Made by a program: the position numbers and the translations under genes
The notes under the pieces: generated by a model
What the model saw: the letters and a program-made list of their open reading frames with translations, nothing else
The model's database searches: none
What the model was told of the DNA's origin: nothing
Assembly (NCBI GenBank): GCA_045534555.1
Contig: JAZSJW010000031.1
Span: 8,280 to 72,279 of the forward strand
DNA length: 64,000 nt
Reading direction: 5' to 3'
DNA from: Clostridia bacterium
Lineage (GTDB): Bacteria; Bacillota; Clostridia; Christensenellales; UBA1242
Part shown: positions 1-64,000 of the stretch, one piece after another
How positions within the stretch are numbered: position 1 is the first letter of the stretch
Layout: each line of letters starts with the position of its first letter

Positions 1-1074
1 AATTATGATATTTGTGAGGGGGTTATTCGCTCAAATTATCGAATGACATATACTGAGGTTACAAAGATATTTGAGGGAGATAAAGAAACAAAACAAAAAT
101 ATCAAGATGTTGTTCCAATGCTAGAAGAAATGGCAGTTTTAGCTAAGCTTTTATTAAAGAGAAGAGATACAGCTGGGCAACTTGATTTTGACCTTCCTGA
201 GACACAAATTAATGTTGATAATGAGGGAAGAATTACTGAAATTTATAGAAAACCAAGAAATTTATCTGATAGATTAATTGAACAATTTATGGTGATAACA
301 AATGAAGTTGTGGCAAGGCATTGTTCTTTATTAAATCTTCCTTTTGTATATCGTGTGCATGAAGACCCAACACCAGAAAGAGTTAAAGCATTTAAAATGT
401 TTATTTCAAGTTTTGGTTTGATTTTAGGTGGTGCAGGTGGTGATGGTTATGAACCAAAAGATTTCCAAAAATTATTATTAGAAATAAAAAATACACCATT
501 TAGTCAGCCTATATCAAAGATAATGCTTAGAAGTATGCAAAAAGCAAGATATTATCCAGAAAATCTAGGTCACTTTGGCTTGGCATTAAAAGATTATTGT
601 CACTTTACTTCGCCAATAAGAAGATATCCAGACCTTACTATACATAGAATTATTAAATATATGCTTCACAATGAATTAACCCCCAATAAGTTAAAAGTTT
701 TGGAGAGTTTTGTAGTTGAAGCAAGTGAACAATCAAGTGTAACAGAAAGGAATGCTGATGAAGCTGAAAGAGCTGTTGATGACTTAAAGAAAGCTGAGTA
801 TATGAAAGATAAAATTGGTGAGGTGTACGAGGGTAATATTAGCTCGGTGACAGATAGTGGTATCTTTGTAGAACTTGATAATACAATAGAAGGATTTATC
901 TATAAAGAAAACTTGCCTGACGATAGATATATTTTTGACCAAGCAAGATATATGTTAGTTGGAAAGAGAAATAGATATATGCTTGGGGATAGACTAAGTG
1001 TAAGAGTTGCACAAGTAGATATGAATACTAGACATATTGATTTTGAAATTGCAACAATTTTGCCTGAAAAATAA
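1..1074 (+). CDS. rnr: Ribonuclease R, C-terminal part (5' truncated by window edge)
   Basis: Frame open from base 1. RNB motifs LIEQFM, HFGLA, YCHFTSPIRRYPDL; C-terminal S1 domain; directly upstream of smpB. Confidence 0.95.
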   Translation, partial: NYDICEGVIRSNYRMTYTEVTKIFEGDKETKQKYQDVVPMLEEMAVLAKLLLKRRDTAGQLDFDLPETQINVDNEGRITEIYRKPRNLSDRLIEQFMVITNEVVARHCSLLNLPFVYRVHEDPTPERVKAFKMFISSFGLILGGAGGDGYEPKDFQKLLLEIKNTPFSQPISKIMLRSMQKARYYPENLGHFGLALKDYCHFTSPIRRYPDLTIHRIIKYMLHNELTPNKLKVLESFVVEASEQSSVTERNADEAERAVDDLKKAEYMKDKIGEVYEGNISSVTDSGIFVELDNTIEGFIYKENLPDDRYIFDQARYMLVGKRNRYMLGDRLSVRVAQVDMNTRHIDFEIATILPEK

Positions 1075-1168
1075 GTCAAAAACAGCAAAAAAACGCAAAA
1101 AAGCCATAATTTTGCAGTTTTTAATGTAAAAAAATGGCTTTTTGCGATAAAAAAATTGTCAAAGCATC

Positions 1169-1197
1169 TTGAAAATAATAAAGGAGTATGATATAAT
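1169..1197 (+). promoter_or_regulatory. Sigma-A promoter of smpB
   Basis: TTGAAA (1169-1174), 17 bp, TATAAT (1192-1197) with extended TGn. Confidence 0.7.
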
Positions 1198-1209
1198 CAA
1201 ATAGCAAAT

Positions 1210-1656
1210 ATGAAAGAGATAGCAGTAAATAGGAAAGCGCACTTTGAATATTTTATAGAAGAAAAGTATGAATGTGGTATTGTTCTTATTGGTTCTGAAG
1301 TGAAATCTTTAAGGCAAGGACACTTATCTCTTGCAGATAGCTATGCTGTTGTGAGAGAGGGTGAAGTGTTTCTTTTAAATGCTCATATACCTTGTTACGA
1401 AAAGACTTCAGCTTATAAAGAGGACGAACGTAGAACAAGAAAACTTTTACTTCATAAAAAAGAAATCGATAAGCTGGAAAGAAAAGTAAAAGACAAAAGT
1501 TATACTTTAGTTCCTTTGAAAGCATATTTTAATGATGGGCTTGTAAAAATAGAAATCGCTCTTGCAAAAGGTAAAAAACTCTATGACAAGAAAGAAACTA
1601 TCAAAGCTAAAGAATTACAAAAAGAAACAGAAAGGGCTATAAAAAATATTAAGTAG
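1210..1656 (+). CDS. smpB: SsrA-binding protein
   Basis: NRKAHFEY, GIVLIGSEVKSLR, RTRKLLLHKKEI, KGKKLYDKK motifs; adjacent to tmRNA. Confidence 0.98.
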   Translation: MKEIAVNRKAHFEYFIEEKYECGIVLIGSEVKSLRQGHLSLADSYAVVREGEVFLLNAHIPCYEKTSAYKEDERRTRKLLLHKKEIDKLERKVKDKSYTLVPLKAYFNDGLVKIEIALAKGKKLYDKKETIKAKELQKETERAIKNIK

Positions 1657-1686
1657 AGCTTAAAACCTGTTGGTTCCTTATTATAT

Positions 1687-2044
1687 GGGGGCGTACAGGT
1701 TTCGACAGGTAATATTTGTTAGTGTCAGAAGCGTATTGGATTGTGCAATAGAATCCTAAAATCGATTGCAAAAAATAAACGCTAATAACAATTTAGCTTT
1801 AGCTGCTTAATTATCGCAGCTCGGGCAACGGTTTAGGCCTACTATAAATCGTGCTTGTTAGATTAAAGTGGGGTGCAATTAGTTTTTAGTCATATTGGAA
1901 CTAAATGCGAAAAAAAAGTATGGCTTGCTTGAGGGATTTGGTTAGCTTGAGACCTTTAGTGAAATTTTAACAGCTAACTTTAATACGGAGAAGGGCATTA
2001 GTGAAGTTATTTGGACGTGGGTTCGATTCCCACCGCCTCCACCA
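1687..2044 (+). ncRNA. ssrA: tmRNA; tag ORF 1781-1810 encodes ANNNLALAA*
   Basis: 5' GGGGGCGTACAGGTTTCGAC pairs with 3' GGTTCGATTCCCACCGCCTCCACCA; internal GCT AAT AAC AAT TTA GCT TTA GCT GCT TAA; follows smpB. Confidence 0.97.
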
Positions 2045-2096
2045 AAATTTAGTGTGGAGCTAAAAATTTGATATTACTTTAAAGGAGATTAGATTT

Positions 2097-2999
2097 ATGA
2101 CAGTATTTCAAATAATTGCAATTTGTTTATTAGGTTTAGGAGCATTAACAGCGATTGGTTTTACAGTTGCTTTTGTTGTTGAAACTTTAAGAAAAGAAAA
2201 GCCTCAAGAAATTCAACAAGCAAAATCTGAAGATGATGAAGTAAATGAAATTGATCTTGAAGCAATGCTTGCAAAGCTTGAAGAAGTTTCAAAGAAAGAA
2301 GAAAAAATTGAGCCTATAAAAGAAGAAAAAATTGAGCCAGAAGTTGTAGTTGTTGAGGAAGTTAAAGAAGAAGAGATAGTAGAAGAACCTCAAATTGAAG
2401 AAACTCAAGCTGAAATTCAAGAAGAGCCTCAAGTTGAAGAAGTTCAAGAAGAGATAGTAGAAGAACCTCAAGTTGAAGAGGTGAAAGAAGAACCAGCAAC
2501 TATTACAATCATTAACAATATCACTGCAGAAAAATCTGGTCCAGAGTTTGATTATAGAGTTCGTTTAGAAAAGATTAAAGAAAGCCAAGCAAAAATTGAT
2601 AGAGATTTAGATAAAACTACACGTGCTATCTTAAAATATGAAAGAACTATTAGAAGAAAAGAACGTAATCAAAAAATGCTTGATAGAAGAGCTTTAGAGC
2701 TTACAAACTTAAATCTTTTAATGTACTCTGTAACAGACATTAAAAATGTAGATGCAGAAAAGAAAACTCGTCAAGAAGAATTAACTGCACATATTGCAGA
2801 ATTAAAAGCAAGTATTCAAGATGCTGAAAACTATCTTGAAGCAAACAAAGAAAAACATGAGAATAACTTAAAATTAAGAGATTATCTATCTCATGAAAAA
2901 ACAAGATATGCTGATGAAGTTAAAGAACTTGAAACATTAATCGCTTCTGGAAGATATTTTGATGATAACAACGGGGACGATGGTAATAAAGCTGAATAG
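2097..2999 (+). CDS. Hypothetical membrane-anchored protein with acidic low-complexity linker and coiled coil
   Basis: AAGGAG RBS; N-terminal TM helix; EEIVEEPQ-type repeats; long helical C-terminus. Confidence 0.8.
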   Translation: MTVFQIIAICLLGLGALTAIGFTVAFVVETLRKEKPQEIQQAKSEDDEVNEIDLEAMLAKLEEVSKKEEKIEPIKEEKIEPEVVVVEEVKEEEIVEEPQIEETQAEIQEEPQVEEVQEEIVEEPQVEEVKEEPATITIINNITAEKSGPEFDYRVRLEKIKESQAKIDRDLDKTTRAILKYERTIRRKERNQKMLDRRALELTNLNLLMYSVTDIKNVDAEKKTRQEELTAHIAELKASIQDAENYLEANKEKHENNLKLRDYLSHEKTRYADEVKELETLIASGRYFDDNNGDDGNKAE

Positions 3000-3007
3000 C
3001 ATTTTAT

Positions 3008-3035
3008 AAAAGAGAGGAAATTTTCCTCTCTTTTT
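3008..3035 (+). terminator. Rho-independent terminator
   Basis: AAAGAGAGGAA-ATT-TTCCTCTCTTT hairpin followed by T-run. Confidence 0.8.
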
Positions 3036-3110
3036 CTAATTCTTTTAATAAATAATTGACTATTTTTTTTTAGTAGGGTATTATTTATTTGCGGACTTTG
3101 GGTTAAAATA

Positions 3111-4490
3111 GTGAAAAGAAAAGAGAAAAAAAATGAACAACTTATAATGAATGGAGTTCCACCTGAAAAAGTGGAACATTTTTCGCATGAGGAAAAAGTT
3201 GAAGAACCTAAAGAAACAATAAGTGAAGGTCAAATTTCTGTTTTTGAAGATATAACTGATAGTATGATTGACCCAGCCCTTGTAGAAGCAAAACTTCAAG
3301 AAGCAATTGAAGCAAATAAACCTAAAAAGAAGAGAAAAAGCTTAATAACAAATTTGATTTTCTTAGCAATTAATATTTGTGTTTTAGGTTTTATAATTAA
3401 TATGGCTATGGGGGAAACAAAAGGTGTTCCTATTAGTCAAATAATTGAAACACAAGGAAAACAACTTTGGTGGCTTGTTGGCGGTATCATTTTATTTTTA
3501 ATAATGTTTTTTGCTGATACAATGATTTTGTATTGTCTAATCAAAAAGTCAACAGGGAAGAAGAGATTTGGTCTTGCATATAAAACAAGTGCTATAGGAA
3601 AATATTTTGATGCTATAACTCCATTTTCTGTGGGTGGTCAACCAGCACAAATTATGGCTTTGTCTAAGGCGGGTGTAACACCGGGTGTTGCAACAAGTAT
3701 TCCTATTATTAAATTTATAATTTATAATATTGTCTATACATTAGTAATTCTTTCGTTTTTAATCTTTGGATTACCTTTTTTACCAATAGAATCAAATTTA
3801 GTTGAATTCTTTAAGATATTCTTAAAATTCTTTGCATATGTAGGTTTAATTTTTACTGCTTTGATGAGTGTTGTATTTATTCTTGTAGGAAGTGGTAAAA
3901 TCATTGGTCGTTCTGTAGTTCGTTGGATTGTAAGGCTTGGTTATAAACTTCATATTGTTAAAGATTATCGTAAAACTTACAACAAAGTAATGAACCAAGT
4001 TTTAGAATATCAATCATCAATTCAATACCTTAAGAAAAACAAAGGAACCTTGATAGCTTCTATATTCTTTGGATTGTTAGAGGTTTTAGCATATTTTGCA
4101 ATACCATTTACTGTGGTTATGGCATTTACCGCTAATCCAATAACTAGTTTCTCTGCGGGAATATCAATGCTTCTTATTAGTATAGTTAAATTTATGGTGT
4201 GTCAAATGGCATCTGTAATTATTCCGCTCCCTGGTGGCACAGGAATGATGGAAGTATCTTTCTCTATATTATTTGGAGGAAGTGCTATGCTTGGTAGTTA
4301 CTTTGCATTCGGGTTACTTGCTTGGAGATTTTTAACTTACTACTTTACAATAATTCAAGGCTTTATAGTTTCAACAACGGATAATATTGTAAGAATGGTT
4401 AAATCTAGAAAATCAGCACAAATTGATGATTTAAAAGAGGTTGAAACAGAAAAGCAGGACGTGGAAAAGTTAAACAATTCTGCAAATTAA
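3111..4490 (+). CDS. Lysylphosphatidylglycerol synthase TM/flippase-like (UPF0104/YbhN family) membrane protein
   Basis: GKYFDAITPFSVGGQP, IIPLPGGTGMME, LAWRFLTYY motifs; multiple TM helices. Confidence 0.85.
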   Translation: MKRKEKKNEQLIMNGVPPEKVEHFSHEEKVEEPKETISEGQISVFEDITDSMIDPALVEAKLQEAIEANKPKKKRKSLITNLIFLAINICVLGFIINMAMGETKGVPISQIIETQGKQLWWLVGGIILFLIMFFADTMILYCLIKKSTGKKRFGLAYKTSAIGKYFDAITPFSVGGQPAQIMALSKAGVTPGVATSIPIIKFIIYNIVYTLVILSFLIFGLPFLPIESNLVEFFKIFLKFFAYVGLIFTALMSVVFILVGSGKIIGRSVVRWIVRLGYKLHIVKDYRKTYNKVMNQVLEYQSSIQYLKKNKGTLIASIFFGLLEVLAYFAIPFTVVMAFTANPITSFSAGISMLLISIVKFMVCQMASVIIPLPGGTGMMEVSFSILFGGSAMLGSYFAFGLLAWRFLTYYFTIIQGFIVSTTDNIVRMVKSRKSAQIDDLKEVETEKQDVEKLNNSAN

Positions 4491-4559
4491 CTCAATATTC
4501 TTTATTTTATGAATAAATTAGCATGCAATTAATATAATGTTGCATGCTAATATTTTTTT

Positions 4560-5765
4560 ATGGAAAATAATATTGAATGTGAATGTGGCAAAGTTCATTT
4601 AATAGAAACAAAGAACATAACGGTTAGTAAAGATGCTTTTGAGCAATTATTATCTACTTTAAAAGACCTAAAGGATATAAACAATATTGCGGTATTTAAT
4701 TCAATTGAGGATTGTTTTTATGTTAAAAAGCTGTGTGAGTTTTTAAAAGATAAAAAGATAAATATAACTGTTGTGAATATGCCAAATTGTCTAGCCAGTA
4801 TTTCTGAAGTGCAAAATATAGAGAGTAACAATTATGATTATATTGTGGCTATTGGTTCTGAGCAGATAATTAGTGTCGCAAAATATTATTCTTATATGTA
4901 TGATATAAAGCTTGTGATTTTTCCTATTGGTAATTTTACAGACTGGACGTTTTCTAAATTTGCTAGGCTGTATGATGGGGTTACGTGTGATTTCTATTTA
5001 ACTAATGAGCCTTTGTATATTTATGTTTCTAGCCAAATAAATCAATATAATTCTCTTCAAACAAATTATATAGCATCAAAGTATATTGCTCTTTTTGATT
5101 GCGTTGTAAGGGAAAATGTATATAGGGTAAATATATGTCCAAGAGCTAAGGATTTTTTAAAACAAACACTTAATGGATATATTAGTGCAGGCACGGATAA
5201 AAATAAATCTAATTTAAAAAACATTTGGACACTTATTCGCTTGGGGCAAGGTATGAGCTTTTATTCAGAGACAAAATTGTTTTTTGGTGGAGATAAGGCA
5301 ATAGTAGATATTCTTCAGGCACAAATTAAAAGCTCAGATTTTCTTGAGATGGAAACAATCGCCTTAAAACTCATAATGAATTTATATTCTTGCTTTTACA
5401 AAAAATATCCAAGCAGATATGATGTAAATTTAAACAAGCATATTAAATTATTAAGCACTTTAATTAATGTGTCGCAAGTTATGGTGATAAAAAGACTAAC
5501 TGATAGTAATTTAATTTTAGGAAATGATAGTATATATTCAAGATTTAGCAATTACTTTCATTATATTAAGAAGGTTTTTGATAATTGTAAGTCTAAGATA
5601 TATAAAATACAGTCTACCGTAATTATAGATATAAATATAATAAAAAAGTTTAAGTTGTCGCATAAAAGAATAGAGCAAAGTTTTGCTTTGGCTTCTAGTT
5701 TTTGCTATACGCCTTGTTCTTTGCATTTGTTCTCGGCATTTGGATACTTAGATAAACTGTTATAG
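4560..5765 (+). CDS. Degenerate sn-glycerol-1-phosphate dehydrogenase (AraM/EgsA)-like protein
   Basis: N-terminal CECGKVH and IVAIGSE..ISVAKY resemble the family; catalytic motifs diverged. Confidence 0.6.
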   Translation: MENNIECECGKVHLIETKNITVSKDAFEQLLSTLKDLKDINNIAVFNSIEDCFYVKKLCEFLKDKKINITVVNMPNCLASISEVQNIESNNYDYIVAIGSEQIISVAKYYSYMYDIKLVIFPIGNFTDWTFSKFARLYDGVTCDFYLTNEPLYIYVSSQINQYNSLQTNYIASKYIALFDCVVRENVYRVNICPRAKDFLKQTLNGYISAGTDKNKSNLKNIWTLIRLGQGMSFYSETKLFFGGDKAIVDILQAQIKSSDFLEMETIALKLIMNLYSCFYKKYPSRYDVNLNKHIKLLSTLINVSQVMVIKRLTDSNLILGNDSIYSRFSNYFHYIKKVFDNCKSKIYKIQSTVIIDINIIKKFKLSHKRIEQSFALASSFCYTPCSLHLFSAFGYLDKLL

Positions 5766-5815
5766 TATAAAATTGATAAAGTTGGAAAACATCTTCGTAT
5801 AGAAGGTGTTTTTTT

Positions 5816-6229
5816 ATGAAAAGATTTCTATTAATAGTGGGAATGATGCTGTTTTTTATTTTTGCCTTGTTGATGACCAAATTTAAGTTAAGTGATTTTT
5901 ATAATATTAGTTCTGTGTCCACAAAAACAATAGATTTAGGATTTGTTAAGGAAGTATATTTTGGAACAAATTATAAACAATACAAAAGTGAGGATAAAGT
6001 TGTTGGGGAGAGTGTTCAAATAAAAGGAAACAATTTAAAACTTAATAAGCTTTGTGATGAGCTTGGTGTTGTAGTTCTAAAGAAATATTTTGTAAACGAT
6101 AAACTAATAATTGAAGGTGTTTCATCAATGTTTAAATATAGAAACGAAAATAGCCAAGCCAATATTCAAATTTGTTTAGAAAACGATATTATAACTGTTG
6201 GATTACCAATAATTTATGGAAGTTATTAA
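5816..6229 (+). CDS. YwmB-like (DUF1779) exported protein
   Basis: Signal/TM N-terminus; C-terminal ANIQI...ITVGLPIIYGSY resembles the YwmB end; upstream of a spoIIQ-like gene. Confidence 0.65.
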   Translation: MKRFLLIVGMMLFFIFALLMTKFKLSDFYNISSVSTKTIDLGFVKEVYFGTNYKQYKSEDKVVGESVQIKGNNLKLNKLCDELGVVVLKKYFVNDKLIIEGVSSMFKYRNENSQANIQICLENDIITVGLPIIYGSY

Positions 6230-6235
6230 AAAAAT

Positions 6236-6264
6236 GTATAAAAAACGAACAAGAGGTTAATATT
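6236..6264 (+). promoter_or_regulatory. Possible forespore sigma-F/G-type promoter
   Basis: GTATA, about 15 bp, GGTTAATATT upstream of the SpoIIQ-like gene. Confidence 0.35.
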
Positions 6265-6290
6265 TCAATCAATAACGGAGGGTTAGTTCT

Positions 6291-6920
6291 ATGAATAGCA
6301 ATAAATTATGGAGAAAAATCAAACACTTTATTAAGAGAAATTCTTATGCTATAGCAGTATCTGTTTGTGTGGTAATTGCGATTACGTTAATAAGCGTTAC
6401 AGCTATTACGTTTAACAAAGGGGCAGAAACTGGTATAGACCAAGAAGTAAATACAAAGCCAGAGGATACAGATATTCCAGAAATTCCTGTGGATTCTGAA
6501 GAGATTATTAGTTTTGTTTTGCCTATTGAAAATGGAACAATATCTAAAGAATATGCAGAAGACCATCTTTTAGAAGATAAAACAACAGGGTTTTGGCAAG
6601 CACATATGGCGATAGACTTTTCTGCAACAGAGGGAAGTAAAGTTTTGTCTGTTTATGATGGAACTGTTGAGAAAATAGAAAATTCTATGATGGACGGACT
6701 AGTTATTACTATTAAACATTCTGATACATTAAAAACTGTATATAAATGTTTAGGTGATGAGGCTTTAGTTTCTGAGGGGGATAAAGTTAAAGCTGGGCAA
6801 GAGATAGGAACCGTTTCAACTAATTTGACAGAAAAAGCCGATGGAATACATTTGCATTTTGAATTATATGAAAATGATAAAATAGTAGACCCAACTCCAT
6901 ATTTTGAAATGGGGAAATAA
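6291..6920 (+). CDS. M23 family peptidase, SpoIIQ-like
   Basis: N-terminal TM; HMAID (HxxxD) and HLHF (HxH) motifs; VDP end. Confidence 0.85.
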   Translation: MNSNKLWRKIKHFIKRNSYAIAVSVCVVIAITLISVTAITFNKGAETGIDQEVNTKPEDTDIPEIPVDSEEIISFVLPIENGTISKEYAEDHLLEDKTTGFWQAHMAIDFSATEGSKVLSVYDGTVEKIENSMMDGLVITIKHSDTLKTVYKCLGDEALVSEGDKVKAGQEIGTVSTNLTEKADGIHLHFELYENDKIVDPTPYFEMGK

Positions 6921-7021
6921 AATAAAAGCACTTTGTGTGCTTTTTTTGTTTTACAAGGATTTATATTTTGTTATATAATTACACTTAAGAAAAGTATGTC
7001 ATATAATATTATGGAGTGGTT

Positions 7022-8425
7022 ATGAGAAAAACAAAAATTGTGTGCACCTTAGGTCCTGCATCAAGCAGTAAAAACATTATAAAACAGATGGTTTTGGCTG
7101 GAATGAATGTGGCAAGGCTTAATATGAGCCATGGTAATCACGAAACACATCATAAATTGATAGAGCTTGTTAAAGAGGTTAGAAAAGAGCAAGGCGTTCC
7201 CGTTTCTATTATGGTAGATACTAAGGGTCCAGAAATAAGAGTCGGGCTATTTGAAAGAGGGGGAGTAGAGCTTGTAAAAGGTGGTCGCTTTATTTTGACA
7301 ACTAGGCAAGTTTTGGGTAATGAACACGGTGCTAGTGTAACCCTTAAGAATTTTAACAAGATTGTTTCTAGGCATGATAAAATATTATTAAATGACGGTT
7401 TAATTAAACTTGAAGTTGAAGATATTGCAGAAACTGAAGTTATGTGCAAGGTCCTTTCGGGTGGAAAACTAACAAACAATAAAAGTATTAATATACCGGG
7501 TGTAAAGCTTGATTTAGAGTATTTGTCGGAACATGATAAATCGGATATAGATTTTGCAATAAAAGAAGGGGCGGACATTTTTGCAATTTCTTTTGTTAGG
7601 TCAAAAGATGATGTTTTAGCTGTAAGAAAATATTTAGAAAAGAAAAATTATTCACAAGCACTTATATGCTCTAAAATTGAGAGCCAAGAGGGTGTGGATA
7701 ATATGAATGAAATTATTGAGGTTTCAGATGCTATAATGGTGGCACGTGGTGATCTTGGAGTAGAGGTGGAGTTTGAAAAAATTCCTTACATACAAAAGCA
7801 GCTTATAAGTAAGTGTATTAGGGCGGGTAAAAATGTAGTTACAGCAACAGAAATGCTAGAAAGTATGATACATAATGTGAGGCCAACTCGTGCAGAAATC
7901 TCAGATATTGCAAATGCTGTTTTAGATGGAACAAGTGCCTTAATGTTATCTGGTGAAACCTCTGCTGGAGAGTATCCTGTTTTAAGTGTTGAAACTATGG
8001 CAAAAATTGCAGAGGAATGTGAAAGAACAAATAATTACGAACAAGCAATTGATTTTGAACACTCAACAAATATAGGTGCGAGTGTAGGGTATGCGGCTTG
8101 TGAACTTGCAAGAAGCTTAAGTGCAAAAGCTATTATTGTTGCAACAAATTCAGGTTTTTCAGCTAATAGTGTAAGCAGGTTTAAACCAAAATCTTTAATT
8201 ATTGCAACAACCCCAAATGAAATGGTGTACAATCAAATGTCGCTTTGTTGGGGAGTGTCTCCGGTGATGGATAAGGTTTATTCAACGTCAGATGAACTTT
8301 TAGAAAATTCCAAAATAAAGGCATTAAATACAAAACTTGTTAAAAAGGGCGATTTAATTGTTCAGACAGGTGCTGTTAATGTAGGAAAAGAGGGTTCAAA
8401 TCTTTTAACTGTTTCAATTTTATAA
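7022..8425 (+). CDS. pyk: Pyruvate kinase
   Basis: RKTKIVCTLGPAS, ARLNMSHG, DTKGPEIR, MVARGDLGVE, PTRAE, MLSGET; start at ATG 7022 after GGAG. Confidence 0.98.
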   Translation: MRKTKIVCTLGPASSSKNIIKQMVLAGMNVARLNMSHGNHETHHKLIELVKEVRKEQGVPVSIMVDTKGPEIRVGLFERGGVELVKGGRFILTTRQVLGNEHGASVTLKNFNKIVSRHDKILLNDGLIKLEVEDIAETEVMCKVLSGGKLTNNKSINIPGVKLDLEYLSEHDKSDIDFAIKEGADIFAISFVRSKDDVLAVRKYLEKKNYSQALICSKIESQEGVDNMNEIIEVSDAIMVARGDLGVEVEFEKIPYIQKQLISKCIRAGKNVVTATEMLESMIHNVRPTRAEISDIANAVLDGTSALMLSGETSAGEYPVLSVETMAKIAEECERTNNYEQAIDFEHSTNIGASVGYAACELARSLSAKAIIVATNSGFSANSVSRFKPKSLIIATTPNEMVYNQMSLCWGVSPVMDKVYSTSDELLENSKIKALNTKLVKKGDLIVQTGAVNVGKEGSNLLTVSIL

Positions 8426-8528
8426 AATAAAAACACAACATTCACCTGTTGTGTTTTTTTTGTTGGTCAAAATTTATACTTAAACAATATATTTTATAAA
8501 AAAATATTAAAAAACACCCATAATTTAT

Positions 8529-8561
8529 TTGACATAGGGGGGGGGGGGTATTGTGTATAAT
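8529..8561 (+). promoter_or_regulatory. Sigma-A promoter with G12 tract in the spacer (putative phase-variable promoter, copy 1)
   Basis: TTGACA 8529-8534, TA, G12 8537-8548, TATTGTG, TATAAT 8556-8561; spacer 21 bp. Confidence 0.85.
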
Positions 8562-8695
8562 AAAATTAAGCTAGTGTGTATCTTTAAAGAACATACTTTT
8601 TCTGTTATTATATGGTACTATAAATATATCAATGTTTATCCAGTTATATTTTTGTGAATTAATTTATCTTCTAAGCATCAAAATAAGGATTATAA

Positions 8696-11600
8696 ATGAG
8701 AAATAAAAAGTCAATTAGCTTAATAATAAGTTTGATAAGCGTATTTATAATAGGCTTGTCTTTTCTTGTGGGCTTTTTGTTTAAAGATAAAGATAGGGTA
8801 TTAGAAGATTTAGATGGAGAGCAATCTATAAATGTGTCAGTTGTTTCAGATGATGCTACAATAGAAGATAAAGGTGGTGCCATTTATGTTGAACCGGGTT
8901 CAAGTTATACAATGTATGGTGGAATTGTAAGTGGAAAAGCAACAACATATGGTGGTGCGATTTTTGTTTCTAATGGTGCAACATTTACCATGAAAGGTGG
9001 AACAATAGAGAATTGTTCCTCGTCTTATGGTGGAGCTATCTTTGTTGCAAATGGTGGCAAATGTATAATTGATGGAGGGAAAATAGAAGATTGTAGTGCA
9101 TCGGCTAATGGTGGTGGAATTTATGTTGAAGGAAATGGCACTTTAGAACTTGTTAAAGGTGAGATAAAGAACTGCACTGCTACTAGTTATGGTGGGGCTA
9201 TTTATACAAATTCTAATTTGAGCATAGACAATAATGTTTCTTTACTAAATACTAACACGGATAATGTGTCAAATAGAGGAGGAGCTATTTATTTTAATGG
9301 AAAAACATTAGATATAAATGGTTCAAAAATAGAGGGATTTAAAACGACTGGTTATGCAGGTGCGATATGGAATCAGTCTGGTACGGTTAATATAAGTAAT
9401 GCCACTCTAATATCCAATAAAACTGATGGTAGAGGTGGTGTATTGTTTAACAAAAACGGAGTGGTAAACATTTCGAATTCATACATCCAAGGGTGTGAAG
9501 CGAAAGATGGTGGTTCTGTAATAAATGACACAAAAGGAACATTGAATATTGATGACGTTACATTTGAAGGTTGTAATGCATCGTCCGCTGGTGGAGCAAT
9601 ATACAATTCAGGTACATGTACAATCAAAGGAGATTCTACATTTTATAATAATAAAGCAAGCGGTTGGGGTGGTAGTATTATTAACCACGGAACTATGACT
9701 ATGAGCGCTGGACATATTTACTCAGATCAAGTTTATTCAGACGATGGTGTAGCAAATAGGGGTGGCGGAATTTATAATTCTGGAACATTTGAATTTTCTG
9801 GAACTGCTGAAATTTTTGACTGTTATGCAAGACAAGATGGTTCAGGCGTTTATAATACTGGTACATTTACAATAACAGACACCGCATCTATTCGCTTTAA
9901 CAGGATAGCAAGCGATTCTACTAGTGGAAATGGCGGTAATGTATATACTTCTGGAACAATGATAATGAATGGTGGCAGCATAAATGGCGGTTCTGCTAGT
10001 TATGGTGGTAATATATATTCAGAGGGTGAATTAACAATTAATAGTGGAACTGTTTTGTCGGGTAGTGCTTATAATGATGGTGGCAGCATTTATTCTGTAT
10101 CTAGTAGTTTTAAAACGACAATAAAAGATATAACTGTAAGCTATTCTTCATGCGGTGGCAAAGGAGGGGCTTTCTACTTATCTGGTTCGGCAGAATTAAC
10201 AAATATTACTTTTGAAAATTGTTATTCTTATGGTGACGGTGGTGCAATATTTGTTGCAGGAACTACAGATTTTTCTTGTACTGATACAGAGATTAAAAAT
10301 TGTGAGGCCATAAGAAATGGTGGTGCAATATATCTTGATAGTGCGGAAAACTTCAGTTGTAATCAGGTAGATATCTATAACTGTAATGCAAAAGGTAGTG
10401 GTGGTGCTCTGTATTTAGCAAGCGCTGATAGTTGTCAACTAATAGTCAATATTGATTTATGTGTTGCTGGTGTGAATGGTGGTGGTATTTATTATGGCTC
10501 TTTAGATACGTCAATGTATGAAGATACAAATGATGTAATGATAACAAATTGTACTGCAACAAATGGCGGCGGCTTTTATTCAACTTTAAGTGAGCCTGAA
10601 AATTATTATAATGCATATATAACAAATTGTACTGCAACAAATGATGGCGGTGGTTGTTATATAAAAAACGAAGCAGAAACAACAAATGAATATATCATAG
10701 CTAAAAATTGTACAGCAGGAAACAATGGCGGTGGTGGCTATGTTGAAAATAGTGATGATGTTTCATTTGGAGTATTTAGCTTTACAGAATGTGAGGCTAG
10801 TAATAATGGTGGAGGTATTTATTTATCAAACACAACCTCAAGTAAAGGAGCAACCCTTCATTCATCTATAGATGATTGTAGCGCCTTGATGGGTGGAGGG
10901 GCATATTTAATAAATGCTTCAGAAGAAGCGAATATATCTTTTAGCCCAAGAATAGAAAATTGTACTGCAACAACTGGCGGTGGATTATATCTAGAGTCAT
11001 TGTCTACTGTATATATGGGTGGTTATATATCTGGTTGTATTGCTTCTGAGAATGGTGGAGGAATATTTGTAAAAGACACAAAAACTTTAGAATATGGTAA
11101 AGTTTTTAGTTGTCAAGCTGAATATGGCGGCGGTATTTATGCAGAAAACACAGAAGTAACAGATTATGACTATGATAGGCTATTTCAACCTATAGGATTT
11201 GCACAAAATGTTAAAAATTTAGTTTCGGCAAATGAAGAAGCAATATATGATAATAAAGCCAATTGTGACGGTGGTGGATTTTATTTAAAAAATTCTTACC
11301 TATCACAATCTAAAACAATAATTGCAAACAACATGTCTGATGGCGAAGAAGCTAAAGGTGGAAATGTTTATATTGATAGAACTTCAGGCTTTGGGCTTTT
11401 AGGTGGTGGTATAACAATATCGGAAGAAGCTGATACTGGTGCTGTTTATGGCGGTGTCATTTATTGTGAAGGTAGAATTACTATAAATGAGACACTTTTT
11501 GTTAGTGGACCAAAAGTGGAAATATCTGGTGGAAAAGCAACTTATGGCGGAGCTATATATTTGTCTGGCGGAACATTATCAATTGATGAAAAATCAACAT

Positions 11601-14600
11601 TGACAATAAAAAACACATCGTCAGATTATGGTGGAGCCATTTATATTGATGAAGATTCTGTAGTCTCTGCTAGTGGTGAAATTTCAATAGAAAGCTCTTC
11701 TGCGAATGAAGGGGGAGCAATATATTGTGCGGGAACGTTTGATTTTGCAAAGGGATATATAAAAAGCTGTTCGTCAACAACAAAAGGAGGCTCTATTTAT
11801 TTAACAGGAGGTACCTTATCAAACACAAGCGGTTATAGTCTAGATATCAACAATTCGGTTTCTGAATATGGCGGAGCTATATATATTGACAAAGAATCAA
11901 CTTGTTCTTTATATAATGGAGAAATATATTCATGTGAAGCTAGTTATGGCGGTGCTATCTATTGTGCGGGAGAGCTTAATGTTAAGAAGGGTAGTATTTA
12001 TGAAAATGCTGCCGCAGAAAGTGGAGGTGGAGTTTATCTTACAGGAAGCTTCACGATAAATAATTGTGAAATATTAAGCAATCAAGCAATAAATGGTGGA
12101 GCTATTTATTCAAATAAAGGAACTGTTGAAAGAGAAGGCACTGATAATATAAATATAAATAATAATATCGCTCAACGTGGAGCGGGAATATATTTTAGTG
12201 CCGGAAAGTCGTTAAGTCTTGATTTTACTAATGTAAAATTGCAAAACAATAAAGCAACATATAATAGCTTGAGAGGCTTTGGTGGTGCTATTTATAATGC
12301 TGGCAATTTGGAGCTTTTAGGAGTAACGATTAATGGCGATAGTGAACAAGCCAATGCTTCTGTTGGTGGAGGAATATATAATAGTGGTACGTTGACATTA
12401 AAAAACGCAACACTAAAAGATTTATATGTTAGTGAATATGGGGCGGCAATTGATACAGAAGGAAATTTAACTTTAGATGGTGTTTCAATTTTAAATTGTG
12501 AAGCGGCAGACCGTGGAGGTGCTGTGTTTGCATTAAAAACATCTACGACAACAATTATAGGAAATAGCAAAATTAGTAATAATATTGCAACAAAAGGTGG
12601 TGCGTTTTCTTTAACAAATAGTGCAACATTAATAATGGATAGTGGTACTATAAATAACAATAGATTATCAATAAATAATAATAAGGCTTGGGGCGGGCAG
12701 ATTTATTTGCAAACAGCAACAACTAAATTTATTATGAATGATGGTACTATTTCAGGAAATGCAGAGCCGCAAACTTCATATATAAGCGATTATGTTAATG
12801 CATATTATGGTGGAGGTATTTATAGTGTAGGTACAGTAGAGATTAATGGAGGGACTATAGTAAATTGTGTCGCTACTTGTGGTGGAGCAGTTTATAATTT
12901 AGGTCAAATTGATTTAATCGGTACAAGTGTGCAAATAAAAGAAAACTTTAGTAAAAGTGGTGGTGCTATATATTCTGTAGATGCAACCTGTAATTTATTA
13001 GGTGGAGAAATTGTAAATAACTATGCTTCTAACCATGGTGCGGGAGTTTATGCAACAGGCTCAACATTTGTTATTGATGGAACAAATATAGATAATAATA
13101 TACTTGTTGCTGACAACTTAGATTCGTTTAATAGAGGCCATGGTGGAGGAATAGTTGTTTCTAGTTGTAATGTTACCATGAATAGTGGAAGCATAAGCAA
13201 CAACACAATAAACGAAACTGCAGTGCAGCCATTTGCTGGTGGTGTTTATGTAACAGGTACTACCGAATTTATATTTAATGGCGGTACAATACAAAACAAT
13301 GTAATAAAATCTAATAAAGGTGGCGGCGGAAATATATTTATTAATCCAGCAGCTAAATTTATAATGAATGGAGGCCTTTTAGCAGGGGATAGAAATACCT
13401 GTCAAGCTCAACTAGGTGGTGCAATTCAAAATTATGGAAAAGTTGAAATTTATGGTGGAGAAATTTCGGGTTGTCGTGCAATTTATGGTGGCGCAATATC
13501 GAATTTTGGTGAACTTACAATAAAAGACTCAACACCTCAATTAGATGGAGGGGAGAGAACTTATTTAACAATTAAGAATTGCTTTGCAACATCAGGAATT
13601 GGGTCGAACATTTTTGCAGCTAATACAATTAACATAGAAGACTCGGTAAATATTTCGACAGGATCTATAGTTATTGCTTGTGTAAAATATACATATGTGG
13701 AATCTGAGACTTTATTTATAGATGAATATGTAGGAAAAATTATTTATAATAAAAACTATGATGAAGCATTAACTCAGATAGCAAGACAAACAATTCAATT
13801 ATATGATTTTGATTTTGATGATATATCCCTAGTAACTTCTTCTTTTAATAATGGTTATGAAGGATATATTGATACTTTAAGAAATGGCATAGCAAATCAT
13901 TATGTGCACAAATTTGATGGTTCGATCTCAATTGAATATTTTGATGAAGAGGGTAACACTTATGGAGCAACATATGGTGGCGAAGCAAAAAATGATTGGT
14001 TTTTAGATACAAATGGTTTTTATTCTATTGATAATTTTAAAATTGAAACAATAACTGAAGAAAAAGGCTTTAAGTTGATTGATGATAGAAATGATGGAAA
14101 TTCATTTAGTCCTGTCGGTTTAGATTATTATAACCCAAATGAAAACATTAATCAGTATGGTGTAAAAATATGGTGGAATGTTTATATTGATTATTTTGAT
14201 AGATTTACAATGTTTGATTCTCCTTATAATAGTCTTTTACAAGGCGAAAAAATGAAGGTTTATGATAAAGACATAGTTATGGTTGATGAAACAACTCAAG
14301 CAATATACCCTTTTTATGTTGATAATGCGGGTAATATTCAAAACAATTATGATTACAATCATAAGTTCCATTTATACGCACATTTTAGTTATTGGTATGA
14401 TGTAGAGACTAGTGTTGATGGTAATCTAAATAGATTTGGTGTTAATGAAGAGGTTTTGATTACCGGAGATAAGAATATAAGGTCGTATTATTTTATATCA
14501 GTTACTATTGGAAGTAGATATAATGGGTTTGGACAAGAGGGGTTTGATGTTTATCCATTCCCAACACCAAATTATTGTTATGAATTTGGACTTGAATTTT

Positions 14601-15433
14601 ATTCAAACTATTTTAATTATTATGATGGTGACTGTTGGAATAGAGGCTATTTGCAAGAGGCTAATTTCTTGGGTAGATACTTAGATGACGGAGAAAAAGA
14701 ATATCAGTGTATTGTTGATTGGGATATTTATGATGGGGTTATCTTTGATAGTAGTTATAATGTGACTAGTGTTATTAATGGTTATCAGTTTAACTTTTAT
14801 GAGAATATAACAATAGATTATGCGGATACATATCATTACTATTATTTCAATTTTTATGGTAACGAGAAAGTGGTTGATCCTGGTGGTTTCGTAATTGAAG
14901 AAGTAGTATATAATGAATATACAATTAATGTAAATGGTGTAGAACATAGTAGTTATAGTTATGATGAATACACTGAAGACTTTTTAGGCTTTTGGATTTT
15001 TGAGGGGGATTTGTATTTAGGAGACGGTACTCGTTATACTGGTTCTTATGTTGAAGTTGGTGTAACCTATTATTTCTATGATAATGTTCATATATATCCA
15101 GATGCAATAGCAAAAGACTCGCATGAAACTACTGTAACAATTTACACAGAGGGTGAGAGTGGTTATAGAAATCAAATATATTCAACCACTATTTCATACA
15201 CAATGCCAGATGTTTTATATGTTGAAGTAAAAAATGGTGCGATATATTTATGGGGGCAAAAAGTTGTTGACATACCATCAACACCTCCATCTGATAGTGG
15301 GTTGCTTAGCAATGTAGCGATATATGACTCTGCGTACAATAGATTAAATTATGTGGTTGGAAGCAGTGTTTTATATGATGAAGGAATTTCAAATGGCGAA
15401 GATTTCATAATAATAATTCATTATATCGTGTAA
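8696..15433 (+). CDS. Giant membrane-tethered GGAI-repeat (Pmp/right-handed beta-helix-like) surface protein, paralog A (2245 aa)
   Basis: N-terminal basic + hydrophobic anchor; dozens of xGGAIY repeats with NC.A motifs; Tyr/Asp-rich C-terminal region; no LPXTG motif or beta-barrel. Confidence 0.85.
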   Translation: MRNKKSISLIISLISVFIIGLSFLVGFLFKDKDRVLEDLDGEQSINVSVVSDDATIEDKGGAIYVEPGSSYTMYGGIVSGKATTYGGAIFVSNGATFTMKGGTIENCSSSYGGAIFVANGGKCIIDGGKIEDCSASANGGGIYVEGNGTLELVKGEIKNCTATSYGGAIYTNSNLSIDNNVSLLNTNTDNVSNRGGAIYFNGKTLDINGSKIEGFKTTGYAGAIWNQSGTVNISNATLISNKTDGRGGVLFNKNGVVNISNSYIQGCEAKDGGSVINDTKGTLNIDDVTFEGCNASSAGGAIYNSGTCTIKGDSTFYNNKASGWGGSIINHGTMTMSAGHIYSDQVYSDDGVANRGGGIYNSGTFEFSGTAEIFDCYARQDGSGVYNTGTFTITDTASIRFNRIASDSTSGNGGNVYTSGTMIMNGGSINGGSASYGGNIYSEGELTINSGTVLSGSAYNDGGSIYSVSSSFKTTIKDITVSYSSCGGKGGAFYLSGSAELTNITFENCYSYGDGGAIFVAGTTDFSCTDTEIKNCEAIRNGGAIYLDSAENFSCNQVDIYNCNAKGSGGALYLASADSCQLIVNIDLCVAGVNGGGIYYGSLDTSMYEDTNDVMITNCTATNGGGFYSTLSEPENYYNAYITNCTATNDGGGCYIKNEAETTNEYIIAKNCTAGNNGGGGYVENSDDVSFGVFSFTECEASNNGGGIYLSNTTSSKGATLHSSIDDCSALMGGGAYLINASEEANISFSPRIENCTATTGGGLYLESLSTVYMGGYISGCIASENGGGIFVKDTKTLEYGKVFSCQAEYGGGIYAENTEVTDYDYDRLFQPIGFAQNVKNLVSANEEAIYDNKANCDGGGFYLKNSYLSQSKTIIANNMSDGEEAKGGNVYIDRTSGFGLLGGGITISEEADTGAVYGGVIYCEGRITINETLFVSGPKVEISGGKATYGGAIYLSGGTLSIDEKSTLTIKNTSSDYGGAIYIDEDSVVSASGEISIESSSANEGGAIYCAGTFDFAKGYIKSCSSTTKGGSIYLTGGTLSNTSGYSLDINNSVSEYGGAIYIDKESTCSLYNGEIYSCEASYGGAIYCAGELNVKKGSIYENAAAESGGGVYLTGSFTINNCEILSNQAINGGAIYSNKGTVEREGTDNININNNIAQRGAGIYFSAGKSLSLDFTNVKLQNNKATYNSLRGFGGAIYNAGNLELLGVTINGDSEQANASVGGGIYNSGTLTLKNATLKDLYVSEYGAAIDTEGNLTLDGVSILNCEAADRGGAVFALKTSTTTIIGNSKISNNIATKGGAFSLTNSATLIMDSGTINNNRLSINNNKAWGGQIYLQTATTKFIMNDGTISGNAEPQTSYISDYVNAYYGGGIYSVGTVEINGGTIVNCVATCGGAVYNLGQIDLIGTSVQIKENFSKSGGAIYSVDATCNLLGGEIVNNYASNHGAGVYATGSTFVIDGTNIDNNILVADNLDSFNRGHGGGIVVSSCNVTMNSGSISNNTINETAVQPFAGGVYVTGTTEFIFNGGTIQNNVIKSNKGGGGNIFINPAAKFIMNGGLLAGDRNTCQAQLGGAIQNYGKVEIYGGEISGCRAIYGGAISNFGELTIKDSTPQLDGGERTYLTIKNCFATSGIGSNIFAANTINIEDSVNISTGSIVIACVKYTYVESETLFIDEYVGKIIYNKNYDEALTQIARQTIQLYDFDFDDISLVTSSFNNGYEGYIDTLRNGIANHYVHKFDGSISIEYFDEEGNTYGATYGGEAKNDWFLDTNGFYSIDNFKIETITEEKGFKLIDDRNDGNSFSPVGLDYYNPNENINQYGVKIWWNVYIDYFDRFTMFDSPYNSLLQGEKMKVYDKDIVMVDETTQAIYPFYVDNAGNIQNNYDYNHKFHLYAHFSYWYDVETSVDGNLNRFGVNEEVLITGDKNIRSYYFISVTIGSRYNGFGQEGFDVYPFPTPNYCYEFGLEFYSNYFNYYDGDCWNRGYLQEANFLGRYLDDGEKEYQCIVDWDIYDGVIFDSSYNVTSVINGYQFNFYENITIDYADTYHYYYFNFYGNEKVVDPGGFVIEEVVYNEYTINVNGVEHSSYSYDEYTEDFLGFWIFEGDLYLGDGTRYTGSYVEVGVTYYFYDNVHIYPDAIAKDSHETTVTIYTEGESGYRNQIYSTTISYTMPDVLYVEVKNGAIYLWGQKVVDIPSTPPSDSGLLSNVAIYDSAYNRLNYVVGSSVLYDEGISNGEDFIIIIHYIV

Positions 15434-15451
15434 AAAACAAAAAGGAAAAGA

Positions 15452-16207
15452 TTAAATCTTTTCCTTTTTATTGTCTATTGTTGTAACTTTATCTAATAGG
15501 TTATAGCGTTCTGGGTGGGTAAGGGCGCTGAGCATGTTGATTTCCGCAACCTTAGTTTCTTTTTTAATTGATTTTAAAATATCTTTAATATATTCTCTAT
15601 TGGTGTGCTTGTCTGCAGGGCAAGGATTTATTACAATTGGGAAATCTTTAGATGCCATTTGAATATCTTTTTCAGGAACAAACATCATTGGTCTAATGCT
15701 GGTAATATTAGTTCTCGTCATGTGTGAAACGGGCATAAATGTTGAAAGTCTGCCCTCGTATATAAAGCTCAACATGAAAGTTTCAATTAAATCATCTGCA
15801 TGGTGTCCAAGTGCAAGTTTATTTGCTCCTAACTCTTTAGCTTTATCGCATAATGCACCTCTTCGCATTTTAGCACATAGGCTGCATGGATTTTTTTCTT
15901 TTCGTACATTAAAAATTATTTCAAAGATGTCTGTGTTATAAATGTAATATGGAACGTCTAGTTTTTTAATAAATTCTTTAACTTCGTTAAAGTTTTCTTC
16001 AGGAATACCCTGATTGATGGTGATTGCGATTAGATTAAAAGGAACTTTTCTATAACTTTTTATAGTTGCAAGGCAGTCAATAAGCATCAAACTGTCTTTT
16101 CCTCCAGAAATACCAACAGCAATAGTGTCATTAGGTTCAATCATATTATACTGCTTTATTGCTCTTATCATGTACTTAATAATTCGTTTTTTGATTTTGT
16201 TGTCCAT
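15452..16207 (-). CDS. ttcA: tRNA 2-thiocytidine biosynthesis protein TtcA
   Basis: PP-loop SGGKDS, CSLCAKMRRG, GHHADD, NPCPAD. Confidence 0.9.
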   Translation of the reverse strand: MDNKIKKRIIKYMIRAIKQYNMIEPNDTIAVGISGGKDSLMLIDCLATIKSYRKVPFNLIAITINQGIPEENFNEVKEFIKKLDVPYYIYNTDIFEIIFNVRKEKNPCSLCAKMRRGALCDKAKELGANKLALGHHADDLIETFMLSFIYEGRLSTFMPVSHMTRTNITSIRPMMFVPEKDIQMASKDFPIVINPCPADKHTNREYIKDILKSIKKETKVAEINMLSALTHPERYNLLDKVTTIDNKKEKI

Positions 16208-16325
16208 ATCTTTTCTCCAAGAGATATTTTACACATAATAAAACAACTTTGCAAGTGTGTTTAAAAAGTTTGACAAGGTTATTATAAAATGATTATAATA
16301 AATTCATAATATAAAGAAGGTAATA

Positions 16326-17306
16326 ATGAAAAAAATAATAAGTCTTTCGTTTATATGTTTGGTTTGTCTTTTTGCTTTTGCTGGTTGTGGAGTAAAAGGA
16401 AGCCGAGTTGCAACGGGCATTGAATTTGTGCGCGATGTTTTTTATGTTGACTATAATGTAGAAACCCGTTTGGATTATAAAATTTATCCAGCTACAGCAG
16501 ATGATGTTTATGTGACTTATGAGCCACAGCCATCAATTGACCAAACTAGTTATTTCAACTTTACTAAAGATGGAAGAATTAAGGTCATTAATAAAAACTT
16601 TACAAAGATAGATGTTATAATAAGAATGAATGATTTTTCTGATGAGTGTGAAGTTAGGTTAAAAGAATATCCAACAGTAATTAATTTTGATAAAACTCAA
16701 GATTATATTAATGCGGGAAGTGTTTATGCTTTAAATTTAAGTGGTATTTATAATGGGGAAACCAGAGTTTGTGGAAATGGTGACTTTAATTATAAAATCG
16801 AAAGTTCAAATTCAAGCATTATAGAAGTTGTAAGTGAAGAAGCTTTGTTAGTTAGGTCTACAGGCAGAAGAGGTTCAGCTGATATTAAAGTATCTTTGCA
16901 AAACAGTCAAGGAACTTTAATGAGTGGGCTTGAAGCACAAATAAAATTAACTGTTGTTGAAAACATATCAGAAGCATTTGTTTCTTTTGGTGATGATTTG
17001 GTTGTAAAAAATGGGTCATCTAATATAGTTTCAATGACATCTGATGAGCAAAGGTTGTTAAAGGTGTTATATTTTAACTCCTTGGGAATTCAAAATACAT
17101 TGACTGATTTCAATATATATTTATCAAATGAAGAAGTATTTGAAATTATAGAGCAAGATGGGGAAGTTTACTTAAAAGCAAAGCACTTAGCGGTCACTAG
17201 CAGTGAGGCATATCAAGTTTTTGTAACAATACAGTCAGAAGCTTTAAAGGTTAATGGGGAACCACTCAAAATTGTTTGTGAATTTAAAGTGCGTATTTTA
17301 GGGTAA
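16326..17306 (+). CDS. Lipoprotein with Ig-like (Big2-type) beta-sandwich domains
   Basis: Lipobox FAGC; YKIYPATA and SSNSSIIEV Ig-like signatures. Confidence 0.75.
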   Translation: MKKIISLSFICLVCLFAFAGCGVKGSRVATGIEFVRDVFYVDYNVETRLDYKIYPATADDVYVTYEPQPSIDQTSYFNFTKDGRIKVINKNFTKIDVIIRMNDFSDECEVRLKEYPTVINFDKTQDYINAGSVYALNLSGIYNGETRVCGNGDFNYKIESSNSSIIEVVSEEALLVRSTGRRGSADIKVSLQNSQGTLMSGLEAQIKLTVVENISEAFVSFGDDLVVKNGSSNIVSMTSDEQRLLKVLYFNSLGIQNTLTDFNIYLSNEEVFEIIEQDGEVYLKAKHLAVTSSEAYQVFVTIQSEALKVNGEPLKIVCEFKVRILG

Positions 17307-17417
17307 TTTGATATCAAAACTATAATAAAATATGATAAAAATCGCAAAAAAACGACAAAAATGGGTCTAAATTGAGTAAAATTTAGCCCATTTTTTCATA
17401 TAAATTAAATTAGGGTA

Positions 17418-17446
17418 TTGACTTTAGAGGAGATGTGATATATACT
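17418..17446 (+). promoter_or_regulatory. Sigma-A promoter of the GLUG-type surface protein
   Basis: TTGACT, 17 bp, TATACT. Confidence 0.7.
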
Positions 17447-17488
17447 TTAAGTATCTTAAATGTGTACGTATGTACAAAGGAGAATATT

Positions 17489-20284
17489 ATGTCTAAAAAA
17501 GGTTTAATTTCATCTCTTATTGTTGGAATTGTTCTTACACTTTCTTTAGGTATTTATACTTTAGTTAGTGTTTTTGGTGGTAATGGCAGCACACCTCCTC
17601 AAGGTCCAACAGAAACAACAGTAAACGTTGCTTTTAGAACAAGCGATACTGTTGAACAATTAAGCGGTTATGCTGAACAAGATATCGTTTTCACTTTAGC
17701 AGGAGAGGGTGCTCAAAACCCAGTTGTGCTAAATGCTGAAACAGGTAAATATGAAGCTCTTTATGCAGGTGAAGTTACTGCAACTGTAACTGATGCAAAG
17801 GGAAATAAAAAGATTTTCAAAATCAAAGTATATAATCAAGGAACTGGTGCTTCGCAGGAAGATGCTTTCATTATTGCAAGTGCAAAACACTTAAAAGAAT
17901 TTGCAGACATCGTTAATTCAGATAGTGCAGAAAGAACTGTTCCTGCATATACAACTTTGGTTTCTGATATTGATTTAGGCGAATATAATTGGAGACCAAT
18001 TGGTGGTCAAGGCAATAAAGAATATACAGGAACTTTTGATGGTAATGGTTATACTGTAAATAACATGACAATTTCTGTAACAGCTACTAACTATGAAGAA
18101 TTCCTTGCTCTTTCTGCTTTACCTGAGGTTGGAACAAGAGGTTTCTTAGATTTAGGTTTATTTGGTAAAGTAAATAATGCAACAATCAAAAATCTAAATG
18201 TTAAAAATGCAACAATCAACGTTGCTACTGATGTTTATTCTGTAATTAAAGAAAACATTGTTCCTGAAGGTGCATTATATGATGCTGGTGTTGTTAGACT
18301 TACAATAGGAACTATTGCAGGTTCTGCTTATAATACAGATATTATTGGAAATGAAGAATATTCTAATATTTCTGCAAGAATTAATGCATATAGCTGTGCT
18401 GCTGGTAACCAAGCTCATGGTATTGGTGGTGTAGTTGGTGTTGCTCAACTTGTAAGAGTTAATGCATATAATGTAAAAACAAATATCACAAACAATCTTG
18501 AATTAACTAAAAATTCATATATTGGTGGTGTGTTTGGTATGGCATTCTCATCATATAATGTTGGTTATACAAACAATGTTTATGATGCTGCTGATAGAAC
18601 TGTAATTGACAATGTAAAAGTAGACTTTGCTGGCACATTATTATATAAAAATGCTGCTTGGGTTGGTGGTGTTGTTGGTTACGGTCAAAATATCGGAATT
18701 CAAAACTCTACTGTTGAATCATTTAAAATTGTAGATAACTCAGCAAGAAGTCATATTGACTATACTTTAGATGACTATACACACGTTGCTGGTGTTGCTG
18801 GTACATTTGCTTCTTATCCATTAACAGGTGCTGAAAAAGACGATGCTGCTGTAGTAGCTGCATTTGTTAGCGGAATGGAAAACGTTGATGTTAAAAATGT
18901 TGATGTATTCATGCTTGGTGGTGATGTTGCTGGTGCTGTTTGGTTTGCTGGTAACAACTACGATGAAGCTATTGGCTTAAATGAAACAATGAGAATTAAG
19001 AACTCTACTGTTAATGGTAACATTACAGCAAATAGAGTTGCTGGTTTCGCTTGGCAAGTTAACCCAGGTGTTACAATTGAATATACAAAGACTTTTGAAA
19101 CAGCTGTTGTTGATTTAGATATTAAAGCTGTTGTATCTGCTGGTTTTGCATTATTAAACCATGGTCAAATCGTTGGTTATAGAGAAACTGTTCCTGTAGC
19201 TGAAGGTTCTGAAGAAACAAAAGTTGTTACAACAAAAATTAATATTAATACAATCGGAATGGGTGCATTAATTGAAGCTCCTATTACAAATCAAAAAGTT
19301 TGGACTGCAAGAAATGCTGTTTATGCTGCTGGTTTTGTAGGTAAATCAGAAACATTAGTTGCTGTTGGTAATGCTGATTTTTCTAAAGGTGTTGCAGGTA
19401 TTGCAAACTTTGATATCAACTTTACAGCAAAAGAAAGCATTAACTATGCAGGTATTGCATTTAAGACTGGTATTACAGGAATTATGGGTATTACAGTAAA
19501 TGCAAACTTTACATCATACAACTATAGTGCACAAGGAAACAATATTTCTACTACATATATGGTTTCAGGTGGTGTTTGTGAAGCGAGTGCTGGAACAGCT
19601 TTAACTGAAATAAAAGTTATTTTAAATGTAAATAACGGTGTAAATAAATCTCTTAACTACGGCGCAACATTCTTTGGTGGTTTAGTTGCTAGATATGTTG
19701 GTTCTGAAGTTATTAATGAAGAAGCTTGGGGATTGGCTATTGATAATAGTGAAGTTTCAGGAGAAGTTTATTTTAATCATTCATATGAAACAATCACAAT
19801 TGATGAAGTTAATTACAATGTGTTTATTGCTGGTGGTTTAATTGGTGCTATTGAAGCAAAAACTGCTGCTGGTGGTCAAGAATATGTTGATGCTCTTGCA
19901 ATTACAAGCTTTGCAGGTTCACACGTTTCTGGCAATACAGTATCTAACTTAAAAATCACTGCAGACTTTACTAATGATACTTTGGGTAGCCAAGGTTATA
20001 GAACAAGAGGTGTTGGTGCTTTAGTTGGTGTTGTTAATATTGCATTAGATGCAGATGTTATTGACCTTTCAACAAACACTGTTACAGCTGTTGAAATTGT
20101 TGCAGATGAAGATGCTTTCACTTATGCATATGAAGGGGAAAATGGTTCACAAGTAACAAATATTCTTCTTGGTGCTAACAAAGAAAATGTATTTGGTGCA
20201 AGCTATGCTTGGAACTGTACAATTGCAAACAGAATTACAAATCCAGCTGAAGTTGGTGTAACATACACAGAATTAGCTGAATAA
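17489..20284 (+). CDS. Large surface protein with GLUG-type beta-helix repeats (931 aa from ATG 17489)
   Basis: AAGGAG RBS before ATG 17489; N-terminal TM; DIDL..WRPIG..YTGTFDGNGYTV, GLFG, repeated IGG(V/L)(V/I)G motifs. Confidence 0.8.
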   Translation: MSKKGLISSLIVGIVLTLSLGIYTLVSVFGGNGSTPPQGPTETTVNVAFRTSDTVEQLSGYAEQDIVFTLAGEGAQNPVVLNAETGKYEALYAGEVTATVTDAKGNKKIFKIKVYNQGTGASQEDAFIIASAKHLKEFADIVNSDSAERTVPAYTTLVSDIDLGEYNWRPIGGQGNKEYTGTFDGNGYTVNNMTISVTATNYEEFLALSALPEVGTRGFLDLGLFGKVNNATIKNLNVKNATINVATDVYSVIKENIVPEGALYDAGVVRLTIGTIAGSAYNTDIIGNEEYSNISARINAYSCAAGNQAHGIGGVVGVAQLVRVNAYNVKTNITNNLELTKNSYIGGVFGMAFSSYNVGYTNNVYDAADRTVIDNVKVDFAGTLLYKNAAWVGGVVGYGQNIGIQNSTVESFKIVDNSARSHIDYTLDDYTHVAGVAGTFASYPLTGAEKDDAAVVAAFVSGMENVDVKNVDVFMLGGDVAGAVWFAGNNYDEAIGLNETMRIKNSTVNGNITANRVAGFAWQVNPGVTIEYTKTFETAVVDLDIKAVVSAGFALLNHGQIVGYRETVPVAEGSEETKVVTTKININTIGMGALIEAPITNQKVWTARNAVYAAGFVGKSETLVAVGNADFSKGVAGIANFDINFTAKESINYAGIAFKTGITGIMGITVNANFTSYNYSAQGNNISTTYMVSGGVCEASAGTALTEIKVILNVNNGVNKSLNYGATFFGGLVARYVGSEVINEEAWGLAIDNSEVSGEVYFNHSYETITIDEVNYNVFIAGGLIGAIEAKTAAGGQEYVDALAITSFAGSHVSGNTVSNLKITADFTNDTLGSQGYRTRGVGALVGVVNIALDADVIDLSTNTVTAVEIVADEDAFTYAYEGENGSQVTNILLGANKENVFGASYAWNCTIANRITNPAEVGVTYTELAE

Positions 20285-20303
20285 TATTAAAAATGAATAA
20301 TAT

Positions 20304-20335
20304 AAAAAACGGATTTTTAATAATCCGTTTTTTTT
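20304..20335 (+). terminator. Rho-independent terminator
   Basis: AAAAACGGATT...AATCCGTTTTTTT. Confidence 0.8.
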
Positions 20336-20453
20336 GTGCAAAAAATAATAATTTGATTTTTGCAATACGTGCTCTTTTAATTGACAGACTTTTTTTTATT
20401 TAATAAAATAGAATAGTAATATTTTACACATAATAAACAAAAAAGAGAAGTCA

Positions 20454-21725
20454 ATGAAATCAAAATTAACTAAATGGATAATTGTTATAGTTGTATTTAT
20501 TGTTGCTGCAATAGGTAGTCTATTGGGCGTTTCTTTGCTTACAAATGCATCAACCACAACAGTTAATGATATAAGGCTATTAAGTGCTTCAAGTAATGAA
20601 GAGTTATTTAGCAAAGAGGTTTATTTAACCGCCTCTAGTCACAACTATTTTGATGTTAAGTTAGATGCTTCAGCATCTTCAATATTAAAATATAGAGTGG
20701 TATCTTCAAATCCTGAAGTTGCAACAGTGGTAGCTAATGGAAATAATTATAGAGTAAGGTATTTAAAAGTTGGTGAAACAACAATCACTGCAACAACATT
20801 AGAGGCTAGTAATATAAAAGATAGTTTCGTATTAAAAGTTAAAGAATATGTACCAACAAACTTTGTTATAACAGAAGAAGATAGAATAAACGATTTAGAA
20901 GTTAAAATGTTTGCAGATAATAGAGATTACAGATTTTCTTTTGAGGCTAGTCAAGGTAGTATAGAAGAAAATATAAACATTTCTAGTTTAGAAGTTGTTG
21001 GTGGTTTTAATACTAATGTTTTTAGTTCTGTTTATATTGACGCGGGAACACAAGAATTAGTTGTAAAAGCTAAACAAAGCGAAGCTTTTATAAAAGAATA
21101 CATTACTATTCAATCAAAACGAATAAATGCTGAAGGTAAGAAAGAAACGGTTGCAACATTTGTTGTTTGTGTTAATGTTTACGGTAACTATATTTCTGAT
21201 ATACAATTAATGTTGTCAAGTGTTCCAAACTTTGATGTTTCTCCTAATATTTGTGGTGAAGGACTGCTAAAAGAGGGTGAGACAAGAATAGGCGGTATCT
21301 ATCTAACAAAAGAAGTTCATATCATTTATGCTAGAGTTAGAGCAGTTTATACTAACGGGGAAATGTTTGATGTTACAAGTAAATCTTCATCATCAACAAT
21401 ATCAGGCAATCCAAATACTTCTAGACCGGCTCTAGGTGGATATTATTCTATTGATGTTCAAGGCGAAACTGCGGGCATAAAATTTAGTTATGGTGGTGTT
21501 TCGGAAGATGTGTCATTCAACTATCTAGATGAAGTGAAAACCCCAGCAACATATGTTAATTTCTTTGAAAATCAATTATATAAAAAGCTTGTAGATGAAG
21601 AAACGGGTGTGACTTACTATGAGTATGTTTATTGGGATACAAGATATAAAAGAACAGATACAGTAACAGATAAGGCGGGTAGAATTATAGATTTTATGAA
21701 CGGTGCTCCTGCATGTGGTGAATAA
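20454..21725 (+). CDS. Membrane-anchored Ig-like (Big2) domain protein
   Basis: N-terminal TM; SSNPEVATV...VGETTITAT Big2 signature. Confidence 0.75.
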   Translation: MKSKLTKWIIVIVVFIVAAIGSLLGVSLLTNASTTTVNDIRLLSASSNEELFSKEVYLTASSHNYFDVKLDASASSILKYRVVSSNPEVATVVANGNNYRVRYLKVGETTITATTLEASNIKDSFVLKVKEYVPTNFVITEEDRINDLEVKMFADNRDYRFSFEASQGSIEENINISSLEVVGGFNTNVFSSVYIDAGTQELVVKAKQSEAFIKEYITIQSKRINAEGKKETVATFVVCVNVYGNYISDIQLMLSSVPNFDVSPNICGEGLLKEGETRIGGIYLTKEVHIIYARVRAVYTNGEMFDVTSKSSSSTISGNPNTSRPALGGYYSIDVQGETAGIKFSYGGVSEDVSFNYLDEVKTPATYVNFFENQLYKKLVDEETGVTYYEYVYWDTRYKRTDTVTDKAGRIIDFMNGAPACGE

Positions 21726-21992
21726 ATGCTGGCGTATATTGAGTTGAAATATGGTAAGATAGATACTTTAGATGTTCATGGTTTAACTAAAGAAGAGGCG
21801 AAAGCTGAAATTTTATATAAGCTAGATAGGTTAGATATTTTTATAAAAGGCTTATTAATAACTCATGGATATCATAGTGGGGTAGTGCTAAAAAATTTTA
21901 TAAGGAAAGAGTTTTCTCACAAATACGTTTATCAAAAAGTTAATATTGATGCTAGTAGAACCTTGTTATTGTTGGATTTTAGTAAAAATTAA
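21726..21992 (+). CDS. Standalone Smr/MutS2-C domain protein
   Basis: LDVHGLT..EA and ITHGYHSG..LK motifs. Confidence 0.85.
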   Translation: MLAYIELKYGKIDTLDVHGLTKEEAKAEILYKLDRLDIFIKGLLITHGYHSGVVLKNFIRKEFSHKYVYQKVNIDASRTLLLLDFSKN

Positions 21993-22001
21993 GGTGTTCA
22001 T

Positions 22002-23174
22002 ATGAAAAAAAAGGAGAGAAGAGAGATAATTCAACAATCTTTGCTTGAAAATCCTAATATGGAAACCCAAGTCAAAGATAAACCTTATAGGCTAGTGCTA
22101 AGAGTGCTAGCCATTCTTCTTTTGTTTTCAGTTATAATATTTGGCTATTTATCTAAATTTACAATAAACTTTTTTCCTAATTATTTTTCACATTATTGTA
22201 CAGGAACTTTTAATGCTGATAATTTCTATAAAGCAAACGATTGTGATTTAATTGTTTTTGATAGATATAAAGAAATTTCGGACATAAAGGTTGGCGATAT
22301 TGTTGTATACTCTTCTAATTTGGGAAAAGGAAGTGGCAGGGTATTAAAAAATGACCACGGTGTTGTAGAAATTGAAACTAAAAAGGGTGAAACAAAAAGA
22401 ATTTCTGAAACAATAGTGGTTGGAAAGCAAGTTAAAACTATTGCGGCCATAGGCTTTTTAATTGAATTTATTGGTAGTTACTATGGAATAATAACTTTTA
22501 ATATCTTACTAATAGCATATATAGCTTATTTAACTTTTAGCAGAATTAACTATGAAAATACAAGTCATGGTAAAATGCTATATAAAAAGTTTAGACAAGC
22601 TCAAAAGGAAGAAAGAAATAGGCTTAGGTTATTAAGAAAAATAAAAGGTATAGACGATATTACTTATGTAATCGTTTCTATGCTTGAGGGTTCTTTTGAA
22701 GAAAACAAAGAAAAGTTTTTGGCATTTAATAAGGAAACAAAAACGGGGTTAAAAGAAAAATACAAATATATTTTAAATAGTGTTCATAATGCATATTTGC
22801 CAAATGAAGATTTGACAAGAAGTGAGAAAAAACAAATATCTTCGGTCGTTGAATTGATGTGTGTTTGTCAAGATATGGATATGGATATTGAATATATGGT
22901 TGTGGATTTATTATTGAAAACTCCTTTAATAGAATTTGATACAGAGAATTTTGCAAAAGAAGCACAAGAGTTCTTAAAATCAAAACTTGATGACGATGAT
23001 TTATTAAATTTTGGCTCGGTTTTATATATTTTAATATATAAAAATAAAAGGTTAAGAGACGAACATATAAAGAATTTGGCGGAGTGTTATTTAGAGAAAA
23101 CCAAAGAAACGACAAGTTTAGACAAGGAAATTGTTGTAAATACAGCACAAAGCATAATAAAATTATTAAAATAA
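22002..23174 (+). CDS. Membrane protein with degenerate SipW-like (S26) domain and cytoplasmic helical C-terminus
   Basis: TM, then DIKVGDIVVY...IVVGKQV...IGFLIEF, then TM; lacks the SxSM and THR catalytic motifs. Confidence 0.55.
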   Translation: MKKKERREIIQQSLLENPNMETQVKDKPYRLVLRVLAILLLFSVIIFGYLSKFTINFFPNYFSHYCTGTFNADNFYKANDCDLIVFDRYKEISDIKVGDIVVYSSNLGKGSGRVLKNDHGVVEIETKKGETKRISETIVVGKQVKTIAAIGFLIEFIGSYYGIITFNILLIAYIAYLTFSRINYENTSHGKMLYKKFRQAQKEERNRLRLLRKIKGIDDITYVIVSMLEGSFEENKEKFLAFNKETKTGLKEKYKYILNSVHNAYLPNEDLTRSEKKQISSVVELMCVCQDMDMDIEYMVVDLLLKTPLIEFDTENFAKEAQEFLKSKLDDDDLLNFGSVLYILIYKNKRLRDEHIKNLAECYLEKTKETTSLDKEIVVNTAQSIIKLLK

Positions 23175-23256
23175 CTAAACTTTTTTTGAAAAAGGTCTAG
23201 AAATATATGAAATATATGATATAATATATATAATTAAGTGTTAAGGAGATTTATGT

Positions 23257-23448
23257 ATGGATATTTCTAAAAAATCTTTAATTTTAAGCTTAGTAGCAGT
23301 ATTTGTATGTTTAGCTGTTGCTGTTGTTTGTCTTGTTGTTATGAAGGCAGATTGGGTATCAATAGTTCTATCTGCACTTATTGTTGCATTAGCAGTTTAC
23401 GTTTGCATCTTCTGTTGGAAAGTTGCAAGAATGAACAAAAATAAGTAA
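23257..23448 (+). CDS. Small two-TM membrane protein
   Basis: AAGGAG RBS, two hydrophobic helices, own terminator at 23451-23491. Confidence 0.8.
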   Translation: MDISKKSLILSLVAVFVCLAVAVVCLVVMKADWVSIVLSALIVALAVYVCIFCWKVARMNKNK

Positions 23449-23560
23449 ATAAAAAATAAAAGAGCTTAAATTTAAGCTCTTTTTATTTTTTAAGTTTCGC
23501 CCTATAGTTGTTTGACAAAAAATTAAGGTTGTTTATAATTTAATTATAGGGGAATAGGTT

Positions 23561-24265
23561 TTGGCAAATTTATTTAGTAAAAAAATAAAAGGTGAAGAAC
23601 ACAGATCGCAATTGCAACCTGTTGTTTTTTCTGATGATAATAAATCTATTGCTGCCTTAAAGAAAAATCAGCTTGATACCTATGATGAACTTGAGAGTTA
23701 TAAAAGGTTAAGAAAAAAAAGAAGAAAAATTGCTTTTGCTCGAATGTCTGTATGGCTATTAGTAATTTTGCTTGTGCCTATTTTTGTGTTTTTCTCTATA
23801 GTTATTATAAATCCAAAAGCTGGTTGTAATTTCTTCGGGTATAATTTCTATTTAGTTACTAGTAGAAGTATGACAGGTGTGTGTAATAAAGGTTCTTGCA
23901 TAGTTATAAGGTCTGTGTCATCTACAGAAGAAATTGATATTGGTACGGATATAACATTTATAAGAGAATTTGATGGGCAAACAGTTACCCATAGGGTAAT
24001 AGATATTATAGAAGATGAGCATGGTAATATTAGTTACATAACAAAAGGTGTCGCTAATCCAAATGCGGATCAAGGTGCTGTCGCCTTTGAGAATGTTATA
24101 GGTGTTAGGATAAAAACGTTAAACGGGCTCGGAGCTATGATTACCTATTTTAGAACAGCTTATGGAATTATCACATTTTTAGCTATATTTGTTGGTATTG
24201 TTGTTGCTTTCAATGTTGGATTTAGGCTCTCAGATGATATTAGGGCTGTTGGTAGAATTAATTAG
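23561..24265 (+). CDS. sipW: Signal peptidase I, SipW (ER-type, S26B) family
   Basis: VTSRSM (Ser nucleophile), VTHRVI (His), ITKG.AN..AD, VIG motifs; flanking TM helices. Confidence 0.8.
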   Translation: MANLFSKKIKGEEHRSQLQPVVFSDDNKSIAALKKNQLDTYDELESYKRLRKKRRKIAFARMSVWLLVILLVPIFVFFSIVIINPKAGCNFFGYNFYLVTSRSMTGVCNKGSCIVIRSVSSTEEIDIGTDITFIREFDGQTVTHRVIDIIEDEHGNISYITKGVANPNADQGAVAFENVIGVRIKTLNGLGAMITYFRTAYGIITFLAIFVGIVVAFNVGFRLSDDIRAVGRIN

Positions 24266-24317
24266 TATAAATCTCTCAGTTGTTGGCTATAATTGCTTTT
24301 AATTGGGGGATTTTTCT

Positions 24318-24902
24318 ATGTTAAGAAAAAATATTTCTGCGGTTATGGCAACAATACTTTCTGCATTATTGTTTATTGTTATTGGTTCGTGTTTTTCCGC
24401 TTTTGTTTATAGAAAGGAAATTGTAAAAGTTGAAAATCCGAAATTAATATTGGCTGAAGGAATTAGTGCTTTTAATGAAGATGGTGATAAAATTATTACA
24501 GAGCTAAAATTATCTAAAATGAAATTAGGTTTAAAGCCTGCGACTGGTGAAGAAGATAGTGAAACAAACATACCTATCACAGTAACAGATAAAAAGGGAA
24601 GCGAAGGTCAGTATGTAAAGTTTAAGGTTTATATACCAAATGGTGCTGCAATTTATGTTACTGATATAAAAATTGATAGTAAAGAAGATAAAGAAAAAAT
24701 TAATAAAGAAAGGGAAAATATAATGGTATCTATTAAAGAAATAAAAGGGAGTTCTGTTTCTTTAAAAGAAGATAAAGTTTCTCTTGGAACTTTAGAAGCT
24801 AGTGACGAAAAAAAGTCCTTAACTTTTTATGTTTGGCTATCAAATAAGGCTGGGGATATTTTAGAAGCTTCTACAATTAGTTTTAACGTGTCTTTTGAAT
24901 AG
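24318..24902 (+). CDS. Exported protein, candidate SipW substrate (TasA/CalY-like)
   Basis: Signal peptide ending IGSCFSAF; C-terminal TFYVWL..KAG....STISFNVSFE; directly after sipW. Confidence 0.5.
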   Translation: MLRKNISAVMATILSALLFIVIGSCFSAFVYRKEIVKVENPKLILAEGISAFNEDGDKIITELKLSKMKLGLKPATGEEDSETNIPITVTDKKGSEGQYVKFKVYIPNGAAIYVTDIKIDSKEDKEKINKERENIMVSIKEIKGSSVSLKEDKVSLGTLEASDEKKSLTFYVWLSNKAGDILEASTISFNVSFE

Positions 24903-24984
24903 AATTTAATAAAAAGAGGGGGTGAACTCTTCTTTTTTTTGTTGGTAAACATAAATAAATTCATTAAAGAGCATAATATAAAAT

Positions 24985-26553
24985 ATGAAGGGAGTTTCTA
25001 AGGAAAAAGCTTTTTATAAGGGGGCATTAGTTTTAATGCTCTTTGGTTTTTTGTCTAAAGTTGTGGGGGCTGTTTATAGAATACCTCTAACAAGTATTAT
25101 TGGTGCTGAAGGAATGGGGCTTTATCAAATGGTTTTTCCTTTGTATACCTTGATGCTTACAATTTCTAGTTCGGGGCTTCCTTCAAGCATATCTAAACTA
25201 ATAGCGGAAAGTAGGGCAAAAAACAATTTTAGGCAAGCGAACAAAATATTAAAAATATCTTTTGTTTTATTAATTAGTTTTTCTTTAATATGTACATTAT
25301 TGGTGTTTTTCCTTGCAAAACCAATTGCTATTGTGCAAGGAAACAAAAAAGCAACAATTTGCTATCTAGGTATAGCTCCCGCTATAATTTTTGTGGGGCT
25401 TATCTCTGGATTTAGGGGCTATTTTCAGGGTGAAGAAAATATGTTTCCTACAGCAATCTCTCAGTTTATTGAACAGATTGTAAAAATGGCTTTAGGATTG
25501 TATTTCGCTTCTTTATTTATAAAAAAGGGGTTAAATTATGGTGTTTTAGGAGCCATGATAGGTATAAGTGTAAGTGAATTGGTAGCTTTTTTATATTTGC
25601 TTATAAAATACGTATTTTGCTCTAAAAAAAGAAAGAAACAACTTGATTTAAGTGTTGGACAGCTAACTAGCAATAGAGAAGCAGTGAAAAGTATTTTGTC
25701 ACTGTCAATTTATGTTACACTTGGTGGCCTTATTATGCCACTTACAATGCTTATAGATAGTTCTTTGGTTATTAATATTTTAAAAAATATTGGATTTAGT
25801 GAAACTGTAGCAACAAAACTATTTGGGCTTCAAACTGGAACGGTGGGGTCTATTATTAACATGCCAGTTGTTTTATCTCTAGGTATAGCAACCTCAATTT
25901 TGCCTTGTGTTGCAAAAAACAATGTAAAGGGGAATATGCAAGAGGTTAAAAAATCTATATCAAAAGCGATATTATTAACAATAATTTTTGCACTGCCGGC
26001 GAGTGTTGGTTTAATGACCTTTTCTCAGCAAATTATACGTCTTTTATATTCTAAAAGTTTGTCGACAGCTCAAATTTATGTTGCTTCTCAAATTTTAGAA
26101 GTGGCGAGTTTTGGTGTGTTTTATCTTGCGATGGTTCAGGTTACAGCGGGGATTTTGCAGGGCGTTTCTAAGTTTTTTGTACCCTTAATTTCTTTATCTT
26201 GCGGGGCGGTTGTAAAAATAATACTAAATGTGGTTTTAATAAGAATTAAGAGTGTTAACATTTTGGGTGCAGAGGTGTCAACAGTAGCCTGTTATATAGT
26301 AGCCCTTATTGTTAATTTATATGTTTTAAAAAGACAAGGTCTTTTAAATTTGGATTATAAAATATTTTTTGTTTTTATATTTAGTTCATTTATCTATTTA
26401 TCAAAATATCTTTTTAATTGGTTTTTGTTCATTAAACTTAATTATTATTTATCATTATTTATGACTATTTTTCTAGTATTAATGATTTATTTTACTCTTT
26501 TATTTATTTTGTACTTAATGCCACTAAAAAGAATAAAAAATAACAAAAAATAA
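24985..26553 (+). CDS. SpoVB/YabM/MurJ-family (MOP) flippase
   Basis: SKVVGAVYRIPL..IIGAEGMGLYQ, RGYFQG, SQFIEQ motifs; about 14 TM. Confidence 0.9.
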   Translation: MKGVSKEKAFYKGALVLMLFGFLSKVVGAVYRIPLTSIIGAEGMGLYQMVFPLYTLMLTISSSGLPSSISKLIAESRAKNNFRQANKILKISFVLLISFSLICTLLVFFLAKPIAIVQGNKKATICYLGIAPAIIFVGLISGFRGYFQGEENMFPTAISQFIEQIVKMALGLYFASLFIKKGLNYGVLGAMIGISVSELVAFLYLLIKYVFCSKKRKKQLDLSVGQLTSNREAVKSILSLSIYVTLGGLIMPLTMLIDSSLVINILKNIGFSETVATKLFGLQTGTVGSIINMPVVLSLGIATSILPCVAKNNVKGNMQEVKKSISKAILLTIIFALPASVGLMTFSQQIIRLLYSKSLSTAQIYVASQILEVASFGVFYLAMVQVTAGILQGVSKFFVPLISLSCGAVVKIILNVVLIRIKSVNILGAEVSTVACYIVALIVNLYVLKRQGLLNLDYKIFFVFIFSSFIYLSKYLFNWFLFIKLNYYLSLFMTIFLVLMIYFTLLFILYLMPLKRIKNNKK

Positions 26554-26604
26554 AAAATTTGAAAAATTCTTTAAATAATTAAATATATTTGTTATAATAA
26601 GCTT

Positions 26605-27540
26605 ATGAAAAAATTAGTTATAAAAAATATTGAGCTTAAAAACAATGTGGTTTTGGCTCCAATTGCAGGTTATACAGATATTGGGTTTAGAGCACTAGCG
26701 AAAAAGTATGGAGCTGCTCTTACTTATACAGAAATGGTAAGTGCAAAGGCTTTAGTGTATGGTAATAAGAAAACTCAAGATTTATTAATTACTCATGAAA
26801 GCGAAGTTCCATGTGCTGTGCAACTTTTTGGAAATGATCCACAAGCTTTTTATGATGCGTTGCAACTTGAATGTTTAAAGAAGTTTGATATTATTGATAT
26901 AAATATGGGGTGTCCTGCTCCTAAGATTTTTTCTAATGGCGAGGGCTCTGCACTTATGGGAAATATGGAGCTTGCAGAAGAAATTGTTAAAGCTTGTGTA
27001 AAAGCGACAGATAGGCCTATTACCGTAAAATTTAGGAGCGGTATAAAAGATGTTGTGGCTGCCAAATTTGCAAAAAGAATGGAAAAAGCAGGTGCAAGCT
27101 TAATCACTATTCATGCAAGAACAAAAGAACAGGGGTATAGTGGTAAAGCGGATTTAGATGTTGCCAAAAGTGTAAAAGAAGCGGTTAATATACCAGTCAT
27201 AGTAAGTGGTGATTGTGTTGATAAGGAAAGTTATGATAGAATAATGGATTATACCAAGGCGGACGGTGTGATGATTGCTAGAGGTGCTCTTGGTTGTCCT
27301 GAAGTTTTCTCTGAAATTTTAGGTTTAAATATTGAAGTTAATAAATTGGAAGATATTAAAGCACATATAGAGGAACTTAAAAAACATTATTCAGAAAAAT
27401 TTATTGTTTTAACCATGAGGTCTCATATAGCTTTTTATTTAAGAAAATCGAAAGTGGCTTCACAAAAAAGAGTTGCTCTTTTGAAAGTAGAAAAACTAGA
27501 CGAACTTGTAAAGATGATAGAAGAAGTGCTGGAAGATTAA
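26605..27540 (+). CDS. dusB: tRNA-dihydrouridine synthase
   Basis: LAPIAGYTD..FR, TEMVS, DINMGCP, TIHART, VMIARG. Confidence 0.9.
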   Translation: MKKLVIKNIELKNNVVLAPIAGYTDIGFRALAKKYGAALTYTEMVSAKALVYGNKKTQDLLITHESEVPCAVQLFGNDPQAFYDALQLECLKKFDIIDINMGCPAPKIFSNGEGSALMGNMELAEEIVKACVKATDRPITVKFRSGIKDVVAAKFAKRMEKAGASLITIHARTKEQGYSGKADLDVAKSVKEAVNIPVIVSGDCVDKESYDRIMDYTKADGVMIARGALGCPEVFSEILGLNIEVNKLEDIKAHIEELKKHYSEKFIVLTMRSHIAFYLRKSKVASQKRVALLKVEKLDELVKMIEEVLED

Positions 27541-27653
27541 TTTCAGCACTTTTATTATTATATTTATATTATAAATATTATAGTTAATTGACAAACAAAA
27601 GGATTTAATGATAAACTTATAAAGATAAATTATAAATACAAGGGGTTTTTATT

Positions 27654-28841
27654 ATGAATAAGAAAACTTTTAAAGATATAGAAGTTTCTGGCAAAAAAGT
27701 TTTTGTTAGAGTAGACTTCAACGTTCCTATGGACGAAAACTATAAAATTTTAGATGATACAAGAATTAGAGCCGCAATTCCTACAATTAACTATTTAGTT
27801 CACCAAGGGGCTAGAGTTATTTTATGTTCGCATCTTGGTAGACCAAAGGGAATGTTTAATCCTAAATATTCTTTAGCTCCAGTAGCTAAAAGGCTCGGGG
27901 AGCTTCTTCAAATGCCAATTAAACTTGCAAGTGACTGTATTGGTGAAAGTGCTAATAAACTTACAAGTGAAATGCAAAATGGTGAAGTTGTAATGCTTGA
28001 GAACATTAGGTTCTATAAGGAAGAAGAAGAGAATGATGATAACTTTGCAAAAGATTTAGCATCTTTAGCAGAAATTTATGTAAATGATGCATTCGGTGCA
28101 GCACATAGAGCACATGCATCAACAGCGGGTATTGCACGTCACTTACCAGCAGTTGCAGGCTTTTTGATGAGTGAGGAAATAGTTTCCTTATCAAAGGCTG
28201 TAGAGCAAGCTGTACCACCATTTGTTGTTGTACTCGGTGGTGCTAAAATTTCAGATAAAATTGGAGTTATTGGTAAATTATTAAGAAAAGCTAATGTTTT
28301 TGTAATTGGTGGAGCTATGGCAAATACTTTTATTGCTGCAAAAGGCGGTAATCTAGGTATGAGTAGATACGAAAAGGATAAAATTGAAGTAGCTAAAGCA
28401 ATTTTAGAAGAAGCGGAAAAACTTAATGTTAAAGTGGTATTGCCAATTGATGTTGTTGTTTCAAGAGAGTTTGCACCTAATGCAAAAGCAAAGACTGTTG
28501 ACGCATACAACATTCCAGAGGGATATCAAGGAATGGATATTGGTCCAAAAACAAGAAAATTGTTTGCTCAAGAAATTAAAAAGGCAAAAACTATAGTTTG
28601 GAATGGTCCTTTAGGGGTTTATGAATTTAAAAAATTCCAAAAAGGTACTAAGAAAATTGCTAAAGCTGTAGCTAAAGCAGAAGCTGTTAGTGTTATCGGC
28701 GGTGGGGATAGTGTTGCTGCAATAACTGAACTAGGTTATGCATCTAAGGTAACGCACTTATCTACTGGTGGCGGAGCAACTTTGAAATTCTTGGAAGGGG
28801 CTGTTCTTCCTGGCGTTGAGATGCTTGAAGATAAAGAATAA
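27654..28841 (+). CDS. pgk: Phosphoglycerate kinase
   Basis: RVDFNVP, SHLGRPKG, NDAFGAAHRAHAS, GGGDS, STGGGA. Confidence 0.98.
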   Translation: MNKKTFKDIEVSGKKVFVRVDFNVPMDENYKILDDTRIRAAIPTINYLVHQGARVILCSHLGRPKGMFNPKYSLAPVAKRLGELLQMPIKLASDCIGESANKLTSEMQNGEVVMLENIRFYKEEEENDDNFAKDLASLAEIYVNDAFGAAHRAHASTAGIARHLPAVAGFLMSEEIVSLSKAVEQAVPPFVVVLGGAKISDKIGVIGKLLRKANVFVIGGAMANTFIAAKGGNLGMSRYEKDKIEVAKAILEEAEKLNVKVVLPIDVVVSREFAPNAKAKTVDAYNIPEGYQGMDIGPKTRKLFAQEIKKAKTIVWNGPLGVYEFKKFQKGTKKIAKAVAKAEAVSVIGGGDSVAAITELGYASKVTHLSTGGGATLKFLEGAVLPGVEMLEDKE

Positions 28842-28853
28842 TAGGAGCTATTT

Positions 28854-29573
28854 ATGAAAAAGTGGATTGTTGCTAACTTTAAAATGTATAAAACATTAGA
28901 TGAAATTGAGGAGTATGTTAAAGCTTTTGTTCCTCAAGTAGAACTATGCAAAAACAATGTTGTTGTTTGCCCATCATTTATTGGTATAAACTCAATGGCT
29001 GATGATTTTTTAGGAACTGGCTTAATGGTTGGTGCTCAAAATTGTGCGGCTGAAGAAGAAGGTGCATTTACAGGCGAAGTGAGTGCAAAAATGATAAAGA
29101 GTGTGGGGGCCGATGTTGTTATTATTGGTCACAGTGAAAGAAGAAGATATTATCATGAAACTGATGATATTTTAGCAAAAAAATTAGGTGAAGCTCTTGA
29201 AGAAGGATTAACACCTATTGTGTGTTTAGCAGATGAGGGTGGTAACAGCCTTGAAGAAACAATAAAACAACAACTTGATGTCATTTTAAAAGATGTAACA
29301 AGTACAAATGTTATATTAGCATTTGAGCCGGTTTGGGCTATTGGTACAGGAAAAACTATGGCAACAGAGGACATAGAGCCAGCACTTGCATTAATTAAAA
29401 CGCTTGCAAAAGATTATCTTGGATATATGCCTGAGGTATTATATGGTGGAAGTGTAAATGCTAATAATGCAGAAGAAATACTAAAACTAAAATCTGTTGA
29501 TGGATTGCTAGTTGGTGGTGCAAGCAAAAATCCGTATGAGTTTGCAAAAATCTGCATGACCAATTGTGAATAG
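28854..29573 (+). CDS. tpiA: Triosephosphate isomerase
   Basis: NFKM, GAFTGEVS, IIGHSERR, FEPVWAIGTG, YGGSV, DGLLVGGAS. Confidence 0.96.
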   Translation: MKKWIVANFKMYKTLDEIEEYVKAFVPQVELCKNNVVVCPSFIGINSMADDFLGTGLMVGAQNCAAEEEGAFTGEVSAKMIKSVGADVVIIGHSERRRYYHETDDILAKKLGEALEEGLTPIVCLADEGGNSLEETIKQQLDVILKDVTSTNVILAFEPVWAIGTGKTMATEDIEPALALIKTLAKDYLGYMPEVLYGGSVNANNAEEILKLKSVDGLLVGGASKNPYEFAKICMTNCE

Positions 29574-29626
29574 TCAATATTGACTTTTTATAAGGTATGT
29601 GTTAAAATCTGAGTAGGTAAAAAAAT

Positions 29627-29854
29627 ATGCAAAATTTATTATTTAATTTGAATATGATACTCGCACAAACTCCACAAGAGAAAAAACTAACTGTTTTATA
29701 TGTAAGTTTGTTCGCTTTTCTATGTTTAATGCTTTGGATTGATACTAGAGAAAGAAAAGTTCTTGTCGGAGGAAATAAGCTTTTAGCTAAAATTATTATT
29801 TTTATGCTATTTATCTCACTAATAGCCATGGCAGTTTTATATTTTGTAGCATAA
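29627..29854 (+). CDS. Small two-TM membrane protein
   Basis: Own promoter (TTGACT...TAAAAT) and two hydrophobic helices. Confidence 0.6.
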   Translation: MQNLLFNLNMILAQTPQEKKLTVLYVSLFAFLCLMLWIDTRERKVLVGGNKLLAKIIIFMLFISLIAMAVLYFVA

Positions 29855-29920
29855 AAAAGTTAAAACTGCTTGCGGGTGAGTTGTTTATGTGCTATAATAC
29901 TAGCGTTTTCGGAGGAAATT

Positions 29921-30253
29921 ATGAATAATTTTATTAATGTTGTAAGTTTAGTTGCTGCTAATGATGCAGAAATGCCGGCATGGGTTGTTAATTCATTCCC
30001 AACAATCAAGATTGTTTTAGCAGTTCTTATTTGTATTTGTGCAATATTTATTATTGTAGCAGTTCTTTGTCAAAAGACAGAAGCTGGTGGTGGTTCAAAC
30101 GCTATTACTGGTCAAGCTGATACTTTCTATAATAGAAACAAAGGCGAATCTTTACAAGGTAAAGTGAAGAAGTGGACTGTTATTGCATCTATCGTAATCA
30201 TGGTTTTATGTATTGCATTCTTAATTATTAATACAATTTACAAAGGTTATTAA
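29921..30253 (+). CDS. secG: Preprotein translocase subunit SecG
   Basis: GGAGG RBS at ATG 29921; IIVAVLCQ...GGG.NAITG...; two TM helices. Confidence 0.85.
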   Translation: MNNFINVVSLVAANDAEMPAWVVNSFPTIKIVLAVLICICAIFIIVAVLCQKTEAGGGSNAITGQADTFYNRNKGESLQGKVKKWTVIASIVIMVLCIAFLIINTIYKGY

Positions 30254-30352
30254 TATTTGGTGGAGCTTTAAGCTCCATCTTTTTTTATTACAATGTATAA
30301 TTTCATATTTAAGACAAATACTAAAATTAATAAGTAAGGGGAGGTTTTAGGT

Positions 30353-30583
30353 ATGATTATTGCAAACATTGTAGCTTTGTCAATTATGCTTCTAGGTTCA
30401 TTAAACTGGTTCTTAGTTGGTGTGTTTTCATGGAACTTAATCACAGCCATTTTTGGTCTTGGAGTAGTGACAAGAATTTTATATGCAATAGTTGGCTTAG
30501 CTGGTATTTGGATGCTAATTCAACTTATCATGAGAAGAACAAGATTATTTTCTAGAGATACAAACGTGAAAACAACAAAATAA
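30353..30583 (+). CDS. DUF378 (YuzA-like) membrane protein
   Basis: LGSLNWFLVG...NLITAIFG...RILYAIVGLAG. Confidence 0.9.
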   Translation: MIIANIVALSIMLLGSLNWFLVGVFSWNLITAIFGLGVVTRILYAIVGLAGIWMLIQLIMRRTRLFSRDTNVKTTK

Positions 30584-30681
30584 AATAAAATTAATAAGAG
30601 CCAAAAAAGGCTCTTTTTTTATTTATAAATTGTTTGCTAGAAATCAAAAATCGGTTATAATAATATTATGGAGAGTATGGT

Positions 30682-32442
30682 ATGAAATTTACTACAGACT
30701 GGGATTTAACCGATATTTATGTAACTCAAGAAGAAGCTTTACTAGATTTTGAAAAAATTAAGAGTTTGGCTCAAGAAGAGGTTAAGTTTAAAGGTAAACT
30801 AAACAATAAAAAATCAATTCTAGAATATTTTAAGATTAGTGAAGAGCTATCTAAAATTGAAACAAAGTTTTATTGTTATTTGTCTTTAAGAAAGTCACTT
30901 GATGGGAAAGATGCTTTTGCAAGAGAGCTTGAAGTAAAATCGGAATATTTTTGGTTAGAGATGGGGCCAAAACTTTCTTTTGTTGAACCAGAACTAATGA
31001 AAAATAAATCAAGTGATTTGCTTAAATACTCAACAGAAAAAGAATTTAAAAATTATGACTTAGATATTGTTGATTTAGTAGAACAAAAGAAACATATTTT
31101 AGGTGAGAGAATAAGTTCTGTCCTTAGTCAGAATGCTGCTTTTGGCTCTAATGAGCAGGTTTTTGATAGCTTTAATGATATTGATTTAAAGTTTGGAACA
31201 GTAAAAACTGACAAAGGTAATGAAGTGTTGACGCATGCCTCTTATGGCACATTAGTAAAAAACAAAAATCCAAAGGTGAGGAAAGAAGCATATAATAAAA
31301 TGCATAAAGCTTTTGGAAATTTTAATTATACTTTAGGCGAACTTTATTTAAGTGATGTTAAAGAAAATTGTTTCTTTAATAAAATTCATAAATATAAGAA
31401 TATGCTTGATAGTTGTTGCTCTGAAGATAAAACATCACCAAAGGTTTTGTTTACACTAATAGATTGTGTTAGAGAAAATTTAAAAAGTTTTTATAGATTT
31501 CAAGACTTAAAGAAAAAAAGTTTAAAATTAAAAGAATATTATTGTTATGATAATTATTTAGATGTTGGTCTAAATAATAGAAAGTTTAGTTATGACGAGG
31601 CAACAAACATAGTACTAGATGCTCTTAAGGTTTTAGGAGAGGATTATATTTCGGTCTTGAAAAAAGCCTTTAATAACAGTTGGTTAGATGTTTATGAAAA
31701 ACAAGCAAAAACAAGTGGTGGTTTTTGCTTAACTGTGTATGGTGGTCACCCTTATGTTTTGTTAAACCATAATGATACCTATAGTGCTGTTTCAACAATT
31801 GCACATGAAATGGGGCATGCGATGCATGGATATTATTCAATAAATAATCAACCAATATCTAAAAGTGGAGCAAGTATATTTATTTGTGAAGTTGCTTCAA
31901 TTGTAAATGAGATATTGTTAAATCGTTATATGATAAACAATTCGAAAACAAGAGAAGAAAAACTATATTATGTGCACCAATTATTATTAAATTTTTATAC
32001 AACAATATTTAGGCAGACAATGTTTTCAGAGTTTGAACATTTTGTTTATAATAGTATTGAAAATAAAGTTCCAATAATGATTGAAGATTTAAACAAGAAA
32101 TATGATGAACTTCAAAAAACATATTTTGGAAAGGGAGCAAAATTGACCGAATATTCAAAATATGAATGGAGCAGAATACCGCATTTTTATAGACCATATT
32201 ATGTTTATAAATATGCAACTGGTTTTATTTCTGCATGTGCAATTGCTAGCAAAATTTTAAGTAAAGAAGAAGGGTATTTAGAAAAATACATTAAGTTTTT
32301 ATCTGCGGGTTCAAGCATAAAGCCTATTGAATTATTAAAAGAGGTCAGTGTAGATATAACTAAAAAAGCAACTTTAAATGAGGCTTTCAAGTTTTATGAA
32401 GAACTTTTAGATGAATTTGAAGAACTAACAAAGGAGAAATAA
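30682..32442 (+). CDS. pepF: Oligoendopeptidase F (M3B)
   Basis: WDLTDIY, HPYVLLN, HEMGHAMH, EVAS, WSRIPHFY. Confidence 0.95.
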   Translation: MKFTTDWDLTDIYVTQEEALLDFEKIKSLAQEEVKFKGKLNNKKSILEYFKISEELSKIETKFYCYLSLRKSLDGKDAFARELEVKSEYFWLEMGPKLSFVEPELMKNKSSDLLKYSTEKEFKNYDLDIVDLVEQKKHILGERISSVLSQNAAFGSNEQVFDSFNDIDLKFGTVKTDKGNEVLTHASYGTLVKNKNPKVRKEAYNKMHKAFGNFNYTLGELYLSDVKENCFFNKIHKYKNMLDSCCSEDKTSPKVLFTLIDCVRENLKSFYRFQDLKKKSLKLKEYYCYDNYLDVGLNNRKFSYDEATNIVLDALKVLGEDYISVLKKAFNNSWLDVYEKQAKTSGGFCLTVYGGHPYVLLNHNDTYSAVSTIAHEMGHAMHGYYSINNQPISKSGASIFICEVASIVNEILLNRYMINNSKTREEKLYYVHQLLLNFYTTIFRQTMFSEFEHFVYNSIENKVPIMIEDLNKKYDELQKTYFGKGAKLTEYSKYEWSRIPHFYRPYYVYKYATGFISACAIASKILSKEEGYLEKYIKFLSAGSSIKPIELLKEVSVDITKKATLNEAFKFYEELLDEFEELTKEK

Positions 32443-33057
32443 ATGTTTATAATTATTTCAGGGCCATCAGGCTCAGGAAAGTCCCCACTATTATATGACG
32501 CAGTTGAGACATATCCAAATATTAGAAAAATTCAGTCATATACCACAAGAAAAATAAGAAAGAATGAAGTTCAGGGTACATATATTTACTTAACTCATGC
32601 TCAATTTGAGGAAAAAATAAAAGAGGGCTTCTTTTTAGAGTATAATAAAGTCCATAAAGACCAACAGTATTATGGAACAGGGCTTAATTCCTTTAAGGAA
32701 GTTCAGGCTGAGAACAAGGTTGCAATAAAAGATATTGATGTCGACAGTTATAAAAACATTCGTGAAAAACACAAGGAATTAGATATAGTTGGTATTTATG
32801 TTACTGTGAAAAATAGGGGATTGTTGTTTGATAGACTTCGTGAAAGAGGAGAAACTGAAAGAACAATAAATATTCGCTTGTTTGATAGGGTGGATTACGA
32901 AAATTCGCAACAAAAGTATTATGACCATGTTGTTTATACAGATAATTTTGATAAGGCTATAGAAGATATGCACAAAATTATTGATTTTGAGTTTAAAAAA
33001 CGTGGCATAAAGGTTAAGAAGAATAAATCTCAAAAGAATAAAAAAATAATATTTTAA
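32443..33057 (+). CDS. gmk: Guanylate kinase
   Basis: SGPSGSGKS P-loop, SYTTR, FLEY, YYGT. Confidence 0.85.
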   Translation: MFIIISGPSGSGKSPLLYDAVETYPNIRKIQSYTTRKIRKNEVQGTYIYLTHAQFEEKIKEGFFLEYNKVHKDQQYYGTGLNSFKEVQAENKVAIKDIDVDSYKNIREKHKELDIVGIYVTVKNRGLLFDRLRERGETERTINIRLFDRVDYENSQQKYYDHVVYTDNFDKAIEDMHKIIDFEFKKRGIKVKKNKSQKNKKIIF

Positions 33058-33089
33058 AACAAAAAAATGTATCTATTTTAGATACATTT

Positions 33090-33602
33090 TTATTTTTTTA
33101 TTTGGTCTTTTATTAGAAATTGAGAGTATAATTTGTTTGCTATAGACTTTGTTGCATGATGAAGAGTGATGTTCCAAATGCTTTTTTCGTTAATGTTAGG
33201 GGTTAGGCTATTATTTGCGGAACATTTTAATTCTTCTTCTAAAATGTCACAAAATAGCTCGTATGCATGCTTTTCGTCATTATGTTTAATCTGTAATAAA
33301 ATAAAGGCTTTAACCTCTTCGAGAGAGAAAATTTGTTTTAAAAAGAAAATTGTAAAGATATAAGCGATATGTCTACGTGTATATTTTTTGCCTTTTGGCG
33401 GAGGTATTAAACCGTTCTTAACATAGTTATTTATCATTGTTGAGGTAATGAAGTTTTTTTCGCTTTCATAAGGGAATATAGAAAAATACTTCTTAACATA
33501 AATGATAACTTGGTCCATATATAATTCTAGGTCTGGAATTTCATCTATTCTAGGAAGTTTAAAGTCACTTATTAACTTGTTGTAGCTACTTATATTTTGC
33601 AT
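33090..33602 (-). CDS. DUF1836 family putative transcriptional regulator
   Basis: LP..EIPDLELYMDQV, ITSTMINNYVK.GLIPPP..KKY; likely start ATG 33602. Confidence 0.9.
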   Translation of the reverse strand: MQNISSYNKLISDFKLPRIDEIPDLELYMDQVIIYVKKYFSIFPYESEKNFITSTMINNYVKNGLIPPPKGKKYTRRHIAYIFTIFFLKQIFSLEEVKAFILLQIKHNDEKHAYELFCDILEEELKCSANNSLTPNINEKSIWNITLHHATKSIANKLYSQFLIKDQIKK

Positions 33603-33696
33603 ATCAATTCTCTTATATAAGTATATTAGCATATTACCACATAATTTGCAAATGTTTGAGATATTAGTTGACATAAATAAAACATATCATATAAAA

Positions 33697-33711
33697 TAGT
33701 TTTGAAAACTA
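33697..33711. promoter_or_regulatory. Palindromic operator candidate between DUF1836 and degV
   Basis: TAGTTTT-G-AAAACTA perfect inverted repeat abutting the degV promoter (TTGACA 33668, TAAAAT 33692). Confidence 0.55.
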
Positions 33712-33760
33712 GATTACATAATTTGAAAATCTATTTAATATGCTTTTGTAGAGGGAAATA

Positions 33761-34618
33761 ATGAAAAAAATTATATTATCAATAGAAGAAACTTGTGATA
33801 TTTCAAACGAAGAATTAGATAAAATGGGTGTAAAGCATATCCCCTTATCTTATAGAAACGAAACAACAGGGGAAGAAGATCCAAAACTAACACTTCATGA
33901 ATTTTATGACGAAATAAGAAACGGAGCAACATTTAAAACAAGTCTTATTAATGAATATGAGTTTAATGAGTTTTTTAATGAAATTGTTAAAGAGGGTGAT
34001 GTTCTTCATATAGGTTTTGATGGTGCTGTTAGTGGAACAAATAAATGTGCAGAAGCTGCCGCAATAGAAATTAATAAAACAAGCGAAAACAAGATTTATG
34101 TTACAGATACATTAACAGGTGCTGGTGGTCAAGCAATAATTTTGAGAGAAGTTATTAAAAGAATAAATGAAGGCAAAACTATTGAGGAGTTGGTTGAATT
34201 CATTAATGATTTCAAAACAAGAGTAAGTTTAAACTTTTCTCCAGAAGACATGAAAACCTTGGCAAAAAGTGGAAGGCTAAGTAAAATTGTTGCTATGATT
34301 GGTGGAATTTTAAATATAAAACCGGTAATATTTTTAAATGATGAGGGAAAATTCCAAGTAAGAAATAAAGTTATTGGAAGAAAAAAAGCTTTAAATAAAA
34401 TGATAGAGCAATTTAAGGAAACCTATAATTTTGAAAGTGAATATGTTTATGTTCTTCACGGTGATAAAATAGAAGATGCTGATTATATCGTAAATGAAAT
34501 AAAAAAAGATGAGAAGTTTAAAGATGTTAATTTCATTATAGATCTTCTTGGGGTAATAGTTGGGGCTCACGGTGGGCCGGGAAATATTTGTTTAACATAT
34601 ACAGCAAATAATAGATAA
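33761..34618 (+). CDS. DegV family fatty acid-binding protein (FakB-like)
   Basis: TCD, KTS, VSGT, LAKSGR, LNIKPVI, GAHGGPG. Confidence 0.93.
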   Translation: MKKIILSIEETCDISNEELDKMGVKHIPLSYRNETTGEEDPKLTLHEFYDEIRNGATFKTSLINEYEFNEFFNEIVKEGDVLHIGFDGAVSGTNKCAEAAAIEINKTSENKIYVTDTLTGAGGQAIILREVIKRINEGKTIEELVEFINDFKTRVSLNFSPEDMKTLAKSGRLSKIVAMIGGILNIKPVIFLNDEGKFQVRNKVIGRKKALNKMIEQFKETYNFESEYVYVLHGDKIEDADYIVNEIKKDEKFKDVNFIIDLLGVIVGAHGGPGNICLTYTANNR

Positions 34619-34701
34619 AAATAAAAGCAATCTGATAAGGATTGCTTTTTTAAAGAATAATTTTTTACTGATAGCTAAAGACTATTAATGGGGGAGATAA
34701 A

Positions 34702-35172
34702 ATGAGGTTGTTTACAATTTGTTCTATCTTATTATTTATCTTTTTTCCAGGAGGGAAAATGGGAAAGTTTGAAAATATTACTGATAGTTTCAGCATGGTA
34801 GTAAGTATGCGAATTACAATAGAAAATATGGATAAAGAATTAACAAAAGGCGATGACAAGTTTGAGGAGATTTTAAAAGCTTTAAATAATATAACCGAAT
34901 ATGCTCATGATATGCCCGCATTTGGTGTTAGTTTAGATAATTTGACTAAAGAGGAAATGAAAACAGGAATGTGGCTGGAACTTGGGTTTGATAAGACGTA
35001 TATGTTTAATGAAATGCCGTTTGATGCATTACTTATTAAAGTTGAAAAAGATGTTTATGGATTTAATTTAATTAGGAGAAACAATGGCAAATATGAAGGA
35101 AGATGTTTCTACCTTAGTTTAGATGAAAGCATGGACGAATTATATAATGTTATAAATGCTATTTCTTTATAA
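34702..35172 (+). CDS. Hypothetical protein (alternative start 34759)
   Basis: RBS before both ATGs; terminator shared with the convergent gene. Confidence 0.7.
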   Translation: MRLFTICSILLFIFFPGGKMGKFENITDSFSMVVSMRITIENMDKELTKGDDKFEEILKALNNITEYAHDMPAFGVSLDNLTKEEMKTGMWLELGFDKTYMFNEMPFDALLIKVEKDVYGFNLIRRNNGKYEGRCFYLSLDESMDELYNVINAISL

Positions 35173-35206
35173 CAGAAATAAAACCACAGCAGATGCTGTG
35201 GTTTTT

Positions 35207-35644
35207 CTATTTTACAATTTCTTCAAAAAATTCGTCATAAGAAGTTATTTTTCTGTCCTCATCAACTGATTGTTTTATATCATCTAAAAGCATAGCAAGA
35301 GTGAGGTCTAGTTTATATAAAGTTATTGATAAATCTTGATGAATTTGGTTTGCATATTTTAACCTTTTAGCAAGATTTCTACGAGTGTCACTTTCTTTTG
35401 ATAAATCTCTAACTGTTGACAAGTTTAAGGCATATTGATAGTGACCATTATGAATACGAGATAATATATCAAGATTATCCTTAAGTCTATTTTGCAAAGC
35501 TTGTAAGACTATTTCTTTTTGCATTGGTGAAACATATTTTAAGTCTTCAAAGCCTTGAGATATTTTTACAGCACTACGCATTTCTTTACTTGCTTCCTTA
35601 AACGTTTTGCTTGAAATATCTAGATACATTTGCTCTTTTTCCAT
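35207..35644 (-). CDS. Hypothetical helical protein
   Basis: 145-aa ORF with upstream TTGACT..TATACT promoter and convergent terminator. Confidence 0.7.
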   Translation of the reverse strand: MEKEQMYLDISSKTFKEASKEMRSAVKISQGFEDLKYVSPMQKEIVLQALQNRLKDNLDILSRIHNGHYQYALNLSTVRDLSKESDTRRNLAKRLKYANQIHQDLSITLYKLDLTLAMLLDDIKQSVDEDRKITSYDEFFEEIVK

Positions 35645-35741
35645 ACTTTATCCCAACCTTACTAATAAAAGTATAACATGGCTTTTTTAAGTAGTCAATA
35701 CAGATTTCAATAAAAAAGCACCACATTTTGTGGTGCATGTA

Positions 35742-36485
35742 TTATTTTCTTGCAATAACGTGGATACGGTTTCTTTCTTCAGTATTTGCTATTGGTTCAA
35801 GAGCGAAGTCGAGTAGGGAAACATTTTTAAACCCTGCTTTTTTAAGGGCATCAACAATAAGCTCGTTTTCAAAATAAGCTTCTACTAAAACGTCAAAAGT
35901 TTTTTGATATAGATTTTGCTCATTTTTAATATAGTATATTTCATTAATAACACACTTATTATCCATACCTTTCTTGATATTTCTAACATGGTCCATAGTA
36001 TCACTTTCTTCAAAGCAAACTTCATTCCAATTTTCAAGTTTTTTCTTTGTATAATAGTCAAACATGAAAACTCCACCTTTAGATAAAGAAGAGTAAACGT
36101 TTTTAAACATGTCTTGCCATTCAGAGAATTTTTCTTGCATGTTTACAACATCATGGTTGCAAGTTATAACATCAAATTTGCCTTTGATTGAAATGTCACT
36201 TACAGATTTTGCTATCTTAAAGGTGATATTTGGATATTTTTCTTTAGAAAAATCAATCATGCTTTGAGCAATCTCTGTTCCTGCGCAAGCAAACCCAGCT
36301 TTAGCGAAGTAGCTTAAAAATTCACCAGTTCCAGAGCAAATATCAAGGCATGTTTTTGCTCCAATATTGTTTTTGTTTAAATATGCAAGTAAATTTTGTG
36401 CTAATTGATAGGAAAAACCACCTTGATCCGCACTCCAAGCGGCAGCATAGTTTTTATCAAAAGAGTTTTTAACGTATTTATCCAT
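35742..36485 (-). CDS. Class I SAM-dependent methyltransferase
   Basis: LDICSGTG motif I, FDVITC, GGVFMFD. Confidence 0.9.
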   Translation of the reverse strand: MDKYVKNSFDKNYAAAWSADQGGFSYQLAQNLLAYLNKNNIGAKTCLDICSGTGEFLSYFAKAGFACAGTEIAQSMIDFSKEKYPNITFKIAKSVSDISIKGKFDVITCNHDVVNMQEKFSEWQDMFKNVYSSLSKGGVFMFDYYTKKKLENWNEVCFEESDTMDHVRNIKKGMDNKCVINEIYYIKNEQNLYQKTFDVLVEAYFENELIVDALKKAGFKNVSLLDFALEPIANTEERNRIHVIARK

Positions 36486-36612
36486 AGGAAATCCTCCATT
36501 AATTAAGTTTATTATAGCACATAAAAAACATAAAAATAAAATGATTTTTAACTACTAATTAAATTTTTAATTAATTTAATATATAAAAAATAAAAAAATT
36601 AATCAAAAACAC

Positions 36613-36641
36613 TTGATATCGAACATTTGTTTGATTATAAT
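36613..36641 (+). promoter_or_regulatory. LexA-regulated dinB promoter with SOS box
   Basis: TTGATA (36613), 17 bp, TATAAT (36636); CGAACATTTGTTTG (36620-36633) matches the Bacillota GAAC-N4-GTTY box. Confidence 0.8.
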
Positions 36642-36648
36642 AAAAACT

Positions 36649-37908
36649 ATGAGAACAATACTTCATAGTGATTTGAATAATTTTTATGCCTCAGTGGAAT
36701 GTCTTCTAGACCCAAGTCTAGATGGTTTTCCTGTTGTCGTTTGTGGAAAAACAGAAGATAGGCATGGAATTGTTCTTGCTAAAAACATGATTGCGAAAAA
36801 GGCTGGGGTAAAAACAGGTATGGTTTTGCATGAGGCAAGAAGGCTTTGCCCTGATGTGAAGTGCGTAGAGGCTCATCATGATTTATACTTAAAGTACTCA
36901 AGGGCGGTAAGGAGAATATATCTTGAATATACAGACCAAGTTGAACCCTTTGGTATAGATGAGGCATGGCTTGATGTTACGGGTTCTCCAAAACATAATG
37001 GTAATGGATATTTAATTGCTGAAGAAATAAGGCAAAGAATAAAAGATGAAATTGGGCTTACCGTTTCAATTGGTGTTAGTTTCAATAAGGTTTTCGCAAA
37101 GTTAGGGTCAGATATTAAAAAGCCAGATGCAGTGACGGTTATTGCTAAAGATGATTTTAAAAAGATTTTGTGGAAACTTCCTGCTAGTGATTTATTGTAT
37201 GTCGGTCGTGCAACAACAGAAAAACTTGAAAAGCTTACAATAAAAACTATTGGTCAATTAGCAACTTTTGATAAATCCATACTCATTAACAAATTGGGTA
37301 AATGGGGAGAAGTGTTACAAAGCTATGCACAAGGAAAAGACCAAGACCCAGTTAGAAAGTATGAAGAAAGGGAAGAAATAAAATCGGTAGGCAACAGTTT
37401 AACCTATTATAGAGATATAAAAACAGATGATGATGTTTATGCACTTTTGATACTCTTAGCGGAAAGTGTTTGTGCGAGAATGAAAAGAGATGGTTTTAAA
37501 CTTGCAAGAACTATTTGTTTGACAATTACTAAAAACACACTAGAAAGTGTTACAAGAATGTGTAAAGCAGACCCAGCGACAGGGTTAAGTCATGAAATAG
37601 CAGATTATGCCTTTGAGTTATTTAAGAAAAATTTTAACTGGAACCAAGGTTTAGTAAGAGGGCTTGGAATTAGTGTTCGTGATTTTACAGAAGCAGAGCA
37701 ACTGAATTTTGCAGGGGAAGAGCAAAAGAGGGATAAAATCTCAAGGTTGGAAAATGCTGTAGAGAATGTCCGTTCTAGATTTGGTCGAGGGGCTATAAAC
37801 AGAGGTATTATACTTACAGATGACCATATGAAAGAAATGAATATTGCAAATGATGTTGGCGCTTTAGCAAATGAAAAAGTTAATGGAAATGTTGGTTTAT
37901 TTAACTAA
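36649..37908 (+). CDS. dinB: DNA polymerase IV (Y family)
   Basis: ILHSDLNNFYASVE, GIDEAWLD, AKLGSD.KKP; start ATG 36649. Confidence 0.95.
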   Translation: MRTILHSDLNNFYASVECLLDPSLDGFPVVVCGKTEDRHGIVLAKNMIAKKAGVKTGMVLHEARRLCPDVKCVEAHHDLYLKYSRAVRRIYLEYTDQVEPFGIDEAWLDVTGSPKHNGNGYLIAEEIRQRIKDEIGLTVSIGVSFNKVFAKLGSDIKKPDAVTVIAKDDFKKILWKLPASDLLYVGRATTEKLEKLTIKTIGQLATFDKSILINKLGKWGEVLQSYAQGKDQDPVRKYEEREEIKSVGNSLTYYRDIKTDDDVYALLILLAESVCARMKRDGFKLARTICLTITKNTLESVTRMCKADPATGLSHEIADYAFELFKKNFNWNQGLVRGLGISVRDFTEAEQLNFAGEEQKRDKISRLENAVENVRSRFGRGAINRGIILTDDHMKEMNIANDVGALANEKVNGNVGLFN

Positions 37909-38135
37909 TCTAACTCAATAAACCAAGTGTATTTATCTAAAAACAGATATTTTTCTTGACCTTTTATTTTAACGGTATAGCGAATTCCCATGCCTCCACC
38001 TTTGGTGCTAGCTTTTGGGCGGGTATCCAAAACTTTATCAATTAAAAATTCTCTGCCATCTTCCCAGATAATTGAAAGAGGAATAATTTTGTTTTGAGGT
38101 GTCATTTTTGCTATAACAGTTATATATTTAATCAT
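37905..38135 (-). CDS. Small beta-rich protein of the type commonly found next to clostridial dinB
   Basis: P..IIWEDGR.F.IDKVLD.R..AS.K.GG.GIRY...WF; 4-nt convergent overlap with dinB. Confidence 0.75.
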   Translation of the reverse strand: MIKYITVIAKMTPQNKIIPLSIIWEDGREFLIDKVLDTRPKASTKGGGMGIRYTVKIKGQEKYLFLDKYTWFIELD

Positions 38136-38233
38136 TATAAAAATACTTAACAAAAATTAATAAAATAATCATAAAAAAATAAAAACTACGAAATAGGTTT
38201 CGTAGTTTTTTAATTTCTTTGTAAAAAATGTGT

Positions 38234-41200
38234 TTATTTCTGGGATAATTTTACATATTTAGTTAATCTTTGTTTTGCATAGCTTTCTGCTAGATTGAAT
38301 AATTGTTTTGCAATTTCAGGGTTTTTCTTAGTTAATGTAAAGTATCTTGACTGAGTATTTATAAAGTCTAAATAGCTTAAAGTTGGAGCCGCTTGGTCAA
38401 TAATTAATCCAGTTTGTGATGAATATCTAAATAAATTCCAATAGCCTGAAAGTACAGCATTTTTCTCAATTTCAACAGTTTTGCTTAAGTCTGTTCCGTG
38501 GTTAATGCATGGGCAGTAGGCAATAACTATTGATGGGCCGTTATGCTCTTCAGCCTCTTTAAAGGCTGTAATTGTTTGCTGCATATTTGCACCAAGTGAA
38601 ACACTTGCAACATAAACGTTAGGATAGTTCATAGCGATTGATGCTAAGTCTTTTTTGTTTGTTTTCTTTCCTGAGCTTGCAAATTTTGCAGTTGCACCCA
38701 TTGGTGTTGCTTTACTTGCTTGACCACCAGTGTTTGAGTAAACCTCTGTGTCTAGAACTAAAACCCTAACTTTTTCATTTGAGTGGAGAATATGGTCTAA
38801 GCCACCAAAACCGATATCATAAGCCCAACCATCGCCACCAATAATCCAAACAGTGCTGTCAAAAAGAGAAGATGCTAAACTGTAAAGATTAATTATTGAT
38901 TGATTTGGATTTGTTTTAATTTCAGAATAAATTAAACTTCTTATCCTTTCTGCAAGTTTTTCATCTTTTTTATCTTGAGAAAGCCATTCTTTTAAATATT
39001 TAATTAAGTTAGCTGAAACTGATTTTGTTTGTATTGCTGTTTCAATTTCATTATTTAAAGCATCTCTATTTTTATCTGCGGATTTTTTAAGTCCTAAACC
39101 AAACTCTGCATTATCCTCAAACAAGCTATTTGCCCAAGCTGGACCATAACCGTCTTTATTTTTAGTGTAAGGGCAGGTTGGGGAAGAGCCGCCATAAATA
39201 GAAGAGCAGCCTGTTGCATTTGCTATAATTAGGTTTTTGCCATAAAGTTGAGTTAAAAGTTTAATATATGGTGTTTCGCCACAACCAGCACAAGCACCAG
39301 AAAACTCAAATAGTGGCTTTTCAAATTGGCTGCCTTTAATTGTTTCTTTTCTAAAGATTGTTGGTGTATTTTCAATGTTTTTAACTAGTTCATATTTTGC
39401 CTTTTCTTGCTCTAATATGTTTTCTGCAAGCACCATTTCTAATGCTTTGTTTCTTGCTGGGCAAACATTAGCACAGTTTCCACAGCCGGTGCAGTCCATA
39501 GGGCTGATTTGAATAGTAAAGTCATATCCAGGAACACCAATTGCTGGTTTTGCATTTAAAGCTTTGCTTTCTTTTGAGCCACTTTTTAGTAGATATGGCC
39601 TAATGCAACCATGTGGGCAAACAAGAGAGCATTGATTACATTGAATACAGTTCTCTTGAATATAGCAAGGAAGCGAGGTTGCTACATTTCTCTTTTCAAA
39701 TTGAGTTGTTCCGGTTGGAACTTCGCCCGTAGGGTTCATATCTGAAACTTTTAGGTTGTTTCCATTAAGCTTTAATATTGGCTTGATATAATTGTTATAA
39801 TATTCATTATCAACTAAATCTTTGTCTGATTCAATAGTGAGGCTTGCCCAAGATAAAGGATATTTATATTCTCTTAATTCGTTTAAAGCATTATCTATAG
39901 CGGTCATATTCATTTCAAGAACGTGTTCGCCTTTAGATGCATAGGTTTTTCTAGCAGCGTCTTTAATTAGAGCTATTGATTTTTCAATAGGGAGCAAACC
40001 AGAAAGAGCAAAGAATGCTGTTTGCATAATAAGATTAATTCTTCTGTTTAAACCAACTTTAGATGCTAAGCTTTCAGCATCAATAACAAATAATTTTACG
40101 TTGTTTGTTGCAATTTGTTTTTTAACGCTTGCTGGCATAAGTTTTTCGATTTCGTCATTATCCCAAGATGTGTTTAAAAGGAATGTTCCATTTTTCTTAA
40201 TACCCTCAAGAACATTGAATTTATAAAGGAAGGTTTTATTATGGCAAGCGATAAAGTCGCTATCAGTAATTAAGTAAGGTGAAGTAATTTTGCTTTTTGA
40301 TAATCTTAAGTGTGAAGTTGTTACGCTACCAGACTTTTTACTATCATAAACAAAGTAAGCTTGACCATAAAGATTAGCTTCTTCTCCTATGATTTTCACT
40401 GTGTTTTTATTAGCACTTACAGTTCCGTCTGAACCAAGGCCAAAAAATTTACAGCAAATTTCATTTTTATTTTCAATATCAACGAGAGTTTTAATTTCAA
40501 GTGAAGAATTTGTAACATCATCATTAATGCCAACAGTAAAATGATTTTTAGGGCTCTTTTTAGCCATGTTCTCTATTACGGCAAAAGCATGAGATGGGTT
40601 AAACTCTTTTGAAGATAGCCCGTATCTACCGCCAAGAACTGGTATTTTTAAATTAAACTCAGATAGGGCAGAGATAACATCTAGAGCAAGGGGTTCGTAA
40701 CTAGCACCACACTCTTTAGTTCTATCTAAAACAGTAATGATTTTTGTTGTTTGAGGCAACTTAGAAACAAGAGCTTTAGAATTAAATGGGCGATATAGTC
40801 TAACTTTAATAGCACCGACTTTATTTCCATTTTTAGCCATATGTTCTATAAGCTTAATTATAGTATCTGCTCCAGACCCCATAGTTATAACAACATACTC
40901 AGCATCTTTTGCTCCATAGTATTCAAAGGAACTATATTTTCTGCCAGTAACCTTATGAAATTCTTTAAAAGTATCTTCAACAATTTTAGGAACCACATTA
41001 TAGTAAGGGTTGCTAGCTTCTCTTGCTTGGAAGAACACGTCCTCATTTTGAGCTGTTCCTCTCTGCGTTGGATTAGATGGAGATAAAGCTCTCGCTTTAA
41101 ACTTTGCGATAGCCTCAAAAGGAGTTAGAGCTTTTATTTCTTCATTTGATATTGCTTCAATAGTATTGATTTCATGGCTGGTTCTAAAACCGTCAAAGAA

Positions 41201-41710
41201 ATGAATAAATGGGAGTGAAGATTTTAAACTTGCAATATGTGATATAAGCGCCATGTCTTGAGCTTCTTGAACAGAAGAGCTTGCAAGCATACAAAAGCCA
41301 GTGCTTCTTGCACCCATAACATCACTATGGTCACCGAAAATTGATAGGGCATGGGTAGCAATTGTTCGTGCTGCAACATGAACTACACAAGGTAAAAGTT
41401 CGCCCGCAATTTTATACATGTTAGGGAGCATGAGTAAAAGACCTTGCGAAGAAGTGAAGGTTGTTGCTAAAGAGCCGCCAGATAGTGCACCATGAAGGGC
41501 ACCTGCAGCACCTGCCTCAGATTGCATTTCTGTTAAAGATACTTTTCTGTTAAATATGTTTAATTTATTTTTTGTGCTCCACTCGTCCATACTTTCAGCC
41601 ATTGGTGATGATGGAGTTATTGGATAAACAAATGCCATTTCTGATAAATTATATGCCATATTTGCGGCGGCGGTATTACCGTCTGTTGTTATAAACTTTT
41701 TATTACTCAT
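38234..41710 (-). CDS. nifJ: Pyruvate:ferredoxin (flavodoxin) oxidoreductase
   Basis: YPITPSS, EMQSEAGAAG, two CxxCxxC clusters, GACAGCGE, GGDGWAYDIG, YSNTGGQ. Confidence 0.98.
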   Translation of the reverse strand: MSNKKFITTDGNTAAANMAYNLSEMAFVYPITPSSPMAESMDEWSTKNKLNIFNRKVSLTEMQSEAGAAGALHGALSGGSLATTFTSSQGLLLMLPNMYKIAGELLPCVVHVAARTIATHALSIFGDHSDVMGARSTGFCMLASSSVQEAQDMALISHIASLKSSLPFIHFFDGFRTSHEINTIEAISNEEIKALTPFEAIAKFKARALSPSNPTQRGTAQNEDVFFQAREASNPYYNVVPKIVEDTFKEFHKVTGRKYSSFEYYGAKDAEYVVITMGSGADTIIKLIEHMAKNGNKVGAIKVRLYRPFNSKALVSKLPQTTKIITVLDRTKECGASYEPLALDVISALSEFNLKIPVLGGRYGLSSKEFNPSHAFAVIENMAKKSPKNHFTVGINDDVTNSSLEIKTLVDIENKNEICCKFFGLGSDGTVSANKNTVKIIGEEANLYGQAYFVYDSKKSGSVTTSHLRLSKSKITSPYLITDSDFIACHNKTFLYKFNVLEGIKKNGTFLLNTSWDNDEIEKLMPASVKKQIATNNVKLFVIDAESLASKVGLNRRINLIMQTAFFALSGLLPIEKSIALIKDAARKTYASKGEHVLEMNMTAIDNALNELREYKYPLSWASLTIESDKDLVDNEYYNNYIKPILKLNGNNLKVSDMNPTGEVPTGTTQFEKRNVATSLPCYIQENCIQCNQCSLVCPHGCIRPYLLKSGSKESKALNAKPAIGVPGYDFTIQISPMDCTGCGNCANVCPARNKALEMVLAENILEQEKAKYELVKNIENTPTIFRKETIKGSQFEKPLFEFSGACAGCGETPYIKLLTQLYGKNLIIANATGCSSIYGGSSPTCPYTKNKDGYGPAWANSLFEDNAEFGLGLKKSADKNRDALNNEIETAIQTKSVSANLIKYLKEWLSQDKKDEKLAERIRSLIYSEIKTNPNQSIINLYSLASSLFDSTVWIIGGDGWAYDIGFGGLDHILHSNEKVRVLVLDTEVYSNTGGQASKATPMGATAKFASSGKKTNKKDLASIAMNYPNVYVASVSLGANMQQTITAFKEAEEHNGPSIVIAYCPCINHGTDLSKTVEIEKNAVLSGYWNLFRYSSQTGLIIDQAAPTLSYLDFINTQSRYFTLTKKNPEIAKQLFNLAESYAKQRLTKYVKLSQK

Positions 41711-41849
41711 GAGTATTTCCTTACGTTTTATTTATACTTAATTATATACATTTAGGAAAACTTAAGTCAAACATACTTTATGATTTTTTGGCTAAAAAAT
41801 ATTAACAAGCGAAAATATTTATGCTATACTTTAATTTAAGAGGAAAAAT

Positions 41850-42587
41850 ATGAGTAGAGTAAAGTTAACTTTAGAATATGATGGAACAAACTTTTGTGGT
41901 TATCAAGTTCAACCGAATAAAAGAACAGTTCAAAGCGAACTTGAGGGTGCATTGAGAAAAATTTATAATCAAGATGTGCTAACTTTTTCTTCAGGAAGAA
42001 CAGATGCAGGCGTGCATGCTTTAGGTGCGGTTGTTCATTTTGATGAGCCTAAAATTATTAAAAACAGAAATTTTGCTGATAGCATTAACTCTTATTTGCC
42101 AGATGACCTTAAGGTTGTTAAAGCAGAAGAAGTTGATAATAGCTTTGATGCAAGGTTTGATGCTAAAAGCAAAACCTATATTTATAAATTCTACTTATCA
42201 AGATGTGAAAGACCCCTTTATAAAAATAGGGCTTTAAGAGTAAATGAAGAAGTTGATGTAGAAAAAATGAAACAAGCTTTAAAATATTTACTTGGTGAGC
42301 ATGATTTTTCTTCTTTTGTTGCAAGAAAGAGCGGTAAAACCAATTTTGTTAGAACGATTTATTCTGCGGAAATAAAAGAAGTGTCAAACAAAGAATTTGA
42401 GTTTCAAATTTCGGGTAATGGTTTTTTATATAATATGGTTAGAATTATCATGGGAACGTTAATTAAAGTTGGTGAACAAAAGATAAAGCCTGAAGATATG
42501 AAAACTATAATTGAAAATAAAAATAGGCAAACAGCGGGAAATACTATGCCTGCACATGCTTTATATTTAGTAAATGTGGAGTATTAG
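41850..42587 (+). CDS. truA: tRNA pseudouridine(38-40) synthase
   Basis: EYDGT.F.GYQ.Q, SGRTDAGVHA, GFLYNMVR. Confidence 0.97.
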   Translation: MSRVKLTLEYDGTNFCGYQVQPNKRTVQSELEGALRKIYNQDVLTFSSGRTDAGVHALGAVVHFDEPKIIKNRNFADSINSYLPDDLKVVKAEEVDNSFDARFDAKSKTYIYKFYLSRCERPLYKNRALRVNEEVDVEKMKQALKYLLGEHDFSSFVARKSGKTNFVRTIYSAEIKEVSNKEFEFQISGNGFLYNMVRIIMGTLIKVGEQKIKPEDMKTIIENKNRQTAGNTMPAHALYLVNVEY

Positions 42588-42686
42588 TGCAAGAAAAAAC
42601 AGAAAGTATAACAAAATAGTTGAAAAAAATTAAAAATTCTATTGACTTATTTTACTTTTTATTATAGAATATCAAAGCATAGTGAA

Positions 42687-42726
42687 TAACTAGGTCCATG
42701 GCAACATCTCAACGTGGGGTTAGTTA
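42687..42726 (+). ncRNA. Putative L13 leader (autoregulatory hairpin) in the rplM 5' UTR
   Basis: TAACT..CCATG / CGTGG..AGTTA stem-loop downstream of TTGACT-17-TAGAAT (42642-42670). Confidence 0.45.
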
Positions 42727-42765
42727 AGCTAATGAGAGAAAAATATTATATTTAAGGGAAAAATT

Positions 42766-43206
42766 ATGAAAACATATATTCACAATCCAGAAAATAAATC
42801 TGATAAATGGTATTTAGTAGATGCAACAGATATGCCTCTTGGCAGACTAGCTAGTCAAGTTGCTTCTATTCTTCGTGGTAAAAATAAACCAGAATTCACT
42901 CCAAATGTTGATGCTGGTGACCACGTTATTGTTGTTAACACTGATAAAGTTGTTTTAACAGGTAAGAAAATGGAACAAAAATATTACCGTTACCACACTC
43001 TTTACATTGGTGGTTTAAAAGAAATCCAATATAAAGATATGCTTAAGAATAAGTCAGATAAGGCTGTATTCGAAGCTGTTAAAGGTATGCTTCCAAAAAA
43101 TCGTCTTGGCAGACAAATGATTAAGAAATTAAGAGTTTACAAAGATGCTAACCATGGTCATGAAGCTCAAAAACCAGTATTAGTCACTCTTGAAGGTAAA
43201 AGGTAG
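42766..43206 (+). CDS. rplM: 50S ribosomal protein L13
   Basis: WYLVDA..LGRLAS, LRGKNKP.FTP.VD.GD, AVKGMLP. Confidence 0.99.
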
Positions 43207-43216
43207 GATATAGAGT

Positions 43217-43630
43217 ATGGCAAAGAAAGCTACAAACAAACAAAAAGAACAAATCTGGGGAACAGGTAGAAGAAAAAAAGCTATCGCTAGAGTAAGAATT
43301 ATGCCAGGTGAAGGCAAAATCACAGTTAACAAAGAAGATGTTGCTGATTACTTTAAGTTAGATACATTAATTACAATTGTTAAACAACCATTAACATTAG
43401 TTGGTGTTGAAAACAAATTTGACGTTGCAATCAACGTTTACGGTGGTGGCTTAGCTGGTCAAGCTGGTGCTTGCCGTCATGGTATTGCAAGAGCTTTAGT
43501 TATCGCTAATGAAGCTTACAAAGCTGATATCAAGAAAGCTGGTTTCTTAACTCGTGACCCAAGAATGAAAGAAAGAAAGAAATATGGTTTGAAGAAGGCT
43601 CGTAAAGCTCCACAATTCTCAAAACGTTAA
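43217..43630 (+). CDS. rpsI: 30S ribosomal protein S9
   Basis: GTGRRK, GGG..GQAGA, LTRDPR.KERKKYG, QFSKR. Confidence 0.99.
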
Positions 43631-43662
43631 TACAAGCTGGAAAACAGCCCTCTAACATTGTT

Positions 43663-44256
43663 AATAAAAAAATTCCACACAGTCATTTATTTCGTATAAA
43701 CTCCTGCGTGGAATTTTTTATTGCCTCGTTATAGAACTGTTTTGCAGGCTTGTGATTAACGTTTTGCAAGCTAAGAGATAACGGCGAACTTCACGCTTAT
43801 AAGTGCAGAAACGAAATAAAAATCACACAGTTATTTATTATATATAAACGCCTGTGTGATTTTTCTTTGTTTCTTTCTTCTAAACATAAATTTCACCGTT
43901 ATCTCACTTTGAGAAGTTAATGGTATCGGAGAGAACTTGCGTGGAATTTTTTATTGCCTTGTTATATGTGCAAAATACACGACCATCTCACTTTGAGAAG
44001 CTAGTTGTGTCGGAGAGAACTTGATAAGATAAGAGATAGTCTTGGGTTTCTAACACAGTCATTTATCAATATGGCTCAACACAGAAGATTTCGCATCTTC
44101 TGTGTTTTTTGTTTCAGCTGGCTTTAAATCATTACAGCCAAAAGTCTTTAAAAGATTTAAAGGAAACTCCCGTCTTGGATTTTTTTATTTTCTTCTGGGA
44201 AGTGCAACCTAAGGCTTTATCTCACGTTGTTGAGTTAGCCATTTCGCAGAGAAATT
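43663..44256. repeat. Non-coding mosaic of nested hairpins and direct repeats
   Basis: Hairpins 43663-43722 and 43775-43905; 39-bp repeat ATCTCACTTTGAGAAG-N9-TCGGAGAGAACTTG at 43901 and 43985 (degenerate copy about 44219); ACACAGT(C/T)ATTTAT x3; GCGTGGAATTTTTTATTGCCT x2. Confidence 0.8.
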
Positions 44257-44283
44257 ATTTTTTTATTTTCTTAATTATTCTTG

Positions 44284-44327
44284 GCTCCACTGGACAGGGG
44301 AGCTGTCGACTTTGTCGACTGAGGGGT
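44284..44327 (+). repeat. REP-like palindromic unit
   Basis: GCTCC..GGGGAGCTGTCGAC-TTT-GTCGACTGAGGGG; same family as the units at 62170-62356. Confidence 0.7.
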
Positions 44328-44358
44328 AGATAACACTTAAAATAATTAATAAAGAAGT

Positions 44359-44814
44359 TTAAATATTAGTTTTACAAACATTAATAATCTTTTTGTTGTT
44401 TATTTTTGCATAATCTATTACATGAGAAATAATATCACTTTTGTGCAAATCGTTATATAACAAAATAAAATCACTATGACTTATCATTAGTTCATATTTA
44501 TAAAATAAGCTATCTATAATAGAAGTGTTCATATTTTTTATATTAATTTCATCGTCATAAATATTGGATAAATCTTCATTAGCTTGATAGTCTGACTTAT
44601 AAAATGTTGTATGAATTTTCTTATTAATAAATTTTGGCTTTAGTTGGTTTAAAAAAGATAAAAACAATCTGTTAAATTCAGATGTGCCTGTAAATAAAAA
44701 ATCAATATAATCATAATCATCAATAAGGGTTTTTAAGAAAGTAATAAATTTTACATCATCTACATAAGGTAAAGAGTTAGATTTTGCTATAATTCCATAT
44801 GTAATTTTGTTCAT
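44359..44814 (-). CDS. Hypothetical protein, DUF1273/YpsA (SLOG)-like, diverged
   Basis: AAGGAG RBS at ATG 44814; MISHSDFILLY...DYAK...KKIINV resembles SLOG C-terminal motifs. Confidence 0.5.
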   Translation of the reverse strand: MNKITYGIIAKSNSLPYVDDVKFITFLKTLIDDYDYIDFLFTGTSEFNRLFLSFLNQLKPKFINKKIHTTFYKSDYQANEDLSNIYDDEINIKNMNTSIIDSLFYKYELMISHSDFILLYNDLHKSDIISHVIDYAKINNKKIINVCKTNI

Positions 44815-44921
44815 AATTATTCTCCTTTTTTTCAAAATTATACTACGATTTTGCGAATATCGCAATAGCGAATTATAATAAATGAAATTTTGTATATCCT
44901 ATACAAAAGGAGAATACAAAA

Positions 44922-45170
44922 ATGAATAAAAACTTATTAAAGGTTGTTGCAGTTAGAATAAAAGAGTTAATGAATGAAAGAGGGTTAAATCAATATAAAT
45001 TATCTCAAATTACGGGTATACCACAATCTACGTTAAGCACAATATTTAATACTGAAGAAAGAAATGATATAAGGCTTTCAACAATTTATGAAATTTGTTC
45101 AGGTTTAGAAATTGAATTTATGGACTTTTTTAATTCTGAATGTGTAAAAATAAAAAATATTAAAGATTAA
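44922..45170 (+). CDS. XRE-family HTH regulator
   Basis: RIKELM.ERGLNQYKLS..TGIPQSTLS; AAGGAG RBS. Confidence 0.9.
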   Translation: MNKNLLKVVAVRIKELMNERGLNQYKLSQITGIPQSTLSTIFNTEERNDIRLSTIYEICSGLEIEFMDFFNSECVKIKNIKD

Positions 45171-45210
45171 AAAATAAAAAGAACTGATTGTTTTCAGTTC
45201 TTTTTGCTTT

Positions 45211-45957
45211 CTATATTTTTAAATTTTGAAGCTCAGCTAATAGCTGTTGGATTTGATTTTGTAATATTTTAAAGTTTGTGTTTTTACTGTTATCTTGATT
45301 TAGATACACTCTTTTATTTATTTCAATCATTACACAGAATAAATTTTTAACTTTGTTTTCAAAGAATTTATTTGGAATAATTGTTCCTGAATATGGATAA
45401 TTAAATTTAACAGAATAATTAAGTTTATCAAAATAGTCTTTTATATAATTTACGATAGTTTCATTATAATATAAATCATCAAAACCAATGCAAATGTCTG
45501 GTAAGTTTTCTTTTTTATCTTCAAACATTATGATGTCTTTTGAAAAACTGTGGCAATCAAGAAGTATAGTATTGCCTTTTTTAAGTGAAGTATTTACAAT
45601 CTTATCTAATTTGATATGATGAATAATGTAATAGTTATTATAAATATTTGATTTATATGTTTTTGTCGGATTTATAAAGTTTATTCCATTATTTGTGTGA
45701 GTATAAATAAAGCCCATGCCAAATTTTGACATAATTTCTTTATCATCATCTGCAAATTTTTCTACATCACAATAAATTCTTGAGTAATCAGCTTTTATTT
45801 GCTTGAGTTTATTGTTTCCGAAAAGCTCATCTGTATAAAGGTCAGATATATTTTTATTAAAATCTTTTACTATTTTTTTATCAGTTATCACATTTTTAAA
45901 AAATCCAAATGGCAATTTAAGGCTAGAATGGGGAATATGTAAAATTATGTTGTTCAT
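45211..45957 (-). CDS. N-formylglutamate amidohydrolase family protein
   Basis: ILHIPHSS, SRIYCDVE, LLDCHSF, PDICIG, NYPYSG, MIEINK. Confidence 0.9.
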   Translation of the reverse strand: MNNIILHIPHSSLKLPFGFFKNVITDKKIVKDFNKNISDLYTDELFGNNKLKQIKADYSRIYCDVEKFADDDKEIMSKFGMGFIYTHTNNGINFINPTKTYKSNIYNNYYIIHHIKLDKIVNTSLKKGNTILLDCHSFSKDIIMFEDKKENLPDICIGFDDLYYNETIVNYIKDYFDKLNYSVKFNYPYSGTIIPNKFFENKVKNLFCVMIEINKRVYLNQDNSKNTNFKILQNQIQQLLAELQNLKI

Positions 45958-46109
45958 AAAAAATCCCTTTCTAATTCTTGAAGTTGCTGTTTAGTAAATC
46001 CAAGAATTTTACAATCTTTATTTATATTGTTTATTGTATTTTTTCTGCAACTAATAAATCTTTTTTGTTTTTCTGATAAGTTTGAAGTATTCAACACTAA
46101 TTTACCCAT
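45954..46109 (-). CDS. Small hypothetical protein (51 aa, MGKLVLNTSNLSEKQKRF...), absent from the ORF track
   Basis: GAGGA RBS; its TGA overlaps the next ATG (ATGA coupling). Confidence 0.65.
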   Translation of the reverse strand: MGKLVLNTSNLSEKQKRFISCRKNTINNINKDCKILGFTKQQLQELERDFL

Positions 46110-46111
46110 AA

Positions 46112-46759
46112 TTAGTCCTCATTCAATTGTTTAATTTGTGATAATATAAAATTATAAGCTTGTTCGTAAGACATATTTTTCGAATTTATTATTTCAAAAA
46201 TTTTGTTTCTGTCTTTTAACATCTTTATATAATCTGAATATTCAGGTAATTGTTCTTTTATAGAAGAGTATGGAAGCATTTGATTATTTTCGCGAAGCTT
46301 TAATAGTTCATCTGAATTTTTAACAGCTCTGCAAAGAGCAATTACATCTGGTTCGCCATGAATGGATGTATCCCAATCAGGATTGTATTCTTTATTAAAT
46401 TTCATTTTGCCTGTAGGAATAAATCCGTATTGCATGTACATGTTTGCAAGATAATCACCATAGCAATCAAGGGTAATTGCTCCATAGGATATGGCAACTA
46501 ACATAATTTCTTCTGCAACATGAGAATATCCTTTTTGTTCTGCAATGACTGGATTTTTATGCACTGCAACTAAGTCTCCATTTGTTATTGAAAAACCAGC
46601 AGCACCATCATCTAACAGGAAGTTTGTTTGAGATTGGTATGCTTCAGGCTTGTCAAGGCTGACAAAACAACCGTGCTTATTAATTAATCTTGCTTCGTAT
46701 AAAGATTTATAGAATTTTAAATATTCATTAGCGTTTAATTTTTCAAATTTCATTTCCAT
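46112..46759 (-). CDS. Hypothetical protein with GNAT-like fold (type seen in phage/polyvalent proteins)
   Basis: FL..DG.AGF.I..GDLVAV...LDCYG..L...Y..YGF...GEPDV; start reassigned to ATG 46759, just after TTGACA-17-TATGAT. Confidence 0.55.
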   Translation of the reverse strand: MEMKFEKLNANEYLKFYKSLYEARLINKHGCFVSLDKPEAYQSQTNFLLDDGAAGFSITNGDLVAVHKNPVIAEQKGYSHVAEEIMLVAISYGAITLDCYGDYLANMYMQYGFIPTGKMKFNKEYNPDWDTSIHGEPDVIALCRAVKNSDELLKLRENNQMLPYSSIKEQLPEYSDYIKMLKDRNKIFEIINSKNMSYEQAYNFILSQIKQLNED

Positions 46760-46898
46760 AAGAATATCATATATCCTTTTTTTTATTATGTCAAGTTTAG
46801 AAAACATTAAAGATTAAAAATAAAAGGGATATATATCCCTTTTTTATTTGCGGGTTTTTATTTAAGTATGATAAACTAGAAAGGATAAGAGGTGGATT

Positions 46899-47582
46899 AT
46901 GAAGTTTTTTGACAATTCTTGGGATAATGTTTTGGAAGATGAATTTCAAAAACCTTATTTTCTAGAAATGCTTGATAAAGTTGACGAAGAATATAACAAG
47001 TATAAAATTTATCCGCCAAGGGAAAAGATTTTTTCAGCACTAAAACTTTGTGATTATGAAGACGTTAAAGTGGTACTACTTGGGCAAGACCCTTATCATG
47101 GCTATGGTCAAGCTCATGGCTTATGCTTTTCAGTTATGCCAGATATAAAAGTTCCACCATCATTAAAAAATATGTATAAAGAAATGGCAGAAGATGTTGG
47201 TACAACTGAGCCAAATCATGGTTGTTTAATTTCTTGGGCAAGGCAGGGGGTGCTACTACTCAATACAGTATTAACTGTTCGTGAGGGGCAGCCAAACTCT
47301 CATGCAAATATCGGTTGGCAAACCTTTACTGATGAAATCATTAAAAAAATTAATGAATTAGATAAACCTGTTGTATTTTTGCTTTGGGGAGCAAATGCTA
47401 AAAATAAGCTTCCGCTTATAACAAATAAAAAACATTTAATTTTGTCTTGCGCGCACCCTAGTCCTTTTTCAGCATATAATGGATTTTTTGGTTGCAGACA
47501 CTTTTCAAAGACAAATGAGTTTTTAAGAGCAAACAACAGAAAAGAGATAGATTGGCAAATTCCAAATATCAACAAGGGGTAG
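46899..47582 (+). CDS. ung: Uracil-DNA glycosylase
   Basis: GQDPYH, GVLLLNTVLTV, HPSP. Confidence 0.98.
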   Translation: MKFFDNSWDNVLEDEFQKPYFLEMLDKVDEEYNKYKIYPPREKIFSALKLCDYEDVKVVLLGQDPYHGYGQAHGLCFSVMPDIKVPPSLKNMYKEMAEDVGTTEPNHGCLISWARQGVLLLNTVLTVREGQPNSHANIGWQTFTDEIIKKINELDKPVVFLLWGANAKNKLPLITNKKHLILSCAHPSPFSAYNGFFGCRHFSKTNEFLRANNRKEIDWQIPNINKG

Positions 47583-47585
47583 ATT

Positions 47586-49052
47586 TTGAAAAAAATAATA
47601 TTCAGTTTAACAATTTGTTTGATTAGTATTTTAAGTTTTATTCAATTTCCTAATTTGAATAATAATTTTTCTGTAGCAGAAACGACAGAAGCCCCTATAA
47701 AATACACTTTGATTGGCAAAAATTATAATAAAGTAGATGACACTTTAGAAACATATAATATAGCATCAAATTTAATATCAACATTTACACCGTTTGATTT
47801 AGTTGAAGAAAAAAGAATGAGTGGAATGTCTTTTAAATTAGCTACAACAGAAAATAAAAAGATTGAAAACCAAGTGGTTTATGTTGACGGCTTAACTCAA
47901 GATTTATTAGAAGATAATTATTCATTTTTTGCTTGGATACACTTTGATAATACTTATGTTCATAACTTGAAATTAACAATTGAATTTGAAAATTCAGCAA
48001 GTTTAATTTGGTCAATTTCAAAGGTTGATTTGTATAATTTAGTTAAAAAATCATCAGATATTGCATTTAATGAATTTCCTTTTTCATGGAATAAAATTGA
48101 ATTTCCTTTTAACCTAGCTGAGCAAAATGGTGAGATTTATACCGGTGGCAAATTAAATGCAGTTTCAAAAATCACAATTGATTATTCATCAAATACGGTT
48201 ATTGAGGGTGAGGATATAGGTCAAATTATAAAACCAGATTTTGCAGAATTGAGGTTTTATGATTTGCATATTTCTAAGAGTAAAAATTTAGCTTCCTATG
48301 GCGTAGAAAAACAAGGTTATAGATTTTGTAAACTTAACTTCTTTGACGAAGAAATTGTAAATAGTGTTTGTGTTGGAGATACATTGAAACTTCCATATTT
48401 ATCTCAAGCTGTGAGTTTTGCTTGGAATGGGTTTGATGATTTAAAAGATGGTAATATTTATACTGTAAAATGGAGAGTTCTTTTAAAAACACCATCTTCT
48501 AGTAAAGAGTTTTTATATCCCTCTTTCGGTGACGAGATAACTTTTGATGAAGAGGGTGTATATCAACTCTACTTTCAATGTTTCGATACAAAGTATTCGA
48601 GTGACATGCCTATAATTTCAGATAGCATAGAAATTAATGTCGATAAACTTATTGCTATTTATTTTGACAAGTCTAGTTATAAGATGGAAGTTGGGAAAAC
48701 TTATAGAATTAACGTTTATTCAAGTGATATATTTTCTTCCGTTTCAGACTTTTCGTTTGAAGCAAATTCAGACAATGTCTCTTTAAATTATATAGGGAAT
48801 GGAATTTTAGAAGTAACACCAAACAAAAAAGGTAATTATTCTATTAATGTTTCAGTAAATGGTGTAAGACCAATTTCGCCTGAAGAAACGTCTTATTCAA
48901 CAACACTAAAAATTAAGGCTTCAAAGGTAAAAAAGAAAGACAATAGAGTGTTTAAGATAATTTTATGGAGTGTTTTAGGTGCTTTTGGTGTTGCTTTAAT
49001 AGTTTTAGGTGTAAAAACATTTGTAAAATCTCGTAAAATTGATGTAAAATAA
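47586..49052 (+). CDS. Exported protein with C-terminal TM anchor
   Basis: Signal peptide, beta-rich body, C-terminal hydrophobic helix plus basic tail. Confidence 0.75.
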   Translation: MKKIIFSLTICLISILSFIQFPNLNNNFSVAETTEAPIKYTLIGKNYNKVDDTLETYNIASNLISTFTPFDLVEEKRMSGMSFKLATTENKKIENQVVYVDGLTQDLLEDNYSFFAWIHFDNTYVHNLKLTIEFENSASLIWSISKVDLYNLVKKSSDIAFNEFPFSWNKIEFPFNLAEQNGEIYTGGKLNAVSKITIDYSSNTVIEGEDIGQIIKPDFAELRFYDLHISKSKNLASYGVEKQGYRFCKLNFFDEEIVNSVCVGDTLKLPYLSQAVSFAWNGFDDLKDGNIYTVKWRVLLKTPSSSKEFLYPSFGDEITFDEEGVYQLYFQCFDTKYSSDMPIISDSIEINVDKLIAIYFDKSSYKMEVGKTYRINVYSSDIFSSVSDFSFEANSDNVSLNYIGNGILEVTPNKKGNYSINVSVNGVRPISPEETSYSTTLKIKASKVKKKDNRVFKIILWSVLGAFGVALIVLGVKTFVKSRKIDVK

Positions 49053-49072
49053 AAATAAGTGGAGTTTATATA

Positions 49073-50341
49073 GTGAAATATTACGATTACGAAGAAAATT
49101 CAACAAGTAAGATACCTTATGATAAGGAACCGATATTTAGGCAGTCTACATATAAAAAGCCAAAGAGTACGGGTTCTGGAAAAAGTAGTAAGGTGCTTTC
49201 TTTTGTTGTCTGTATTTTGATAATTGTAAATTTGATTTTAGGTGGAGTAATAATTAGTTCTCTTAAAAACAAAGGTGATGGTGGTGTAGATAACACTATA
49301 ATTAACATTTCTCCAAACTCAAATATTGATATTGCAGCAGTTTCAAGTAAGGCAAAATTGTCGGTGGTATGTGTTCATGCAGGCCTAACAGCTGCATCTT
49401 CAGATAATCCTGATTATCAAGGTTTCTTTAATTTAGCAAGTAAAGGTGCGGGTGTAATATTTCAAGATGATAAGGAAAAAGGTGAAGCATATATTGTAAC
49501 CTGTTTCCACGTTATAAGAGGTTATACAAGTCAAGCTTTCGTGCTTTTATATGATTCGTTTATTCCAATTAAAGCAACAATGGTTTATTATAGTTCAATT
49601 TATGATATAGCGGTTTTAAAAATTTCGTCATCTAGTGAGTATATTAATAGTAGTGCAACACCGACTCAGATTGCGGATAGTTCTATTATGATAGAGGGTG
49701 AGGGTGCTGTTGCTATAGGAAATCCTCTCGGTGCTGGATTTGCTGTTACTGATGGTATTATAAGTAAAACAACAGATTTAGTTAAAGTAGATGGAATTAC
49801 ACATAGAGTTATTAGAACTGATGCTCCAATAAATAACGGTAATAGCGGCGGAGGTTTGTTTAATAATAATGGGGAGCTTATTGGTATAGTAAGTGCAAAG
49901 GCGACAGATAATACAGCAAATGGTAATTTTGTTGACTGTGTTGCATATGCTATTCCTAGTAATGTGGCAATAAGTTTAGCAAATAATATTATTAGAAACA
50001 AAATGCCAGAAAAAGCTGTTTTGGGTATAACAATGGGGGTAGACCCAAAGGGTATTAGCTTTGATGTAATAAATGGTAAAACAATTTCTGTTCAAAGTGT
50101 TACAGTTAATTTGGTAGATGAGGGCTCATTGTTTAAGATGTATGATAAAATTACAGCCTTCTCTTATGGTGAAACGGTTGTAAGAGTAACAAATCTATAT
50201 TCATTTGATGACCATGCCTTTAATTTGAAAGTTGGTGATAAAGTCACATTCTTTATTGAAAGAGATGGTAAGGACATGACAATAGAGGTAACAATTGAAG
50301 AAGTTGTGTCTGCAGATTATAGAGATTGGTATGGAAGATAA
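49073..50341 (+). CDS. htrA: HtrA/DegP-like serine protease with PDZ-like C-terminus
   Basis: TM; TCFHV, DIAVLK, AIGNPLG, GNSGG triad motifs. Confidence 0.88.
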   Translation: MKYYDYEENSTSKIPYDKEPIFRQSTYKKPKSTGSGKSSKVLSFVVCILIIVNLILGGVIISSLKNKGDGGVDNTIINISPNSNIDIAAVSSKAKLSVVCVHAGLTAASSDNPDYQGFFNLASKGAGVIFQDDKEKGEAYIVTCFHVIRGYTSQAFVLLYDSFIPIKATMVYYSSIYDIAVLKISSSSEYINSSATPTQIADSSIMIEGEGAVAIGNPLGAGFAVTDGIISKTTDLVKVDGITHRVIRTDAPINNGNSGGGLFNNNGELIGIVSAKATDNTANGNFVDCVAYAIPSNVAISLANNIIRNKMPEKAVLGITMGVDPKGISFDVINGKTISVQSVTVNLVDEGSLFKMYDKITAFSYGETVVRVTNLYSFDDHAFNLKVGDKVTFFIERDGKDMTIEVTIEEVVSADYRDWYGR

Positions 50342-50418
50342 AAATTATAAAAAATGCTTGCCAACCCTTAGGAAAAAGTAATATACTATAAACAGTAGAT
50401 ATTTAAGGAGAAATAATT

Positions 50419-50649
50419 ATGACAGAACAAAAAGTTGTTGAAATACTATCAAAACAATTAAGAGTTGAGAAAGATAAAATCAATGCTGAAACAAATATTG
50501 CATCAGATTTAGGTGCAGACTCTCTTGATTTGGTTGAAATTTTAATGAGTTTAGAAGAAGAATTTAACATTTCTATTCCAGATGAAGCTATTCCAGGAAT
50601 TGTAACAGTTGGGGATTTAGTTAAATTTATTGATAATGCAAAAAAGTAA
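50419..50649 (+). CDS. acpP: Acyl carrier protein
   Basis: DLGADSLDLVE phosphopantetheine site. Confidence 0.97.
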   Translation: MTEQKVVEILSKQLRVEKDKINAETNIASDLGADSLDLVEILMSLEEEFNISIPDEAIPGIVTVGDLVKFIDNAKK

Positions 50650-50717
50650 TTATTTAGGGTGGGCGATAAGCTCGCCTTTTATTTTGCATAAAAAAACACG
50701 AACTTGTGTCCGTGTTT

Positions 50718-51149
50718 TTATTTTTCTAATTCTTCGTTGTCTTCCATAGTTTTTGTTTTTTCTTTTTCAACTAAATATGAAAGTTTTTTAAAAACTTCAT
50801 CTGATAAATTTACAGAACTTGCAAGTTTAAGAAATTTTCTTGCCTCTGGTCTTTTTGTGATAAATTCTGTAATTTCTGGCCAGTTTTGATGCGATAACTC
50901 TGCTAAATCATAGAAAGCATCTTGCTCGCTGTCATCAATTTGTAATTCTTCTATTATATCATTTAAGAGGGTTATAGGTGCTGGTCTTTGGTTTCTTTCT
51001 ATATCGGTCATGTATACAGCAGAAATGTTAAGCCTTATCGCAAGTTGCCTTGCGGATATACCAAGTTCTGTTCTTCTTGATCTAATAAAATCGCCAAAAA
51101 CTTCAGTTTTGTTGGCTTTATAATATTTTAAAAATTCTGTCAAATTCAT
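50718..51149 (-). CDS. XRE-family HTH regulator (paralog of the next gene)
   Basis: FG.FI..RR.ELGIS.RQLA..L.IS..Y..DIE..QR.AP. Confidence 0.88.
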   Translation of the reverse strand: MNLTEFLKYYKANKTEVFGDFIRSRRTELGISARQLAIRLNISAVYMTDIERNQRPAPITLLNDIIEELQIDDSEQDAFYDLAELSHQNWPEITEFITKRPEARKFLKLASSVNLSDEVFKKLSYLVEKEKTKTMEDNEELEK

Positions 51150-51583
51150 TAAACAACAGGCTCCTCTTCTTCATAAATAACTGGTTTTTGGTTAGCTTTT
51201 GGTAAAGAAAGAATAATGCTAGAAAGCTCTTCGTCTGATAAATTAAGCCTTTTTGCCAATCTCAAAAATTCTCTAGCTTTTGGGGTTTGACAAATGTATT
51301 CATTTATATCTGGGTGATTTTTTCTTGTAGAATATGCAAGGTCTAAAAATAAATCGTTATCCTCTTTATTTATTTTGAGGATTTCACTGTAAACGTCTAG
51401 ATAGTTGAGTGGTGCATAACGTTGACCTTTTTCTATGTCAAACAAATAGGTTGTGGAAATGGTTGACATTTCAGCGAATTCACGCAAAGTAATTCCTAAT
51501 TCTAGCCTACGTTGTTCAACGAACTGACCAAAACCTTTATCATCAACCGCTGGGTGAAGTTTTAAAAAATCTCTTATGTTCAT
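51149..51583 (-). CDS. XRE-family HTH regulator
   Basis: FGQFV..RRLELGITLREFA....IS..YL.DIEKGQR.AP; 1-nt overlap with its paralog. Confidence 0.88.
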   Translation of the reverse strand: MNIRDFLKLHPAVDDKGFGQFVEQRRLELGITLREFAEMSTISTTYLFDIEKGQRYAPLNYLDVYSEILKINKEDNDLFLDLAYSTRKNHPDINEYICQTPKAREFLRLAKRLNLSDEELSSIILSLPKANQKPVIYEEEEPVV

Positions 51584-51645
51584 TATTTTTTTCCTTTATG
51601 TATATTAAAGCCCCTAAAATTTTTAGGGGCTTTGATTTTTATAAA

Positions 51646-51913
51646 TGCTGTGCATCATTTTTTGTCGCCATATACCGAAGCGATAAGACTAGAGTTAACT
51701 CCTTCAAAGCTACCTTAAGGCGCATAGTCTACTTTGCTTAGTGCTGCTACCGTTAAGTCCTGACACGGTTCACAAATGACTATCCCAAAAGACCTTGATA
51801 TCTTCATCACTTTTAGCCCCCAGCCTTCCATATATAACGCCGAGAAATGCATTCAGCCCTGCTATAGCGGATCTCAGGAATAGGGCACCGCTAGCTCCCC
51901 ACCTAGCACAGCA
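51646..51913 (-). ncRNA. ffs: Signal recognition particle RNA, long (Alu-containing) Bacillota type
   Basis: Minus strand TGCTGTGCTAGGTGGGGAGCTAGCGGTGCCCT...GAACCGTGTCAGGACTTAACGGTAGCAGCAC...TGCACAGCA; TTGCAA-17-TATAAT promoter; downstream terminator. Confidence 0.95.
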
Positions 51914-52093
51914 AGAACATTATATACTATATTTTTTTATTTTGCAAGGTTTATTTGGAGATGTTTTTTACTTCTTTTAATGTCGAAAAATGTCATTTTT
52001 TGAAAAAAAATGCCCTTTAGGTATCTTTTAGGGTCATTAAGAAAAAATTTTTATTTGATATTATCAATATAGAAAGATACTGGAGGTTGAAAA

Positions 52094-52336
52094 ATGACTG
52101 TTAATAAAGCGCTAGCTTTGAGGCTTACATCTTTGTTGTTCAAACATAAGATGAGCAAATACAGATTGGAAAAAATATCTGGAATGTCACATTCTGCTAT
52201 GATACATATCTTTAATGAAGATTATACAGATATAAAAATGTCAACAGTTATCAGATTTGCTAGAGCATTTAATATGTCTGTGGCAGCGTTTCTTGATGAC
52301 CCACTATTTGAAAATCTTGATTTGGAAATCGACTAA
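52094..52336 (+). CDS. XRE-family HTH regulator (related to 44922-45170)
   Basis: GGAGG RBS; MSKYRL..ISGMSHS...DIKMSTV. Confidence 0.85.
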   Translation: MTVNKALALRLTSLLFKHKMSKYRLEKISGMSHSAMIHIFNEDYTDIKMSTVIRFARAFNMSVAAFLDDPLFENLDLEID

Positions 52337-52437
52337 ATTTGCAGGGCTTTATGTTTTCATAAAGCTCTTTTTTTATTTTTACATTTGACTTGATATCAAC
52401 TATATGGTATTATTTTTTAAGATAAGGAGTTTTTATT

Positions 52438-53151
52438 ATGTCTGAATCAAACGCAAAAAGATTTATTGATGCATACAATCGTTTAGATAAAGGAATGAGA
52501 GATATTTATAATATTAAAGCATCTATCAGTTTTTCGGATTGTGTTCGCAAAGTATCTGCAGTTAATTCTGTTATTAGAAAATACGAAGATGATATTATTG
52601 AATACGGAAGATTAAGAAATGCAATTGTGCATAGAAGCGGGGAAGAGGTTATTGCTGAGCCAAATTTAAAAGTAGTTGAAAAGCTAGAGCAAATTTCAAG
52701 GCTTATTTGTACTCCACCTAGAGTTATGGATACTGTTGCAAATCGTTCAGTTTATAGTGTTTCTGCGAAAACAGCACTTTCAGAAGTTATGATACAAATG
52801 TTTCAAACTGGCTATTCTGTAGTTCCTGTTTATGATGGTTTTGATTTAATAGGTGTAATTAACAGAAAAATGGTTTTAGAAGCACTTGGTGCAGCGGTTG
52901 CGGCAAATGTGGATTTAGACGATTTGGTAAAATTAAGTGTTGTAGAGGCTCTAGATTTATCGAGTGCCTCAAATTCGTATGAAGTTGTTGCTGCAAATAC
53001 AACAATTGACAATATTTTATATTTATTTCAATCAAACAGAAAGTTGTCAGTTGTTATAATTACTAAAAACGGTAATTATAATGAAGCACCGCTAGGGGTT
53101 GTTGTAACTAGTGATACTATTGACATGCAAACAATTTTAGATAATTATTAA
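52438..53151 (+). CDS. CBS domain-containing protein
   Basis: LRNAIVH N-terminal domain; YSVVPVYD...GVI and LGVVVTSD CBS pair. Confidence 0.85.
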   Translation: MSESNAKRFIDAYNRLDKGMRDIYNIKASISFSDCVRKVSAVNSVIRKYEDDIIEYGRLRNAIVHRSGEEVIAEPNLKVVEKLEQISRLICTPPRVMDTVANRSVYSVSAKTALSEVMIQMFQTGYSVVPVYDGFDLIGVINRKMVLEALGAAVAANVDLDDLVKLSVVEALDLSSASNSYEVVAANTTIDNILYLFQSNRKLSVVIITKNGNYNEAPLGVVVTSDTIDMQTILDNY

Positions 53152-53172
53152 TACTATAAGTAAGGGATATAT

Positions 53173-54039
53173 ATGAGAGTTGCAAAAGATTGGAAAGATT
53201 ATGAGATTATTGCTACCGGCGATGGTGAAAAGCTAGAACGTTGGGGCAATATTTATCTTTTAAGGCCAGACCCACAAATAATATGGAAAGCTAGTAAAGA
53301 TTTAAGCAAAGATAGTAAGCTTAATGCTCATTATCACAGAACAAAGACTGGCGGTGGTGGTTGGGAAAAGAAAAAGAAGATGCCAGAAGAGTGGATTATT
53401 GGCTATAAGAATTTAAGATTTCAATTAAAGCCAATGGGCTTTAAACATACAGGGTTGTTCCCAGAGCAAGCATATAATTGGGATAGAATGATAGATTTAA
53501 TTAAAAAAGCTAATAGACCAATTAATGTATTAAATTTATTTGCCTATACTGGTGGAGCAACTGTTGCTTGTGCTTCTGCGGGGGCAAGTGTATGCCATGT
53601 AGATGCCGCAAAAAATATGGTTGAAAGAGCAAAAGCTAATGTAGAGCTTTCTGGGCTGCAAGATGCTCATGTTAGATATATTGTTGATGATTGCAGGAAG
53701 TTTGTTGAACGCGAAATTCGTAGAGGTCATAAATATGACGCGATTATCATGGACCCACCAAGCTATGGTAGGGGTGCAAATGGGGAAGTGTGGAGCTTAG
53801 AAGAAAACTTATATGAGTTCGTTGAACTTGTTACAAAGGTTTTAAGCGATAACCCACTTTTTGTTTTAATCAATAGCTATACAACAGGTCTTGGTGCAAC
53901 AGTGCTTGAAAATATATTAAACCTTACACTAAAAGGCAAAAAGGGTACTTGTGAAGCATATGAACTTTGTTTACCAACAAATGAAAAAGGTGTTATGTTG
54001 CCTTGCGGAACATCAGGAATGTTCATAGGAGAAAATTAA
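53173..54039 (+). CDS. SAM-dependent methyltransferase (RlmI/RlmK-like)
   Basis: FKHTGLFPEQ, VLNLFAYTG, IIMDPPSYG. Confidence 0.9.
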   Translation: MRVAKDWKDYEIIATGDGEKLERWGNIYLLRPDPQIIWKASKDLSKDSKLNAHYHRTKTGGGGWEKKKKMPEEWIIGYKNLRFQLKPMGFKHTGLFPEQAYNWDRMIDLIKKANRPINVLNLFAYTGGATVACASAGASVCHVDAAKNMVERAKANVELSGLQDAHVRYIVDDCRKFVEREIRRGHKYDAIIMDPPSYGRGANGEVWSLEENLYEFVELVTKVLSDNPLFVLINSYTTGLGATVLENILNLTLKGKKGTCEAYELCLPTNEKGVMLPCGTSGMFIGEN

Positions 54040-54725
54040 TGGAAATTTTATATGAAGATAATCATGTTATAGTAGTTCTAAAGCCACAAAATGTGCCATC
54101 TCAAGAAGATGCATCAAAAGATTTAGATATGCTTACTATGGTTAAGGATTATATTAAGGAAAAATACAATAAACCGGGTAATGTTTATGTTGGTCTTGTT
54201 CATAGACTTGATAGGCCAACCGGTGGAGTAATGGTTTTTGCTAAAACAAGTAAAGCTGCTTCAAGATTAAGTGAGCAATTTAGAAATGGCGAAGCTGATA
54301 AAACATATTTTGCTGTAGTAACTGGTAATTTAAAGCTAAAACAGACCAAACTTGTAAATTATCTACTAAAAGATGAGGTAAATAACAAAGTAAGAGTTGT
54401 TCCTATGTCTACACAGGGCTCAAAAAGAGCAGAGCTTGACTATGAAGAATTAGACTGTAAAGACAATTTACACTTATTAAAAGTAAAACTTGGAACAGGT
54501 AGAGGTCATCAAATAAGAGTGCAACTTGCAACAATAGGAAATCCAATTTATGGTGACCAAAAGTACGGTGGGGAAGATATGCCAAAAGCTAATTTAAACC
54601 TATTTGCTGTAGAGCTTAAGTTTTATCACCCAACAACAAAAGAGAGAATGGTGTTTAGAGTATATCCACCAGAAGAAAAAACTGCTTGGAATAAGTTTAA
54701 TTTAGAAAAATATTTAGCAATTTAA
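54039..54725 (+). CDS. RluA-family pseudouridine synthase
   Basis: ILYEDNH, HRLDRPTGG, TGRGHQIRVQ, IYGDQKY; ATG overlaps the previous TAA. Confidence 0.93.
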   Translation: MEILYEDNHVIVVLKPQNVPSQEDASKDLDMLTMVKDYIKEKYNKPGNVYVGLVHRLDRPTGGVMVFAKTSKAASRLSEQFRNGEADKTYFAVVTGNLKLKQTKLVNYLLKDEVNNKVRVVPMSTQGSKRAELDYEELDCKDNLHLLKVKLGTGRGHQIRVQLATIGNPIYGDQKYGGEDMPKANLNLFAVELKFYHPTTKERMVFRVYPPEEKTAWNKFNLEKYLAI

Positions 54726-54849
54726 TAAATAAATTAATCAAAAAAATATAAGAGTGGGGATTTCCACTCTTTTTTTATGCCAGTTTTTGAATTAAAGGTT
54801 AAAGATTTAAAAAAAATATAAAAAAATTTAAAATACCCCCTAAATTTAT

Positions 54850-54881
54850 TTGACATAGGGGGGGGGGGTATTATGTATAAT
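54850..54881 (+). promoter_or_regulatory. Sigma-A promoter with G11 tract in the spacer (putative phase-variable promoter, copy 2)
   Basis: TTGACA 54850-54855, TA, G11 54858-54868, TATTATG, TATAAT 54876-54881; spacer 20 bp. Confidence 0.85.
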
Positions 54882-55003
54882 AAAATTGTATAAATAGGTG
54901 TTGTCAAAGATACATATATCTATACTGGTCGTATGATGGAATAAATATAATATATTTAGAAGAATTAAATTATCTTTAAAAGTGCTCAATAAGGATAAAG
55001 AAT

Positions 55004-58000
55004 ATGAGAAGAAAAAAAGTTATAAGTTTAGTTATAAGTTTGGTAAGCGTATTTGTAATAGGCTTATCATTTCTTGTGGGATTTTTGATAAAAGAAAAAA
55101 ACCAAACAAATACTTTAGAAGCAGAAACGACAGAGAATGTTTCTGTTGTTCCTGATGACGCAACGATTGAGGATAAAGGTGGTGTCCTTTATATTGAAGA
55201 GGGTTGCTCATATACAATGTTTGGCGGAACAATAGGCGGAGAAGAAACAAAATATGGCGGTGCAGTTTTTGTTTCACCGGGTGCAACTTTTATTATGAAA
55301 GGTGGAACAATTGAAAACAGCAAAGCAACTTATGGCGGAGCTATATTTGTTGCAAATGGAGGAACTTGTGTTTTAGAAGATGCTGTTATTGATAATTGTT
55401 CTGCAGGCATAGATGGAGGTGCTATTTATCTAGAAAAAACAGGAAGTTTAACCATAGATGGTGTTGAAATTAAAAACTGTTCAGCTGCAGGTAATGGTGG
55501 TGGAATATATACTCTCGCAACTAGTGGTACCTTAAACATAAAAAATGTTACTTTCACAAATCTTGATGCTGTAGATGGAGGTGCTGTTTACTCAAATGGT
55601 ATGGATATTATATTTGATGAAATTATTGCAGATGAGAATGGACCAGTTACTATTCCTGCTAGTAACATAAGTTATTGCGATGCATTAGGTTCAGGCGGTG
55701 CTATTTATTCAAAAGGCAACATTTCAACAAATAAAACAACAATTACTAATTGTACCACTAAAACTAACGGTGGTGCTATATATTCTAATAAAGATGTTTC
55801 TTTAGGGTATTCATGGGATAATGTTGAGGAAGATTTATGGCATCTTGAACAAACTACAATAAAAAATTGTTCGGCAGATTTAAATGGAGGTGCATTTTAT
55901 TCTAAAAGCATATATCTTAATTGTGTTGACATAAGTGACTGTACTGCAGAAGAAAGTGGAGGTGCAGTATATACAGAAAGATTTGGTGGTGTTTCACAAA
56001 GTGTTTCATATTTTTATATGGAGTATGGAAAAATAAATAATTGCTCTGCTAAATATGGAGGTGCAGCTTATATATTAAGCAGCTTTAATGCGGGAAACAT
56101 TTATATTGATAAATGCTCTGCAAAAAATGGAGCCGGTATTTTTTCAAGGGCTGATGAGATAATATTTGATGAAGGAGTTCTTATAACTAATTGCTCAGCA
56201 ACAGATAATGGTGGAGGTATTTTTGCTTCTAACGGACTTGATGTAAATTCATATTTTGAAACAATAGTTGATAGTTGTGAGGCAGGTGTCAGTGGTGGTG
56301 GCATTTTTGTATCTGATCGCCCTGATGGAAATAAAATAAAAAATATTAGTATAGCTAATTGTAAAGCTGGTTCTGGTGGTGGTATTTATGTAAATTCACA
56401 AACAAAAACAGTAATAGATGAAACTTATATAGAAAATAATACAGCAGAAGTCGGTGGTGGTATTTATAATGCTTATGGATCGCAAGTTTCTATCACAGGA
56501 GGAGTTATTTTTAACAATTCGGCAACTAACGGTGGTGGCATTTATAACAACTCAAGTAAGACAACTGAAATTTCGGGAACTGCTAAAATAATCGGCAATA
56601 CAGCGACATTAGGAGGCGGTGTTTATTCTAACAATTATACAACAATATCTATTAGTGGTGGTCAGATTGTTGGAAATGAAGCAACATCTTATGGTGGTGG
56701 AATTTATGCTGTGCAAGCAACAGTCAATCATAGTGGTGGAATTGTTGGTGGAGAATATGTATACAGTCAGATATCATACACAGGAAATAAATCAACAGGT
56801 GAAGCTGGTGGCGGTGTGTACATAAAAAACGGAACATACAACCTTACTGGAGGAAGTGTGATTCAAAATAGTGCTCCAAGGGTTGCGGGGATCTTTTTGT
56901 ATAGTTCAGAATTTTCAATGACTGAAGGTTCTGTTTCATTAAACACAGCCACAGACAAAGAAGTTGGTGGAATTTATGTATATGGATCATCAACGGCAAC
57001 AATTAGTGGTGGAAGTATTTCTAACAATACAGCAACATATGGTCCTGGAATTTTTGTTGCTTCATCAAGCACTCTAAAGATGACGGGAGGTGTTGTAGGT
57101 TATAACTCAGGATATCGTGGCGGTGGAATTTATCATTCATCATCAGGTGAGTGTGTTATTTCTGGAAATGTAAATATCATTGGAAACACAGTTACAAATA
57201 ATGGTGGAGGAATTTATATAAATTCAGGAACACTTACATTAGGAACAGAAGACGAGGAATTCACAGGAAATATTACAGGAAACAATGCGAAAATTTATGG
57301 TGGTGGAATTTACTGCTATTCTACAATAAATCATAATAGCGGAAGTATTGGCGGTGAATATGTGGATGGAGAGTTAACTCATGTTGGGAATAATGCAACA
57401 TCAGGAGCAGGTGTATTTCTTAATTCAGGAACATACAATTTGAATGGTGGAAACATTTCTAACAACACATCTAAAAAGTTGGCTGGTGGAGTTATGTGTA
57501 ACGGGGGCTCATTAATAATGTCAGGCGGAAGTATTTCACAAAACTCTGCAAATAGTGAAGCTGGCGGTGGTGTTTATTTATACGAAAAAGCAAAAGCAAA
57601 AATCAGCGGTGGTGAAATTTCTTTCAATTATGCAGAATGGAATGGCGGTGGTATTTATGTTATAGATACCTCTTCATTAGATATGTCAGGGGGTATAATT
57701 ATTGAGAATACCACTAGTGGATATGGCGGAGGAATTTTTAATACCTCAACAACGGAAATGATTATTTCAGGAAGTGCAAAAATTGTAGGAAATCAGTCAA
57801 AAACATCAAATGGAGGCGGAATATATCATTATTCAACGGCACGACTTACAATTTCTGGAGATTCAAAAATTGCAGGAAATGAGTCGAGTCAGGCAGGCGG
57901 TGGAATTTATAAAATTAATGGGGAATTGTTTATCTCAGGTGGACAAATAACTGGTAACTCGTCAACAAAAAGTTCTGGTGGAGGAATTTACGCAAGCGGC

Positions 58001-61000
58001 ACAATTAATCAAACTGGTGGAATGATTGGTGGTGAATATACATATGGAGAAACAACACACACTGGAAATACTGCTCAATTGAATGGCGGTGGTGTTTATT
58101 TGACCAGTGGGCAATATATAATTAATAAAGGTGAGGTTGTTGGAAACGAGGCTTCAACAGGTGGTGGTGTTTTTGTTAATAATAATGCAACACTGAACAT
58201 GACAGGTGGAAATGTGTCTCAAAACACCGCAGCAACCAACGGTGGAGGAATATATTTTAAGGAAACATCAAAATACAGCCTCGAAGATGTAATAATATCA
58301 GAAAATACTGCTAATGATGGTGGTGGAATTTATTCTGAAACTTCGTTAACACTAGAAAAGATTACAATTAAAGAAAACAAAGCAAATAATAATGGTGGCG
58401 GGGTTTGTGTGGCTAATGGAACTACAACATTAACCGCAGTGAAAATCATATCAAACACTGCAGAAAATTATGGTGGGGGCATTTATTCTTTTGGCTCTGT
58501 TAACATTTCATCAGGCTTTAAATATAGTGACTATGAAGATGTTTGGGAAGATATGTTTGGAGACATTATTAATAAATATCCAACGAATGCAATAGAGGAT
58601 GCGACCGAAATTTCTTGTAACATATCAACAAATGGTTCTGGTGGTGGAATTTATGCCGGTGGTAACATTACAAGTTATGGTTGCAAATTGCTTCAAAATA
58701 GTGCACCAAATGGTTCTGGTGGTGGCTTTTATTCAATTGGAAAAATAACAAGTGACTTTCAGACAATAGAAGTTACAGTATATGATACAGATAATCTTTC
58801 AAATATTGATTATGGTGAACCAAGTGAAAAAAATGTAGTTGTGATTTCTTCAAGTTTATCAAATTACAACACTTGTGGTGTTGATGGTGGTGCATTCTAT
58901 GCAAGCCAAGGATTTTATCTTTGCGGATCCATGACTGGTAACGAAGCTGGAAATAATGGAGGATCTATTTATTCTTCAGGAGATGCTGAAGTTGAAATAG
59001 GTATAGTTGATGTTGATATTGATAATTACGATATCATTGAAGAAAGCATTCTCACGCAGAACCAGGCAATTGAAGGTTCTGGTGGTGCTATTTATATGTC
59101 TAATGGCCTCTTAAAATTTAACGGAAGCGCCACTTCAAATACGGCAGCAATTAACGGTGGTGCGATTTACAGCGGGGTTGATACATCAATTTATAATCTT
59201 TACTATGACGAATATCAAATAAAAATACAAAACAATACAGCAGGAGAACTTGGTGGTGGTATATTTACTCTTGGAAATTTAACAGTTGATGATGCATATA
59301 TAAATTGCAACTATGCGGATAAAGGTGCTGGTATTGCAATTGATGGCGGAAAACTAGAGATGATTTATGGTGAGATTTCGGAAAATACCGCAACTTCTCA
59401 TGGGGGAGGTGTATATGTCACTAATGGAGAAATTTTGCACTCTTATGGGTCAATTAGTAAAAACTCTTCCGGAGCTGCCGGTGGAGGCGTGTATTTAAAT
59501 AAATCGACATTAAACATTTCTGGCGGAACGGTGAAAGAAAATACTGCAATGCGTGCAGCAGGTGTGTTTGTCTATAACAAATCAACATTAAATTTGACAC
59601 AAGGGTCAATATCGTATAATAAAGCAACTGATACTTATGCTGGTGGTGTATATTTATATAGCAACTCAACAGCTGTTATGAGTGGCGGTTCTGTGGAATA
59701 TAATACTTCAAAATCGAATGGCGGTGGTTTTTATGTTTCTGCTAACAGTTCACTTGAGCTTAGTGGTGGAAAAATTAATTCGAACACTGCAGAAAAGACA
59801 ACTTCAAATACTAGAGGTGGAGGAATTTTCCTTGCGGGGTCATTGAATATGACAGGAGGAACAATTTCAAACAACAAAGCTGCATCAGGTGGTGGCATTA
59901 ATGCTTTTGGTGGTTCAACAATTAGCATAACAAAAGGAACGATTTCAGGAAACTGTGCGTATAGGCATGGTGGAGCTATACTTTGTAGCGTAGATTTAAC
60001 TCTTGGAAATGTTGATGCTGATAATAGTGATTTGAAAATTGTTGAAAATTATTTGTCTGGTCACGTTCTTGAAGATGGAACAGAGTATGCAAGTGGAAAC
60101 GGTGCTGCTATTGCGCTTGCGAGTGAAGGTGTAATAACTATGAATTCTGGGATGATTTCTGGAAACTATATTAAATCTTCGACTACAAATATGATAGGTG
60201 CGGGAGTTTATCTTACAGATAATTCAAAGTTTGTTTTGAATGATGGTTTAATTGACGCAAATTATTTCGAGTATGACGAAAAAGGAAATCCTGTTTCAAG
60301 AATAAATAGTGAAGGGTTAGTGTATGAACATAGATACAAAGGCGGCGCGATTTGCCTGAATACAGAAACACAGTTTGTGATGAATGGAGGAATAATTCAA
60401 AATTCAGACGCTGTTTATGGTGGAGCGATTTACGTCTTTTATGATGGACTTCTTGAGTCTCAAAGTAAGATATCAGTTTCAATGACCGGTGGCACTATTA
60501 CTAACTGCCGAGCAGATTATGGCGGAGCTATTTGTGTTGAGGGTGAATTAGATGCAAGCCTTACTTCAGTTCCAGACTTTCATACTGTGGACTTAATGGG
60601 CGCAGGAACAATCTCTTATTGTTCAGCGAAATATGATGGCGGTGCAGCATTTACTAATATTGGTGATATTTGGGCTTCAAATGGCACAGATGGAGCTTTT
60701 GTATTTAATTCTTGTACAGCAGGAAGAAATGGTGGAATTATTGCAGCTGATGGAAGCGCTGCTGGATTTATGTTTATTGATTGCAGCTTTGATAACATAA
60801 GCTTAAGAAATCAAAATAACGAACTTGACAATAGTTTATATACAACAACGTATAAAGATATGATTGAAAGACATGGCTGGCAATTCACTCCATGTGGAAC
60901 ACTAATTCTTGCAGAAAATGGGGGATTAGTAAGCTCAACAAATGGTGCGTCTGGCTATTTTGGGCTAAATGATTTTGATATTGATATTGCAGTAAAACAA

Positions 61001-62065
61001 ACAGGCGTGTATGGTTATAACGTTACTGTAGAATGGTCAGATCAAGTAGAGGGTTGCAGGCACGAATACGTTGACCAATTCTATGAATTAGGACAAGAAG
61101 ATAAAAATTATCAAATTACAATTGAAGTTTATGATTCATATGGAGATTATGCGGGTGAAGAAATATATTCAGATATACCAGTTACTCCAGCAGAGGAAGA
61201 TTATTATTGTTCCTTTTACAATATTACAACCTATTATGATCCATGTGAAATAGTTACGGTTGATGAAAATAATTTATGTATTTATGATACTTATGACGGA
61301 TCGTATTTCAATGAAACTTTTTATGTACAATTTAATAGTTGGTATGCTGTAATTGACGGTGTTAGTTATGAAAAAGAAGCAATCAATGATATTGATCTTT
61401 GCGTTTCGTCTGATGGAACAACAACAATTTGTATTATAGCATATCAAGATAGCTGTCCTAATTGTGATGGTTTTGGCTGGGTTGATTGTGGAAATTGTGA
61501 CAATGGAATTGTTAGTGGTTGCGATTATTGTGACAATGGTGTGTGCATTGATTGTGGAGGTTCTGGAGAGTGTAGTGCCTGTGACGGTACAGGTGATGAT
61601 GGTGAGTGTCTTTCTTGTGATGGAGGTCAAGATTGTGTTTTTTGTGGCGGTGATGGATATTGTGATGAATGCAATGGGTCTGGAGAAAAGGACTGTGATG
61701 TTTGTGGGGGAATAGCAGAAGTAGAATGTGAATATTGCTATGGTGAAGGAAGTATTATTGAGGACTATTATGGCACTTGTGTTGTAAAATACGGCAGTGA
61801 AAATTATGTATTTAAAAGAGATGAAAATGGCTGTGTTTCTATTGAGATAAATAGTTCTTATAGTTCTGCACTATTAGAGGTTTATATTAATGGTGAAATG
61901 ATTGGAAGTGTTGACTTTGAAACCAGTATGCTTGATCATTGGCGAGTAAAGATTGGGTCAAAAACTTATTCAGGATCCGGAGAAACGGATAATATTATTA
62001 CTGAAGATATTTCAGTTGAACATAACTCTGTTCTAACATTAACAATTGAACATTTTGTTAATTAA
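55004..62065 (+). CDS. Giant membrane-tethered GGAI-repeat beta-helix surface protein, paralog B (2353 aa), with C-terminal CxxC array
   Basis: N-terminal ~150 aa clearly homologous to 8696-15433; GG(A/G)IY repeats; 10 CxxC motifs near the C-terminus. Confidence 0.85.
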   Translation: MRRKKVISLVISLVSVFVIGLSFLVGFLIKEKNQTNTLEAETTENVSVVPDDATIEDKGGVLYIEEGCSYTMFGGTIGGEETKYGGAVFVSPGATFIMKGGTIENSKATYGGAIFVANGGTCVLEDAVIDNCSAGIDGGAIYLEKTGSLTIDGVEIKNCSAAGNGGGIYTLATSGTLNIKNVTFTNLDAVDGGAVYSNGMDIIFDEIIADENGPVTIPASNISYCDALGSGGAIYSKGNISTNKTTITNCTTKTNGGAIYSNKDVSLGYSWDNVEEDLWHLEQTTIKNCSADLNGGAFYSKSIYLNCVDISDCTAEESGGAVYTERFGGVSQSVSYFYMEYGKINNCSAKYGGAAYILSSFNAGNIYIDKCSAKNGAGIFSRADEIIFDEGVLITNCSATDNGGGIFASNGLDVNSYFETIVDSCEAGVSGGGIFVSDRPDGNKIKNISIANCKAGSGGGIYVNSQTKTVIDETYIENNTAEVGGGIYNAYGSQVSITGGVIFNNSATNGGGIYNNSSKTTEISGTAKIIGNTATLGGGVYSNNYTTISISGGQIVGNEATSYGGGIYAVQATVNHSGGIVGGEYVYSQISYTGNKSTGEAGGGVYIKNGTYNLTGGSVIQNSAPRVAGIFLYSSEFSMTEGSVSLNTATDKEVGGIYVYGSSTATISGGSISNNTATYGPGIFVASSSTLKMTGGVVGYNSGYRGGGIYHSSSGECVISGNVNIIGNTVTNNGGGIYINSGTLTLGTEDEEFTGNITGNNAKIYGGGIYCYSTINHNSGSIGGEYVDGELTHVGNNATSGAGVFLNSGTYNLNGGNISNNTSKKLAGGVMCNGGSLIMSGGSISQNSANSEAGGGVYLYEKAKAKISGGEISFNYAEWNGGGIYVIDTSSLDMSGGIIIENTTSGYGGGIFNTSTTEMIISGSAKIVGNQSKTSNGGGIYHYSTARLTISGDSKIAGNESSQAGGGIYKINGELFISGGQITGNSSTKSSGGGIYASGTINQTGGMIGGEYTYGETTHTGNTAQLNGGGVYLTSGQYIINKGEVVGNEASTGGGVFVNNNATLNMTGGNVSQNTAATNGGGIYFKETSKYSLEDVIISENTANDGGGIYSETSLTLEKITIKENKANNNGGGVCVANGTTTLTAVKIISNTAENYGGGIYSFGSVNISSGFKYSDYEDVWEDMFGDIINKYPTNAIEDATEISCNISTNGSGGGIYAGGNITSYGCKLLQNSAPNGSGGGFYSIGKITSDFQTIEVTVYDTDNLSNIDYGEPSEKNVVVISSSLSNYNTCGVDGGAFYASQGFYLCGSMTGNEAGNNGGSIYSSGDAEVEIGIVDVDIDNYDIIEESILTQNQAIEGSGGAIYMSNGLLKFNGSATSNTAAINGGAIYSGVDTSIYNLYYDEYQIKIQNNTAGELGGGIFTLGNLTVDDAYINCNYADKGAGIAIDGGKLEMIYGEISENTATSHGGGVYVTNGEILHSYGSISKNSSGAAGGGVYLNKSTLNISGGTVKENTAMRAAGVFVYNKSTLNLTQGSISYNKATDTYAGGVYLYSNSTAVMSGGSVEYNTSKSNGGGFYVSANSSLELSGGKINSNTAEKTTSNTRGGGIFLAGSLNMTGGTISNNKAASGGGINAFGGSTISITKGTISGNCAYRHGGAILCSVDLTLGNVDADNSDLKIVENYLSGHVLEDGTEYASGNGAAIALASEGVITMNSGMISGNYIKSSTTNMIGAGVYLTDNSKFVLNDGLIDANYFEYDEKGNPVSRINSEGLVYEHRYKGGAICLNTETQFVMNGGIIQNSDAVYGGAIYVFYDGLLESQSKISVSMTGGTITNCRADYGGAICVEGELDASLTSVPDFHTVDLMGAGTISYCSAKYDGGAAFTNIGDIWASNGTDGAFVFNSCTAGRNGGIIAADGSAAGFMFIDCSFDNISLRNQNNELDNSLYTTTYKDMIERHGWQFTPCGTLILAENGGLVSSTNGASGYFGLNDFDIDIAVKQTGVYGYNVTVEWSDQVEGCRHEYVDQFYELGQEDKNYQITIEVYDSYGDYAGEEIYSDIPVTPAEEDYYCSFYNITTYYDPCEIVTVDENNLCIYDTYDGSYFNETFYVQFNSWYAVIDGVSYEKEAINDIDLCVSSDGTTTICIIAYQDSCPNCDGFGWVDCGNCDNGIVSGCDYCDNGVCIDCGGSGECSACDGTGDDGECLSCDGGQDCVFCGGDGYCDECNGSGEKDCDVCGGIAEVECEYCYGEGSIIEDYYGTCVVKYGSENYVFKRDENGCVSIEINSSYSSALLEVYINGEMIGSVDFETSMLDHWRVKIGSKTYSGSGETDNIITEDISVEHNSVLTLTIEHFVN

Positions 62066-62112
62066 TGTCTTAAAAAAGAAGATTGAAATTCAATCTTCTT
62101 TTTTTGTTTAAG

Positions 62113-62450
62113 AAAACCACGGAATAGTCCCGTGGCTAGAAAAGAGGTTATACCTTTGCATAAAAATACCTCCATCTGACGAGGGAGGTGGCAGTTTCAG
62201 AGAAACTGACGGAGGGAGAGAAACATATAAAAAAGCAAATTAAGTTTTATAAAATGAGAAAAAAGAAAGAAAGTATGAGAGAAAAACAGAGACAAAAAAA
62301 CAAATAACTCTCCCTCAGTCAGACTTCCGTCTGACAGCTCCCTCGTCAGATGGAGCAAAAAAAAATAAGTATTATTAAAAAGCCATTCAGGCTTTGCGTA
62401 GAACAAGGGGGGTTACCCCTAAATGAAAAACCACGGGTTTTACCCGTGGA
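62113..62450. repeat. MITE/REP-like non-coding element
   Basis: CCACGG..CCGTGG hairpins at both ends (62117-62135, 62431-62449); internal inverted REP pair with perfect 18-bp IR (62170-62187 / 62338-62355). Confidence 0.7.
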
Positions 62451-62477
62451 ATTTTATTGTGTATATAATTGTATTTT

Positions 62478-63506
62478 TTAAGCTTTAGTTCCACACTCTG
62501 GGCAGAACTTAGCTTTTGCTGGCAACTCTGCGTTGCAATTTTTACAAGTTTTTACTGTTGAGAGTTTTGCTCCGCATTCACTGCAAAACTTCGCTGTCTT
62601 TTTATTTTCTGCTCCACATTCTGTGCAGAATTTACCCTCTTTTTTAGCTGGTTTTGATGGGGTAGAAAGACTATCTCTCATCATTTGACCAAAGGCTATA
62701 CCTGTGCCTAAATCTACACCTGCAGAAACGTTACCTTCTTTTTTTGCAACATCTCTTAGAGCTTGTGCTGATTGGTATTTAACAAACTCGTCCATATTAT
62801 CGCCCATGATACGAACTGATGAGCTTTGGTCTAAAGCCTTTTCAATCTCTTCAGGGAATGTGATACTTTCAATTAGTAGTTTTGTTAAATCTAAACCAAA
62901 ACTAGCAAAATCTGCTTTAGCAACTTCAAGAGCAACCTTAGAGAATTCATTAAGGTTTGCACTTAAATCTAATGCTCCGATTTTAGATTCTGCAATTGTA
63001 TCTGAAATACATGAAACAAGGTGACTTCTTAAATAACTTTGAATATCCTCTGTTGTATATGTAGAATTAGTGCCAGAAAGTTCTTTTAAGAAAGCTTCTG
63101 GATTGGTTACTTTAAATGCATAACTACCAAAACCACGAAGACGAATAGAGCCAAATTCCTTATCTCTCATAGTGATAGGGGAGGTAGTACCCCATTTTTG
63201 ATTTGTGAATTGTTTTGTATTAATAAAGAATACATCAGCATAGAATGGAGACTTAAATCCATAAGGTAAAGCAAGAAGCTGAGTTAGAATTGGGAGGTTG
63301 CTAGTTTTTAAAGTGTGCATACCAGGACCAAAAACATCGGCAATTTTGCCTTTATTCATAAATATTGCAACTTGAGATTCTCTAACGGTTAATTTAGAGC
63401 CAAATTGAATATGCCTACCGTCCATTGGATATTTGTATAAAATTACATTTTTTGCAGGGTCTTGCCATTCAATAGCTTTTAATAAATTGTTTTTAATGAA
63501 GCCCAT
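62478..63506 (-). CDS. SPFH domain protein (YdjI-like) with double zinc ribbons
   Basis: LTVRESQVA, FGPG.HTL.T.NLP, KWGT..PI; C-terminal CTECG/CSECG/CKNC/CPECG. Confidence 0.92.
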   Translation of the reverse strand: MGFIKNNLLKAIEWQDPAKNVILYKYPMDGRHIQFGSKLTVRESQVAIFMNKGKIADVFGPGMHTLKTSNLPILTQLLALPYGFKSPFYADVFFINTKQFTNQKWGTTSPITMRDKEFGSIRLRGFGSYAFKVTNPEAFLKELSGTNSTYTTEDIQSYLRSHLVSCISDTIAESKIGALDLSANLNEFSKVALEVAKADFASFGLDLTKLLIESITFPEEIEKALDQSSSVRIMGDNMDEFVKYQSAQALRDVAKKEGNVSAGVDLGTGIAFGQMMRDSLSTPSKPAKKEGKFCTECGAENKKTAKFCSECGAKLSTVKTCKNCNAELPAKAKFCPECGTKA

Positions 63507-63659
63507 AAATTTCTCCTATAAACATAATAATTAATTTTATTATAAACGTAAAATTTTATTTTAACAAATAATTTATGCATCTTTATTAAAAATCTAGTTT
63601 AAAAATTTGTTATTTTATGCTTGATGTGATAAAATCTATAACATACAGAGGATTAAATT

Positions 63660-64000
63660 ATGGCATATACATATCAACCTTGTGATGCTTCAAAAAAAGA
63701 GAAAATGAATTTGTCTACTTGGAGCATGCAGATAACAAGTTCTATAAACAATATTATAAATTTATTTGCAACAACCTTTTTGGTTTCTTTTATTGTTCAA
63801 ACTAATGCAGATGCAGCACTTGGAAAGTCTTTAGTAGAGATTGCTTTATTCTATATGTCTTTATACTTAGTGTATGCTGTTATTTATTTTGTAATGGGAT
63901 ACTTAGTGGATAGGACTAATAGAATTTGCATTTATAGATTAGGTGTTTTAGTCAAAGCAGCATTTATAATTTTTATTATTTTTCTTGGTAGAGATTTAGC
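63660..64000 (+). CDS. MFS-like membrane transporter, N-terminal part (3' truncated by window edge)
   Basis: GAGG RBS; frame open to the window end; hydrophobic helices with G.LVDR.NR motif-A-like loop. Confidence 0.6.
   Translation, partial: MAYTYQPCDASKKEKMNLSTWSMQITSSINNIINLFATTFLVSFIVQTNADAALGKSLVEIALFYMSLYLVYAVIYFVMGYLVDRTNRICIYRLGVLVKAAFIIFIIFLGRDL

Follow-up and report, generated by a model that had tools for sequence, protein, structure and literature searches.

Poly-G tracts in the promoter spacers of giant repeat-protein genes: candidate slipped-strand switches in a family of reduced-genome gut bacteria

The 64-kb stretch of DNA analysed here (the window) contains two runs of G, each lying between the -35 and -10 hexamers of a promoter that precedes a giant gene, and these runs are probably slipped-strand contingency switches of the two promoters, a reading in which both the slippage and its effect on expression are deduced from sequence features. 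Gain or loss of G residues during replication would change how far apart the -35 and -10 elements lie, together with the angle between them about the helix axis, and the housekeeping sigma factor would be expected to fire at spacers near 17 nt and to do so poorly at 20–22 nt. A phase-variable promoter had been proposed in a sequence-only reading of the window, and that proposal gains support from a 17-nt optimum among ordinary promoters of the same genome, from a dip in tract promoters at just that spacing, from the occurrence of two tract lengths in each of three relatives, and from a frameshift form of the tract in a further relative (G010).

Promoter anatomy and the tracts of the source genome

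Reading from the -35 hexamer, the full order of elements is TTGACA-TA-G12-TATTGTG-TATAAT in promoter A and TTGACA-TA-G11-TATTATG-TATAAT in promoter B, so that the layout and the spacers of 21 and 20 nt given in the sequence-only reading prove exact to the letter (Table 1); the start codons lie 147 and 135 nt downstream, respectively. The accompanying statement that no other long G run occurs in the window also stands, since these two are its sole runs of seven or more G or C; at 31.9% GC, the number of runs of 11 or more G expected under a first-order Markov model is 0.003. The hairpin that follows the pyruvate kinase gene would shield promoter A from read-through.

Table 1 Features of the window around promoters A and B (positions are those of the window).
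Feature	Position	Strand	Remarks
Pyruvate kinase gene	7016-8425		Pfam PK
Intrinsic-terminator-like hairpin 3' of pyruvate kinase gene	8429-8461	+	Stem 8429-8458; shuffles expect 0.0
A/T-rich segment with short C run (8517-8519)	8494-8528	+	Common to paralog promoters (promoter alignment)
-35 hexamer TTGACA, promoter A	8529-8534	+	Sequence
G12 tract in spacer, promoter A	8537-8548	+	Spacer 21 nt (2+n+7); 17 nt would need G8
Proximal weak -10-like TATTGT, promoter A	8549-8554	+	4/6 matches, spacer 14
-10 hexamer TATAAT, promoter A	8556-8561	+	Without TG in extended -10 register
Gene for 2245-aa protein	8696-15433	+	33 GG[AG][IVL] repeats at aa 60-1598; N-terminal hydrophobic anchor; predicted beta-helix stalk
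Intrinsic-terminator-like hairpin	54750-54776	+	Pseudouridine synthase gene 5' of it, promoter B 3'
-35 hexamer TTGACA, promoter B	54850-54855	+	Sequence
G11 tract, promoter B	54858-54868	+	Spacer 20 nt
Proximal TATTAT, promoter B	54869-54874	+	Spacer 13
-10 hexamer TATAAT, promoter B	54876-54881	+	Sequence
Gene for 2353-aa paralog	55004-62065	+	N-terminal anchor; 43 GG[AG][IVL] repeats; 10 CxxC motifs in C-terminal region

Ways in which such promoters might work at their assembled lengths can be dealt with briefly. Rescue of the long spacer by an extended -10 element is ruled out by the absence of TG at -15/-14 in both promoters, and a different -35 element placed 17 nt from TATAAT by the presence of CATAGG at that point in promoter A. 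Sequestration of the -35 hexamer by a hairpin in which the tract pairs with the upstream C run fits promoter B by eye and fails for promoter A, and was dropped. Compensation through the helical twist of poly(dG) is probably too small to make good 3–4 bp.

The source genome assembly (G000, 941 kb) holds no G or C run of length seven and ten of length 8–13, six of which sit 2–4 nt after a TTGACA. Five of these six sites, spread over four contigs, precede paralogous genes for proteins of 2245, 2353, 2361, 1564 and 1407 aa; in the same order, the tracts are G12, G11, G12, G12 and G13 and the spacers 21, 20, 21, 21 and 22 nt. A tract is present in all five paralogs that have an intact 5' end; for a further paralog, on C44, the contig does not include the promoter or the N-terminus, and the sixth site, on C24, has an interrupted run with a spacer of 19 nt to a weak box and lies 32 nt from a contig end.

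Which of the two boxes behind the run serves as the -10 element matters for the arithmetic. TATAAT or TATACT is found 7 nt behind the run in five of five paralog promoters, and only three of them have a -10-like hexamer directly after the run (the C5 and C38 copies do not keep it), for which reason we infer that the distal box is the one in use. A 17-nt spacer requires G8 for the distal box and G15 for the proximal one; the five promoters are 3–5 G away from that spacing (3–4 for the pair in the window) and none has a spacer of 16–18 nt. Contraction to G8–G9, named in the sequence-only reading as the route to the ON state, is consistent with this in that G8 does give 17 nt, but expansion to G15 by way of the proximal box would be possible as well.

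Some further features of this genome may be recorded here. All nine G runs for which the 3' flank is available continue with T, eight of them with TA, whether they lie in promoters or in coding sequence. One, a G9 run at G000:C21:31518-31526 (minus strand), lies within an intact 839-aa ORF and is in frame as assembled. Outside the window, at G000:C2:1-1554 (minus strand), there is a tandem array of four small paralogs beside prophage-like structural genes, in which the first copy has no homopolymer and encodes 117 aa, while copies two to four have runs of G10, G11 and G8 or more (the last cut by the contig end), all at one codon position, and stop after 16, 24 and 15 aa as assembled; the array, which we take to resemble tail-fibre tip cassettes, is a candidate SSR-switched receptor-binding repertoire. 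Within the window, a 949-aa ORF (17435-20284, plus strand) has an N-terminal hydrophobic segment, no Pfam match and no upstream G tract. Loss of mismatch repair as a cause of the long runs is not supported, as a MutL-family gene is present in G000, and slippage would thus need to outrun repair.

The motif and its length variants among relatives

Across the family, TTGACA with a G8 within 10 nt occurs in 51 of 150 genomes (214 matches, including the six of G000), against a single match in the same genomes for a reversed-motif control, and the same motif is found in 6 of 195 genomes of the class outside the family. A poly-C version after TTGACA gave 22 matches in 15 of the 150. The family genomes are 0.6–1.6 Mb in size, and a range of 671–1,611 kb is on record for UBA1242 (Christensenellales) (PMC12306168); in the richest relative, 25 sites with runs of at least G6 were counted. 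Outside the genus the motif precedes many other kinds of gene, mostly predicted to be exported: a hydrophobic N-terminal start was found in 113 of 153 ORFs behind tract promoters, as against 5 of 35 behind ordinary 17-nt promoters of G000. The expectation that the motif would always precede GGAI-repeat genes is accordingly borne out in G000 (all five placed sites), but not family-wide.

The gene family itself was found in all ten congeners and in 3 of 14 other family genomes tested, and the proposition that every paralog bears a tract is false in two of them. G001 has the gene family and no G8 run. In G007, 20 further paralogs, drawn from the search that placed the gene family in these genomes, have no run of eight or more G within about 500 nt (there is one interrupted run), none of them adjoins any of the 13 runs known in that genome, and several have another candidate promoter nearer the gene. 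At one G007 locus (L543, G007:C35:360-960) the flank 5' of the -35 hexamer is as in G000, with ordinary sequence where the G run would be, which points to gain or loss of the tract in this sub-lineage. In G006 (L024), G002 (L029), G009 (L022) and G007 (L536) there are paralog promoters whose G run is collapsed or interrupted, and these look like phase-locked alleles.

An all-species scan returned at least 123 loci (L167-L289), mostly from gut Bacillota; the matches listed include uncultured Bacilli, other Clostridia, Saccharibacteria and Treponema. A metagenome scan with a G000-specific promoter pattern gave no match, and one with the family alignment yielded 80 relatives, all distant (identity no higher than 49%) and lacking any run of eight or more G on the gene strand, which do not bear on this lineage. 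Logan contigs from seven distinct runs included no piece spanning tract A.

Length variation is visible inside single assemblies. In G003, G006 and G154 one contig ends just past a tract and another starts just before a tract, with identical flanks (43+22, 34+65 and 71+82 nt, respectively) and with G counts in the overlapping ends of 13/12, 12/11 and 8/9. Two alleles in the same sample would produce such a pattern, as could stutter in PCR or sequencing, or duplicates of very recent date. In the congener G010, five genes (four of them matched to the family) carry G9–G13 within their first codons; as assembled, all five reach a stop after 14–17 aa, and for the four whose downstream sequence is long enough a different tract length opens a frame of at least 510 aa. 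The same gene family would thus seem to use both a transcriptional and a translational form of one mutable element.

Spacer lengths in relation to the 17-nt optimum

Among 558 ordinary TTGACA sites of G000, i.e. those without a G run, a strong -10 element was found at a spacer of 17 nt in 44 cases, compared with 12 at 16 nt, 16 at 18 nt, 10 at 20 nt and 4 at 21 nt, the background at other spacers being 2–8; there is no excess at 20–21 nt in these ordinary promoters. The 363 ordinary TTGACA sites in the loci of relatives also peak at 17 nt (25 sites). The preferred spacing of about 17 bp assumed in the sequence-only reading therefore holds among ordinary G000 promoters, and the counts suggest that the polymerase of this organism has a narrow optimum there.

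Tract promoters behave quite differently. Of 191 such promoters, 28, 33, 8, 22 and 28 have spacers of 15, 16, 17, 18 and 19 nt, respectively; the difference from ordinary promoters gives a Fisher p of 4e-13, a figure that counts kin as independent although they are related. The sample comprises G000, all G8 runs of ten congeners, 16 family genomes picked for having several matches, and one site each from 18 more. When run lengths were shuffled among promoters, using the 185 of 211 rows with a run of at least eight, a scored -10 element (by our own simple weighting) and a spacer of 13–23 nt, the 13 promoters observed at 17 nt compared with 31.3 expected, and none of 5000 shuffles gave a value as low. 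Taking one promoter per genome (37 genomes) leaves 7% at 17 nt against 17% expected, and in the all-species scan 9 of 115 among the matches listed are at 17 nt against 18.4 expected (P 0.004). By lineage, the median spacer is 14–16 nt in eight genomes, 18–21 nt in twelve and 17 nt in one. Only 44 of the 185 tract promoters are three or more steps from 17 nt; the G000 tracts, at 3–5 steps, lie in the far tail of the family distribution, from which it follows that ON cells would be rare.

It is against this dip that most of the competing explanations have to be weighed. Sequencing or assembly artefact, in the form of two-colour-chemistry poly-G or of miscalled lengths, might be suspected since, of 199 tract promoters of relatives, 37 have a contig end within 150 nt (as do 1.4% of G000 bases), showing that such sites trouble assemblers; but in five paralog promoters the runs lie in mid-contig and at one and the same place, the motif recurs in 51 genomes, and random errors of length would fill a dip at 17 nt rather than make one, so that this explanation is exceedingly improbable.

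A second possibility is that the genes are served by another promoter, or by a regulator that tolerates the long spacer, with the tract a drifting relic without effect. The many tractless paralogs of G007 would suit a relic. Weak alternative promoters do exist near both genes, with 9 of 12 matches, and one with TG lies at 8583-8611, but they are at chance level (for the latter type, 2 found where 2.9 are expected) and that site has no counterpart downstream of tract B. The regulator would have a possible binding site in the C run shared by these promoters 5' of the -35 hexamer (8517-8519 in promoter A, 54836-54840 in promoter B): CCC occurs 4–22 nt 5' of the -35 in 27 of 49 tract promoters of the genus, in 8 of 150 in other genera and in none of 44 ordinary 17-nt promoters of G000, a distribution that may reflect either shared ancestry or a regulator site. 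Against a relic, neutral drift would not avoid 17 nt, and against an activator of long spacers, tract promoters flank 17 nt on both sides according to lineage (14–16 and 18–22 nt). We regard this possibility, too, as decidedly unlikely.

The remaining alternative within this section is a fixed attenuator, a strong consensus promoter held at a suboptimal spacing to give steady low expression, with no meaningful switching. It draws on the fact that some genomes keep one spacer nearly throughout (six of six at 16 nt in G092, five of five at 15 nt in G110) and on the interrupted tracts of G000 (C24), G024 and G007 (L536). However, pure runs of 8–15 G are poorly suited to fixing a length, lengths differ inside single assemblies and among paralogs with identical flanks (8, 9 and 12 in G024), and the frameshift form in G010 cannot be a dimmer; the attenuator is thus unlikely, and a slipped-strand switch remains the preferred reading.

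The giant proteins, known systems and significance

The paralogy of the two genes in the window, proposed from the outset, is confirmed: their products share 62% identity across the first 170 aa and 27% across some 2,000 aa. Taken together, the five G000 paralogs are 46–67% identical over the first 170 aa and 27–29% overall, with unrelated C-termini; all five have one N-terminal hydrophobic segment, and LPxTG is absent from all five. They contain 25–43 GG[AG][IVL] motifs each, spaced mostly at 24–29 aa (in the one protein measured), and the 2245-aa protein has 21 GGA[ILV] and 16 FxxN. One 500-aa segment of each window protein (aa 51-550) passes the cut-off of 20.6 bits for PF02415, the Chlamydia Pmp repeat, at 28.7 bits (2245-aa protein) and 30.4 bits (2353-aa protein), while whole-protein scans of Pfam and NCBIfam gave no match over cut-off. 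No autotransporter family was found (Pfam up to E 1 on C-terminal segments; nothing relevant in NCBIfam), and because no such domain matched, the G000 proteins are best described as having Pmp-like repeats, rather than as Pmps. A single-sequence structure model of residues 51-450 of the 2245-aa protein is all-beta (pLDDT 81.9); in a Foldseek search with it the top rows are mostly beta-helix proteins at E 0.003 or weaker, with nothing at E 0.001 or better. Atlas structure matches at 0.89 are leads only, and a PDB sequence search gave nothing useful. From these features we infer membrane-anchored surface adhesins or shields, the localisation being a predicted one. That the reading frames are long and intact speaks for continued use of the genes.

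As a separate observation, the ten CxxC motifs of the 2353-aa protein (aa 2150-2270, window ~61450-61810) are absent from the other five paralogs; several fall in a CxxCxGxG pattern, presumably like that of DnaJ zinc fingers.

The pattern of identity bears on one further rival, in which the tract would be a G-quadruplex-type recombination signal for exchange between paralogs, by analogy with the gonococcal pilin locus, and not a spacer switch. The 5' regions of the paralogs are indeed more alike (55–67% over 170 aa) than the rest (27–29%), and G is preferred over C after TTGACA (214 matches to 22); but the variable parts are too divergent to exchange, and recombination does not account for a tract placed between -35 and -10, for the dip at 17 nt or for the unrelated single genes behind the motif. 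This rival is very improbable.

Homopolymer switches in spacers have several precedents, among them the analogous poly-C of Bordetella fim. In Neisseria meningitidis porA and Treponema pallidum tp0126, poly-G lies between the -35 and -10 elements with an optimum of 17 nt (PMC7864442), and the likeness extends to the sigma70-type spacer and a surface protein downstream; those are single genes, reporter-tested, in cultured or animal-propagated pathogens, whereas G000 has five or six paralogs, 3–4 nt off the optimum, in an uncultured Gram-positive lineage. In Mycoplasma hyorhinis every vlp gene has poly-A in its promoter (PMC10502178), and there too a small genome carries a paralogous surface family with its own homopolymer promoter switch for each gene and combinatorial display. 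The vlp tracts are poly-A and the products lipoproteins, unlike the G000 case with poly-G, dispersed loci and beta-helix proteins of 1,400–2,400 aa with an N-terminal hydrophobic anchor, and with the poly-G motif also before unrelated genes in other genera. The Chlamydia Pmps share the GGA(I/L/V) and FxxN repeats and the expansion of paralogs, and pmpG has an in-frame poly-G (PMC4488443), as do the G010 genes; Pmps are type V autotransporters of diderms, whereas the G000 tract lies in the promoter and no autotransporter family matched. Finally, in Cutibacterium (Propionibacterium) acnes, a Gram-positive commensal, a homopolymer between -10 and -35 has been tied to differences in expression (PMC4746626); that case concerns a short C5–C7 tract before a metabolic gene, with a 2-fold effect between strains and no surface-gene repertoire. 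The mechanism is thus already known, and the present analysis adds its family-wide scale, the avoidance of 17 nt and the parallel frameshift form; the literature covered, which lay outside subscription journals and supplements, held no report of such switching at many loci and throughout a family for these gut bacteria with reduced genomes.

If the tracts do act as slipped-strand switches, the five or six dispersed genes of G000 would switch independently, each being off or low in the assembled majority. With the distal TATAAT in use, the ON state would lie near G8, 3–4 steps away for the window pair, and ON cells would be rare. Costly proteins would then be off in most cells, while a minority displayed varying combinations of them; the selective agent might be phage, host immunity or partner-cell choice. 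On a wider view, held with rather less confidence though we lean towards it, there is a promoter-level phasome in a large uncultured family of reduced-genome gut Firmicutes, with up to ~25 exported-protein genes per 1-Mb genome behind perfect consensus promoters in which the constant bases of the spacer are set such that a G run of usual length misses 17 nt, with lineages parked short or long, and with one congener having moved the switch into the reading frame.

A multi-locus SSR repertoire would then be present in a third of the sampled family genomes, at about eleven times the rate elsewhere in the class. A word of caution is that consensus genomes would mostly display the off state. Assemblies suffice for the 17-nt dip test, which can flag such switches in any genome collection, and if the same avoidance of 17 nt in many other gut Bacillota is truly of this kind, poly-G promoter switching would be common, and overlooked, among non-pathogens. 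For the family itself, the switched genes indicate which surface proteins experience fluctuating selection in bacteria possibly dependent on partner cells, and knowing them may aid both the culturing of these bacteria and the finding of their phages.

Follow-up and report, generated by a model that had tools for sequence, protein, structure and literature searches.

Two large genes share an upstream region and an N-terminal module

The window, the stretch of 64,000 nucleotides analysed here, is part of contig C20 of the source genome G000, an assembly of 941 kb in 45 contigs with 30.8% GC and 82% completeness. It holds two large genes, A and B, each of which sits alone among housekeeping genes, as originally described: A lies between pyk (pyruvate kinase) and a ttcA-like PP-loop gene, and B lies between an rluA-like pseudouridine synthase gene and an SPFH gene. 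The features of both loci are given below; the promoters were predicted by consensus.

8529..8561, + strand: predicted sigma-A promoter of gene A; TTGACA at 8529-8534, TA, G12, 7 nt, TATAAT at 8556-8561; spacer 21 bp
8537..8548, + strand: G12 homopolymer, candidate slipped-strand switch of gene A
8562..8695, + strand: 5′ UTR of gene A; AATAAGGAT at 8682-8690
8696..15433, + strand: gene A, 2245 aa; same module as B, ~36 GG(A/G)I repeats, unique aromatic and acidic tail
8696..9055, + strand: conserved N-terminal module of A, aa 1-120
54776..62473, no strand: approximate lineage-specific insert, from the rluA-like terminator to the SPFH gene, as judged by congener synteny and one X2 contig joint
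54850..54881, + strand: predicted sigma-A promoter of gene B; TTGACA at 54850-54855, TA, G11, 7 nt, TATAAT at 54876-54881; spacer 20 bp
54858..54868, + strand: G11 homopolymer, candidate slipped-strand switch of gene B
54882..55003, + strand: 5′ UTR of gene B, common to the paralogs; ribosome-binding-like motif AATAAGGAT at 54988-54996
55004..62065, + strand: gene B, 2353 aa; N-terminal hydrophobic anchor, ~50 Pmp-like GG(A/G)I repeats, unique tail
55004..55363, + strand: conserved N-terminal module of B, aa 1-120
60884..62062, + strand: C-terminal tail of B; no relationship to those of the four other beta-helix members

In B, the module begins with a basic N-terminus, followed by a hydrophobic segment that is presumably an uncleaved anchor, a linker and the first beta-helix rungs; the tail of the protein carries 10 CxxC motifs.

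The upstream sequences of A and B aligned with a score of 175, against a mean of 60 for shuffled sequences (maximum 92 of 500 shuffles), and the UTR alone scored 76 (shuffle mean 39, maximum 63), bearing out the sharing of both regions that the original prediction had claimed. The common upstream motifs it listed are real, but the letters elided between them had concealed the most informative element, the G12 or G11 run in the -35/-10 spacer. The shared N-terminus likewise stood, at ~120 aa rather than ~150: in bins of 30 aa, B and A were 80, 60, 57 and 80% identical over the first four bins, 37-40% over aa 121-210 and 16-34% thereafter. The bodies had been described as different repeat arrays, which proved incorrect, as both are built of GG(A/G)(I/V/L) repeats whose median period is 27 aa, and the two can be aligned from end to end with 27-29% identity. 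The C-terminal tails are indeed unrelated (best blastp E 0.89). In a protein collection, A, B and the rluA-like protein each formed a singleton cluster, and two other proteins were absent.

One 5′ module heads a dispersed family with several bodies

Searching G000 with the module by tBLASTn added four members, as anticipated, and brought the family to six: two on C20 (A and B) and one each on C27, C5, C38 and C44. The proteins are 1300-2360 aa long, and their dispersed genes together occupy 33.7 kb, or 3.6% of the 0.94-Mb assembly. The existence of these members and the uneven identity of A and B along their length both speak against a simple old duplication.

The common part comprises the promoter, the UTR and ~120 aa. 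Five bodies belong to one Pmp-like beta-helix repeat class (25-30% identity), and the sixth, that of the C44 member, is of the BspA-type LRR class, with the same module placed on an LRR_5 body (E 4e-264). Near position 17913 the first codons and promoter of the C44 member are replaced by unrelated sequence close to the contig end, reflecting either a misassembly or a true truncation. In one contig of run X2, letters of the C44 member continue from a B-like 5′ part.

Among members, 5′ DNA identity ranges from 68 to 80%, codons for identical residues differ between copies in 27-57%, and the bodies have no long DNA match in common. All five intact members have their own promoter, and no promoter-less or silent donor copy was found in G000 (82% complete; C44 5′ end aside). 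Nor were invertible segments with near-identical DNA, of the kind seen in shufflon-type systems, found in this 82% complete assembly. Across G000 and its relatives, the module precedes bodies of the beta-helix, BspA-LRR or DUF6273 kind. Comparison of the sequences supports a family of dispersed paralogs in which promoter, UTR, anchor and first beta-helix rungs form a portable 5′ module and the distal parts are exchangeable. To this extent the proposed duplicated switch-plus-anchor module with variable distal parts survives; the switch itself had been left unnamed, and our candidate is the poly-G spacer.

The bodies are predicted to form anchored beta-helices

Each intact member starts with basic residues followed by a hydrophobic segment. 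Within their first 60 residues A and B have no Cys that could serve in a lipobox, and LPxTG is absent from all members; from these two observations we infer that the N-terminal anchor stays uncleaved. For B aa 37-636, AlphaFold2 run on the single sequence gave a model that was nearly all beta (pLDDT 73, pTM 0.78). Its best VIA-align matches were right-handed beta-helices, namely AlgE4 (Z 27.7, rmsd 2.9, 311 aligned), Vag8 (Z 26.3, rmsd 2.7, 391 aligned) and pertactin (21.8); Foldseek against the PDB returned no match for the model at E ≤0.001. The predicted structure is a long right-handed beta-helix held by the uncleaved N-terminal anchor.

Models of the chlamydial Pmp repeat (PF02415, TIGR01376) matched three of the six members above cut-off, the Pfam model in C27 and C44 and TIGR01376 in C38 and C44. 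A and B themselves matched no Pfam or NCBIfam model, and C5 matched no Pmp-repeat model; an Atlas match to Chlam_PMP clusters, with a score of 0.88, offers a lead at most. Like chlamydial Pmp proteins, these proteins form a paralog family with GGA(I/L/V) and FxxN-type motifs and a predicted right-handed beta-helix. They differ in that the G000 members are without a C-terminal autotransporter barrel (no match to the Autotransporter family in any of the six at E up to 0.1), have an N-terminal membrane anchor and belong to a monoderm organism. We regard the A/B-family proteins as predicted membrane-anchored surface adhesins; adhesion is the function that we infer from the architecture. A beta-helix does not by itself demonstrate it, and the structural matches include many polysaccharide lyases.

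Poly-G runs occupy the predicted promoter spacers

The promoters of A and B have the layout TTGACA-TA-G(n)-7 nt-TATAAT, and C27, C5 and C38 carry G12, G12 and G13 at the same promoter position. All five members with an intact start thus have a homopolymer inside the predicted -35/-10 spacer, which measures 21, 20, 21, 21 and 22 bp in A, B, C27, C5 and C38, respectively. Ordinary TTGAC/-10 pairs in G000 peak at 17 bp (79 vs 10-32 at other lengths). The tracts are far longer than the genome background and tied to genes of predicted surface proteins: G/C runs in G000 number 176 at length 5, 14 at length 6, none at length 7 and ten at ≥8, with six of these ten lying behind TTGACA. Of the six runs of ≥11, five belong to these family promoters. 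A short, semi-conserved C-rich motif lies upstream of the -35 box. Interrupted G runs also exist in G000 and its relatives, and several contigs begin or stop exactly at such a G run. Two further promoters point off contig ends, a TTGACA-G8 promoter at the start of C24 and a TTGACA with an interrupted G5AG4 and an 18-bp spacer at the end of C36; either could belong to the C44 member.

A metagenome scan for the exact promoter returned two unrelated loci with 55% GC. Variation in run length was not seen at any G000 locus. When four gut runs were aligned to 54740-55080, no contig spanned the G run of gene B, and neither did any of the pieces or gaps listed in a wider alignment, a result that is uninformative either way.

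G runs also occur within coding sequence in G000. On the minus strand of C2 (1-2000) lie tandem short ORFs beginning MANL. The open copy, a match to phage tail-fibre families (phrog_2712, E 2e-10), encodes its glycines with non-slippery codons. At the corresponding codons two copies have G10 and G11, both of them out of frame, and a fourth stops at the contig end in G8. From their sequence, these ORFs look like phage receptor-binding cassettes under frameshift phase variation. A G9 run at C21:31518-31526, in frame within a long coding sequence (Met-Gly-Gly-Gly-Ser), is a possible further frameshift switch.

Poly-G promoters recur among relatives

The module was found in 9 of 11 genomes of the genus, with up to 42 matches, and the nearest named genomes that carry it are mostly "Clostridia bacterium" gut assemblies. 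Among 15 named relatives scanned, the bodies were DUF6273 in seven, LRR_5 in seven and neither in one. At 26 loci of congeners, with 310-450 upstream bases examined, ten had an unbroken run of ≥9 G upstream or in the first codons; the rest comprised two with interrupted runs, one with a G8 away from the -35 box, four that end too soon and nine with none. Given these nine loci, the module does not need the run. In congener G010, two members of the same protein family carry the run in their first codons (G10 and G9) and are out of frame, a placement that a promoter-binding factor cannot explain; a member in congener G001 has G6, in frame.

The pattern TTGAC-N0-9-G8+ occurred in 78 of 201 genomes of the family (455 matches, up to 41 per genome; 5 in the reversed control), figures that are counts rather than tests, since kin are not independent. 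The order's other families had it in 29 of 145 genomes, mostly once or twice each. We examined spacing in 58 promoters from four high-count genomes (19/41, 19/23, 13/13 and 7/19 of their matches). Of the 56 scorable spacers, 41 measured 16 bp, a single base off the usual length, with 7 at 15, 3 at 17, 3 at 18 and 2 at 19 bp; ordinary TTGACA/TAHAAT pairs in these genomes numbered 48, 34, 44 and 33 at 17 bp vs 3, 8, 14 and 3 at 16 bp. The genes behind these promoters represent protein families different from that of A and B, and 43 of 46 downstream ORFs had an N-terminal hydrophobic segment, compared with 140 of 662 in G000.

Promoter pairs with ≥80% flank identity differed in G number in 9 of 25 cases and were equal in 16. 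Near-identical copies (flank identity in brackets) included G10 vs G11 (100/100), G11 vs G12 (96/100) and G9 vs G10 (96/100), and the differing pairs include flank identities of 100, 96, 96 and 94%. In genome G196, 18 of 19 tracts were G9. This uniformity, together with the equal-length pairs, exceeds what free drift would give and is compatible with a functional 16-bp promoter.

In congener G008, contig C43 (1-7428) carries a module-plus-DUF6273-type target gene, behind which come an Avd gene, a template repeat and a reverse transcriptase. With a variable repeat that matches the template, and a reverse transcriptase, this is by sequence a complete DGR layout; of the 37 adenines in the template, 24 are changed in the variable repeat, compared with 9 of the remaining 85 positions. 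Two other G008 members, on C42 and C1, match the template less cleanly and are likely remote DGR targets, both with poly-G upstream (for one, the contig begins in G11; for the other, the spacer contains G9). The 82% complete G000 gave no RVT_1 match, and its six members did not match the G008 template. The DUF6273 profile found nothing in G000, and its control likewise matched nowhere.

Genes A and B are lineage-specific insertions by synteny

At the B site, rluA directly adjoins SPFH in all six congeners in which the assembled locus extends that far; three further loci stop short of it, and one second rluA copy has another neighbour. At the A site, the 1.5 kb retrieved behind pyk held no module in any of the six congeners with a pyk match; pyk and the PP-loop gene are directly adjacent in G007. 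On this synteny at both loci, A and B are lineage-specific insertions. A single X2 contig connects 54775 with 62474 at a depth of 5.9, with 25 letters on its shorter side, and hints at a close strain without gene B. Pieces of the B body were present at 95-100% identity in all four gut runs and covered most of its length, which argues that the body is stable across strains.

We found no sign of a transposon carrying gene B: the repeat downstream has only short matches elsewhere, and no target-site duplication was seen. Judged by their sequence divergence, the copies A and B are not recent twins. New members likely arise by duplication of the promoter-UTR-anchor module and its fusion to a new body, which would be an evolutionary process and not a programmed one.

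Proposed slippage in the promoter spacer and its alternatives

We consider it likely, with a probability of roughly 0.7, that this family of predicted surface adhesins is switched on and off at the level of transcription by slippage in the promoter poly-G run. Replication slippage would change the number of G residues and hence the -35/-10 spacing, switching transcription at random. By analogy with porA, TP0126 and vlp, a given gene would be off or weak in most cells at the assembled G length, and rare length variants would restore a spacer of ~17 bp. Each gene would switch independently, yielding combinations of surface proteins; our guess is that these target a partner cell, given a likely dependent lifestyle. 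One point against switching is that the G000 tracts lie 3-5 bases off 17 bp, so that, if the assembled lengths are correct, several slips are required for the ON state; if the nearer TATTAT/TATTGT hexamer is taken in A, B and C27, the spacer is instead 3-4 bases short of 17 bp. MutL, which was found in G000, would lower slippage.

The G run could instead be a static element that old duplicates have inherited. It might act as a regulator site, a G-quadruplex or a deliberately weak spacer, and the genes would then be regulated and not switched at random. The strong uniformity of G9 with a 16-bp spacer in the four relatives suits such an element, as do several G8 promoters that keep 16 bp through an extra non-G base, the clustering of G000 tracts at 11-13, several steps from 17 bp, and the C-rich motif upstream of the -35 box. 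We nevertheless hold it to be rather unlikely, for the offset of the run from the -35 box varies from 0 to 9 bases by lineage and its length from G8 to G14, G number differs between copies with 94-100% identical flanks, and frameshifting tracts occur within coding sequence of the same family and in the phage tail-fibre ORFs of G000. That the runs might be artefacts of sequencing or assembly, poly-G calls of two-colour chemistry, is a suspicion invited by short-read assemblies whose contigs often break at runs and by the error-prone homopolymer lengths described in one study (PMC9187656). Error can shift run lengths and not their placement. Of 201 genomes assembled independently, 78 have the runs directly behind TTGAC(A), on either strand, against 5 control matches, which makes this explanation highly improbable.

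Recombinational antigenic variation, with the 5′ module as a homology arm for frequent swapping or conversion of bodies, would follow the analogy with an antigenic-variation family drawn in the original prediction. The drop in identity after ~120 aa, the fusion of one module to beta-helix, LRR_5 and DUF6273 bodies, and gut-run contigs that track the 5′ part of B and then depart are what it would produce. We think it improbable: the dispersed copies have, where intact, a promoter each, and a silent donor was not found; their 5′ DNA is only 68-80% identical with many synonymous differences, which argues against ongoing conversion, and the bodies lack long common tracts. The 95-100% identity of B body pieces along most of their length in other samples also tells against frequent exchange.

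Relation to known phase-variable systems

In Neisseria meningitidis porA and Treponema pallidum tp0126, a homopolymer whose length fixes the spacing of the two boxes is a documented switch with an optimum of 17 bp (PMC7864442), and the present genes resemble them in having poly-G between -35 and -10 of a surface-protein gene. Those are single outer-membrane genes of diderm pathogens in which switching was demonstrated (PMC7864442), whereas here we have a paralog family in a monoderm gut commensal. Two further differences are the up to 41 such promoters per relative genome and the distance of the G000 tracts from 17 bp.

The A/B family would work like the Vlp system of Mycoplasma hyorhinis, but it is not a Vlp. 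Vlp genes have a conserved 5′ part followed by variable repeats; the lipoproteins are short and the genes clustered. Across this paralog family each gene has a promoter homopolymer of its own (PMC10502178), and the likeness extends to surface paralogs with separate transcription in a small-genome, host-associated bacterium. Vlp has poly-A and lipoproteins (PMC10502178), whereas the present genes are dispersed and encode 1300-2360 aa without a lipobox Cys, and their poly-G is a candidate switch from sequence. For a gut commensal with tracts controlling surface adhesion structures, the closest case is Bifidobacterium breve, in which G10-G11 tracts switch pili and G11 was strongly heterogeneous in culture (PMC9187656). 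Those are intragenic frameshift tracts in two sortase-pilus loci and not promoter spacers; here only the G010 members are intragenic.

Setting and significance

DNA related to G000 turns up in animal gut metagenomes. Genomes in its family are ~1 Mb, and in other families of the order they are mostly larger. A profile search found Spo0A in G000, and no match for PGI or ATP-synthase gamma in this 82% complete assembly; with the small genome, these features agree with the description of UBA1242, Christensenellales (PMC12306168). For UBA1242, the likely family, dependence on partner cells has been proposed and uncharacterised membrane proteins have been noted (PMC12306168), and the six A/B-family genes are good candidates for the machinery of attachment.

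The switch mechanism itself is textbook and already known, and switches of this kind are best known from pathogens. We found no paper on a poly-G promoter switch in these Clostridia in the openly accessible literature covered. A 2025 review names as a major open question that genomes with many phase-variable loci are apparently restricted to pathogens (PMC11868660). An uncultured gut commensal family with up to 41 candidate promoter switches per genome bears on that question. More speculatively, and with less belief than disbelief on our part, reduced-genome gut Clostridia (likely UBA1242) may possess a family-wide display system, in which poly-G keeps as many as dozens of paralogs off while no more than a few, or just one, are on at any time. 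Unrelated binding bodies would be attached to the module, and in some species a DGR would mutagenise the tip as well. If true, such a system would be a two-tier randomiser for partner-cell choice or phage escape in a non-pathogen.

Other features of the two loci

An imperfect inverted-repeat element, REP- or MITE-like, lies 3′ of gene B (62160-62356); it has short matches on six other contigs and a high depth from other organisms in the gut runs, and similar elements sit upstream of many congener members. At the A locus, the gene at 16326-17306 is conserved and lipoprotein-like and adjoins pyk in all six congeners with a pyk match; it has no Pfam match, and Atlas clusters with Big_2 Ig-like domains scored 0.93-0.94. 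In G008 (C1:59681-64075), pyk is apparently inverted in place with respect to its neighbours, relative to G000, G002 and G007.
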